Shown: positions 1-64,000 of the stretch, one piece after another | Position numbering within the stretch: position 1 is the stretch's first letter | How the letters are laid out: every line of letters starts with the position of its first letter | From: Eledone cirrhosa | Taxonomy: Eukaryota | Reading direction: 5' to 3' | NCBI GenBank assembly: GCA_964016885.1 | Contig: OZ024741.1 | Coordinates: 336,164,001-336,228,000 of the forward strand | DNA length: 64,000 bases | Program-made: the position numbers and the translations under genes | Notes under the pieces: model-generated | Seen by the model: only the letters and a program-made list of their open reading frames with translations | Told to the model about the DNA's origin: nothing | Database searches by the model: none

Positions 1-581
1 TTCATTTCCTCTTTCTCTGTGCAAGGTAAATAACTCTGCTTGTCTTGGTGAGTCAGTGGAATCTAACAATGTATGTTCACAAAGTAGAATAATTTGGTTT
101 TCTGTGAGAAAGATATATGAGATCTGATGTTTTGGGTAGGGGCTTTTCTCAGATGAAGGGATTTGCCTTGGGCATCAAGTTTTCTTTTTTATAATCTTCC
201 TCACAGCAAACCAAATTATTCCACTTTGTGAATTTTTATACTTGTCTCAGTTTGCTGACAGGCAAATCAAATATAGGGTGACACTACAAGGTCATTGTTC
301 CTGCTAGAAATAGCAGCTGAATATCCTTTCCATCACATCCTATTGTCTTAATCTGTTTCTCATTGCACTGTGGCTAGAAAAAAAACTGGAAGGTCATTTA
401 CAGGATTAGCAATGCCACACACACACACATATATAGGCATGCATACACACACACATGCGTGCACATATACACACATGCACACATACATGCATGCACACAA
501 ACACATATACAAACATGCATGCACACATACACACACAAACACACACATTCACACACACAAACATGCACACACATATATATA

Positions 582-682
582 CAGGGTGTTCCGCAAAAAT
601 ATATACACACTTTGATTACCTTTACAGGTAATATTTATTAGAATGCTGTTGAAGTATGTATACATTTTTTGGGGACACCATA
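582..682. mobile_element. Tiny Tc1/mariner-type MITE
   Basis: TA|CAGGGTG..aaaatatatacac ... gtatacatttt..ggacacc; second copy at 32650-32748. Confidence 0.7.
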
Positions 683-1151
683 TATATATTTATAAGAGGA
701 TGTAGGGTGCTCAAGTGCAGAAAATAAGTTCAATTAGAGCCAGTTACTATAAGATAGATTATAAAATTTGAGTAAAGACCCTTAGAGATGGAAAAAATGT
801 TGCAGTGACTGCTATGAAAAATCAAACTCTGTCTCTTCCAGATAGTTTGTCACCAGTTCAATCCCACTGCGAAGTCACTTGAGTTGACCAATGCCTTATT
901 AGTGGAATTTAGTAGACCAAACATGCAGAAGCTTGTCATATATGTTTTGTCTGTGTTTATGTCCCAAAACTTAGTGGTTTGATAAAAAAAGGGTATTATA
1001 TATATATCATCATCATCATCGTTTAATGTCCATTTTCCATGCTAGCATGGGTAGGACTAAAAGATTAATAGGACACACTACATGTATCTTCTGACCAGGA
1101 TTTAACCCCAGACCAGGATCTCATCTGTCTCTAATACCTCCCACTAGGCCA

Positions 1152-1522
1152 TTATCATCATTTCATTTTACGTCCGCTTGCAAGCAGGGAAAAGCGGACG
1201 TAAAATTAAATGAATGAAATGAATTTTTCCCTGCTTGCAAGGGTGGGACGGGAACTGATTCTGGCTTGATTTCTACAGCTGGATGCCCTTCCTAACACCA
1301 ACCTCATTTACAGTGAGTGCTGGGTGCTTTTTTTGCCGTGGCACCTGCACGACCACTTTGCAGTGGAATGATATGGACCCCAGTCCCTATCATCTCATTT
1401 CTACAGCTGAAATGTAATAAAGTGTCTTGCTCAAGGAAACAACACATCACCCAGTCTGTGAATTGAACTCACAACCTTTCGATTGCAAGGCCAATGCTCT
1501 AACCACTAAGCCATGTGCCTCC
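1152..1522 (-). mobile_element. Same tRNA/RTE-tail SINE, with an inverted duplication in its tail
   Basis: Near-identical to 40674-41016. Confidence 0.88.
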
Positions 1523-1713
1523 ATTATATATATATATAGTAATAATAATAAATTTGAAGACTAAAATCCAAAGAGGGCTCGATAAGGATAAATATATATC
1601 AAATATATAAGAACCCTAGAGCAAATATTTATTAAAATAACAGATTAAAGTTTAAGCAAAGAATCGCTGTTAAGGGTGAAAGCAGCGATTCTTTGCTTAA
1701 ACTTTAATGTTTA

Positions 1714-1812
<99 letters not shown>

Positions 1813-3456
1813 AGATCTAGCTGTCAAAATGGCCGGAGTTCAGCCGTCGGGGTCCTGACTCTTTTTATATTACCCACTCTACTACCCTAAGTATCAAGTA
1901 CTCTGGTGTGTTCACTTGGTATGTTACCACACCTTCTTTGTTATATATATTTAATGTATAACTAATTGGCCAAGTTGTTAGAACATCGAATTGAATGGTT
2001 TGAGATATTTGTTTCAGCTCTCTACTCTCTGAATTTAAATCCTGCTGAGGTCAACATTACTGTTTATCCATTTGAGGTAGATAAATATAGTGCCATTCTA
2101 GTACTGGGGTCAATTCTTCCTCTATATCTCTTACTCACTTCTATTCTCTCATTCTACTCTTCTCAGGAAGAAATCTGGAGAGGAGATGGGCTCTGCCAGG
2201 TTTTAAAATGCCCTAGAAACACTATATATCAGTGCTGCTACAACTCCCTTGGGGTTTACAGGACTATGCATGCATATATAATGCATATATATAGAATAAG
2301 TAGAAGACTTGGAAAAAGTAATTACCCTTTAAGATGATACTCCAACATGGCCACAGTCAACTGATTAAAACTAATAAAAAAAAATGAAGGAAAAATATAC
2401 CTGGTTTAAATGGATTGCATTTTTTTTTTTTTGTTCTTTTTAAATTTCCTCCCCATTAGTAGCAAAACAATATTATTTATTGCTATAAAATTATATTGAA
2501 AAGAGGAGAAAAATATTTACTGCGTGCTTTGTGTTTGTATAGTAGTAGGAGTATTTGTTGGCAGAGAAAGAGAGAAATGAGGAGTGTGTATGAAGTAGAG
2601 TCTAGAAAGTCAGCCTACAATAAAGGGAGCTTACTGTGTTAATATTAATTGTGGTGGTAGAGAAAATGCCTGAAATCGCAAACGGATGATTTAAAATATA
2701 GTTGTGATTATTTGTGCACGTGAGTGAGTGTGTGTGCGTGTGTGCGCGCAAAAGCAAAGCACTTGACTAAAGAAACATTGAGAGAATTTGAAATGTGTGC
2801 GAGTAAAAGCAAATTACTTTAATAGTAGATCACTACACACACATTTACACACACACATATATATATATATTTGTGTGTGTGTAATATTATATGATGCATG
2901 AATTCTTGGTTTCGTCTAACCCATGCTAGCGTGCAAAATGGATGTAAGACGATGATGATTCCAAAATGAGGAAGTCGAGAAATCTGAGTAGAACTCAATA
3001 CATGTTTAGGTACAGAATAATGGTAAAATCTCAATTGAATTCCCTGCCCATTTCCGCTACGTCATAAGTGTGCAGAGACAAGGATGGCCACCCTCCCTTC
3101 CTTTGAAAACAAACAACTCTAGCCAGTCACCACCAAGGCTTGAAAGCAGTCATTTTAGGGCTTGCAAAATTTCTAACAGCCACTTAGTTTCAGGATTGGT
3201 ATATGTATATTTATTGAGAAACATGATCATTATACATATTAAATATGTATTGAAACCTTAACATAATATATATATATATATGCATATATGGGTGTGTGTA
3301 TGTGTGTGTGTATATATATATGTGCTTATATATATAATATTTCAGACACATATGAATTGTTGCATACACACATGCAAGCACATGAATATACATGCATATA
3401 TATACACACAAAGTAATAGCGTCAATGCTTATATATATATAAATATATATATATAT

Positions 3457-6400
3457 CTCGTGGACGAGAATGCGAGCACTCCTCTTTGTTTCGTCCGCGG
3501 ATGGCTAACATAACCCTATCTCCCCCCGCCCCCCACCACCCCCACCCTCCAAACGCAACCCAAAACTTCAGAGTTGGTACCATAAATGTAGGCACCCTAA
3601 AGGGTCGCGCCAACGAGGTTGTAGAAATGCTTGAACGTAAGGAGGTCGATGTTTGTTGTATTCAAGAGACCAGGTGGAGGGGTGGGTCTGCTAGATTCAT
3701 TGAGGGTAAAAAACGATGTTATAAGCTTTTCTGGGTGGGAAACGACGATGGGCTGGGTGGAGTAGGAATCATGGTAGCAGAAAAGTGGGCAGATAAGATA
3801 ATAGACGTAAATAGAGTGAACGACAGAATAATTAAAATACGACTTGTCCTCAATAGAACTACGGTGACAGTAATATCTGCGTACGCACCCCAATCCGGAC
3901 TGCCCGGCACTATAAAAGACAGATTCTATGAGACACTGTTGCTAACTACCTCCCAAATATCTGACAGTGACTATATAATTATTGCAGGCGACCTAAATGG
4001 CCACGTTGGACAACATTGTGACGGCTACGACGAAATCCATGGAGGCTATGGGTTTGGTACTAGAAATGAGGAAGGCTCCAGAATCCTGGAATTCTGTGAT
4101 GCAAATAACCTAACTATCTGTAACACTAACTTCAAAAAACGTGACAATCACCTGATCACCTATAGATCCGGGGAACACACAAGCCAGGTAGATTATATCC
4201 TTACCAGAAGACGTGACAGAGTGTCTGTTGTAAACACTAAATCCCTCCCCCATGAAGAATGCACCTCCCAACATAGACTGATAATTAGCGACCTCATAGT
4301 CAGGACGAGACGTACTCGACAGCAGAAGAGGACTATCCTCAGGAGGAAAATATGGAAACTAAAGGACCCCACAGCCAGAAATAAATTTCAAAGCATATTA
4401 CTTGATGCTTTCGACAGTAAGGAAGAGCATCTAGAATCGGACAATATAGAGGGACAGTGGGAATTTCTGAAAGCAAACCTGCTGTTGGCGACAGACGAAG
4501 TCTGTGGCTGGAGCAGGCCTGTAGGCAGGAGGAGAGTAACATGGTGGTGGAACAGTAGGGTGGAGGGATCAATTAAGGCCAAAAAGCAGGCTTGGAAAGT
4601 ATGGCGGGATGGGGGAAGTAGAGTAGACTATCAAGTGGCCAGGAGGGAAGCTAGGAGAGAAGTGTACTTAGCAAGAAGGGAAGCTGAGGAAAGAAAGTTC
4701 AAGCATGTTCTACAACGCGATGACCAAAAACGTGAGGTGTTCAGGATTGCTAGGCAATGCGTCAAGGAAAACCGTGATATTGTCGGGGAGAAGTGTGTAC
4801 TTAACGATGATGGCATACTTGCCATCACCGACACTGATAAGAAGGTAGCTTGGAAGTGTCACTATGAAAGGCTACTAAATGAGGAGAACAAATGGGAGAA
4901 AGACAGTCTCCCCCATATCGACCCAATAGAGGGACCAGCAGTGTTAGTCGAGGGGAGTATAATAAGTAAGGCAATCAAGGATATGAAGACGGGTAAGGCG
5001 GCTGGGCCTTCGGAAATAGTTGCTGAGATGCTGAAGGCATCTGGCACGGTGGGACACACCATGGTCACCTACATAGTTAACCAAGTCGTACAGAATGGGG
5101 TTGTTCCGAAGGACTGGCATAGCAGCATCATCGTTAACTGTTATAAGGGTAAAGGAGACGCCCTAGATAGGAGTAACTATAGAGGCATTAAATTAATCGA
5201 CCAGGTCATGAAGGTCACGGAAAAAGTAATAGCGCAACTAATCAGAGAGAGAATTGACCTAGATGAAATGCAGTTCGGGTTTGTGTCGGGCAAAAGCACC
5301 ACAGACGCTCTTTTCATAGTACGACAACTACAGGAGAAGTACCTAGCTAAAGGTAAACCCCTCTACTTAGCTTTTGTCGACCTGGAGAAAGCCTTCGACA
5401 GAGTCCCCCGCTCCATTATCTGGTGGGCTCTTAGAAAACTAGGCGTTGACGAATGGCTTGTGAGGGCTATACAAGCCATGTATAAAGAAACAGTCAGCAA
5501 GGTTAGAATTAACAACGAATATAGTGAAGAGTTTAGCGTAAAAGTTGGCGTCCATCAGGGCTCTGTTCTCAGCCCCCTACTATTTATTATTGCCCTTCAG
5601 GCTATAACAGAGGAGTTCAAGACAGGCTGCCCATGGGAACTCCTATACGCAGACGACCTCACACTCATAGCGGAATCAATGGCCGAGCTAGAGAAGAAAT
5701 TCCAAACATGGAAGCACGGCCTAGAGTCAAAAGGACTTAAAATTAACCTGGCTAAGACCAAAGTTCTAGTTTGTAGGAAAGAAAACAAGGCGGCGGTCCC
5801 TTCTGGGAAATGGTCGTGCTCGGTGTGTAGGAAAGGCGTAGGTAGAAACTCCATTTTATGTCCTAAATGCAAAGTATGGGTGCATAAAAGATGTAGTGGG
5901 ATCACAGGTAAGCTAACTAAGAACATAGATTTTACATGTGGCCGGTGTTCTGGTGCAATAAGTAGCAGCAAGTGCCCACAAAATACTAGCTCTTTCAATT
6001 GCGCAGAGGGTTCTATAGAAATAGTGGACAGCTTCCGTTACCTGGGCGATAAAATCAGCAGTGGGGGAGGGTGCTCTGAAAGTACTGTAGCTAGAGTCAG
6101 AACTGGTTGGAAAAAGTTAAGAGAGCTTATACCACTATTAGCTGCTAAAGGGTTCTCCCTAAAAATGAAAGGCAGGTTGTACGATGCCTGCATACGAACA
6201 GCAATGTTGCATGGTAGTGAGACCTGGGCATTGTGTGCAGAGGATATACGCAGACTAGAGAGGAACGAAGCTTGCATGCTCCGCTGGATGTGTAACAGTA
6301 ATATACATGAACGGCAAAGCATAAACGAACTAAGGAAAAAATTAGAGATAAGAGGGATCAGATGTTGTTTACTCGAGAGAAGGCTGCGTTGGTATGGACA

Positions 6401-6972
6401 CGTGATGCGCATGAAAGTCGATAGCTGTATAACAAAGTGCAGGGCAATGAAGATAGACGGTAGCCACGGAATAGGCAGACCTAGAAAAACCTGGGATGAG
6501 CTGATAAACTCCGACCTCACACACTTACACCTCTCCAAGACAATGTCACTGAACCGAGACCTTTGGCGGTACTCAGTAACAGAGAAGACCCGCCTTGCCA
6601 GTAGGCATCTCTAACAAAATACACCCCGTCCCGCCACCACCCCCACCCCATCCACACCACCCCGTTCTATGTAAAGTTATGTTGGTGCCGCGCCATCCAG
6701 GCCGAAACAAATGAGATCGTGTAGGTGTCACGACAAAAAAACACACAGTCCACGCTGTAATGTGGCCGTGTAGGCAACACGGTAAAAACCTCCCAGACCC
6801 ACACTGTAAATGTGGTTGGTGTTAGGAAGGGCATCCAACTGTAGAAAACCTGCCAGACAGTCCTATGCGAGCAAGACAATCACTCTTGCCTCAAGTGGGA
6901 CTACCCCCGTCCAAACCCATGCAAGCATGGAACACTGACGTTAAACTTTGATGATGACGATGATGATGATGA

Positions 6973-6976
<4 letters not shown>
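3457..6976 (+). mobile_element. Near full-length RTE LINE with ~340-bp 3' UTR and (GAT)n tail, inside a (TA)n microsatellite
   Basis: TA runs at about 3430-3456 and 6976-7017; 3' UTR ends ...gacgttaaactttgatgatgac. Confidence 0.92.
3486..6614 (+). CDS. RTE-clade LINE polyprotein: AP endonuclease + reverse transcriptase + PHD-like C4HC3 finger; apparently intact
   Basis: Uninterrupted 1042-aa ORF (first ATG 3501). APE motifs GTINVGTL, CIQETRW, SAYAP, GDLNGHVG, QVDYIL, SQH. RT motifs QFGF, FVDLEKAFD, GVHQGSVLSP, YADD. Finger CSVC..CPKC..HKRC..CGRC. RTE-type C-terminus RRLRWYGHV..GRPRKTW. Confidence 0.95.
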   Translation: MFRPRMANITLSPPAPHHPHPPNATQNFRVGTINVGTLKGRANEVVEMLERKEVDVCCIQETRWRGGSARFIEGKKRCYKLFWVGNDDGLGGVGIMVAEKWADKIIDVNRVNDRIIKIRLVLNRTTVTVISAYAPQSGLPGTIKDRFYETLLLTTSQISDSDYIIIAGDLNGHVGQHCDGYDEIHGGYGFGTRNEEGSRILEFCDANNLTICNTNFKKRDNHLITYRSGEHTSQVDYILTRRRDRVSVVNTKSLPHEECTSQHRLIISDLIVRTRRTRQQKRTILRRKIWKLKDPTARNKFQSILLDAFDSKEEHLESDNIEGQWEFLKANLLLATDEVCGWSRPVGRRRVTWWWNSRVEGSIKAKKQAWKVWRDGGSRVDYQVARREARREVYLARREAEERKFKHVLQRDDQKREVFRIARQCVKENRDIVGEKCVLNDDGILAITDTDKKVAWKCHYERLLNEENKWEKDSLPHIDPIEGPAVLVEGSIISKAIKDMKTGKAAGPSEIVAEMLKASGTVGHTMVTYIVNQVVQNGVVPKDWHSSIIVNCYKGKGDALDRSNYRGIKLIDQVMKVTEKVIAQLIRERIDLDEMQFGFVSGKSTTDALFIVRQLQEKYLAKGKPLYLAFVDLEKAFDRVPRSIIWWALRKLGVDEWLVRAIQAMYKETVSKVRINNEYSEEFSVKVGVHQGSVLSPLLFIIALQAITEEFKTGCPWELLYADDLTLIAESMAELEKKFQTWKHGLESKGLKINLAKTKVLVCRKENKAAVPSGKWSCSVCRKGVGRNSILCPKCKVWVHKRCSGITGKLTKNIDFTCGRCSGAISSSKCPQNTSSFNCAEGSIEIVDSFRYLGDKISSGGGCSESTVARVRTGWKKLRELIPLLAAKGFSLKMKGRLYDACIRTAMLHGSETWALCAEDIRRLERNEACMLRWMCNSNIHERQSINELRKKLEIRGIRCCLLERRLRWYGHVMRMKVDSCITKCRAMKIDGSHGIGRPRKTWDELINSDLTHLHLSKTMSLNRDLWRYSVTEKTRLASRHL

Positions 6977-7019
<43 letters not shown>

Positions 7020-9289
7020 CATCATCTCACAAATTACAACAACACTATGTTTTTTGTTGTATCACCAGTCTGAAGAGCAGATCGATAATACAGTCGGGTC
7101 AAAAATTTCTATGGGTACCTATGCAAAACGCGCATAACAGGTTGATACACAATAAAAAACTAGATGCACGTTAACGAAACTTCCTTGTTTTTATTAATAT
7201 ATATGTATCAAGGACGGTGCCCCAGCATGGTCTCAGCCAGATGGCTAGAACAGTAAAAGAGTAAAAGGGTATATATAAAAACTGAGTATAAAGTTACATT
7301 GTTTTTAGCTACCACATCATGACATATATCATCAGCATAGTGTCCATATTATCCGTAAGGATATAGTGTTGGGCTGTAATGTAAATATGTTTTATTCAGT
7401 TTATACTTACAAGCCAAAATTGCCTCAGATTTTTTGTTTAAGATTAGTTTGTTAACATAAAGGATTTCCAAGGCTTCAATGGCACAAAGATTACATGATC
7501 TTTTATTCCCATTATAGGATCTAGCTTTAGCTAAGATCTCCCAGTGTAATCTATCAGATGTTATTGTCTCTTAAATTTCAGATATAGGGTGTAAATGAAG
7601 TCATATTCCTTCTTAAAAGGTTTTGAAATGAATGAGAGTTCATGTACAGACACTGTTTAAATCTATTGGCCCTTGTTACATTTGTAAATTATATTGTTCT
7701 TATTATCATTATGATTTTTACTATTATTTATACCTTCAGTATTTTTTATGTTTAATTATTTAACTACTATTAATATCATTTTCCATATATGGTAGCTGGA
7801 AATTATTCGGCTATTCTAAAAGGAATATTAGTCTCCTGATTTTTTCATAGCAAGAATTTGTTTTATCCATAGCAAGACTTTATTCTTCTCACTCCATATA
7901 ATGATGTAATTATCATTGCATACATTTCGCTCACCTCAAGAGAATGTCTTCCCACACTACCATTATCTCTTCTTGTTTTCTAAAGGCAATATTTAATCAT
8001 AACGTTTGTGAAATATTTATTTCTTCAGTTAAAGATTGATTTTTCTCATTGCTTAAAGTTTTAATCTTTACTAATAATAAATATTTGGTTTACGGGTTTA
8101 TATACACTTACATATGTATATATATATGCAACCCTTATAGAGTCCCCTTTGTATTTATTATTACAATATATAGATATGGGATTATTAAATTTGCTAAGCT
8201 AAGATTCTATTGTTATCTTGGCACTTTTAATTCTCTAATGCATTGTATGGTTTTCAAAATTATTTAAATATATATATATATCATCATTATCATCATCATC
8301 ATCATATATATATATATATATATACATTTATATTAAGGCTAAAAACTGAGTCTTATTACTCTGGAGTTTCGACACGGGCAAAACTCCAGAGTAACAAGGC
8401 TCATTTTTTAGTTTTAATATAAATGAATATTAAAACTCTACTTTGTTATTGCATACTCCTTTCTCTCAGCTGTCAACCACATATGGATATATATATATAT
8501 ATATATATATATCTGAAGACGGCATATATATGTGTTGGGTATGTATATTTAATTTTGATAGTTTGTATAATTTTGTATAATTTTGTACATAGATCTGTTG
8601 AATATGCATGCCAATTCTAACACATATATATCCTAGAAACGATCGTTAAATAATGAACTTTTTCTGTTTAATATAAGGAACTGTTTCATTGTTTTATTCA
8701 TTATTTGTTTAATATTTTATATATATATATATATATTAAGACAGATATTCATTATATGTTTTTCTGTGACATGTGCATTGAGCTGTTATGCAATCATTAC
8801 ACTTTATTTCACACTGCTCCAGTGTCGACTCAGCTGGCACAAAAATGAGTTATACCTGTAATTTAATAGGGCCAGCTTTTGCACATAATATATCTAACAT
8901 GTCATGCTGAATCTCCATTATGGTACATCACTATCATCATCATCATCATCATCATCATTTAATGTCCATTTTTCCAAGCTTGCATAGGTTAGATGGGTTG
9001 TCACATTATTAGATAAGTTGGTCCAGATATTATCAGGCTCCTACAGATCTATGTAACACTTGGCCACTTGCACATGAATTTCATGAGCAGTGTATTCCAT
9101 TGTTTGAACATCTGGGACACTTGTCATTGAAACCAATGGAGATATACTAAACATGCACACATACATCCACACACAGTCTCTCTCACACACAAACATACAC
9201 ACACACATACATTCTCACACACACGCACATACACACACACATAGACATTCACATACATACTGCTTAGTCAAGAAGGGAATGTTCTATGC

Positions 9290-9557
9290 CAGGCATGGGC
9301 AACATTTTCGAGAAGCGGGCCACATGAGATATGGTTCATCATCAGGCGGGCCGCAAGCGCTAATTTACATTTGTGCCCATATTAAAAAAAAGGGCAGTAA
9401 CTCAGGTTGTTTTGATTTGTTTCTTCAGAATTCATACACGTTTTACTCAATTGTAAAAATGATAGAAAGATAAGTTTAAAAAATCAGAAAGATTTCACTT
9501 AGGTGACTTAGGCGAGCCACTCAGAAAGCTTCGCGGGCTGCAGGTTACCCATCACTG
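9290..9557. mobile_element. hAT-type MITE
   Basis: Ends CAGGCATGGGCAAC / GTTACCCATCACTG; 8-bp TSD TTCTATGC at 9282-9289 and 9558-9565. Confidence 0.85.
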
Positions 9558-10042
9558 TTCTATGCCCATGACTCCTCCTCTGTGTTTCCAAATCTGTTAA
9601 GAGTTGGGAAAGGAGTAAAGTATCCTCAAATGCTTAGACTCTGTTAAAGATAAACAATGACCAGGTGATGGTATTAAGCTAGTTAATATATTAAGACTAT
9701 TATAGGATAGTGTAGAGCTATATATAGGTACAGTAGATAGAAAATCTACAGAAGCAGTCACATATTAAAGATTTCCTCAACAGATTTCATTTGGTAAAAA
9801 AAAGAATAGTGTAGTATTGAACAAACTGATAAAGCAGAACCTGGCATGAAATGCAATTTAGCTAAAATCTAACACACACACACATACATATGGACACACA
9901 CACTCACACATATAAAAGGAAAGATTTACTTTCATCAAATTGGACCGAGGAAACAATGTTTCCATTGGTCTTTCCAATTGCTACTACTATCTATTGGTCC
10001 CAACTCCACGTATACACATATATATATATATATTTGTATATT

Positions 10043-10308
10043 ATCATCATCATCATCATTTTACATCCTCTTTTCCCTGCTTGCAAGGGTGGGATGGGAA
10101 CTGATTCTGGCTTGATTTCTACAGCTGGATGCCCTTCCTAACACCAACCTCATTTACAGTGAATGCTGGGTGCTTTTTTCCGTGGCGCCTACACGTCCAC
10201 TTTACAGTGTGGGCTGGGTGCTTTTTTGCTGTGGCACCTCCACGACCAGTTTGCAGTGGAATGATAGGGACCCCAGCCCTATCATCTCATTTCTACAGCT
10301 GAGTGAGA
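10043..10308 (-). mobile_element. 5'-truncated copy of the tRNA/RTE-tail SINE
   Basis: Matches 40674-40895, with one extra internal module. Confidence 0.85.
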
Positions 10309-10312
10309 CGGA

Positions 10313-10502
10313 GGTGTATTTTGTTAGAGATGCCTACTGACTGTAGTAGGTTTTACTTTGTATTTAGGTAAGGCGGGACTTCTCTATTACTGAGTACCGC
10401 CAAAGATCTCAGTCCAGTGACATTGTCTTGGAGAGGTGTAAGTGTGTGAGGTCGAAATTTATCAGGTCGTCCCAGGTTTTTCTGGGTCTGCCTCCTCCGT
10501 GG

Positions 10503-10503
<1 letters not shown>
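10313..10503 (-). mobile_element. RTE C-terminal fragment
   Basis: Encodes SHGGGRPRKTWDDLINFDLTHLHLSKTMSLD; adjacent to (TA)n. Confidence 0.85.
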
Positions 10504-10555
<52 letters not shown>

Positions 10556-10941
10556 CAAAGTCAATGACACACGACCGTGACTTCTGGCGTCACGCAGTAA
10601 TACAGGGTACCCGACCTCCCATGGGTACATGCTGAAGCATATAAACAATATGCCCCCCCCCCCCCCCACCGCAAGGTGGCCGTGGAGGTGCCATGGCAAA
10701 AAAGCACCCAGCCCACACTGTAAAGTGGACGTGTAGGCGCCACGAAAAAGCACCCAGCACTCACTGTAAATGAGGTTGGTGTTAGGAAGGGCATCCAGCT
10801 GTAGAAATCAAGCCAGATCAGTTCCTGTATGAGCAAGGCATGGTCAGCCGACCAGACACTGCCCACAACAGGACAACCCGTCTAACCCATGCTAGCGTGG
10901 AAGAACGGACGTAAAACGGTGATGATGATGATGATGATGAT
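10556..10941 (+). mobile_element. RTE-tail SINE/LINE 3' fragment, tail-to-tail with the 10942-12900 RTE
   Basis: Contains ggttggtgttaggaagggcatccagctgtagaaa and ends cggacgtaaaacggtgatgatg. Confidence 0.8.
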
Positions 10942-12897
10942 ATCATCATCATCATCATCGTTTAACGTCCATATTCCACGCTTGCATGGGTTTGGATGGG
11001 AGTTTTCCCACTTGAGGCAAGAGTGGTTGTCTTGCTCGCATAGGACTGTCTGGCGGGTTTTCTACGGCTGGATGCCCTTCCTAACACCAACCACATTTAC
11101 AGTGTGGAACTGGGAAGTTTTTACTGTGTTACCTACATGGCCACATTACAGCGTGAACTGTGTGTTTTTTTGTCGTGACACCTACATGACCTCATTTGTT
11201 TCGGGCTGGATGTTGTGGTACCAACATAACTTTACATTGAAAAGGGTGGTGTGGATGGGGTGGTTGTAGTGGGACAGGGTGTATTTTGTTAGAGGTGCCT
11301 ACTGACTGTAGTAGGTTTCACTTTGTACTTAGGTAAGGTGGGTCTTCTCTATTACTGTGTAGCACCAAAGCTCTCGGTCCAGTGACATTGTCTTGGAGAG
11401 GTGTAAGTGTGTGAGGTCGGAATTTATCAAGTCGTCCCAGGTTTTTCTGGGTCTGCCTACTCCGTGGCTACCGTCAATTTTTATTGCCCTGCACTTTTTT
11501 ATACAGCTGTCGTCTTTGATGCGCATCACGTGACCATACCAACGTAGCCTTCTCTCGAGTAAACAACATCTGATCCCTCTTATTTTAAATTTTTCCCTTA
11601 GTTCGTTTATGCTTTGCCGTTCACGTATATTACTATTACACATCCAGCGGAGCATGCAAGCTTCGTTCCTCTCCAGTTTGCGTATATCCTCTGTACAGAG
11701 GATATACGCAAACTGGCCAGGTCTCACTGCCATGCAACATTGCTGTTCGTATGCAGGCATCATACAGACTGCCTTTCATTTTTAGGGAGAACCCTTTAGC
11801 GGCTAATAGTGGTATAGGCTCTCTGAACTTTTTCCATCCAGTTCTGACTCTAGCTACTGTAGTTTCAGAGCACCCTCCCCCACTGCTGATTTTGTCACCC
11901 AGGTAACGGAAGCTGTCCACTATTTCTATAGAACCATCTGTGCAATGGAATGAGCTAGTATTCTCTGGGCACTTGCTGCTACTTATTGCACCAGAGCACC
12001 GGCCACATATAAAATCTATGTTCTTAGTTAGCTTACCTGTGATCCCACTACATCTTTTATGCACTCATACTTTGCATTTTGGACATAAAATGGAGTTTCT
12101 ACCTACTCCTTTCCTACACACTGAGCATGGCCATTTCCCGGATGGGACCGGCGCCCTATTTTCCTTCCTACAAACTAGAACTTTAGTCTTAGACAGGTTA
12201 ATTTTAAGGCCTTTTGATTCTAGGCCATGCTTTCATGTTTGGAATTTCTTCTCTAGTTCGGCCATTGATTCAGCTATGAGCGTTAGATCATCTGCATTTA
12301 GGAGTTCCCACGGGCAGCCAGTCTTGAACTCCACTGTTATAGCCTGAAGGGCAATAATAAATAGTAGGGGCCTAAGAACGGAGCCCTGATGAACACCAAC
12401 TTTTACGCTAAACTCTTCACTATATTCGTTGTTAATTCTAACCTTGCTGACTGTTTCTTTATACATGGCTTCTATAGCTCTCACAAGCCATTCATCAACA
12501 CCTAGTTTTCTAAGAGCCCACCAGATAATGGAACGGGGGACTCTGTCGAAGGCTTTCTCCAAGTCGACAAAAGCTAAGTATAGGGGTTTACTTTTAGCTA
12601 GGTACTTCTCCTGTAGTTGTCGTACAATGAAAAGAGCGTCTGTGGTACTTTTGCCTGACAAACCCGAACTGCATTTCATCTAGATCAATTCTCTCTCTGA
12701 TTAGTTGCGCTATTACTTTTTCTGTGACCTTCATGACCTGGTCGATTAATTTAATGCTTCTATAGTTACTCCTAACTAGGGAATCTCCTTTACCCTTGTA
12801 GCAGTTAATGATGATGCTGCTACGCCAGTCCTTTGGTATGACCCCATTCTGTATGACTTTGTTTACTATCCGGGTGACCATGGTGTGTCCCACCGTT

Positions 12898-12900
<3 letters not shown>
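10942..12900 (-). mobile_element. 5'-truncated, inactivated copy of the same RTE family
   Basis: Peptides nearly identical to the RT/C-terminal half of the 3486-6614 ORF; YADD changed to NADD, frameshift near 12660, in-frame stops; (ATC)n tail at 10942; 5' end abuts (TA)n. Confidence 0.93.
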
Positions 12901-12940
<40 letters not shown>

Positions 12941-12942
<2 letters not shown>

Positions 12943-13667
12943 AGATAGAAAAATGCGTACAGCAAAAAAAAGTAATATTATTGGAATATAAACCTTTAAA
13001 AATACAGGACAAGAAACTAAAATAAAACTTTAAAGAATTGGACAAGAAATAAAAAATTTTACAATAATATTAGTGGCAAAATGTTTATTGGTAAAAAATC
13101 GAGTTCCACATTCATAGGCTCTGGATTCCACATTCACAGGTCGTCGTCAGGTACAGGAAGGGGGAGCAGGAGGACTGGAGGGAGGACGGGACAGAGGGAG
13201 AGAGGACCGGTGGTTGAGGGAGGTGCCGTAGTCGGTGGTCTGAGTCGACATCTTGTCCCGGTCGTCTTCTCCATCTTCGTCTGGTGTTGCGGGACCAGAA
13301 GTGCATTCTTGGAGGAGACCTGCAGCTGCATCGGCCAATTCTTCTTGCAATGGTCATTCTGACGGAGCAGAACTGCTCAGCCAACCAACCTCAACCAGAA
13401 CCAACCACTCAGGGGCAATGCACAATGAGAGCATGACAATTATTATGCACTAATCAAGAAGATACTGGGGCATAGCACAGGAAACGAATAAAAAAATTTT
13501 GCCACTAATATTGTAACATTTTTTATTTCTTGTCCAATTCTTTAAAGTTTTATCTTAGTTTCTTGTCCTATTCTTTTAAAGTTTTATTTTAGTTTCTTGT
13601 CCTGTATTTTTAAAGGTTTATATTCCAACAATATTACTTTTTTTGCTGTATGCATTTTTCTATCTGG
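12941..13667. repeat. Long inverted repeat (arms about 12941-13085 and 13495-13667) around a GC-rich core
   Basis: ccagatagaaaaatgcgtacagcaaaa... versus ...ttttgctgtatgcatttttctatctgg; the right arm has an extra ~30-bp tandem unit. Confidence 0.9.
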
Positions 13668-13941
13668 TCTACTATTTTTTAAGGCAATGCACGCAACAAC
13701 TATCTAATAATTAAATGATCATAGTGAATTACTGACAAGTGATTGACATTTTAAAGTTCTTTTGAGTATAATTGCAATCTAGTTGAGGCAACTGGCTTAA
13801 TGACAAAGCTAGTAAATCATGAATGCATTTGAGATGATTAGTGCATAATAGTGAATTGGTGAAACTTGTACATTTCAATGGTGTTACAACAATAGATGTA
13901 AGTTATATAGTGGTAATACTTTATCATTTTAACTTTTTAGA

Positions 13942-14301
13942 ATGGACAAAAACCCATGCAAAGAAATGACTTTGGCTGCAGTGATTCTCTCCAATTTACT
14001 TACAAAGCAAAACGTGGTCAAATACCTTATCATCTCTGATAAAATGCCCATTGAATCACTGAAAATCGGATGCATGGAATTCCTCATAAAATGCACCTAT
14101 GAATCGGAAGCCATCACATATATCAATGGATATAGGGAGTTGTTCACACTGGAAGACCATCACTTCATTTGTGACTTCATCAGTTATCTCCACGATTATC
14201 TCAGACACCCAATGCCATTGATGAGAGGTGATCCAATGTGTGAGCATGTAACTAATCTTATAGAAGTTGTTATCGACCACCTGGCTTTTAGTGACATTTG
14301 A
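13942..14301 (+). CDS. 119-aa ORF resembling an SPOP-type BACK domain (possible exon)
   Basis: SNLLTKQNVVKYLIISDKMPIESLKIGCMEFLIK..AITYINGYREL parallels the SPOP pattern [42 protein letters not shown] (recalled, by eye); preceded by an acceptor-like tttttag. Confidence 0.5.
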   Translation: MDKNPCKEMTLAAVILSNLLTKQNVVKYLIISDKMPIESLKIGCMEFLIKCTYESEAITYINGYRELFTLEDHHFICDFISYLHDYLRHPMPLMRGDPMCEHVTNLIEVVIDHLAFSDI

Positions 14302-14472
14302 CTGATAATGATGTATTTTTAAAAAGTATGTGTACATTCTTGTTACTATTTTAAGGCAATGCAAGCAACAACTATTTAATAAAATTTAAATTTAAAAATG
14401 ACCATTGTGCATTACTAGTATGATGATATTTTATTAAGTCACAAAATTATTCAGTCATCCATAGAACAAGGA

Positions 14473-15234
14473 TCAGGTGGCAAAAACATCGGCAAAAATT
14501 TGTGTCAATTAAAGATTTCCAACATTGTTCAAATGAATCATATCTGGTTTGAAGTCAGATTTGTCAAATTTTGACCAATTTTCAATGTTGTGAAGATTGG
14601 GCAAGTTCAATTTTTGAATCATTTCTTTCATGCAGTAATTAAACTTTTCCAAACGAGAATTTCTCTTGTCCAAGTCATTTTTATTTTAAATTACACTTTG
14701 TGGGCGTGGAATGACACCACTATTTTCTGTAGCCTTGCAAAGAGACTCTTCCCCTGTTTTTCCAGTTTTGTCCCTCGAATGGGCACTTTGTCCTTAATTT
14801 ACAAATAAATGATTAATAAAAAATACTTGGGCAAAAATTATTGTATTACTTTGCACAGCTTTGTAGTGCCAATGGTGCGACGAGGATTCAGATCATTAGA
14901 GCCAACATGAACCACCAATACTTTCACAAAAGGACAACAGATAACAATGTTGGCGATTAACATTACCTGGCCCTGACGGGCCCCAGGTATACAAAATATC
15001 TAAGTATTTTTGTTGGTATGATAAGTAAATACATTTGAATTAATATTTTTATACCTTCTGGTCATTCGATTTCGCCACATTTCTAATTATGGATTTGTAA
15101 AAACTGGCATGAATGTGAATTTGATCAGTCCAATTGCCCGATTTTAGTGAAAAGTTTTGATTCGAAATGGAAATACTCCATTTCCGTGCCATGGAAAAAA
15201 TGAATAAGCCGATCAAAAAGCCGCGAAACATCAT
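14473..15234 (-). pseudogene. Spliced SGNH/GDSL-type hydrolase pseudogene
   Basis: Manual translation: KSIIRNV..K |55-nt GT-AG intron 15054-15000| IFCIPGAR..VLVVHVGSND..; then SGVIPRP..EKFN..KPDMIHLNNVG. These are SGNH blocks I, II, III and V in order; stops and a frameshift are present. Confidence 0.72.
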
Positions 15235-16151
15235 TTTTAATTAAGCGAAATTAGTGGATGCAAATCTCAGAAAATATTGTACACTATTCGCACCTATCGC
15301 ACTATTCGCACCTATCGGTACAAAAAATCGCACGACTGTTAATAATACTAGAAGTGCAAACTATCTGTTGAATACCTGGTATATGAAGAGCAACCGATAC
15401 GATCGGTCGGCGATTGGTCTTGAAGAAGAATGAAGAATGAAGTGAAATTTTGGTCTGGTTGTTGTCATCGGTGTTTCGCAGAGATGCCGGCACGAACAAA
15501 GGTGTCAGTGACACAAAGTTGTCCGCTTGGACAAAGGTGTCGGTCCGACAAAGGTGTCAGTCAGACAGACAGTCAGACAGTGTCACAGTCGGTGCGACAA
15601 AGCGATCGATGCGATTAAAAAAAATTTAACTCACATGTTTACCTATATTTTCGCAAACTATTGATAGATTGGTACAAAAAATAGCTTTGATAATAAACAT
15701 AAATTTTTAACGAAGTATTTAAAAAGCATTTTAGCAGTGAAAAGTGAAGTAATGTTTCACACTGACGCAAGTAGGGTCATTCAGAAATGATGTAGTCAAT
15801 TAGGAGGAGGGGATTCACCGATTTGACTACATTTGACTAACGTAATCACAATCACAAGAGTTCCGCCGAAAAAAATTCGTCATTTCTGGATTACCTCCCC
15901 TAGCGTCACGCTTACTACTCACTCACTTGAACACAAGATTTATGAGCAAACTTTGATTATAAACTTTTTCCCGCTGGACCAAATTTCTAGATTTTTAAGC
16001 CAAAAGATGCGTAATGATCTACTGTTCATGCTCATATAAGTTTTATCTCAGTTAAATAAAGTAGAGCCACGCTGTACTGTCGTAAACAGACGATTGCCAA
16101 CGAAAACACGACCACAACAATATTACTAAACGGACTACCGTCCGTTTAGGA

Positions 16152-16190
16152 TATATATAGTAATATACATTTATATATATATATATAGTA

Positions 16191-16240
<50 letters not shown>

Positions 16241-16344
16241 ATATATATATATGTATATATATAGTAATATATATATATGTATATATATAGTAATATATAT
16301 ATATGTATATATATAGTAATATATATATATGTATATATATAGTA

Positions 16345-16421
<77 letters not shown>

Positions 16422-16502
16422 GTAATATATATATATGTATATATATAGTAATATACATATATATATATATATATGTATATTACTATATATATATATATAT
16501 AT
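16152..16502. repeat. TA-derived compound microsatellite with ~26-bp superperiod
   Basis: Repeats of atatatatgtatatatatagtaat. Confidence 0.9.
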
Positions 16503-16604
16503 CATAATCGTGATCATCGTTTTTATGTCTGCTTCTCCATGCTTGCATATATATGTGGATATTTGAGTATAAACGAATATATGTGCATGTATGAGTGAGT
16601 ATGC

Positions 16605-16637
<33 letters not shown>

Positions 16638-18547
16638 TGTATGTATGTATGTATGTATGTATGTATGTATGTATGTATTTGTGTTTTTAAACCTTTGTAT
16701 TTTAAAAATGTCTGTACATAAATTAGCTAAAAACTAAACACATGTCACCCATCAAACTTTTTGCTCATTTTCAAGTTTATATATAAATCACATATGTAAT
16801 AAATAGTGTAGTGGTTCAAATAATGTTTAAAAAATACAGTTTTAAGCAAAAAATTCCATCTGCAAATTTCAAGATGGTTGAAAAATGACTTAACTTTATC
16901 TAATTAGTATTTGTAAATGATAGATGTACATCTTAAGTTCTGTAAATACCACTAATCAGACTTGGTATGCTAGTTGCTTATGCTAAGCTATATTTTTTAG
17001 AACAACCAGTTCAATATCTAATTAAATATGCAAATTAGCTAGTTGTATATTTAAATCTCAAATATTCAAATTAAGTGCAATAATTCTTCAAATTTTGAAC
17101 TGGGTTATGCTCATCATAAAATGTGTTATAAGTTTTTACCTTATTTAACCATTTTGATACCAAACCATTTCAAACATCGCCTGGTTCTATGATATTGCTG
17201 GTCTTGTGCTAAAATTAAAAGCTGGTATTAAACCAGCGATGGCTCTTTAAAGCTGTATGGCTTAAACATTTTTTTACCTTATTTCTAATGACATACAATA
17301 CTTATGTTTCAATTAATTTTGAAAATAACCAACAATTTTGATGAATTTTATAAAATAATTTTGATAAATTGATATTCAGAACATAAATTAACAAAATTGT
17401 TCTAACATTATCCCTTTCATATTTCTAATGAAATACACTTCCTATGATTTTCAAATAATTTTGAAAATAATCAAGAATTTGGAGGAATTTAGTAATATAG
17501 CTAATTTACTTATTATTAAGCTGGTGTTTGGGACATAACTTAACAAAGGCTCTTACATAAAATTATAGTGGAAGGTATTTAAATAAATATAAACACTTTT
17601 AAAACAGACAGCTTTGAATTAGGGGAAGTTTCTGGCACTTTGGTAGAAATAGGTAAAATTATTATAGATGTTTCAAATTTAAATATGAGCACTTTAAAAT
17701 TAATAATTCTGTATTAATCTCTAGTGTGTTAGTAGGAAAAACGTTAAACAGAGATATTTATTCAGGTCAAAGGTATGTCTGAACATATTATGGTCTACAT
17801 TATAAGAGATAGTTTGGGATAGATCTTGGCCTACCTGTATCATATCTAAAAGTCTAGTATCTGTCTTGAATCTGGCTCATCAGGCTGATGCTTATCCTGG
17901 TTTCCATGGCATGAAGTGACTCCGGACAGGATGCCAGTCCAATGCAGGGTTAAACCTTCAACTATTGCTGGTTCTCATTTTCAGCTGACTATACTGGAGC
18001 AATGTGAAATGAAGTGTTTTGCTGAAGAACACCACACAGCCCAATCCAGGAATCAAATCCATGACATTATGATCATAAATCCAATACCCTTACCACTAGG
18101 CCACACACTTCCTCTGGTTTAATGCTAGCATGAGATCTCTTACTGTATACAAAGTTTCAGCAACAGTATAGCTTTATCATTTTTATAAGGAAAATTAGAC
18201 TAGAAAATACATATACATCCATTGCTGTAGCATTTCTCATAGTTTGAATATATTACAAGAAAATAGATAGCAGAGTTGTGCTGTGGCTTCAGGCTATTGA
18301 ATATTGATTTCCTTCATTGTTACAATGCTTTATATTTATAAGAGAAGTGAAATTAAATTGTCTTCATGCCTTTCTATAGAATATTATTGATGTAAATGAA
18401 GTGAAATGGTTAAAAACCAACAATTGAAAATAAGATATGAATTATTCTTGCCAGGAACTTGCTATCTGGTCTACGAAAACGATGGCTTTCATTGCTTGCA
18501 ATTGGATAAAACTATTAGGAATTGTCACAACAATAATAATAATAATG

Positions 18548-18740
18548 TTGATATTGGTAGTATCGGTAGAGCGTCAGACACCATGTTTTACAGCATAGAG
18601 TTACGGCCCTTTGCGCTCTGAGTTCTATTCCCGCTGAGGTTAACTTTACCTTTCATCCTTACGGGCGCAATAAAATAAAATACTAGTAATGCACTGGGTA
18701 ATTGCTGGCCTTGTGCCAAAAATAGAAACAATTATTATTG
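18548..18740 (+). mobile_element. Second tRNA-derived SINE family with (ATT)n tail
   Basis: tRNA-like head, core ctttcatccttacggg..ataaaataaa..tact, tail ggccttgtgccaaaa..gaaacaattatt. Related copies near 2000-2115, 19460-19575, 23335-23520, 41030-41208, 46990-47181, 52045-52265. Confidence 0.75.
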
Positions 18741-18744
18741 TTAT

Positions 18745-19445
18745 TAGTCTTATTTTTGTTGTGCATCATTACTGCATTACTGAGCGCAGCCCTGCACCTT
18801 GGATGTGCATTGTAGTTTTTGGTGGTGTAGTTTCTATTTTATTGTGAGTACTCATTGTAATATATGTGCAGTGCATAGTAGTGCTATTTTTTGTATGCTG
18901 GTAAACATTTGTAAGGCCTGAGGGTTTTGGTTATGTATCTGTCTGCGTGTCTTTTTTATCACTCCCAGAGCACCTATTATTACAGGTATTGTTTCTGTTT
19001 TCATCATCTACATTTGGGTTATTTCTATCTCAAGATCTTAATATTATGATTATTATTGTTCCCTCATGCAGTGCATATGGACAATGCACTGGGGTATTTA
19101 CTCATCTGTCAAGTCGCAAGGACATCAGACAGATAATACTTTCCTCAAAATGTGCGCAGTATGTAGCAAAGCCACTTTTTGTATGACACCCGGCTATATG
19201 GTATTCCCAGTCACTTTAAGAAATCTTGAAGTTACAATGGGATTGACCCTATTACCCCGATCCAGACTGGTATCACTTTCACATTACCCTCTTGCATTCC
19301 AATAGTCTTGTCAGCTCCACTTTCAATTCAGAGTACTTGGTGTTTTTTTCAATCTCCTTACTTGCAATATTTGTGTCATTTTGTATGGCTATATCGATGA
19401 TCTGACACTATTTTTCTTGTTCAATCCAACAATGTCCGGTTGTTG
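18745..19445 (-). mobile_element. Two adjacent 3' fragments of other R4/Dong-like elements
   Basis: Minus-strand remnants PDIV...IIDIA...KEIEKNTKY and IQKVALLHTAHILRKVL; second piece TIPVIIGAL...QKIALLCTAHI. Confidence 0.65.
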
Positions 19446-21039
19446 TTGTTGCTGTTATTAGCCGAGGTTAACTTTGCCTTTCATCCTTACGGGGTCGATA
19501 AAATAAAGTACCAGTAATATACTGGAATAATTGCTGGCCTTGTGCCAAAAGTAGAAACAATTATTATTATTATTATTATCATTATTATTATTACCCAAAA
19601 CATTTCATGTTGAAGGTTTATAGACACATCAAAATTGAGAACCACCAGATGTTTATTGATCCTGGTAAATCTTCTGTTATGTTAAAACACCACAAATGCC
19701 TTTGAGAAAACCATCTATGTCATACTATCTTATTTTCCTTACTTTATCAATTCAAGGTCTTGTGTCTACGTAGAAAAAAAAATCAATAATTTACCTTTGT
19801 TCAAAGTGTTTTTGGACAAATATTTTTATATCAGATGAAGCTACTGTTCAATGAATTACAAATATATTTTCTTGCATTTGTTAAATTTTTTTATGATATT
19901 CACAGTAGAGACAATTGCAATTGTATGTTTCAGAAAACTGGGTTATAGTGTTAAGAAAGTCACTTCTATGTATGGGACTCTTTCGGCGTAATGTGTATGT
20001 CCTTAATGTTTGTGGCAGTAAAAGGGGATTGGATATCATTGTGTGATTTAGAACTAATATTAACTACTAGATACAACATTTATATTATTTTTCTATGTTG
20101 GAGTTCATTGGTAATACCAATAATGGTTTCTGATTTAGACACAAGGCCAACAATTTTTGGGGAGGGGAAAGTCAATTAAATCGACCCCAGTGCTTTATTT
20201 TATGGACCCAAGATAACACTAAATAATGTAGTATGAGATATATAACTGCTAAAGAAAATAAAAGTTGAGGTGATCGAAGAAGGAATGTTTTGCCTGCGAT
20301 TTGACTGTTCAATCTTTCAAAGCTCTTCATTAATTAATTGAAATAATGTGTATTTCGTTAGAAATGTGGTAACGAAATGTTTAAATTATTTGGAAGAAGT
20401 TAAAGGAAATTATTCTTTTATCTTTATATATATAAAAGCGAGGATGTGTGTGTGTCTGTGTACAACTTTGGATACCTAAGGCTTTTACAATTACCAACCG
20501 AATTTGACCAAATTTTCTGTGCACGTTGCACAGGTCGCTAAGATGGTCACATCACAAACATTTTTCCAATCGCCCCCTGTTGAGCAATAAAAAATCGATA
20601 TCAAAATTATCGGTAGCAAAATTGATGTAAGGGAAATAACCAACTTTATTGACAATCCTTATAATAAAAGGGAGATAGCCAACTTTATTGACAATCCTTA
20701 TAAAGAGAGTGAGATATGGAGACCTTCGTTTTCAATTTTAAAACAACAATCATCGTCGGACGAAATTTCAGAAATATAAACATCAGATTTATCTTCAAAT
20801 GAATCTGATGTTTATATTTCTGAATTGACGAGATTTTGATGATGGTTTGTTTATTTTTAGAACAATCCTTATGGGACTTTCTATTCAAACCATTGGGACC
20901 TACAGCTTTTACATTTTTAAAGTAATTTCGTCCACATTTGAGGCAGGCATTATCTATGCTTCCAGCTGTATTCGTACACATCAACATTTTTTGACAATGA
21001 AGGAACATACTGAACAGGATTCTTCCTGGATGTCCACGG

Positions 21040-21561
21040 ATATATAAATCTATTGATACTGTATGTGATCCACAGGATGTGGTCAACTATCCAGTTGAAT
21101 TTCTAAATTCTTTAAATCCTCCTGGTTTACCTCCTAATACATTCGTTCTGAAAGAGGGAACGCCAGTTATTTTGCTGAGAAATATCACTCCTCCAAAACT
21201 ATGCAATGGTACACGCCTTGTGGTTAAAAAACTGTCTCCACTTAGTATTGACGCTACCATTCTATCCGGATGTGGAAAAGGCCAGGATGTGATAATAACA
21301 AAAATTAGCCTGACTACATCAGGCGTGGATACTCCCTTCTCCTTTCGCCGAACCCAATTTCCCCTTCGTGTTGACTTTGCGATGTCCATAAACAAGTCGC
21401 AAGGTCAAACTCTGTCCGTCACTGGAATTCACTTGGATGAACCTTGCTTTTCGCACGGACAATTCTACATTGCCTGCTCACGAGTTGGCAGTCGAGATAA
21501 TCTCTTTGCGTTTGTTCCGAAAAGAAAAACAAAGAATATCGTCTATCCTGATGTGCTTTAG
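21040..21561 (+). pseudogene. C-terminal fragment of Helitron PIF1-like helicase
   Basis: YPVEFLNSL.PPGLP..L.LK.G.PVILLRN..PPKLCNGTRL, RRTQFPLRVDFAMSINKSQGQTL, FSHGQFYIACSRV, TKNIVY. Confidence 0.92.
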
Positions 21562-21577
21562 TGTTAACAAAAAAGTT

Positions 21578-22344
21578 GGCGATATCCAATTTTAGTGGAC
21601 TAAATGCTGCTTACGTGCTGTAGTTGCTGTTTACTTCAATGTATGAGGCTATTCCAACAAATTTACATTCCCTTTTTTTTTAGCCGCTAAAAGAAATATA
21701 GATTTATTTATTGTTTTTTTTTTGCGAATTATTTGCCACTGGGGCATAGATTTCTTTATTTGCCACGTTTTTGTTTGTTTGTTTGTTTTTTTGCCGATCT
21801 GTGGGGATATGTCGCCGGCCAACAAATGGTCCTCTTCTTCCGATACCACTTCGAAAGAAGGATCAAGGTGGAGAGAAAGGCACTCAGTCCCAGCCAATTC
21901 CATGAAAGATGGGTGAAAGTAGCAATAATGCCCGTGTAAGTGGGCCATCTCTCTATATCGGCTTGTACAGGTAAGAGAAGAAGGGAGCACCCCTCTCTCT
22001 GTGCTCCCTGGCAGAAAGGTCGCACACTTTCTACGGGGGTGTGTGTGACTCCAAAAGGCTGCCTCTCTATTGAGGACTTAATTTTTTATATTCCTTTTTA
22101 ATCACTCGTTAAATGTTTGTACTTGATTTTTGTAAAAACTTCCCCCGTGGCAAATAAAGAAATCGTGGCAAAAACGAGGCAAATAAAGAAATCTATGCCC
22201 CAGTGGCAAATAAATCGCAAAAAAAAACCCAATAAATAAATCTATATTTCTTTTAACGGCTAAAAAAAAAGGAATGTAAATTTGTTGGAATAGCCTCATA
22301 CATTGAAGTAAACAGCATTTAGTCCACTAAAATTGGATATCGCC
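21578..22344. mobile_element. Merlin-like (or Mutator-like) MITE nested in the Helitron
   Basis: About 180-200-bp TIRs starting GGCGATATCC; 8-bp direct repeat AAAAAGTT at 21570-21577 and 22345-22352. Confidence 0.75.
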
Positions 22345-23211
22345 AAAAAGTTTATTACAGCTCTGCCTTGACTTCACCTTACTCGTTACAAAACATACCA
22401 ATGAATATGTCATGCAGGATATTTTGGATTATAAGTTCAAAATTTAACCATACACAGCAAAAGATGCTCTCAAAGAATAGATTTTCTCTTATTCTACTCT
22501 TATTGTTTTTTTGTTTGTATACAACTATGCTTTCATTACAACTTTTTGTACTTTAGCAAAACTGCCTGTTTTTTTACAGATTTGCAACGTGTATTGTCTT
22601 TAATCATTTGTATAACTACATCCTCTTCAGTGTTTTCCTTCATTATCAACATAGTTTTATGTGTACAAAGATTGCACTAAATATTCGTTTGCATTAATTA
22701 TTGAAGACTTCTGCTAATTTTGACAGGTTGGGACAAATAATGTTCTTCTTTTACTTCCTAGCTGTATATTCTTAACATAATTTCAAACCCCGAGCAACGT
22801 CGGGTAAATCTGCTAGTTGACAATAAAATAATTATTTTCTATATGTTGAGATAGCCTAGCTGTACAGTTAAAAAGGGCACTTCATTGTCATAAGGTTCTA
22901 GGTTGAGTCCTTTGATCAACATAAGAGTAAAAATGGGTCAACAATAACCGTCCACCATTATCACTACCTGCGTCATATTTAATCTCTCTGAGAATTTACA
23001 GGAAGGATACACATATCTGTGAAATACTCAGCCACTTAGTGCTGTTTAAAGTTATGGGCATGCTGGCAGTTGCTCAGGAGCCCACCAGGCCTAGGAGGCC
23101 AGATGCTAATCTATGTATACTGTAGTTGTGTATGTAGAGTATCCAGTGCATTACTTTTCCCAGAGACTTACAATGCAGTTTAGATGGCCCCGCAACCACT
23201 TACATGTTAAT

Positions 23212-23672
23212 TTAACCCTTTAATTTCTGTATTTCAAATGAAATACACTGTATTTAAATTAATTATTGAAACATTCAGCATTTATTAAAGTTATTATAAA
23301 TTTCATTGTTAAGGTGATATTTTTAAGGGCTCTAGGATGGTATTATCAGTAGAGTGTCAAATAACATGCTTTGCAACATATCATTGCACTCCTTTATGTT
23401 CTGAGTTCAAATCTTACTGAGGTTACCTTTGTCTTTCATCCTTTTAGGGTTGATAAGATAAAACACCAGTAACACACTGGGATCAATTTAATTGACGTTT
23501 TCTTCCCCAAAAATTGTTGACCATTATTAAGATGGTATTTGTAACATAACACAACAAAAGTAAAATTATATTGGAAGGTTTTAATTTAAATAGAAATTAT
23601 TTGAAATTGAAATTGGTATTTTTTTTATAGAAGCAGAGTTAGGTTTGAACAGGTTGGTATCAAAAGGGTTAA
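23212..23672. mobile_element. piggyBac-like (TTAA-flanked) non-autonomous element with a SINE inside
   Basis: ttaacccttt ... aaagggttaa; related ends at about 17145, 24062, 42205-42224, 44245-44510. Confidence 0.5.
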
Positions 23673-23767
23673 CAAGCAGACTGTTCCATTGTTTGAACAC
23701 TCATAGAAATCAACAGGCATCCACTTACCATTATCTTTTAGTTTTTTTATGTAAAAGATTGGTTGTG

Positions 23768-23968
23768 TATGTGGGTCAGTTGAAACGTTCATAGGCTGAC
23801 CAAGACACACTCATTGAATGACCAAATGAGATTATTTTTCAACATAGTCCTTGGAAAGAAACAATGCAGATATTGATAAGAAGAGTTGAAATTAATGCAC
23901 GCAAGATTTCACAGCTCTAGCATCATTCCTTCATAGTCAGCCTATGAACTTTTAAGTCAATCCCCGTA
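23768..23968. mobile_element. mariner-like MITE
   Basis: gttcataggctgac / gtcagcctatgaac inverted ends; related end at about 49922-49995. Confidence 0.6.
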
Positions 23969-24225
23969 AAACATGTAGTTCCAAAGAAACTGAAGGTTTA
24001 TGCTGACTATAAGGATATTCATTTAAATAATACTGAATACACAAATATTTTAGTTCTAATCTTAACCATTTTGATATGAAACTGTCTGAAACTGTTTATT
24101 AAAAATATTTGTATTTATCTAAAAACACTCCATCATAATCTTATGAAAGAACCATTGTTAAATTCAAAACACCAGGTTAATAATGAGACTAAATGCCTCC
24201 AAATACTGTATTGTTTTTGAAATTA

Positions 24226-24289
<64 letters not shown>

Positions 24290-24362
24290 CATACATATAT
24301 ACATACATAGAGAAACATCCAGATAGGTAAATGCATGCATATATACATACAAACATACATAC

Positions 24363-24445
<83 letters not shown>

Positions 24446-24729
24446 TACACACATACACACATACACACATACATACACATGTAATGATAAAGTGATACTA
24501 AATATAATGAAGCTGATGACAATGGTATGTCTAGCCATATTTAACAGGTGAAAATCTGTAGATTTTGTTTATTTATTTCTATTTTTTTTACAAACAAAAT
24601 ATTTTACGTTGAACATTAACAATCTATTTGTAAATATTGTTCAATCTTGCATTAATATTGGAATGACAGACTTAATAAAACATGTCGCAGCTTTGCAGAC
24701 AACTATAATACTGCACTATTGTTAATCAA

Positions 24730-25337
24730 AACATACACCCAGAACACTCTGTAAATTGGGAGGCTGGTGCTGTGGTAAAATGCACCTAGACCATTCTGTA
24801 AAATCGGAGTGTTGATGCCATGATAAAACAAAGACAGCCCACTCTGTAAATTGGTAGTGCTGGTGCTGTGGTAAAATACACCTAGACCATTCTGTAAAAT
24901 TGGAGTGTTGATGCCACGATAAAACACCAACAGCCCACTCTGTAAAGTGGTAGAGCTGGTGGCACATTAAAATGCACCCAGTTTACCCTGTAAAGTGGTC
25001 ATGTTGGTGTTATGAGAAATCACACACAACCTAATCTGTTATTCTACTGGTGCTATGATAAAACACAGCCAGCCAACTCTGTAAAGAGGCTGTGCTATGC
25101 CCCCCCCCCCCCCCAAAAAAAAATATCCAGCCCATTCTGTAAGGAGGTAGTGCTGGTGCCACAATAAAAACACCCAGTATATGCTATAAAGTGATTGGCA
25201 CTATGAAGGTTATCAAGCCATAGAAACCAAGCCATAAATGAACCTTTTAATAACTAGATTTAAAAGTCACAACCCATCTAACCCATGCAAGCATACACAA
25301 TAGAGGTTAGATGGTGATCTAGACGATGATGATGATA
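24730..25337 (+). repeat. RTE-tail element with about 10 tandem ~45-bp modules
   Basis: Repeated aaaacacccagcccactctgtaaa.tgg.agtgctggtgc.acgat, then agccatagaaacc and the cccatctaacccatgcaagcat..gatgat tail. Confidence 0.8.
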
Positions 25338-26413
25338 TCATTTTTTTTTTCTTTTCTAATATTTTGTGTATCTAATTGCTGTGTGTCTGGTTTAAAATAG
25401 GTACACTGTATCTCTGCATATCATAAGAGATAACTAAAACATTTGTGTCATGAAATACACCTGGATATAAATCATTGTCTCAAAAAGACTGCATGATAAG
25501 TATGGAATATGTCATAGAGCCCTGTGAGGTTACTCTCTGTTTTAGCAGGTGAAATGGCCTTAGAATATTAGTCTTGTTGTTGGGATTTGAACTCTGAGTG
25601 CAGAAAGCTGGAACAAATTCTGCAAAGCCATCTGATGTTCTAATGACTCAGTCATTTCACCATCTTTATATGTACGCATAAATAGATACATACATACAGG
25701 TACACACACACACACACACACAGATGCATACATACATGCACACACATAGATACATATATGAATACACTCATATATATATATACATACACAGATGCATCCA
25801 TACACACATACATACACATATATACACATAGATACATACACATATATATACATACATATTTACACACACACACCCATGCATACATTTGAGAGTTTCTGTC
25901 ACCAATTTTATAATTACCTGTGATGCCAAGCAACTCCTATAATTGAATTGTTTATTACTACTTTTAGTATGACTGCAGCATACACCTGCCTCTGTCATGT
26001 GATCCTATACTCAGCCTTTTGATTGTGTGACCACACCATTCAAGCATAGCCACTGACTTACAAACATTTTTTTACTTGCTTCCTGTTTTAGTCTTTATAA
26101 ATCTAAGTGATCAGTCTGTTCTTCATCACACAATGTTCGACTTAAATATTAAACATTCATATATTTATTTTGTCCTTGCCATATAATTTCATGTAAGTTT
26201 TGCTTTGTTTCATTTACTTTATCATGCATGCCTGCATTCTGTTCTGTATTTTACTTTCATTCCACATCCTTTAACCATTTAGCATTTAAACCATCTGGCC
26301 AGAATTCTCTCACCTTTTTTATTTAAACTGGTTGTAACCAGCCACTCATACTGATGTTAAGGTATTGTTTTCAAAATAAATAATATCAAAATCTCATAGA
26401 TTCGTAATGTGAG

Positions 26414-26460
<47 letters not shown>

Positions 26461-26462
<2 letters not shown>

Positions 26463-26860
26463 ACAATGGACCTGACCTGGTGGTTTTGGACAAGGAAAAA
26501 AGATTGTGCCTGATTGTGGATGTAGCCTGCCCATTCGACACGAGAGTGCAAGAGAAGGAGAGGGAGAAAATTAACCGATACCAGGACTTAAAGTGGGAGG
26601 GAAAAAAAAAGGAACTGCCATGAAGTCAAAGAGGTCCCGATTGTCATAGGCACACTAGGTACTATCTCAAGGAGTTTCCAAGGATGGTTAAAGAAGATTA
26701 GTCCAGACCCGCTTTTTGGAACACTTCAAAAGGCATGCTTGCTGGGAACAGCAAGAACCCTCCGATACGTCCTGAATATCTAAGGCTGCAGGTAGCAGCT
26801 TGATATTCATTTCAACAAACTTTTCAGTTAAATAACATCAATGACTGAGACTCAAAGAAC

Positions 26861-26895
<35 letters not shown>
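26461..26895 (+). mobile_element. 3' fragment of the same R4/Dong family within (TAA)n
   Basis: 26461-26575 matches 31018-31132, then continues through QKACLLGTARTLRYVL-stop, a short UTR and an (AAT)n tail; TAA repeats on both sides. Confidence 0.88.
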
Positions 26896-26897
<2 letters not shown>

Positions 26898-27943
26898 GGG
26901 AAGATATGCACATGGTGGATAGGGTATTATGGAATCGCTCCCATAAGTTTTTGATTTTTTACATATTTAAAACAATTGTGATAGAATAATTCTTATTACA
27001 AATGAAACGTAAGATATCAGTCTTAACTCTCAGGAAGTGGCAACACATCACATTACGGCATAGGGCTCCAATATTTAATATTTAATTTTGTACCAGAAAT
27101 TTTATAGTCAGAAAAGAAAATGGCTAGAAAACAACAGCCAAATAACTTCACCACCAGCACCACCACCACTGCCGCCACCATCACCATCACCACTACCATA
27201 AAAAATCTTGCCAAATACAAACCAGCACCATCCCAATAGTACTGCTGTCCCATCACCACCGTCACTACTGCATCATCGCTACCGCCACTATTCCCTCACT
27301 ACTTAAGAGAGGAGTGGTGGTGCCGCTACACATGAAAAGAAGCGAGGAAGGTATCAAAAGATATAAATAGACTGAGTTAGTGACTCGGTCAAACAGCTAA
27401 CAACAACAACAACAACACCAAAATAATTATGTTGTATCTCTAAACTCTCTCAAAATGTTTAGTTTAAACGATGTCAAACGATGTCAAAACTATAATATAA
27501 TAATAATAATTGCTTCTGCTTTTGGCACGGGGCCAGCAATTGTCTCGGTGTGTTGCAGGTGCTTTGAGGTGTCGGCCCCGTAGGGATGAAAAAAATTATA
27601 GAACAAATTATAGAACAGAACACAGACAGAAGCAAACGCAACAACAGACACAAATTTCAAAAGTTTTGAACACAACAACCCCTACTTCCCTTAGCAGCAG
27701 CAGCAACAACACTAGTAACCGATGTTACTGGCCTTGTAAAACGAAAAACGCAAAGGAGAAAAACAAACAAAAAAAGAAAAAAAAAGAAAAAAAAACTAAG
27801 TCGGACATTCAAACATTACAATGAAACTTATGTTTATTTTTGTTTTTTTAGGTTTTTATCTATTTGTTTGTTTGTTTATTTATGATGAAATCACCGGTAG
27901 TTATGTAACCATACATTCACCAATCTTCGATATGAGTGCTTAA

Positions 27944-30900
27944 ATGTCGAACCTAAACAGTTCGAATAACGGTGAAGTGGAGACTGGAATGTCTTGTGAC
28001 AGACTCTCACCCAGCAGGTGCTCCCTGGTCCAGCACCAGGGACCTGGCTGTTATCCAAATACTGCTGGTGTTGGAGGAAGAAGAAGGAAAGGGACCAGGA
28101 CTAACTGGATGAAATAATTGAATAGAACTGTTATGCAATGTTACCTGAAGAGTAACCCCAAGGAAAAAGGCTATAGGAAACGGATGCATAACATCTGGAA
28201 CGAGATTGGTCTATTTAAATTAGATGAACAAAAATTGGCTGGGTAGGCTCGGGTAATAAGAACTAATGGGTGGATAAGTGAGCTGGAACTGAAGGAACTG
28301 AGCAGAGAGATTAGGTTGGAAATGGAGAGTGGAGTATGCCAGGCAAACGAGCCAGTGGGAAATGAAGGTGAAGAGGTTGAGAGAACGCAGGAACCATCCG
28401 AAGCAGACAATGATCTCAATGCTGAAATAAATAATACCTGGAACAAAGATACAGCCATTGAGGAAATGAATGCTGACGGGCTAGGACAAGATTTGGTTGA
28501 TATCCTAAACTTAGTGGTAGATGAAATGAACAATGATAGTGGGAAACCTATGAACCTAAGATTTGTAGACAGGAAAAAGTTAAAAGAAACAAACAGCTAA
28601 GGTAAACAAAGTCATCCCATACCTTGAGGCGAGGAGCCTTCACCAGTGCAACAATATCCTCAAAGCAACAGCAAATGCGGTGAGGAAATTACTTGGCATA
28701 AACACGAGAGGAAACAACAAACAAGAAAGATCAGAACCTTGGTGGAAAAAACGACTGAATGTTCAAATCAGGGAAATGAGAAATGACATTGGAAAGCTTG
28801 AGTCCCTACTGAATGGGACACTAAAAACAAAGACACTAAAAATAGACTGGAAATAAAGTACAAAACTAGGAGGAAAAAGCTAAATATTATCATAGAGGAA
28901 CTGAAGCAACGCATTGTAGCAAAGAGTGCAAAAATTAGGCGATACGAGAGCAGAGTCAGTCAGTATAGACAGAACCGCATGTTTGACAACAACCAGAAGA
29001 TGTTGTTTGGACAGCTTGAAGAGAAAGAAAGAGGCAACGACTTGATCCCTGAGGTGGAACAAACTAAGACATTCTGGAGAGGAATATGGGAACAGGATGT
29101 TAAACATAATGATCAGGCAGTGTGGATTGAGTCAGTACAAAAGGAGATTAGTGAACAGGCACACCAACAAACTGATTTGAGTATCACAGTTGAAACTCTT
29201 AAGGGGCAGGCCAAAAAACTAACCAACTGGAAATCGCCAGGCCTAGATGGTGTGCAGGGGTATTGGATTAAAAATATAACATCCCTCCACCCGAAACTGA
29301 CAACCATGTTCAATGATTGCTTGATGTCAGGTGAGGTACCAGAGTGGTTGACAAAAGGTACCATAGTTCTGGTAATGAAAGACCGAATCAAGGGTAATGA
29401 TGTTACCAACTATAGACCTATCACATGTCTGTCCGTAATGTGGAAATTGTTAACAAGAATTGTGTCTGAGGAAATCTACCATCACCTCCACATAACTTGT
29501 TACCGGACGAACAGAAAGGATGCCGAAAGAAGTCCCATGGTACAAAGTACCAGTTACTTATTGATAAGATGGTAATGAGGAATTGCAAGAGGAGACACAC
29601 TGGTCTTGCCATGGGATGGATAGACTACAAAAAGGCATTTGACATTGTGCCTCATTCTTGGATCACCAAAAGCCTAGAGATCTTCAAAGTGGCAGATAAC
29701 ATCAGACAGTTGTTGAGCAAAAGTATGAAGTCCTGGAAAACAGAGTTAACATCGGCTGGAGAATCCTTGGGAGGCGTGAAGATGAAGAGAGGTATTTTCC
29801 AGGGAGATAGTCTGCCCCTCTGTTGTTTGTCCTTGCCCTGATACCCCTGACCATTATATTGCGAAAAGTGAGAGCAGGATACAAGTTGGGAAAGGGAGAG
29901 CTTACCATCAACCACCTCCTCTTCATGGACGATCTTAAACTCTTTGGGAAGAGTGAGAAGGAGTTGGATGTACTTGTTGACACTGTCCGTATTTTCAGCA
30001 GTGATATATGTATGCAATTTGGTATTAATAAGTGTGGAGTTCTAGTGATGAAGAGGGGTAAATTGAGCAGAAGCAACGGAATCCAGGTACCAACAGGTGA
30101 GATGATAAAGGAAATTGACACTGAAGAAGGATACAAATATTTAGGTGTTCTTGAGGCAGATGACATGAAGAACAAAAAAATGAAGGAATTGATAAGATCT
30201 GAGTACATTAGGAGAGTAAGGAGCGTATTAAAATCATATCTAAATAGTAGGAATGTCATAAGTGCAGTGAATTCCCTAGCTGTGTCTATTATTAGGTACA
30301 GTGTGGGAATTCTGAAATGGAATGTTGCTGAACAAAAAGAAATGGATAGGAAGACTAGGAAGCTATTGACTATCTACAACATGTTCCACAACAGGAGTGA
30401 TGTCGATAGACTCTACTTAAGGATATCTGAAGGTGGAAGAGGTCTTATCAGCATAGAGGACTGTGTTCAGATGGAGAAAAACAACCTACACAAATACGTG
30501 ACCGACAGTAGGGAGCCAATGCTCAGAATTGTACTGAAAGAGAGAACAATAGACCAGGGGATGTCAAAGGAGGAAGACCAACCTTCATGAAAAATCCCTT
30601 CATAGTACCTTCTTTGAGAAAACTGAATTTAGAGATCCACAGACATGGAACTGGTTAAAAAGAGGAGACCTTCAAAAAGCTACAGAAGGAATGCTAATGA
30701 CTGCGCAAGAGCAGGCACTCAAAACGAAGTGGTTGAAACACCATATTTACAAGGTGGAGGCTAGCCCACTGTGTAGGATCTGTGGAGAGAGAGGAGACTG
30801 TGGCTCACATTGTATCCAAGTGTAAACACCTAGCCCAGACTCACTATAAAGGCTGGAGACATGATGTGATAGGCAGGGTGATCCACGGGCACCTATGCAA

Positions 30901-31132
30901 AGTAAACAATTTACCACATTCTGAGAAGTGGTATGAGCATAAGCCAGAGTCGGTGATAGAAAACGATCAGGTGAAGATGCTATGGGATTTTAGGATACAG
31001 ACGGATAAGAAACTGGAACACAATAGGCCTGACCTGGTGGTTTTGGACAAGGAAAAAAAATCCTGCCTGATTGTAGATGTAGCCTGCCCATTTGACACGA
31101 GAGTGCAAGAAAAGGAGAGGGAGAAAATTAAC
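27944..31132 (+). mobile_element. Decayed R4/Dong-type non-LTR retrotransposon (RT + CCHC + restriction-like endonuclease), 3' end missing
   Basis: N-terminal GYRKRMHNIW..EQKLA; [34 protein letters not shown]; CRICGE..ETVAHIVSKC; RHD; NRPDLVV..IVDVACPFD..KEREK. Many stops and frameshifts. The 5' boundary is approximate. Confidence 0.88.
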
Positions 31133-32085
31133 AAAAACAGAGTGTGACAAAAGGAAACAATGAAAAATTCCCAATAGGGGGGAGACCTCCGAGGGTTGCT
31201 CGTCGAGAAAGCCCACAAGTAAAGCCATGGTTACCCTGACCGCTAGGGCAAATGCCCTCTTCCAGTTTTCCTCCTACAATGCTACAGGCCCATGCTCAGG
31301 GTAGACCCATTCACACAGGCCATTCTTGCTTCTCTCACCCACCTTTCAACAAACTGGCTGGAAGTCAGCACTTCCATCTCCACCCTGATTTTCCTCTTCA
31401 GGTGAAACCTGAAAAAGTTAATGAGGGCGTCACCGAAGAGGAAAGTATTGGTCCTCAACCCTTTTAGACGTGTCCACCATACAATCTCTTTTACCATGGC
31501 CACCAGGCAGCTAAAAACTGCCTGCCCTTCTCGGCTAAAGGAAGGCGGCGGGGCAATCTTCACGATGGACTCAGCTGATAGCCGGATCCGTTCTACACGT
31601 GACAGCAGGTGTTCGGCATAAACCCACAAGTCAGCAATGCTCAGACACTAGACGAGTGCGTGCAGGACAGTTTCTTCGCCCTGCGCGTATCGCGGACAGG
31701 CTCGGCTGGCGGCACTTCCATGCCTGTAGAGTTTATCCCGAACTGGCAAGGTTCCTCGGTAGCACTGCCGGGCTAGGGATTTCTGGAAGTTGTCCATGGG
31801 CCCCGGCCCGAAAGTTCTCCCGAAGAGATTGGCTAGTTGGTTTTTGTCGATGCTTAGTCTCCCCAAGGATGTCGTTGCTCTAGTCTCCAAGCGCTTCCTC
31901 TCGGTCTTCGCTTGACCCAGGACTGCAGCTCCGCCAAGGAGACAAGCTGGGGAAACATGTGTCTAGCAAAGGGCGACCACACCTGATCACCGTCGAGGAA
32001 GAGGTATAGATGCCGTAGCCTGAGTGCATGTCTGCGCATCATCAGCCACAGCATGCCCAGCCCTCCGCATAGCGGGTGTTGACAG
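31133..32085 (-). mobile_element. Tx1/L1-like LINE C-terminal fragment
   Basis: GLG..RRHALRLRHL, LPVRDKLYRHG, CPR..EETVLHAL.., KEIVWWTR..FVERW, as in Tx1-clade ORF2 ends; GC-rich relative to flanks. Confidence 0.7.
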
Positions 32086-32649
32086 CAGATGATAATAATG
32101 ATAATGAAATTATTGTGTACAGTGTTCAAGTGCGCTACAACTCATCAAAGGTGCATGTATAGTACATAGAATAATGTAAAAATGTCAGGAAAGTGAACAG
32201 TGTATGAGTCATGATATACATGTGTGCGTGTAAATGAAGGGGTGATGTCAGGTGTAGTGTTGGCGAATTTCAATCAAAGCATGGAGGTTTTAAAAGATGC
32301 AGTGTCCCAGCAGCTAACAACTGATGCAGGTGTGAGGTAAAGCCTTACCATGAATCTATAATAGTAAATATAGAGTAATGTAAATGCTAAAAGGTTAAGA
32401 TACTCCAGAACAGTGTTTAGCTATCTTGTTTGATACTGTTACCCCAAATAGACCATCAGTACTGTTGGTAGGGATTGAAACTGTATAACTACATTTTATC
32501 AGCTGATGACCATGGCGTTGTTTGTCTTTTTCCTCTTACTATTTTAGTATTGTGTATATATCATCTCTTGTCCCTTATACATCCATTCATATACTTCTGC
32601 CTGATTTCCACTGCATGTTGTCAATTTTGCAATTTTATATATATATATA

Positions 32650-32748
32650 TAGGATGTCCCCCCAAAATGTATACTCAATTTAATTACCTGTACAGACAAT
32701 ATTTATTAGAATGCTGTTGAAGTGTGTATACATTTGGGGGGACATCCT
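32650..32748. mobile_element. Tiny Tc1/mariner-type MITE, second copy
   Basis: aggatgtcccccc..aaatgtatac / gtatacatttgggggacatcct with TA flanks; shares aatatttattagaatgctgttgaagt with 582-682. Confidence 0.75.
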
Positions 32749-32764
32749 GTATGTATATGTATAT

Positions 32765-33226
32765 ATCACACTTACATCTCTCTAAGACAATGTCTCTGGA
32801 CCGAGACCTTTGGCGCTACGCAGTAATACAGAAGACCCGCCTTGCCTATGTGCAAAGCGAAACCTACAGTCAGTAGGCACCTCTTAACCAAATATACACC
32901 CCAATCTACTACCCCTACCCTATCCTCCCACTCCCACCAACAGCACGAGAAAATGAGATCGAGTTTGTGTAGGTGTCACAAAAAAAAAAAAAAATACTCA
33001 CAGTCCACGCTGTAATGTGGCCGTGTAGGTAACACAGTAAAAAGTTTCCAGTTCCACACTGTAAATGTGGTTGGTGTTAGGAAGAGCATCCAGCCGTAGA
33101 AAACCTGCCAGATAGTCCTATATGAGCGAGACACGGTCACCCGACCAGCCTTGCCTCAAGTGGGACAACTCCCGTCTAACCCATGCTAGTGTGGAAAACG
33201 GACGTTAAATGAAGATGATGATGATG
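32765..33226 (+). mobile_element. RTE 3' fragment (ORF end + 3' UTR + GAT tail)
   Basis: Matches 6520-6970 by eye. Confidence 0.88.
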
Positions 33227-34044
33227 AAGAGAGAGAGAGTCTGTGGTGCTGAGACTGAGGTCACCACAAATCAGGGGAATACTCAATGCATAGGAAGAAG
33301 CAGAGTGGATATAGAGGAAGGAAAAAACCTGACTGCGACACCTAGTGGTTTCAGCAAGTCTTTTTCAAGGGTTTACTTGAAAAGGCTTACTGAATACAAG
33401 CCCAAGAAGTTCATATTTTTTCTAAGTCTAAACCTGAACCTTAGATTGACTGATCCACAGGATAATGAAATAAATAAGCAGGTTAATCTAATTAAGTAAT
33501 TAAATGTGTGTAATATAATAACAAAGAGCCATCAGTTGTAGCAATGTGACTGTGTAGGGGGTTGAGTATGCAGGGGTTAAATAAACAAGGAAGTAAACAG
33601 AATTGTAAATTGCTGAACTGTCGAAAAGACATTTAAAAGTAGTAATAATAAACGCCTGCAGATCAAATCAATATCTTAAAATCAAACTGACTTAAACTTT
33701 ATTAGAAATTATTGAGATAACATATTTTACAATTTGAAATGAAATATTTCAAGAAAAATATTATTTAATTTTTCAAAATTAACAGTTTTTTTTTTAAAAT
33801 TATATATTCTACTAGTATGAGATAATGGTTAATGTGGAATAAAATATTCCAGTAGTGAGATAACACTTAATTTGGAATAGAAAATTGTTTTTGTAGTGTC
33901 TTAACACTGCAGTTTCAATTGAAGGATATAGATAATATATTAGTGTATGTGAAAGAAGACATTAAAAAGTAGTAAGAGAGTAGTTTGTGGTCTAGAGCTG
34001 TTATTTTTGAAATTTTTAATGTTAAAGAAATTTTTATATGCTTC

Positions 34045-36925
34045 ATCATCATTTTACGTCCGCTCATCCCTGCTCGCAAGGGTGGGATGGGTCTTATTCA
34101 GCACAGCATCTTTCCACTCGTCACGGTCCTTCGTCATCTCCACCATGAGCTTCAACGATCTGAGGTCTGTTCTCACCACCTCCGCCCATGTTTTTCGTGG
34201 TCTACCTCTACCACGTCTTCCTTCAACTGGCATTTCCTGGCACTTCTTCACCCATCGGTCATCCTCCATGCGCATCACATGTCCATACCACCTCAGTCTC
34301 CTCTCCCGTACACTACATTCTATCCCTCTCAGACACAGTTTCTCTCTCAACACATTCATGCTGGGTCGTTCACGCACATTGACACTGCACATCCAATGGA
34401 GCATGCTTGCCTCATTTCTCTCCAACGGTCGCATATCCTCTGCAGTTGCTGCCCATGTCTCACTACCATGCAGTATCGCGCTCCGCACACAGGCATCATA
34501 CAACTGGCCTTTCGTATGCAGGGAGAAACCCTTCTTCGTCAGCAGCTCCCTAAACTTCTTCCAACCCGTCCTTATTCTAGATACTATGGCCTCGGAACAC
34601 CCTCCTCCCATGCTAATCTGATCTCCTAGGTACTGGAAGCTATCCACCACTTCTATAGCACCCTGCTGCATTTGAAAAATGTGTCTATCAATGCAACTTC
34701 TACTGTCTAATTTCCCTGTACATCTACTGCATACATATTTCTCCCGACCTGTTAGTTTGCCTGCTATCCCACTACAGCTCTTGTAGGATCTGCATTGTGT
34801 GCATTTTATAGAATTTATGCCAGTTCCTTTTCTGCATATCGAACATGGCCATTTCCCTGATGGAATCAGAGTTTTGTCCTCTTTTCTACTCATCAACACT
34901 TTTGTCTTAGCTAGGTTCACTCTCAGTCCTCTTGCTTCCAACTGCTGTTTCCATAGCCAGAATTTATTCTCTAGCTCCCCTACTGATTCTGTTATAAGAA
35001 CCAGATCGTCAGCATAGAGAAGTTCCCATGGACAGCGAGTCTTAAACTCCTCTGTTATGGCTTGGAGGACTATAATGAGCAAGAGCGGGCTGAGGACCAA
35101 ACCTTGATGTACTCCTACTTGTATCTGGAATTCCTCACTAAACTCCATTCCTACCCTGACTTTACTGAGAGTACCTCTGTACAAAGTTTGCACTGTCCTC
35201 ACAAGCCATTCCTCAACACCTAGTTTCCTTAGGGACCACCAGATGACAAATCGGGGTACCTATCAAAGGCCTTCTCTAGGTCAACCAAGGTTAAGTATAG
35301 TGTCTTATTTTTCTCTAAGAACCTCTCTTGCAATTGTCTCACCAAGAAGAGGGCATCTGTTGTACTCTTCCCAGGCACTAAACTAAACTGCATCTCATCT
35401 AGTTTGACCCTTCCTCTAATTAGTTGTGCTAATATCCTTTCTGCCACTTTCATAACCTGATCCATCAGTTTTATACCCCTATAATTGCTCCTCTCCAAAG
35501 CATCCACTTTACCTTTGTAGCAATTTATGAGAATACTGCTGCACCAGTCTTTGGGTATGACACCACCATATATAGCCTGATTGATGATGCATGCAACCAG
35601 TTTAGTGCCAACGTCCCCTGATGCCTTCAGCATCTCAGCAACTATTCCTGATGGTCCAGCAGCCTTACCATTTTTCATTTCCTTAATCGCCTCTTGGACC
35701 CTATATTCGTCAATCTCAATAGCTGTCCCTCTGTCGGATCTACTAAGGTTAATTTCTCTCTCTCCCATTCGTTCTCCACATTTATCAGTCTCTCATAATG
35801 ACATTTCCAGGCCTCCTTTTTCTGATCATTCGTGACACTAAGTACACCGGCATCATCCCGGACACATTTATCTCCAACAACATCCTGATTTGCATTGACA
35901 CACTGCCTTGCAATGTGGAACACCGCACGCCTCTGATCTTCCCGTCGCAGAACATTGGCAAACCTCCTACTCTCAGCCTCCCTGCGTGCTAAGTACACCT
36001 GACGTCTAGGTTCTCTCTTAGCGGCTGTATATTCTTCCCTACTCCCACCCTTTTTCAAAGCCTTCCATGCTAGTCTTTTGTCTCTAATGGCCTTATCTAC
36101 TGTGCTGTTCCACCACCAGGTCACTCTCTGTCTGGTTGGAGCTCTGCTCCAGCCACAAGTTTCATCAGTAGCCTGCAGCAAGTTGTCACGTAAGAAATTC
36201 AAGTTATTATCTATGTCATACGTCTCTAAATCGTCTTCTTTTTCGTCATATACATCTTGAAGGGCTTTCCTAAATTTGTATTTTAGGGAAAGGCCTTTTA
36301 GCTTCCAGACCTTTCTTCTCCACACCTTCCTGTATGTCTCAATCCATCTCTTGCTTACTGAGATATCACTAATGACTAACCTATGCTGTGGGGTACATTC
36401 TTCCCCAGGGTATGCCTTGGTATTAGACACTATCTGCCTGTCCCGCTGCCTAACTAGTAAGAAGTCAATCTGGCTTATGTGCTCGCCAGATTTGTAGGTT
36501 ATTAGGTGATTGGCAGGTACCTGGAAGTTTGTGTTGCAAATAGTCAGTGTACTTGCATCACAAAATTCAAGAAGTCTCACTCCTTCTTCATTTCTCGAGC
36601 CATAACCGTGCCCACCATGTACCCTAGTGTAACCATCCTGGAGCTGTCCAACATGACCATTGAAGTCCCCTGCTAGCATAACGATGTCTCCGTCCTCTGT
36701 CATCGCGGTTGTTTGTAAAAGTTGCTCGTAAAAGCAGTCTTTCTCATCTTTGCCTAGGCCTGCTTGGGGAGCATAGGCAGAGATGATTGTCAGTAGTCTC
36801 CTGCCTACAACTAATCTAAGCTTAATTATTCGATTACTAACTCGAACTACCTCTATTGTCTTATTGATCCATCTCTCAGCCAGGAAAATGCCTACTTCCC
36901 CTAACCCATCATCCTTACCTCCTCA
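34045..36925 (-). mobile_element. 5'-truncated RTE LINE of a second, diverged subfamily (frameshifted)
   Basis: Three ORF pieces (35675-36703, 35229-35768, 34054-35202) give GDFNGHVG, QIDFLL, VDLEKAFD, YADD, Cys finger, RRLRWYGHV; the ORF ends directly at the GAT tail. Confidence 0.93.
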
Positions 36926-37199
36926 GAAAAGCTTATGGCCATCCAAAATCACAGAGATGACCCCTTAACCTTTGTCAAGGCAGAATTCTAGAAGGAAAAT
37001 TCTGATATAACACCTGCAACCCTGATGGTATCCAATGATGTTGACTTGTTCTTCTTTTTGGTAAATATCATCTTGGTTAAGAGAGTGGGACTGGCTTTGT
37101 GCAGTGCCTTTGCTCACTATAAAAGCTTCACGGCACAGGCATTGCTTTATATCTGGAGATCTCTCTGCACTTGTTGTCACACGGTACCATGGGTCCAGC

Positions 37200-37360
37200 A
37201 CTATGTGTCAATAATTGTCACAAGTGTAGTGTTTGTACCAGAGTTTTCAAGTCGCTGGCTGGACTAAAAAGTCACACTTATTCAGCGCATCAGTAGGGGT
37301 TCTCCTACATGGATATAAAGTAGTGGCCGTACTCGAAAACGAGTTGGCAGCCACCATGTA
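37200..37360 (+). mobile_element. 3' end of a LINE with terminal C2H2 finger
   Basis: Encodes CSVCTRVFKSLAGLKSHTYSAH-stop; UTR end gtggccgtactcgaaaacgagttggcagccaccatgta resembles 43855-43900. Confidence 0.55.
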
Positions 37361-37436
37361 TATATATATATGTATATGTATATATGGGTATGAATATATA
37401 TATTTGTTTATATGTGCATGTATATATATATATATA

Positions 37437-37731
37437 AGTTATGTTGGTACCACAACATCCAGTCCTAAATAAATGAGGTCGTGTAGGTGTCACAACAAAA
37501 AAAAAAACACACAGTCCATGCTGTAATGTGGCCATGTAGGTAACACGGTAAAAACCTCCCAGTGCACACTGTAAACCTGGTTGGTTTAAGGAAGGGCATC
37601 CAGCCGTAGAAAACCTGCCAGACAGTCCTATATGAGCGAGACGACCAATCTCGCCTCAAGTGGGACAATTCCCATCTAAACCCATGGTAGCGTGGAAGAT
37701 AGACGTTAAACGATGATGATGATGATGATGA
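37437..37731 (+). mobile_element. RTE 3' UTR fragment in TA repeat
   Basis: Matches 6675-6970; ends gacgttaaacgatgatgat. Confidence 0.85.
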
Positions 37732-40673
37732 TATATATAAGTTTATCCTGGGTTCAATCTAGTCCTGTAGAAGCCTTTCTATATTAAATATATATATATA
37801 TATATTCACATACATCAAGGTTCATCAAGCTGCTAAAACTAATATACAATTTATGTGGAAGGCTTTTTAAATGTATTTCTGTTATAAGAAGCCACAGATG
37901 ATATCATGCCAGAATTGAGCATCAATGTACACTGGAGTGGTCAACCTTTGTATTGAGCAGACAACCAGTATATATCTATATATAGGTATGTATAAATGTG
38001 TATATATGGTAAATACATAGACCAACACCATTGCTTCCACAATTATGTATACCTGGACAATGCGGGAGAGAGATTTTGTTGAAGCTCTTTCCTCACACAT
38101 TCTGTGACCTCTTCAATGACTAATTGTCCTTTTTTGTCTTCTCTTCTTTCTGGCATTATTCTTTTCGTAAATACATAAAGAAAGAAATATATATATAATA
38201 TATAAAAAAATAAATCATGAATAAAGAAATAAAGAAGTAAATACATAAATAAATAAATGAATAAATAAATGAGAAAGTAGCATGATAGCAGTTTCTTTGA
38301 TTTGAAGGGAAATATTTATGTAGTGTGAAATAACACCAGAGTTTGAACTGAGATGTTCCAGATGTATAAAATAGGTTTATTGTAATTGAAATGGAATATT
38401 TAGTGTAATCAGATAATACTTCTGAGTCTGAATAGGAATCGTCCAATATAATTAGATGAAATATTTTGAAATTTAATATAAATATTACTGTGAAATGAGA
38501 TAAGATAAAGATTTTTGTTTTCAATCTTAGAGTAATAAGTTGCTGCATTGTGTCATGTATTTCCACATAATTACTTGATATGTTGACAATGACAGATTAT
38601 TTTTGATAAAATTTTGACACAAAGTAACATTTGTTCCATGTCAATCATTCTTAGGGGTTAGATTAATCCTGGTCCTTGTTATAAATTTACTTGTAGATAA
38701 TCAAAGAAACTCATCAATATCTGATTTGACAATTAGGTTACAAATTATCACTGACATCTGAAGAGGATTAGTTAGGCTTAGAACAAAGATATCACATAGT
38801 TATAGAATATTCATTCGAACTATTTTTTCTTTCCCTTTCATATATATATATAAAAATATATATATATATATATATATATAAATACATATTCCATTATAAT
38901 AATAATATTTGAGTGAGAGATTTAGGTTGTAAAATTAATAAACATTGTCAAACTGTGTTTTATTTAAGATGACAGAACATCAATTCATTGCTGTAATAAT
39001 TTTATTTTGCACTTCCATTAACAAGCCAGAACTACTTACAATACTTTAGATGTTTCAGACCAAATACATTAACTCAAACTTTTTTTTTAAATAACATTTC
39101 GGCAAAAGAATTAGGGCAGAGTAAAACTGTATTCGAAGACAATATTGAACCAAACTTCTCAACTTTATTGTTTTATTGATTACAGTGTATCAGATGATTG
39201 TGTTAGAATATTTATGGGCACATGTGAAGGAGTCTGCCTTAATGGGTAGAGAACTGGATTCACAATCATGAGGTTGTGAGTTCGATTCCCAGACCAGGCA
39301 ATATGTTATGTCCTTGAGCAAGACACTATATTTCACGTTTCTCATTCTGCCAGAGGTTGTGACTAGTAGATAATATCAGTGGAAAGACCAATGGAAACAT
39401 TGTTTCCTTGGTTTTACTTAACGAGTTCCACCTCACTCAGAAACTGAATGAGGTTTGAGATTTTGTTGATTGACTCCCTTTTTTATATATGGGTACAGTC
39501 ATGACTGAGTAGTTAAGAGTTCAAAATTATTGTGTAGAACCTTCAGCAAGTGGAATATAGCCGAGGATTAATGAATGCTGTGTGAGTGGAATTTTGCAGA
39601 AGCCTGTAATCTATCTATATACAACTAAAACTTTGTGATTGTGTGCTTGTCTGTAATTTAATGCAGCCAAAATGGCGCATAATGGGAAAATACTTTGAAA
39701 GGAAGTTGCCTCTGAAATGGGAATACAAATGGAATAAAACAAGTTTTGCGTAAATTGGAGCAAGGGTTCCCGAGATACAGGCTTTTCCAGGTACCTTCAA
39801 AGATAAAGAGAGAGAAAGATAACGAGAAAGAGATAGTGCTTGTGAGAGAGTAGATTGAACGAGAGAGAGAGAGATAGAGACAGAGAGAGAGAGAGAGACA
39901 GAGAGAGAGAGTGTGAGAGAGAGAGAGAGAGGGAGAAGGAGACAGAAAAGGAAAATGGAAGAAAGAGAGAGCTGGTGTTGTTGTTGAATGAAATTAAAAC
40001 AAGTGACTTCAAAGAATCGAATACAGTATTACTGTATCTAGCTCGAATTTAGTGCCTAAATATTAAGTCATATGTATCATATAACTTGTGTAGTGAAAAT
40101 TTCCTGCTTAATAGGAAGGGTTTCTAAGTGTATATGTGTGTGTATATATGTGTGTGTATATATATATGTGTGTGTGTGTATGTGTTGTGACCAGGTCACA
40201 GACACCCGCATATATATATATATATATACACATGCGCGCCCACGCACACACATACACACATATATATATATGGGCCTTCCAATCTCATTTTACAGTTTAC
40301 ATATACACAAACATATATATATGTCTGTATATTTTAATTATTTAAAAATTATTTTTAAGTGAACATGCTTTTAAAAAAATATTTTTAAGCGAACAGGATT
40401 TTTAAAATGTATTTTTAATCAAATGTGATCCAAAGGGCCACGGATGGTCAAGTATATATATGTGTGTGTGCTTTTGTTCGTGTGTTTACATTTGTGCCTG
40501 TCCTGAAACTTTGACAAAATATGTACTGGGTTAATATGATCAACTAACTCAAAGCAGTGCCCCAGCGTAGCTGCAGTCTCCAGTCTGAAACAAGTAAAAG
40601 AATATATATCTATGTATATATATATATATATATACATGTATATCTATTCATATATTATTTACATATATATATA

Positions 40674-41016
40674 CATCATCATCATCATCATCATTTTACG
40701 TCCGCTTTTCCCTGCTTGCAAGGGTGGGACGGGAACTGATTCTGGCTTGATTTCTACAGCTGGATGCCCTTCCTAACACCAACCTCATTTACAGTGAGTG
40801 CTGGGTGCTTTTTTGCCGTGGCACCTCCACGACCACTTTGCAGTGGAATGATATGGACCCCAGTCCCTATCATCTCATTTCTACAGCTGAGTAAACTGGA
40901 GCAATGTGAAATAAAGTGTCTTGCTCAAGGAAACAACACATCACCCGGTCTGAGAATTGAACTCACAACCTTTCGATTGCAAGGCCAATGCTCTAACCAC
41001 TAAGCCATGTGCCTCC
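40674..41016 (-). mobile_element. tRNA-derived SINE with RTE-type 3' tail (full copy)
   Basis: Minus strand: ggaggcacatggcttagtggttagagc (A box) ... gagttcaattc (B box) ... gtgttaggaagggcatccagc ... gcggacgtaaaa(tga)n. Confidence 0.88.
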
Positions 41017-41029
41017 ATACATATATAAT

Positions 41030-41208
41030 ATAATTGTTTCTACTTTTGGCACAAGGCCAGTAATTACCCAGTGGTACTTTATTTTATCGACCCCGTAAGG
41101 ATGAAAGGCAAAGTTAACCTCGGCGGGATTTGAACTCAGAATGGCAAGGGCCGTAACTCTATGCGTCAAAGCATGGCGCCAGACCCTCTAACGATACTGC
41201 CAATCCAC
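41030..41208 (-). mobile_element. Second SINE family, copy
   Basis: Reverse complement of the 18548-18740 sequence. Confidence 0.8.
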
Positions 41209-41489
41209 CAATATAATATAATATATATGTATATATATATATCTTTTTATAGTTGTACCGTTGAATAATGATGACTTAATCAAACATTTTATTCCCTTGT
41301 GCCAAAACATCCGTCACCAAATGGGTTGGTGCCAAAATGATTTCAGCACCGAAATGGCCATGCCAAGTGGCCAATACCAAAAACAGCAGTTGTATGCAAT
41401 CGTCCCATTTTGTTTTTTTCTTAAGAGCTTCAAGTGGTTCAACATTCTCTGTTGTTTGTATTTCATTTCATTCACTTCGTTAAATCTTA

Positions 41490-41990
41490 ACATCCCATAA
41501 TGATTTAGAAGAGAATATCTTATGATGGGTTTGTTAATTAAATTGTTTTTAGAATCTTTAAAAGTGGATAGATTGTGAAAAAATTGCAGCATTATCTCTT
41601 AATATCCTGGAAATATCTAAAATGGGTTTGTTAATTCAAATATTTATTGTATCTTTACTGTATCTTTACATTGTGAAAATTTGCAGTATTATCTCTTAAC
41701 ATCCTGTAATAATTTAGCAGAAAATATCTAAAAGTGGGTTTGTTATTTCAAATATTTATTGTATCTTTACTAGTGGACAGATCTTTGTGAAAATTTGCTG
41801 TATTACCTCTTAATATCTTATAATGATTTAGCAGAAAATATCAAAAAATATTTTTGTTAATTCAAATATTTATTGTATTTTTACTGGTGGAAAGATTGTT
41901 GTGAAGATTTTCAGTATTATCCTTTAACATCCTATAATGTTTTAGCAGCAAATATCTAAAAATGGGTTTGTTAATTCAAATGTTTGTAGT
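41490..41990. repeat. ~105-bp tandem repeat, 4-5 copies
   Basis: Recurrent aaatatctaaaatgggtttgttaattcaaatatttattgtatctttac...cagtattatctcttaa. Confidence 0.8.
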
Positions 41991-43589
41991 ATTTCAAGAG
42001 ATAATACTGAGAAAGAAATTATTTTGAAAATAATCAAGAATTTAAAGTGATTTAATAAAATAGCTATGTTTCTCATTATTTCTGGTTATTGGAATAAAAT
42101 TTAACAAAGCTTCTTACATAAAATTTTATGAAAGCTTTTTACATAAATATAAACACTTTATAATGAACAGGTTTGTATTGTGGAATCATGGACAAATTCA
42201 GGCAGTTTGGTATCAAATGGGTTAACTACAAGTGTCTGAGTAGATCTTTAGTCGAAGGGTACCGTCCAATCTTCCCCTCACCAGTTTTGGAGGCCCTGAA
42301 AAGCACCATGAACAGTACCGTTTCTATTCTGGTTAAACCATAAAACAGAAAAGAATAAATAAAACATACAATTCCTATATATATATGTTATTTTTTATTT
42401 TAAATTACACATCCGTATATAGATTCACACATACATGTATACATATATACATACAAGCATTCATAGACCTGCATACATGCACACACACTATCATACATAT
42501 ATAAAAAACATACATGCATGCATACATACTTACATATGCACATACATACATACATATACACACCTCTACACACACACTCACACAACATATGACATGGGCT
42601 CATATTGTCTTTAGTGAAAACACATAAATCAATTATTCTTTTCAGTGGGGAATCGGTAATCCTATATTAAAATTATGTTCTCTATAGTGATGATAGTAGC
42701 CCAGCATGGCCACAGCCACTGTCCAATGACTGAAAACAGTGGAAGAATCCCAGCCAGATAAAACATATCACGTATCACGTTTACTCATCTAGCTCATAAA
42801 TAAAGACAACACTACCATATTTCAGTAAACTAGTAAAATGTTCACCTTACTATAAATCTCAAGCTTCCAGAAATTTCTGTCGATATATAAATTCATTGTG
42901 ACATCTAACACCTGCTTGGATAAAATCAAATCATAGAAATGGGTGTGTATATATATATATCGTATGGTATTGTATGTATGTATGCAACACCCTCCCCATA
43001 TATATATATATATAACTACTCAAACATATACATACACACTCACATATATGTGTGTATGGGTGGGGCCTTGCATGCATGCATACAATACAATACAATACAT
43101 AAAATTCCTGACAATTTTTTATGACTGAAATAATTCTAGCCCTATAGAAGTCATATCTATATATATACATATATATTCTTCATAGTTGGGGTTTGAGAGT
43201 TTATTTTAAACACGTACCTGTTCAGTGACAAGATTGTTGATAATTCTTTTTTGTATATTTTTAAGGTGTTTTCTTTTTTCTTTTGTAATCCTTTCTACAG
43301 TTATTAACTCTTTAAATTCCTTTAGCACTTTATTATCTTACATCCTTCCAAACATATGTAGTATATGAATTATAAAGTTACGTTATTGCACCAACAATGC
43401 AAGTTGTGCTATAGTTTGATCTAAATTTATTGTTTTGTACTTAAACAGTTGCTACAGTAACAATTGGCCTTAACCTGAGAGTGTATTTTAGGGACTGCAT
43501 TGTCAGGCTCCTCATTAATGTTATATAGTTGTTTTCTTTCTCTGTGTATATGTATGCAATGAGTATGGGAGAGTCTACCTCAGCAATGC

Positions 43590-43900
43590 TGCGCTAAAAA
43601 AGTCACAAAAGGAGCCATCTAAAAAGGGCTGATGTAGATTATGTATGTGTGTATGGTACAATCTGCCATCAATTTGGTAAAGTCTGCCAATCAGCAGGTT
43701 TGAAGTGGCACATCAACATATATGGCAACCTGCCATTGATTCTTGTTGCCAAAGGCCATGTCTGTAACATCTGTGTCAGAAAATGTAAGACTCTTGCTGG
43801 CTTAAAAAGTCATATCTGTGCTACACACATGCAGAAGTGTTTTTGAAAATTTCAAGCGATGGCTACACTTGAGTTCAAGGTAGCTGCCATCATGTATGTA
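43590..43900 (+). mobile_element. 3' end of a LINE with C2H2 fingers and (ATGT)n tail
   Basis: CNICVRKCKTLAGLKSHICATH; tail related to 37320-37360. Confidence 0.55.
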
Positions 43901-45254
43901 CGATCACTCTTTCTCTTAATTTTGAGTTTACTTTTTGACTAGCCACCTTCCTGGTGGCAAGATTGTAAAGAAAGGAAATGGTCATTGTCTCATGTCAGCT
44001 TTCATCCTTTGAAACGTAAGAATGTTTTACAAATTTTGAAGGTTCCAAATATCACAGACACGCATCTATGTATTTTTGTATGTATGTATGCATGCATGTT
44101 TGTCATCATCATCATTTTACGTCCGCTTTTCCCTGCTTGCTTACCTATACAGGTATTTTTGCTGGTCTAAATAAAACTCAATATTTTAAATGAACATTCA
44201 TTCCACAAAGATTTATTGTTAGTTGAGAAAATGTATATATCTTCTAATCCTTTTGATACTAAACTGCCTGAAATTGCCCTGGATTTAGGATACAAAACTT
44301 CTCATTTTAAAATGTTTATCCTTCCATGGAAATCTAGAAATTTTATTTTAGAAATTTTGTTAAGTAATATTCTAAATATCAGTTTACTAACTTATTCATT
44401 TTTATTAAATTACTCAAAATTTTTTATTATTTTCAAAACTAATTGAAACACTGTATGTATTTGAAACACTGTAATGTATTTCATTAGACATATAATTATG
44501 AAAAGGTTAAAATATCCACTATCAGATCCTTAACTGTAGGTAAATTGCTTCTGTGGATAAAATGAATTGTGCCTGCAGTTGTATTGTATTTGTAGATGTA
44601 TCAGTGCATATGAAGATCCCATAGTATATGTAATAAGTTCTTTATCTCAAGCTGGAATTATTCTGGGTAGTTTTTCATGAGTGTTGTGTTTTATTTTGTG
44701 TCAATACATTGATAAAAATATAATTTCTAGATTCGATTCTCTAAATATATATATATATTTTTTCTCTCCAGAACTTGAAATTTTCACTTGCCATATTTTA
44801 AATCCAATAATAGCTTAAATTGCTAAATAAGTCCTTTCTTTAGTGTTGAAAATTTTTCAAAACTAAAAACTAAATAAATATACAATAAAACAACTGCCTG
44901 CTTAACTCTGCAAAAGGCAATATTTTTTTTGTCTTATTTCTTTCTGTCCTATATTTACTTAAGAATTTCAAAATATTAAATTGTTGTTAATTTTATTAAA
45001 AGTGTTTCTGTCATTATGTTTCATATCAAGTCTGTCAGGTATTAATCTTTTAAAGATATCACAAAAAAAAAAAAAAAAAATTAAATTTAAATCTAAAAAC
45101 AAAAACAAAGCTGAAACAACAAAAGAACATCAAGTAGATTGATTCTTCTGTATTTGATTGGCAATTTATGAGCATTCCTCTACTTCAGTTCTGTCAAACT
45201 GAAATACTAAAGGTAATTTTGAATAAAGAGAAATGAAATCTGTGATGATAATTC

Positions 45255-45646
45255 TGATGTTGACAATAACAATAACAACAGCAACAATGATGACAATAGC
45301 AACCACAACAACAATAATAACAACAGCAACACTAACAATAATAACAACAGCAACACTAACAATAATATCAATAATAACAGCAACAATAACAATAATAACA
45401 GCAACAATAACAACAACAATAACAATAATAACTATAACAATAATAACAGCAACAATAATAACAACAATACAATAACAATAGCAATAATAACAATATCAAC
45501 CACAAAACAACATCATCAAAAATAACAGCAGCAACAATAACAACAACAAAAATAACAGCAGCAACAATAACAACAACAAAAATAACAGCAGCAACAATAA
45601 CAACAACAAAAATAACAGTAGCAACAATAACAATAATAACAATAAC
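45255..45646. repeat. (AAC/AAT/AGC) trinucleotide array with 30-bp superperiod at its end
   Basis: aataacagcagcaacaataacaacaacaaa repeated 3-4 times. Confidence 0.9.
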
Positions 45647-46700
45647 TGAGAGTTAATAAAAAAAAAAGGAATATTCAAAAAAGAAGCAGAAAGCAATGAG
45701 TAATTATTATAAAGAAAAAGGGGTATGAAATATGGGTTCAAAGGTTAATATATCATCTAGCTCGAGTGTATGAGAAAAGAATTAACTATAAAATGGTTTA
45801 CTTTGCTGTTCCTATTTCTAGAAAAGCCACAGCAAAACTTTCAACAACGACATTGTATTTAAGATGAAAGACACAGGAGCGAAATTTATGAAGTGGCTGT
45901 AAAAATAACTGTTTACCAGTGTCTAGGGAAATAACTACAGCCATCCTGCCTGAATTCACTGAACAGGAAAAAAATTATTATCGTTGTTTTAAAGCTTGCC
46001 TTGAGCTGGATTCTGGTATTTCTCGAGTGATTTACATCATGTTCATTGTACTGACCTTTCGTCCGTGAAAAGTTGTCGTCAAAGAATGTGGTGTAAGTTA
46101 CAGAATATTTCAGCTTTTTCTAATTAAGATTTTTCGAACAGGAGCCATAATTTACTTTTACAAATGGGAAATGCTGAGCTGAATGTGAGTATTTTGATGT
46201 ACGATGTACGAATCGCTGGTTATGAAAAACCACAAGCAACAGTAATGGTGTACTGCACTGCTGGGGGGCGCAATTTCTTCCTTAATGCTACAGCTGAATA
46301 GAAAGCTATTTTTAAAAGAAACCAGAGAAAGAAAGAGAACAACAACTAATATATAAAATGAAAAAAACAAAAGAAGAGAAATATTGCTGCAAAGAATAGC
46401 ACAGCATTACTGGTCAGTATTTCTAGTTAGCTAGAGGAAAGAAGTTTTCTTTTCCACTGTTTTTCGGTTTATTGTCAAGCAAGGATTTATCAAAATGAGA
46501 ACTCAGTGAAATGGCAAGAATAAAGATAATCTTTTGTTGTTGTTTTCTTTTCTTTTCTTTATTTTTTTATTTCTTTATTGATTAATATAGTTCAATTCTA
46601 GAAACATCTTAATTATGACCCTTGTTGTGTTGTTTTAATGCTGCTGTTTCATAGAATAGCAGCTTAATCACAAGTTTCCACTGTAACAAAAAGAAGGAAC

Positions 46701-46733
<33 letters not shown>

Positions 46734-46989
46734 GTTTCTTATATGGGCACAAGGCTAACAATTTTCGGAGAGGAGAAAGTCCATTGAATTGATGATGATG
46801 ATGATAATAATAATAATAATGGTTTCAGATTTAGGCACAAAGCCAACAATTTTCAGGTGGAAGGGAAAGTCCAAATAGATGATAATAATAAAAATAATAA
46901 CAGTAATAATAACAACAACAACAATAATAATATTAATATTAATAGCAATAGGAACAACAGCAGCAACAGCAATACTGCTACTACTGCTA

Positions 46990-47181
46990 ATAATAATTGT
47001 TTCTACTTTAGGCACAAGGCCAGCAAATTACCCAGTACATTACTGGTACTTTATTTTATCGACCTCGTAAGGATGAAAGGCAAAGTTAACCTCAGCGGGA
47101 TTTGAACTCAGAATGGCAAGGGCCATAACTCTATGCTACAAAGCATGGTGTCCGACCCTCTACCGATACTGCCAATCCACC
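46990..47181 (-). mobile_element. Second SINE family, copy in (TAA)n
   Basis: Near-identical to 41030-41208. Confidence 0.8.
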
Positions 47182-48000
47182 ATCCTAATAATAATAATAA
47201 TAATGATTTCATTTATTAGCCACAAGGGCCCCGACAATAATAATAATAATGATTTCTTTATTTCTTTATTTATTTTTATTTCTTTATTATTTTTTTAAAT
47301 TTTTTTTATTTTAATAATAATAATAATAATAATTTACCATTTGAAGAAAGGAATGAGTTAATCCTGGCCATTCTTTAGTTATTCCTATCAATCATTCAGT
47401 TTTGAAAGACAAGCGTGTGAAATGGCTGTGACTATAGTTTTTCATTCATTTCTTTTCATTACTTTTTATTGTTTCTTTGGTTTTTTTTTTAAATTTGTGT
47501 TTGTTTTGTGTTTTGTGTTTTCTTTGCTTGTCGTGAACCCCTCCCCACTAAAACAACAAACAAAAACAATACATTATTCAGTGTAGAGATATGCTACACA
47601 CACACACAAAGAGTCGTCGTTGTAATTTAGCAATTTCAGAAGTAATAAGCTGCCATCATTAAAAGCTAAATGGCTCCTACACCAAAGTTTTATATTCTGA
47701 CTACTATGAATTTTGAGAAATATAACCATTCTAAGCTTTTGTTTGTTTATTCATTTATTTATTTTATTTTATTTATATATTTTATTTAGTTATTTATATA
47801 TTTATTTATTTATTTTACTCCTTTATTATTGATAATATTATTATTATTATCATTATTATTATTATTGATTCAAATACCTAAATTCTTTGAAATGCTGTTG
47901 TGTTGTTTTAGATGTCACAACAACTACAATAAAAATAATAAAATGTAAAATAAAAAAAATTCACTTTAGAAAAAATACAGAGAGAGAATCAGAGAAGAAT

Positions 48001-48071
<71 letters not shown>

Positions 48072-48080
48072 GGGAGAGAG

Positions 48081-48113
<33 letters not shown>

Positions 48114-48844
48114 AGAAGAAGAAGAGATGTAAGAAAGAGGATTAGAAGAAGAAGAGATTTAAGAAAGGGGAGGAGAGTTAGAAGAAGTAGAGATGTGAGA
48201 AATGGAAAGAGGGTTAGAAGAAGAATAAGAAGTGATGTAAGAAAGAGAAAGATACTCTAGTCTAGTAACGGCATCTATTGTTTTTTATGCAATACTGCAC
48301 ATAGATTTTTAGCTTTCACTTTTGGTTTCAAGGCAGTGATATTCTTTACTTTGTTCTACGAAGGGGAATATGTAGAGTTAGTTTATCTGAGGCAGCCTTG
48401 CAATGTTGTATCTTCAGGCTATATCAATTTATTATGAATGGCAACTATTGGATTTTTTCTTTTAAGTGTTAACTTTCCCAATAAAGTCTTTGTTGTGTTT
48501 ATGTCAGAGAAAGTGAAAATGTATGCAACGTGCAAAATAATTTTCCATTTTTCATTACCAAGAGAAAGGAGTAACCAAAGAAATATGTGACACACACATA
48601 TTCTGTATTATATATTCTGCACTGAATGTAATTTGCAGAAAGAGAAGGACCTGTTATATATATATATATACATATATATATACATATATATATACACACA
48701 TATATATATATATATGTGTGTATATATATATGTATATATATATATATAGAGAGAGAGAGAGAATGAGGGAGATGTTATATATGTGTATAGACACCCCCCA
48801 CACACACACATATATATATATATATAACGAAGGAAATGTGGTAA

Positions 48845-48991
48845 GGAACCAGATGGACCATAACGCACCAGAGTACTCAATACTTAGGATAGTAGAGTGG
48901 GCAATAGGAAAAAGTATGACCTTTTTTCCTATTACCCACTCTACTATCCTAAGTATTGAGTACTCTGGTGCGTTATGGTCCATCTGGTTCC
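48845..48991. repeat. Near-perfect ~69-bp-stem palindrome in TA repeats
   Basis: ggaaccagatggaccataacgc... / ...gcgttatggtccatctggttcc; same repeat family as 1867-1945. Confidence 0.9.
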
Positions 48992-49100
48992 TATATATAT
49001 ATATATTTTGAGTATATGTTGGTTGTATACCAACACCTCAGTATGCAGATTGGAGCACTCGACGAAGTGTGCAGGTTGGTTTGGTTACTCCAGAGTAATG

Positions 49101-49476
49101 TAAAATAAAATAAATAAGTCAAATGTTTAAAATTTGGCTTCGTTTATTACTGTTACATATATTTCGGTGACAACCATCTTTGGCTGTGACCTCTTCAGGC
49201 AGTCTGAATTAGTGTGGTAGAGACGAGTACACATGTTGTTGAGGTGTTTAACTTTGTGTTTAACTATGATTCCAGTTCCTCAGTGAAATAACAACTCAAC
49301 CAGGAACTGGGCATATCAGAGTATTGACAAAGTTAAACACCTCAACAACATGTGTACTCGTCTCTACCACACTAATTCGGACTGCCCGAAGAGGTCACAG
49401 CCAAAGATGGCTGTCACCGAAATATATATAGCAGTAATAAACGAAGCCAAATTTTAAACATTTGACTTATTTATTT

Positions 49477-49483
<7 letters not shown>
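49101..49483. mobile_element. Penelope-like pLTR fragment as ~157-bp inverted pair containing a minimal hammerhead motif
   Basis: Arms 49101-49257 and 49327-49483; consensus actgc-CTGAAGA-ggtcacagcc..ggctgtcacc-GAAA-tatat-RTA-gcagt-AATAAA. Confidence 0.7.
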
Positions 49484-49528
<45 letters not shown>

Positions 49529-50594
49529 TATTGATAATCATTCATAGATATTATTTCAAAATTTAATTTAACCTATTTTCTTGTCCCCAGGCTATATAGC
49601 TTATAGCAGATATTCTGGAACTGATATACCTATTTTTGTTTTTTATTCTCAACCCTTATATATAGGGATGGAATATGACCTCCTTTTCTTCATGTCATAA
49701 TTTATTTGTTGTACACTTTCTAAATCTTAACCATATTGACATACTGCCAAAAGTATTTGCATTTATTTGTCATAAACACCCTCTTCATTAAAATATATCT
49801 TCTTTCTGTCTGTATCACCCAATGATCTAATAACATATTCTGAGAAGATTCACTAAATAATATCACTATTGGAATAATGTGAAGTCTTTCAAAAGAAAAC
49901 AAAACAAAAACGGTTTCCAAATTAGAGTTGGCTGAAAAGTTTATAGGCTAACTAAGATACTCTCATGAAATGACCAAATGAGGTTTATTTTTCAATGTGA
50001 AGTCTTCCATAAGAAAAAGAGACTAGAAGCATTTCCCAATCTATATTAGATTACTTAAAATCTTTTCAACAGAATTGACAGAACATTTTCAGGTATTTCT
50101 TTCTTGTGTCTTTCATTGAAATATACACAACTACTATATTGAACTGATTTTATTGGATATACACTTACGCCACCTACAGTTGCTATTATGTAAAACTATA
50201 AGCAATCATTATTGTTGTTGTGTTATGGTTTGTTTATTGGTCTATTCTAATATTAAAATATCCTGCAATAGCCTGCGTCTGGATGGTTACAATGTGTGTG
50301 TGTGTATCTATGTATGTATATTGTATGCATATATGTGTGTTTGTATGTATGTTCTTCTGGTTTTATAATTTTATAAATTTTTTGCAATGGAGAGAGAGAG
50401 AGTCAGTTTCTAACAGACACAATACTCTCTCATTGGAATTTACACATCAACTATGTATGTTGTTTGTATGCATGTTTGCATGCATGCATGTGTATAGGTA
50501 TGCATGTTAATGTATGTGTGGATGTGGATGTTTTGAATTATATGTGTGCACGTGTACATGCTTTGTAACTGTACATGTGTATATGCAGTTATTA

Positions 50595-50945
50595 GATGCA
50601 GAATGTTTGTAATGTTTTACATATTTTAACTTCTCCATTAATGGATTGTGCTTGTAATTTTCTAACAAGTTATGTTTTTTCTGTTTCTGTGAACCCCAGC
50701 TTCTCAAGATTTGTACTGAGGCAGTTTCTAACACATCCCAGTGTCCCAATAATCACAGTCATAAATCTGAAGGTATACTCAGGGTGGAGTATCTGCAGAT
50801 TTCTCATTAGTTCTGCATAGATATTCTCCTTTTTGCTAATCTTTAATATTATATTGGCATCTGCTGGGCAGCTAACTTCGACAATTCTGCATGCCTTCTT
50901 TTCCCTGTCCCATATCAATAGATCTGGTCTGTTATGCTTGCATAT
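50595..50945 (-). mobile_element. Restriction-like-endonuclease non-LTR 3' fragment (third family)
   Basis: CKHNRPDLLIWD..IVEVSCPAD..K...Y..L..VIIGTLG. Confidence 0.78.
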
Positions 50946-51529
50946 TCCACCATTACTCTTCCATATTATGTATGTGTATATCAATGTATGTATATAAGTA
51001 TGCACAGCAAATACATTGTCAGCCACTCTTTTATTGTGCACAGAGATTTCAGATAACCATATATTTCTTAATCAGGTGTAATATTCCCTGGTTACGTGTT
51101 CCTTGTTAAATACAGCCACTCTATTCCAGTGAATGAAAGAGAGAAAGAGAGCCAGAGAGTGTGATAGAAAGAAAGTAATAAAGGAGATATCGATGAAGAA
51201 TCAACTCCAGTACTTCACTGGTAGTTTTTTTTATCAAACTCAAAGTGATGAAAGGCAAAGTTGATCTTAACAAAATTTGAACACAGAGAATGTAGAGAGA
51301 GAGCTGAAATAAACGCCACAAAGCATTTTATCTGACATTCTAATAACTCTGTTAATGATGGAGTATGACTCACAAATTGTATGCTAGGTTTACAGCCAAG
51401 GTATTTGGCTCCTTTAATCACTTGGAGCATTTATCATATTGTAATTATATAATTAACAGCAGCAACAATGTTCTATCATAATGTCAGCACATTAAATCTA
51501 CAAACCTTGCATTGAATGATGGAGAAAGA

Positions 51530-51725
51530 CATAGAAAACTGACTGTTAATGTAGAATAGTTACTGTTAATATAGAAAACTGACTGTTAATGAAGAAAACT
51601 GACTGTTAATGTAGTGACTGTTAATGTAGTGACTGTTAATGTAGTGACTGTTAATGTAGTGACTGTTAATTGTTAGTGTAGAGAACTGACTTAATGTAGA
51701 AAACTGACTGTTAATGTTGAAAACT
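51530..51725. repeat. 15/20-bp minisatellite
   Basis: gtgactgttaatgta and agaaaactgactgttaatgt units. Confidence 0.85.
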
Positions 51726-51792
51726 CACAGACACACTCTTAACAGCTTTCCACAGTATGTCTGAAGTTTCAAAAAGTAATTACACTTTTAGT

Positions 51793-51851
<59 letters not shown>

Positions 51852-51852
51852 G

Positions 51853-51886
<34 letters not shown>

Positions 51887-52581
51887 GCCCTTACTTTTCC
51901 TTTCCACAACATGACTGAATTTTTAAAAAGTAATTCCACCTTTAGTTCTCTCTCTCTCTCTCAAATACACACATCCTTACTATCTCTTTTCAACAGTTTG
52001 GCAGACATTTTATGCTAATGATACCACAGCTTTAATATAATTGATAGTTTCTAACATAGGCACAAAACCAGTAATTTTTGTGAGAGTGGGAACATTCAAT
52101 TATATCAACCCCGGTAATTAACTGCCACTTTATATTGCCCCCATTCCCTGCCCTCTCTTGCATGGTGATAGGCAAAGTTGAACACAGCAGAATTTGAACT
52201 CAGAGAGTAAGAAGCTGGATAAAAAATATACCTTATAATGTTTTGTCCAATGCTTTAGCATTTCTGTCAATTCAAAAGGGCAATATTTTACAGTAAAATT
52301 AATTTACCTTTTCTCTTAATGACTTTTTCACCTTTTCAATAGATTCCATTACGAGTTAGTTATACATGTAATTAGTCCTTGACATTTAAGCTGAACATTA
52401 AAATCACAATTGTATCTTCAAGCACTACACACAAAATTCTGTGTAGATTCCAAGCTAACTGATACACTTTAATTAAAAACATTGTTCAGTAATTCAGTAA
52501 GATGAGAAATACAAATCTACATCATATTTATTATGTTGTTAATTTTTTTTCTTTATTCAATGAATATTAATTATGAATTTA

Positions 52582-52625
<44 letters not shown>

Positions 52626-53479
52626 GGGGTTATTAAAAAGTCTTAATTTTAACTCTCTTATCTTTGTTCAATTCTATTTATATTATTCATTTAACAAATT
52701 CAAGCTATGTTTTTCTTAACTGTTCATTTAAAACAATTTTTTTTTCTCTTTTTTTGTTGTTTAAATTTATTGGCAATTTTTTTATATCTTCTTTGTTCTT
52801 TAATGGAAAATAAATTTATTAGGAAACAGATGTAGGCAATAATGAAAGATTTTTTTTTTTCTTTAAAAAAAGGGCAAAATAGAAAAATATTGGGGAGGAG
52901 AAAAATTAAATAACATCAAAACGGGAAAAATTAAATAACATCAAAACGGGAAGAGGGAAGGGTGGGTCAAACTCTACACCCTTGGTTAGGCGGTATATTT
53001 AATTGTATGCTAATGTCACTAGAGCTCATAAAAAAATTTTTGTTTGACTTTGTTAAGGTTTTTCTTTTTTTTTATAGAATTTGATTGAGTACCTAGCATG
53101 TTCCTAATTAGATTTTTCACCAATTTCTGTAAGCTTTCCAACACATTTTTTTTTGATAGATGAGTCTTTTTGCCATGACATTCAATTGGTCATTTCCAAC
53201 CAGTAGCAACTTCCTCCTCTGCTATATATACAACTGTGATACCACTGACGCCATGACCACCACCACCACTGCACCTACTAATGTTACTACTACTAATACC
53301 ACTGCCACAACCACCACTGTTACTGTTCATATTATTGCTACAACTACCTCTGCTGCTGCTCTGCTGCTGCTCCTGCTACTACTACTACTACTAACATCAC
53401 CACCACTACTACTACTACTACTAATACTACCACCACCACCACCACTACTACTACTACTACCCCACCAGCACCACTACCA

Positions 53480-56400
53480 TAAAGTAGTTTGGTGTTAAGA
53501 AGGGCATCCAGCCATAGAGACCAATCTCACAGTCCACCCAGTATATGGTAGTTTAGGGTTAGGGAGGGCCTCCAGCCATAGAAACCAATCTCACAGTCCA
53601 CCCAGTATATGGTAGTTTAGGGTTAGGGAGGGCCTCCAGCCATAGAAACCAATCTCACAGTCCACCCAGTATATGGTAGTTTAGGGTTAGGAAGGGCCTC
53701 CAGCCATAGAAACTATGCTCACAGTTCACCCAGTATATGGCAGTTTAGGGTTAGGAAGGGCATCCAGCCATAGAAACCAATCTCACAGTCCACCCAGTAT
53801 ATGGTAGTTTAGAGTTAGGAAGGGCCTCCAGCCATAGAAACTATGCGCACAGTCCACCCAGTATATGGTAGTTTAGGGTTAGGAAAGGCATCCAGCCATA
53901 GAAATCAATCTCACAGTCCACCCAGTATATGGTAGTTTAGAGTTAGGAAAGGTATCCAGCCATAGAAACCAATCTCACAGTCCACCCAGTATATGGTAGT
54001 TTAGGGTTAGGAAAGGTATCCAGCCATAGAAATCAATCTCACAGTCCACCCAGTATATGGTAGTTTAGAGTTAGGAAAGGTATCCAGCCATAGAAACCAA
54101 TCTCACAGTCCACCCAGTATATGGTAGTTTAGGGTTAGGAAAGGCATCCAGCCATAGAAATCAATCTCACAGTCCACCCAGTATATGGTAGTTTAGGGTT
54201 AGGAAAGGCATCCAGCCATAGAAATCAATCTCACAGTCCACCCAGTATATGGTAGTTTAGGGTTAGGAAAGGTATCCAGCCATAGAAACCAATCTCACAG
54301 TCCACCCAGTATATGGTAGTTTATGGTTAGGAAGGGCCTCCAGCCATAGAAAACAATCTCACAGTCCACCCAGTATATGGTAGTTTAGGGTTAGAAAAGG
54401 CATCCAGCCATAGAGACCAATCTCACAGTCCACCCAGTATATGGTAGTTTAGGGTTAGGAAGGGCCTCCAGCCATAGAAACTATGCTCACAGTCCACCCA
54501 GTATATGGTAGTTTAGGGTTAGGAAGGGCATCCAGCCATAGAAACCAATCTCACAGTCCACCCAGTATATGGTAGTTTAGGGTTAGGAAGGGCATCCAGC
54601 GATAAAACCAATCTCACAGTCCACCCAGTATATGGTAGTTTAGGGTTAGGGACGGGCATCCAGCCATAGAAACCAATCTCACAGTCCACCCAGTATATGG
54701 TAGTTTAGGGTTAGGAAGGGCATCCAGCCATAGAAACCAATCTCACAGTCCACCCAGTATATGGTAGTTTAGGGTTAGGAAAGGCATCCAGCCATAGAGA
54801 CCAATCTCACAGTCCACCCAGTATATGATAGTTTAGGGTTAGGAAGGGCATCCAGCCATAGAAACCAATCTCACAGTCCACCCAGTATATGGTAGTTTAG
54901 TGTTAGGGAGGGCATCCAGCCATAGAAACCAATCTCACAGTCTACCCAGTATATGGTGGTTTAGGGTTAGGAAGGACATCCAGCCATAGAAACCAATCTC
55001 ACAGTCCACCCAGTATATGGTAGTTTAAGGTTAGGAAGGGCATCCAGCCATAGAAACCAATCTCACAGTCCACCCAGTATATGGTAGTTTAGGGTTAGGA
55101 AGGGCCTCCAGCAATAGAAACCAATCTCACAGTCCACCCAGTATATGGTAGTTTAGGGTTAGGAAAGGCATCCAGCCATAGAGACCAATCTCACAGTCCA
55201 CCCAGTATATGGTAGTTTAGGTTTAGGGAGGGCATCCAGCCATAGAAACCAATCTCACAGTCCACCCAGTATATGGTAGTTTAGGGTTAGGAAGGGCATC
55301 CAGCGATAGAAACCAATCTCACAGTCCACCCAGTATATGGTAGTTTAAGGTTAGGAAGGGCATCCAGCCATAGAAACCAATCTCACAATCCACCCAGTAT
55401 ATGGTAGTTTAGGGTTAGGGAGGGCATCCAGCCATAGAAACCAATCTCACAGTCCACCCAGTATATGGTAGTATAGGGTTAGGAAGGGCATCCAGCCATA
55501 GAAACCAATCTCACAGTCCACCCAGTATATGGTAGTTTAGGGTTAGGAAGGGCATCCAGCCATAGAAACCAATCTCACAGTCCACCCAGTATATGGTAGG
55601 TTAGGGTTAGGGAGGGCATCCAGCCATAGAAACCAATCTCACAGTCCACCCAGTATATGGTAGTTTAGGGTTAGGGAGGGCATCCAGCCATAGAAACCAA
55701 TCTCACAGTCCACCCAGTATATGGTAGGTTAGGGTTAGGGAGGGCATCCAGCCATAGAAACCAATCTCACAGTCCACCCAGTATATGGTAGTTTAGGGTT
55801 AGGGAGGGCATCCAGCCATAGAAACCAATCTCACAGTCCACCCAGTATATGGTAGTTTAGGGTTAGGAAAGGCATCCAGCCATAGAAACCAATCTCACAG
55901 TCCACCCAGTATATGGTAGTTTAGGGTTAGGGAGGGCATCCAGCCATAGAAACCAATCTCACAGTCTACCCAGTATAAGGTAGTTTAGGGTTAGGGAGGG
56001 CATCCAGCCATAGAAACCAATCTCACAGTCCACCCAGTATATGGTAGGTTAGGGTTAGGGAGGGCATCCAGCCATAGAAACCAATCTCACAGTCTACCCA
56101 GTATATGGTAGTTTAGGGTTAGGGAGGGCATCCAGCCATAGAAACCAATCTCACAGTCTACCCAGTATATGGTAGGTTAGGGTTAGGGAGGGCATCCAGC
56201 CATAGAAACCAATCTCACAGTCCACCCAGTATATGGTAGTTTAGGGTTAGGAAGGGCATCCAGCCATAGAAACCAATCTCACAGTCCACCCAGTATATGG
56301 TAGTTTAGGGTTAGGAAAGGCATCCAGCCATAGAAACCAATCTCACAGTCCACCCAGTATATGGTAGTTTAGGGTTAGGAAGGGCATCCAGCCATAGAAA

Positions 56401-59400
56401 CCAATCTCACAGTCCACCCAGTATATGGTAGTTTAGGGTTAGGGAGGGCATCCAGCCATAGAAACCAATCTCACAGTCCACCCAGTATATGGTAGTTTAG
56501 GGTTAGGGAGGGCATCCAGCCATAGAAACCAATCTCACAGTCCACCCAGTATATGGTAGTTTAGGGTTAGGGAGGGCATCCAGCCATAGAAACCAATCTC
56601 ACAGTCTACCCAGTATATGGTAGTTTAGGGTTAGGAAGGGCATCCAGCCATAGAAACCAATCTCACAGTCCACCCAGTATATGGTAGTTTAGGGTTAGGA
56701 AAGGCATCCAGCCATAGAAACCAATCTCACAGTCCACCCAGTATATGGTAGTTTAGGGTTAGGAAGGGCATCCAGCCATAGAAACCAATCTCACAGTCCA
56801 CCCAGTATATGGTAGTTTAGGGTTAGGAAAGGCATCCAGCCATAGAAACCAATCTCACAGTCCATCCAGTATATGGTAGTTTAGGGTTAGGAAGGGCATC
56901 CAGCCATAGAAACCAATCTCACAATCCATCCAGTATATGGTAGTTTAGGGTTAGGAAAGGCATCCAGCCATAGAAACCAATCTCACAGTCCACCCAGTAT
57001 ATGGTAGTTTAGGGTTAGGAAAGGCATCCAGCCATAGAAACCAATCTCACAGTCCACCCAGTATATGGTAGTTTAGGGTTAGGAAGGGCATCCAGCCATA
57101 GAAACCAATCTCACAATCCACCCAGTATATGGTAGTTTAGGGTTAGGAAAGGCATCCAGCCATAGAAACCAATCTCACAGTCCACCCAGTATATGGTAGT
57201 TTAGGGTTAGGAAGGGCATCCAGCCATAGAAACCAATCTCACAGTCCACCCAGTATATGGTAGGTTAGGGTTAGGAAAGGCATCCAGCCATAGAAACCAA
57301 TCTCACAGTCCATCCAGTATATGGTAGTTTAGGGTTAGGAAGGGCATCCAGCCATAGAAACCAATCTCACAGTCCACCCAGTATATGGTAGTTTAGGGTT
57401 AGGAAAGGCATCCAGCCATAGAAACCAATCTCACAGTCTACCCAGTATATGGTAGTTTAGGGTTAGGGAGGGCATCCAGCCATAGAAACCAATCTCACAG
57501 TCCACCCAGTATATGGTAGTTTAGGGTTAGGAAAGGCATCCAGCCATAGAAACCAATCTCACAGTCCACCCAGTATATGGTAGTTTAGGGTTAGGAAGGG
57601 CATCCAGCCATAGAAACCAATCTCACAGTCCACCCAGTATATGGTAGTTTAGGGTTAGGGAGGGCATCCAGCCATAGAAACCAATCTCACAGTCCACCCA
57701 GTATATGGTAGTTTAGGGTTAGGGAGGGCATCCAGCCATAGAAACCAATCTCACAGTCCACCCAGTATATGGTAGGTTAGGGTTAGGGAGGGCATCCAGC
57801 CATAGAAACCAATCTCACAGTCCACCCAGTATATGGTAGTTTAGGGTTAGGGAGGGCATCCAGCCATAGAAACCAATCTCACAGTCCACCCAGTATATGG
57901 TAGTTTAGGGTTAGGGAGGGCATCCAGCCATAGAAACCAATCTCACAGTCCACCCAGTATATGGTAGTTTAGGGTTAGGAAGGGCATCCAGCCATAGAAA
58001 CCAATCTCACAGTCCACCCAGTATAGGGTAGTTTAGGGTTAGGAAAGGCATCCAGCCATAGAAACCAATCTCACAGTCCACCCAGTATATGGTAGTTTAG
58101 GGTTAGGGAGGGCATCCAGCCATAGAAACCAATCTCACAGTCCACCCAGTATATGGTAGTTTAGGGTTAGGAAGGGCATCCAGCCATAGAAACCAATCTC
58201 ACAGTCCACCCAGTATATGGTAGTTTAGGGTTAGGGAGGGCATCCAGCCATAGAAACCAATCTCACAGTACACCCAGTATATGGTAGTTTAGGGTTAGGG
58301 AGGGCATCCAGCCATAGAAACCAATCTCACAGTCCACCCAGTATATGGTAGTTTAGGGTTAGGAAGGGCATCCAGCCATAGAAACCAATCTCACAGTACA
58401 CCCAGTATATGGTAGTTTAGGGTTAGGGAGGGCATCCAGCCATAGAAACCAATCTCACAGTCCACCCAGTATATGGTAGTTTAGGGTTAGGAAGGGCATC
58501 CAGCCATAGAAACCAATCTCACAGTCCACCCAGTATATGGTAGTTTAGGGTTAGGAAGGGCATCCAGCCATAGAAACCAATCTCACAGTCCACCCAGTAT
58601 ATGGTAGTTTAGGGTTAGGAAGGGCATCCAGCCATAGAAACCAATCTCACAGTACACCCAGTATATGGTAGTTTAGGGTTAGGGAGGGCATCCAGCCATA
58701 GAAACCAATCTCACAGTCCACCCAGTATATGGTAGTTTAGGGTTAGGAAGGGCATCCAGCCATAGAAACCAATCTCACAGTACACCCAGTATATGGTAGT
58801 TTAGGGTTAGGGAGGGCATCCAGCCATAGAAACCAATCTCACAGTCCACCCAGTATATGGTAGTTTAGGGTTAGGAAGGGCATCCAGCCATAGAAACCAA
58901 TCTCACAGTACACCCAGTATATGGTAGTTTAGGGTTAGGGAGGGCATCCAGCCATAGAAACCAATCTCACAGTCCACCCAGTATAAGGTAGTTTAGGGTT
59001 AGGAAGGGCATCCAGCCATAGAAACCAATCTCACAGTCCACCCAGTATATGGTAGTTTAGGGTTAGGAAGGGCATCCAGCCATAGAAACCAATCTCACAG
59101 TCCACCCAGTATATGGTAGTTTAGGGTTAGGAAGGGCATCCAGCCATAGAAACCAATCTCACAGTCCACCCAGTATATGGTAGTTTAGGGTTAGGAAGGG
59201 CATCCAGCCATAGAAACCAATCTCACAGTACACCCAGTATATGGTAGTTTAGGGTTAGGGAGGGCATCCAGCCATAGAAACCAATCTCACAGTCCACCCA
59301 GTATATGGTAGTTTAGGGTTAGGAAGGGCATCCAGCCATAGAAACCAATCTCACAGTCCACCCAGTATATGGTAGTTTAGGGTTAGGAAGGGCATCCAGC

Positions 59401-62400
59401 CATAGAAACCAATCTCACAGTCCACCCAGTATATGGTAGTTTAGGGTTAGGGAGGGCATCCAGCCATAGAAACCAATCTCACAGTCCACCCAGTATATGG
59501 TAGTTTAGGGTTAGGGAGGGCATCCAGCCATAGAAACCAATCTCACAGTCCACCCAGTATATGGTAGTTTAGGGTTAGGGAGGGCATCCAGCCATAGAAA
59601 CCAATCTCACAGTCCACCCAGTATATGGTAGTTTAGGGTTAGGGAGGGCATCCAGCCATAGAAACCAATCTCACAGTCCACCCAGTATATGGTAGTTTAG
59701 GGTTAGGAAAGGCATCCAGCCATAGAAACCAATCTCACAGTCCACCCAGTATATGGTAGTTTAGGGTTAGGAAAGGCATCCAGCCATAGAAACCAATCTC
59801 ACAGTCCACCCAGTATATGGTAGTTTAGGGTTAGGAAAGGCATCCAGCCATAGAAACCAATCTCACAGTCCACCCAGTATAAGGTAGTTTAGGGTTAGGA
59901 AGGGCATCCAGCCATAGAAACCAATCTCACAGTCCACCCAGTATATGGTAGTTTAGGGTTAGGGAGGGCATCCAGCCATAGAAACCAATCTCACAGTCCA
60001 CCCAGTATATGGTAGTTTAGGGTTAGGGAGGGCATCCAGCCATAGAAACCAATCTCACAGTCCACCCAGTATATGGTAGTTTAGGGTTAGGAAAGGCATC
60101 CAGCCATAGAAACCAATCTCACAGTCCACCCAGTATATGGTAGTTTAGGGTTAGGAAAGGCATCCAGCCATAGAAACCAATCTCACAGTCCACCCAGTAT
60201 AAGGTAGTTTAGGGTTAGGAAGGGCATCCAGCCATAGAAACCAATCTCACAGTCCACCCAGTATATGGTAGTTTAGGGTTAGGGAGGGCATCCAGCGATA
60301 GAAACCAATCTCACAGTCCACCCAGTATAGGGTAGTTTAGGGTTAGGGAGGGCATCCAGCCATAGAAACCAATCTCACAGTCCACCCAGTATATGGTAGT
60401 TTAGGGTTAGGGAGGGCATCCAGCCATAGAAACCAATCTCACAGTCCACCCAGTATATGGTAGTTTAGGGTTAGGGAGGGCATCCAGCCATAGAAACCAA
60501 TCTCACAGTCCACCCAGTATATGGTAGTTTAGGGTTAGGAAGGGCATCCAGCCATAGAAACCAATCTCACAGTCCACCCAGTATGAGGTAGTTTAGGGTT
60601 AGGGAGGGCATCCAGCCATAGAAACCAATCTCACAGTCCACCCAGTATATGGTGTTTTAGGGTTAGGAAGGGCATCCAGCCATAGAAACCAATCTCACAG
60701 TCCACCCAGTATATGGTAGTTTAGGGTTAGGGAGGGCATCCAGCCATAGAAACCAATCTCACAGTCCACCCAGTATATGGTAGTTTAGGTTGAGGGAGGG
60801 CATCCAGCCATAGAAACCAATCTCACAGTCCACCCAGTATATGGTAGTTTAGAGTTAGGAAGGGCCTCCAGCCATAGAAACTATGCGCACAGTCCACCCA
60901 GTATATGGTAGTTTAGGGTTAGGAAAGGCATCCAGCCATAGAAATCAATCTCACAGTCCACCCAGTATATGGTAGTTTAGGTTTAGGAAAGGTATCCAGC
61001 CATAGAGACCAATCTCACAGTCCACCCAGTATATGGTAGTTTAGGGTTAGGAAGGGCCTCCAGCCATAGAAACCAATCTCACAGTCCACCCTGTATATGG
61101 TAGTTTAGGGTTAGGAAGGGCCTCCAGCCATAGAAACCAATCTCACAGTCCACCCAGTATATGGTAGTTTAAGGTTAGGAAGGGCATCCAGACATAGAAA
61201 CCAATCTCACAGTCCACCCAGTATATGGTAGTTTAGGGTTAGGAAGGGCATCCAGCCATAGAAACCAATCTCACAGTCCACCCAGTATATGGTAGTTTAA
61301 GGTTAGGAAGGGCATCCAGACATAGAAACCAATCTCAGAGTCCACCCAGTATATGGTAGTTTAGGGTTAGGAAGGGCCTCCAGCCATAGAAACCAATCTC
61401 ACAGTCCACCCTGTATATGGTAGTTTAGGGTTAGGAAAGGCATCCAGCCATAGAAATCAATCTCACAGTCCACCCAGTATATGGTAGTTTAGGGTTAGGA
61501 AGGGCCTCCAGCCATAGAAACCAATCTCACAGTCCACCCTGTATATGGTAGTTTAGGGTTAGGAAAGGCATCCAGCCATAGAAATCAATCTCACAGTCCA
61601 CCCAGTATATGGTAGTTTAGGGTTAGGAAGGGCCTCCAGCCATAGAAACCAATCTCACAGTCCACCCTGTATATGGTAGTTTAGGGTTAGGAAGGGCCTC
61701 CAGCCATAGAAACCAATCTCACAGTCCACCCTGTATATGGTAGTTTAGGGTTAGGAAGGGCATCCAGCCATAGAAACCAATCTCACAGTCCACCCTGTAT
61801 ATGGTAGTTTAGGGTTAGGAAAGGCATCCAGCCATAGAAATCAATCTCACAGTCCACCCAGTATATGGTAGTTTAGGGTTAGGAAGGGCATCCAGCCATA
61901 GAAACCAATCTCACAGTCCACCCTGTATATGGTAGTTTAGGGTTAGGAAAGGCATCCAGCCATAGAAATCAATCTCACAGTCCACCCTGTATATGGTAGT
62001 TTAGGGTTAGGAAGGGCCTCCAGCCATAGAAACCAATCTCACAGTCCACCCTGTATATGGTAGTTTAGGGTTAGGAAGGGCCTCCAGCCATAGAAACCAA
62101 TCTCACAGTCCACCCTGTATATGGTAGTTTAGGGTTAGGAAAGGCATCCAGCCATAGAAATCAATCTCACAGTCCACCCAGTATATGGTAGTTTAGGGTT
62201 AGGGAGGGCCTCCAGCCATAGAAACCAATCTCACAGTCCACCCAGTATATGGTAGTTTAGGGTTAGGAAGGGCCTCCAGCCATAGAGACCAATCTCACAG
62301 TCCACCCAGTATATGGTAGTTTAGGGTTAGAAAAGGCATCCAGCCATAGAGACCAATCTCACAGTCCACCCAGTATATGGTAGTTTAGGGTTAGGGAGGG

Positions 62401-64000
62401 CCTCCAGCCATAGAAACCAATCTCACAGTCCACCCAGTATATGGTAGTTTATGGTTAGGAAGGGCCTCCAGCCATAGAGACCAATCTCACAGTCCACCCA
62501 GTATATGGTAGTTTAGGGTTAGAAAAGGCATCCAGCCATAGAGACCAATCTCACAGTCCACCCAGTATATGGTAGTTTAGGGTTAGGGAGGGCCTCCAGC
62601 CATAGAAACCAATCTCACAGTCCACCCAGTATATGGTAGTTTAGGGTTAGGAAGGGCCTCCAGCCATAGAGACCAATCTCACAGTCCACCCAGTATATGG
62701 TAGTTTAGGGTTAGGAAAGGCATCCAGCCATAGAGACCAATCTCACAGTCCACCCAGTATATGGTAGTTTAGGGTTAGTGAGGGCCTCCAGCCATAGAAA
62801 CCAATCTCACAGTCCACCCAGTATATGGTAGTTTAGGGTTAGGAAGGGCCTCCAGCCATAGAAACCAATCTCACAGTCCACCCAGTATATGGTAGTTTAG
62901 GGTTAGAAAAGGCATCCAGCCATAGAGACCAATCTCACAGTCCACCCAGTATATGGTAGTTTAGGGTTAGGGAGGGCCTCCAGCCATAGAAACCAATCTC
63001 ACAGTCCACCCAGTATATGGTAGTTTATGGTTAGGAAGGGCCTCCAGCCATAGAAACCAATCTCACAGTCCACCCAGTATATGGTAGTTTAGGGTTAGAA
63101 AAGGCCTCCAGCAATAGAAACCAATCTCACAGTCCACCCAGTATATGGTAGTTTAGGGTTAGGAAGGGCCTCCAGCCATAGAAACTATGCTCACAGTCCA
63201 CCCTGTATATGGTAGTTTAGGGTTAGGAAAGGCATCCAGCCATAGAGACCAATCTCACAGTCCACCCAGTATATGGTAGTTTAGGGTTAGGAAGGGCCTC
63301 CAGCCATAGAAACTATGCTCACAGTCCACCCAGTATATGGTAGTTTAGGGTTAGGAAGGGCATCCAGCCATAGAAACCAATCTCACAGTCCACCCAGTAT
63401 ATGGTAGTTTAGGGTTAGGAAGGGCATCCAGCGATAAAACCAATCTCACAGTCCACCCAGTATATGGTAGTTTAGTGTTAGCGAGGGCATCCAGCCATAG
63501 AAACCAATCTCACAGTCTACCCAGTATATGGTGGTTTAGGGTTAGGAAGGACATCCAGCCATAGAAACCAATCTCACAGTCCACCCAGTATATGGTAGTT
63601 TAAGGTTAGGAAGGGCATCCAGCCATAGAAACCAATCTCACAGTCCACCCAGTATATGGTAGTTTAGGGTTAGGAAGGGCATCCAGCGATAAAACCAATC
63701 TCACAGTCCACCCAGTATATGGTAGTTTAGGGTTAGGGACGGGCATCCAGCCATAGAAACCAATCTCACAGTCCACCCAGTATATGGTAGTTTAGGGTTA
63801 GGAAGGGCCTCCAGCCATAGAAACTATGCTCACAGTTCACCCAGTATATGGTAGTTTAGGGTTAGGAAAGGCATCCAGCCATAGAGACCAATCTCACAGT
63901 CCACCCAGTATATGATAGTTTAGGGTTAGGAAGGGCATCCAGCCATAGAAACCAATCTCACAGTCCACCCAGTATATGGTAGTTTAGTGTTAGCGAGGGC
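53480..64000 (+). repeat. 64-bp satellite array (about 164 units, continues past window end)
   Basis: Unit agtccacccagtatatggtagtttagggttaggaagggcatccagccatagaaaccaatctcac. Confidence 0.99.

What the first reader, a model, noticed from the sequence alone, without database searches (positions are those of the whole stretch)
53540..64000. Satellite units have converted a retroposon motif into telomeric TTAGGGTTAG, spaced every 64 bp
Seen: ancestral ttggtgttagg has become TTAGGGTTAGG in most units. A frequent variant, mainly at about 55400-60800, completes TTAGGGTTAGGG-AGGG, and some read ggtaggTTAGGGTTAGGGaggg. The G-rich strand points to the window end, the polarity of a right-arm telomere. 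Established: TTAGGG is the usual molluscan telomere repeat, YTAGGGTTR is the TRF1 Myb half-site and TTAGGGTTAG is the human POT1 binding decamer. Inference: a retroposon-derived subtelomeric satellite that could recruit shelterin-like proteins, with sites about 6 helical turns apart and possible G-quadruplex or TERRA-like transcripts.
Basis: partly seen in the sequence, partly recalled or inferred. Interest (0 to 1): 0.8.

Follow-up and report, generated by a model that had tools for sequence, protein, structure and literature searches.

The report
Mid-chromosome retroposon satellite, telomere look-alike
A 27-kb tandem array built from a piece of a common retroposon tail carries a ten-letter telomere-like word in most units, but it lies 80 Mb from the nearest scaffold end, and a sister array of equal size lacks the word, so the resemblance is likely a founder accident copied along with the repeat.

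Summary
TTAGGGTTAG is in 145 of 164 units in the window (355 of 416 in the whole array) and derives from the retroposon tail TTGGTGTTAGG by two substitutions. The array is interstitial: 26.7 kb at C2:336.2 Mb, 80 Mb from the scaffold end, 94 Mb from C2's own large interstitial telomere block, between two protocadherin-like ORFs, with no (TTAGGG)3 in 334 kb. It is one of 20 tandem multimers of the same 61-66-bp tail segment that I measured; one of equal size (428 units) keeps the ancestral word. Dispersed copies reach TTAGGG by chance as often as a non-telomeric control double mutant (6 vs 7; expected 2.6 vs 2.7). Inside the array the decamer changes as fast as the rest of the unit, the strand is not G-rich, and 3 of 416 units have four G3 runs. 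Best reading: a retroposon-derived satellite (the kind described in squamates) whose founder unit carried the word. Passive binding by a TRF-like protein is untested and remains possible; the coincidence is modest but real (about 1-4% among the arrays sampled).

The parts
53484..64000 (+). 64-bp satellite array, 164 units in the window; continues to window-equivalent 80170 (G000:C2:336217484-336244170; 26.7 kb, 416 full units and a partial last one)
53464..53547 (+). Left terminal copy: remnant of the parent element's upstream part followed by a tail that keeps ancestral TTGGTG (53489-53494); the only unit without A at unit position 8
53553..53562 (+). First TTAGGGTTAG decamer (unit positions 6-15); recurs every 64 bp in 145 of 164 window units
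55404..60843 (+). Block rich in the A17G haplotype that completes a second TTAGGG (39 of 45 window copies of TTAGGGTTAGGGAGGG); a young haplotype, 184 of 416 units array-wide
53376..53479 (.). (CTA/CCA)n microsatellite abutting the left end of the array
3420..6975 (+). LINE with an open 1064-aa frame (endonuclease, reverse transcriptase, PHD) whose 3' UTR holds the ancestral tail word at 6816 and ends in (TGA)n; shows the source family, not the direct parent
10776..10811 (+). One of eight dispersed tail copies in the window left of the array (others near 1295-, 6822+, 10141-, 11084-, 33077+, 37587+, 40776-); none has TTAGGG

Best explanation
This is a single-locus, mid-chromosome satellite made of a 64-bp piece of an octopod-type LINE/SINE 3' tail, and its telomere-like decamer is likely a neutral founder trait that was copied 400-fold with the unit. 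Shown: an old subfamily of the tail carries a 61-bp internal duplication (2-5 copies at many loci); at some loci this unit has grown to tens or hundreds of copies, each array with its own fixed private changes; here the unit differs from the family majority by 10 substitutions and 3 inserted bases, two of which turn TTGGTG into TTAGGG. Inferred: the first duplication arose by slippage at a short microhomology between the sequence after GAAACC and the start of the unit; the founder had an ancestral left tail and a TTAGGG right tail; unequal exchange or slippage amplified spacer plus right tail, and later block duplications spread young haplotypes such as A17G. Predicted: no selected telomere function; the locus would behave as a variable-length tandem repeat inside a protocadherin gene neighbourhood.
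For: Position: C2:336.2 Mb of 416,293,306 bp; no (TTAGGG)3 or (CCCTAA)3 in 334 kb around it; C2's interstitial telomere block is at 241.93-242.33+ Mb; single-exon cadherin ORFs of 879 and 848 aa lie 130 kb upstream and 36 kb downstream. Single locus: 331 of 337 genome matches to the TTAGGG form lie in this array. Chance rate: ancestral 90,874; single mutants 983 (5 in the array), 244 and 1024; telomere-like double mutant 6 dispersed copies (expected 2.6), control double mutant TTGAGG 7 (expected 2.7). Sisters: 19 other multimers of 4-428 units, 0 of 19 with the decamer fixed; C5:1.30 Mb has 428 units, 26.1 kb, ancestral word. No constraint: changes per site and unit inside vs outside the decamer 0.0212 vs 0.0210 (A17 units) and 0.0076 vs 0.0088 (G17 units), Fisher p 0.75; 28 of 64 ten-base windows are at least as intact. 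A variant at 44% is ordinary: 5 of 8 large sisters have a top minor allele of 0.36-0.50. TTAGGG is already in 12 of 17 units of the oldest (ATG-spacer) class, and a non-telomeric spacer change swept to 95%. The last copy carries TTAGGG and runs into the element's native continuation. Block duplications up to 10 units.
Against: The coincidence is not trivial: scaling genome mutation rates to each array's divergence gives only 0.01-0.04 expected arrays with both changes among the 20 sampled, yet this array is one of the two largest found, and its commonest polymorphism (A17G, 184 of 416) adds a second perfect TTAGGG and lifts G4Hunter from 1.08 to 1.28. Seven units have the intermediate TTAGTG, two of them in the oldest class, so the second change may have swept after amplification began. 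One array is one event: neutrality tests within it have little power against an effect of the motif on amplification rate. The survey is incomplete: the measured arrays hold 1318 of 2281 junction matches. No binding or chromatin data.
Confidence: 0.85

Rival explanations
1. Accidental telomere mimic with an effect: a TRF-like Myb dimer would bind pairs of the 355 half-sites by looping, stall forks or alter chromatin, and so drive the array's own expansion and favour the A17G haplotype, possibly influencing the neighbouring protocadherin genes.
For: 355 YTAGGGTTR sites; human TRF1 dimers need two such sites with no constraint on spacing or orientation (PMC3241663, passages); TRF1/2 occupy some short interstitial sites in mammals, depending on length and conservation (PMC6410037, passages); a POT1-domain exon is in the genome (C21:12.015 Mb, 31.9 bits, cut-off 29); chance expectation 0.01-0.04 among sampled arrays; G4Hunter at least 1.2 in 168 of 415 unit windows.
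Against: Decamer decays at the background rate; equal amplification without it; half-site density 13 per kb against 92 per kb in C2's interstitial telomere block of at least 0.4 Mb, so the array is about 1% of that block as a binding sink; POT1 needs single-stranded DNA; no TRFH match in the genome (inconclusive); G4Hunter never reaches 1.5 (telomere 1.56) and the folds of two-unit RNAs show no quadruplex.
Confidence: 0.1
2. A subtelomeric satellite, either at a present end or left at an old end that was fused into C2.
For: Host telomeres are TTAGGG; C1-C4 are 379-443 Mb against 136 Mb or less for the other sampled contigs and C1 and C2 hold large interstitial TTAGGG blocks, so fusions probably happened; the five largest sisters lie within 14 Mb of a scaffold end.
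Against: 80 Mb from the end and 94 Mb from the C2 block; no telomere tract or N gap in or beside the array (only gap at 336.390 Mb); 0 of 36 sampled ends hold the unit; both array ends pass into parent-element sequence.
Confidence: 0.02
3. A centromeric or pericentromeric satellite of the right-hand component of C2.
For: It lies about midway between the interstitial telomere block and the scaffold end (94 and 80 Mb); an unrelated 15-bp satellite of at least 23 kb starts 131 kb downstream.
Against: Only 26.7 kb, one locus, flanked by protocadherin-like ORFs and ordinary TE-rich DNA; no copy on other chromosomes at near identity (a lower-bound search).
Confidence: 0.02
4. An assembly artefact (over-expanded repeat).
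For: Long tandem arrays are error-prone in assemblies (own knowledge); no listed public contig spans the array.
Against: 103 distinct unit types with nested haplotype structure; no N inside; short-read contigs of the same species label hold array-specific 37-58-bp pieces at depths up to 714, a unique flank piece at 2.75 in a sister run. These runs may be the assembly's own sample, so they are not independent of it.
Confidence: 0.01

Closest known systems
SINE-derived satellites (sSat1-3) of squamate reptiles, Vassetzky et al. 2023, PMC10702118 (read parts 1, 3 and 4 of 5 of the text)
   Same: Tandem units cut from part of a retroposon; a few to hundreds of units per locus; a range from short internal duplications to long homogeneous arrays; terminal units run into the parent element; longer loci tend to chromosome ends (true of the five largest sisters here).
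   Different: Host is a coleoid cephalopod by its protocadherin-like ORFs and TTAGGG ends (the paper leaves open whether sSats occur outside squamates); unit 61-66 bp, below their 70-290 nt; it comes from the LINE-derived tail, and a SINE rather than truncated LINE parent is not shown; this locus is not subtelomeric.
Short and heterochromatic interstitial telomeric sequences (review PMC6410037, 12 of 26 passages)
   Same: Internal TTAGGG words that could in principle bind TRF proteins; 170 of 416 units have two full hexamers, the lower bound given for short ITSs.
   Different: Not a run of telomere repeats and not of telomeric origin: 10-12 bases per 64-bp unit, made by point mutation of a retroposon word; never three hexamers. 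True blocks of that kind exist elsewhere in this genome (C1:217.8 Mb, C2:241.9 Mb).
Octopus tRNA-derived SINEs (Ohshima and Okada 1994, seen only as a citation and passage in PMC4824008) and the RTE-clade LINE RTE-2_OV (PMC9115989, 12 of 36 passages)
   Same: The source tail is shared by a SINE with a tRNA-like head (L133, Rfam tRNA 28.1 bits, just under the cut-off of 29) and a single-ORF endonuclease-RT LINE of 1064 aa (RTE-2_OV: 1109 aa); SINE and LINE tails align at 67% over 240 columns.
   Different: No sequence comparison with the named families was possible; 'RTE-like' is my recalled label, not a tested clade assignment.

Membership tests
Retroposon-derived satellite (sSat type) | Unit is a sub-segment of a dispersed SINE/LINE family | tested here: met
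   Aligns to dispersed tails and to the LINE 3' UTR; 10 substitutions and 3 inserted bases from the 61-bp family majority
Retroposon-derived satellite (sSat type) | At least four head-to-tail middle monomers, homogenised | tested here: met
   416 full units, mean divergence 0.027
Retroposon-derived satellite (sSat type) | Terminal unit extends into parent-element sequence | tested here: met
   Left end aligns to parents from about 53464; right end reads on into about 10 bases of the native continuation, then similarity is lost
Retroposon-derived satellite (sSat type) | Parent is a SINE (tRNA-derived head) rather than a 5'-truncated LINE | tested here: inconclusive
   Both carry the tail; no head is left at this locus, and none was recognised by eye ahead of the 11 short multimers
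Subtelomeric (telomere-associated) satellite | Lies near a chromosome end | tested here: not met
   80 Mb from the nearest scaffold end
Subtelomeric (telomere-associated) satellite | Adjoins terminal or fused (TTAGGG)n | tested here: not met
   0 (TTAGGG)3 in 334 kb; 0 of 36 sampled ends hold the unit; C2 block 94 Mb away
Interstitial telomeric sequence | Tandem run of the telomere hexamer of telomeric or telomerase origin | tested here: not met
   At most two hexamers (170 of 416 units), none with three; origin by substitution
Shelterin-type binding site | Two or more double-stranded YTAGGGTTR half-sites | tested here: met
   355 sites; requirement from PMC3241663, human proteins
Shelterin-type binding site | Host has TRF-type and POT1-type proteins | tested here: inconclusive
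   PF02765 one exon over the cut-off; PF08558 no match, and no control rang
Shelterin-type binding site | Occupancy in vivo; single-stranded DNA for POT1 | not testable with these tools
   Needs ChIP/EMSA
G-quadruplex / TERRA-like repeat | Four runs of three G within short loops | tested here: not met
   3 of 416 units; G4Hunter maximum 1.28 in the four commonest units, 0 of 415 windows at 1.5. Two-tetrad or G-vacancy forms are not excluded
G-quadruplex / TERRA-like repeat | Array is transcribed | tested here: inconclusive
   No RNA run of the host species was offered; the one RNA-guess run laid (another organism) covers only the shared 31-bp tail core

The most novel reading that the evidence does not exclude
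A retroposon tail two mutations away from the telomere word has seeded an artificial internal telomere-protein platform: 355 TRF half-sites in a 27-kb array inside a cephalopod protocadherin neighbourhood, where binding or G-rich structure drives the array's growth and its length tunes nearby protocadherin chromatin.
Probability: 0.07. Interest if true: 0.6.

Novelty: new member of a known kind. Interest (0 to 1): 0.17.

Why it matters
As found, it matters little for telomere biology. Its value is as a clean example, apparently outside squamates, of retroposon tails seeding locus-specific satellites: one 61-bp segment has expanded at many loci, each array freezing its founder's mutations. It also supplies a ready natural control pair (this array with the telomere word, C5:1.30 Mb without it, same size and family) for asking whether isolated TTAGGGTTAG half-sites recruit telomere proteins in an invertebrate. 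If they did and affected the protocadherin genes beside the array, that would be a new route from mobile DNA to telomere-protein regulation.

Tried and rejected
Fusion-junction search: 16 head-to-head TTAGGG/CCCTAA sites, all the same short palindrome in a dispersed element (L081); none at the array; rejected as fusion scars. First junction pattern used a wrong spacer length (6-12; the real one is 5) and missed the arrays; repeated. DNA search with two units did not report the array itself because common words are skipped; used only for relatives. Apparent better conservation of the decamer in G17 units (13 of 184 vs 47 of 231 broken) vanished when outside sites were counted. Retroposon-seeded TTAGGG expansion as a general process: only 1 copy genome-wide; 9 copies have the one-base-deletion precursor; rejected as general. 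TRFH search uninformative. ARAGORN found no tRNA in the SINE head. Public runs of other organisms with shares of 0.04-0.14: laid ones cover essentially the shared tail core; contigs cannot show absence, so no claim on species range. Earlier-findings look-ups returned nothing. The original TRF1 spacing paper was not held; the point is cited through PMC3241663. Literature searches for a cephalopod retroposon-derived or telomere-like satellite listed none; PMC13282606 (Octopus vulgaris repeat annotation, 10 of 10 passages) has no occurrence of 'satellite' in its main text; its supplements and repeat libraries were not examined and may hold the family. No fold, complex or homolog searches were run, as no protein is in question.
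Full report
Observation. The window ends in one tandem array, 53484-64000, period 64, 164.3 copies, 95% matches. The first unit keeps TTGGTG. Two details do not hold: there are never three hexamers in a row and the strand is not G-rich (GC skew 0.011).

Where it lies. The window is G000:C2:336,164,001-336,228,000 on a contig of 416,293,306 bp. The array runs on for 16.2 kb and stops at C2:336,244,170: 26.7 kb, 416 full units and a partial one, no N. It is 80 Mb from the nearer end. In 334 kb around it there is no (TTAGGG)3 on either strand; the only gap is at 336.390 Mb. Single-exon cadherin ORFs of 879 aa (130 kb upstream) and 848 aa (36 kb downstream), both on +, match Pfam Cadherin at E about 1e-71 to 1e-73; I read them as cephalopod protocadherins from own knowledge of that expansion. 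TTAGGG is the real telomere: 7 of 36 sampled ends of 18 chromosome-scale contigs are telomeric, and 0 of 36 hold the 64-bp unit (the starts of two small contigs, C16 and C31, were also read, hold neither, and are left out of the 36; C2's own two ends are not telomeric in the assembly). C1-C4 are 379-443 Mb and probably fusion products; C2's interstitial telomere block is at 241.93-242.33+ Mb, 94 Mb from the array. So the array is neither at a present end nor at that probable former end.

Where the unit comes from. The unit aligns to a dispersed tail found 8 times in the rest of the window and 90,874 times exactly in the genome. The tail ends an open 1064-aa endonuclease-RT-PHD LINE at window 3420-6975 and also a SINE with a tRNA-like head (L133; Rfam 28.1 bits, cut-off 29). 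An old subfamily carries a 61-bp internal duplication: 11 of 11 C1 loci picked by the junction pattern show 2-5 copies, most followed by the native 3' end (picked for the junction, so not a frequency). The junction pattern has 2281 matches genome-wide. I measured 20 multimers of at least 4 units, this one included; they hold 1318 of the 2281 matches, so the census is partial. Sizes: 428 units (C5:1.30 Mb, 26.1 kb), 417 (this), 288, 143, at least 121, 104, 81, 72, 52, 28, 23 and nine of 4-15; periods 61, 62, 64, 66. Each has private fixed changes (1-13 substitutions from the family majority). The decamer is fixed in 1 of 20; one 4-unit sister has it in a single unit and did not expand. The five largest sisters lie within 14 Mb of a scaffold end; the one with the telomere word is the most internal of the nine largest.

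Is the conversion more than chance? Genome counts with the same tail context: single mutants TTAGTG 983 (5 in the array), TTGGGG 244, TTGATG 1024. The telomere-like double mutant has 337 matches, 331 in this array, leaving 6 dispersed copies against 2.6 expected; four were listed and inspected and are ordinary single tails. The non-telomeric double mutant TTGAGG has 7 against 2.7. Both exceed independence by the same factor, as expected if older copies carry more changes. Within the array, changes per site and unit are 0.0212 inside and 0.0210 outside the decamer for A17 units, 0.0076 and 0.0088 for G17 units (Fisher p 0.75; distinct haplotypes p 1.0); 28 of 64 ten-base windows are at least as intact as the decamer. 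A17G, which completes the second hexamer, marks a young haplotype at 184 of 416; 5 of 8 large sisters have a top minor allele of 0.36-0.50. The oldest spacer class (17 units) already has TTAGGG in 12, TTAGAG in 2, TTAAGG in 2 of which one is also G17, and TTAGTG in 2 as printed (counts by eye: 11-12 intact), and a non-telomeric spacer change has swept to 95%. Against my reading: the chance that any of the 20 arrays has both changes is only 0.01-0.04 under assumed background divergences of 1.5-3%, the array is one of the two largest, and the intermediate TTAGTG survives in 7 units. The motif was, however, chosen after the fact from a very large scan.

How it most likely works. Shown: parent tail, 61-bp duplication subfamily, locus-specific founder changes, block duplications of up to 10 units, left end with ancestral tail and right end running into the native continuation. 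Inferred: a first duplication by slippage at a short microhomology, then unequal exchange or slippage amplifying spacer plus right tail, with turnover of haplotypes; the telomere word rides along. The 64-bp spacing is 61 plus 3 inserted bases, and human TRF1 dimers bind two YTAGGGTTR sites without constraint on spacing or orientation while POT1 binds the decamer single-stranded (PMC3241663, 12 of 18 passages), so helical phase has no special meaning. The same fact keeps passive binding possible. The genome has a POT1-domain exon; a TRFH search was uninformative. The array offers 13 half-sites per kb against 92 per kb in 26 kb sampled from C2's block of at least 0.4 Mb. Three of 416 units have four G3 runs; G4Hunter reaches 1.2 in 168 of 415 windows and 1.5 in none; RNA folds of two-unit stretches with quadruplexes allowed gave none. 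No host RNA run was available. Short-read contigs under the host's species label hold array-specific pieces at high depth but may be the assembly's own sample.

Comparison with what is known. It works like, and meets the tested structural features of, the SINE-derived satellites of squamates (PMC10702118, parts 1, 3, 4 of 5), whose authors leave open whether such satellites occur elsewhere. It fails the tests for a subtelomeric satellite and for an interstitial telomeric sequence (PMC6410037, passages). Five searches (listings only) showed no report of such a satellite in cephalopods; subscription papers, supplements and repeat libraries were not seen. PMC4824008, PMC9115989, PMC13282606 and PMC12818792 were seen as passages only. 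'RTE-like', 'octopod' and 'protocadherin' are my labels from recalled knowledge on top of the Pfam and karyotype results.

Verdict. Real feature, retroposon origin right, telomere role unsupported. New member of a known kind; interest 0.17. The functional mimic reading keeps about 0.07-0.10.

Noticed in passing
L051 (G000:C1:3225951-3226012): A dispersed copy of the same tail in which the motif site has become eight TTAGGG repeats, a short interstitial telomere tract inside the retroposon; the only such copy found genome-wide.
   Followed up: yes
L052-L060 (C1:217.84-217.97+ Mb) and L174-L176 (C2:241.93-242.33+ Mb): Large degenerate single-orientation TTAGGG blocks inside 443-Mb and 416-Mb scaffolds; with C1-C4 three times longer than the next contigs these are probable fusion scars. 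C3 and C4 not located.
   Followed up: partly
L138-L141, L142, L100-L101 (C5:1.30, 9.75, 10.16 Mb): Three arrays with the same 61-bp majority unit at separate loci, in both orientations: this variant has spread between loci.
   Followed up: partly
window 3420-6975: LINE with an uninterrupted 1064-aa frame (endonuclease, RT, PHD finger) and complete-looking 3' tail; possibly a young copy.
   Followed up: partly
L159:1256-3892 and L016:1867-4410: Two single-exon protocadherin-like ORFs 195 kb apart flank the array; gene models unknown, so the array could be intronic.
   Followed up: partly
L171-L173 (from C2:336.375 Mb): Unrelated 15-bp satellite of at least 23 kb with an assembly gap inside, 131 kb downstream; C1:421.27-421.31 Mb and C5:10.15-10.18 Mb likewise hold several unrelated locus-specific minisatellites side by side.
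   Followed up: no
L081, L082 and 14 other sites: Dispersed element with a long palindrome whose centre reads two TTAGGG, nine bases, two CCCTAA; could give false telomere or fusion calls.
   Followed up: partly
L087 (end of C6): A TTGGGG variant tract lies between subtelomere and the terminal TTAGGG tract.
   Followed up: no
window 21001-21561 and 13933-14301: A Pif1-type helicase fragment (probably Helitron) and a 122-aa frame with ordinary composition and no Pfam match.
   Followed up: partly
L156 (G000:C21:12015244-12015387): Exon matching the POT1 OB domain over the Pfam cut-off; a starting point for the host POT1 gene.
   Followed up: no
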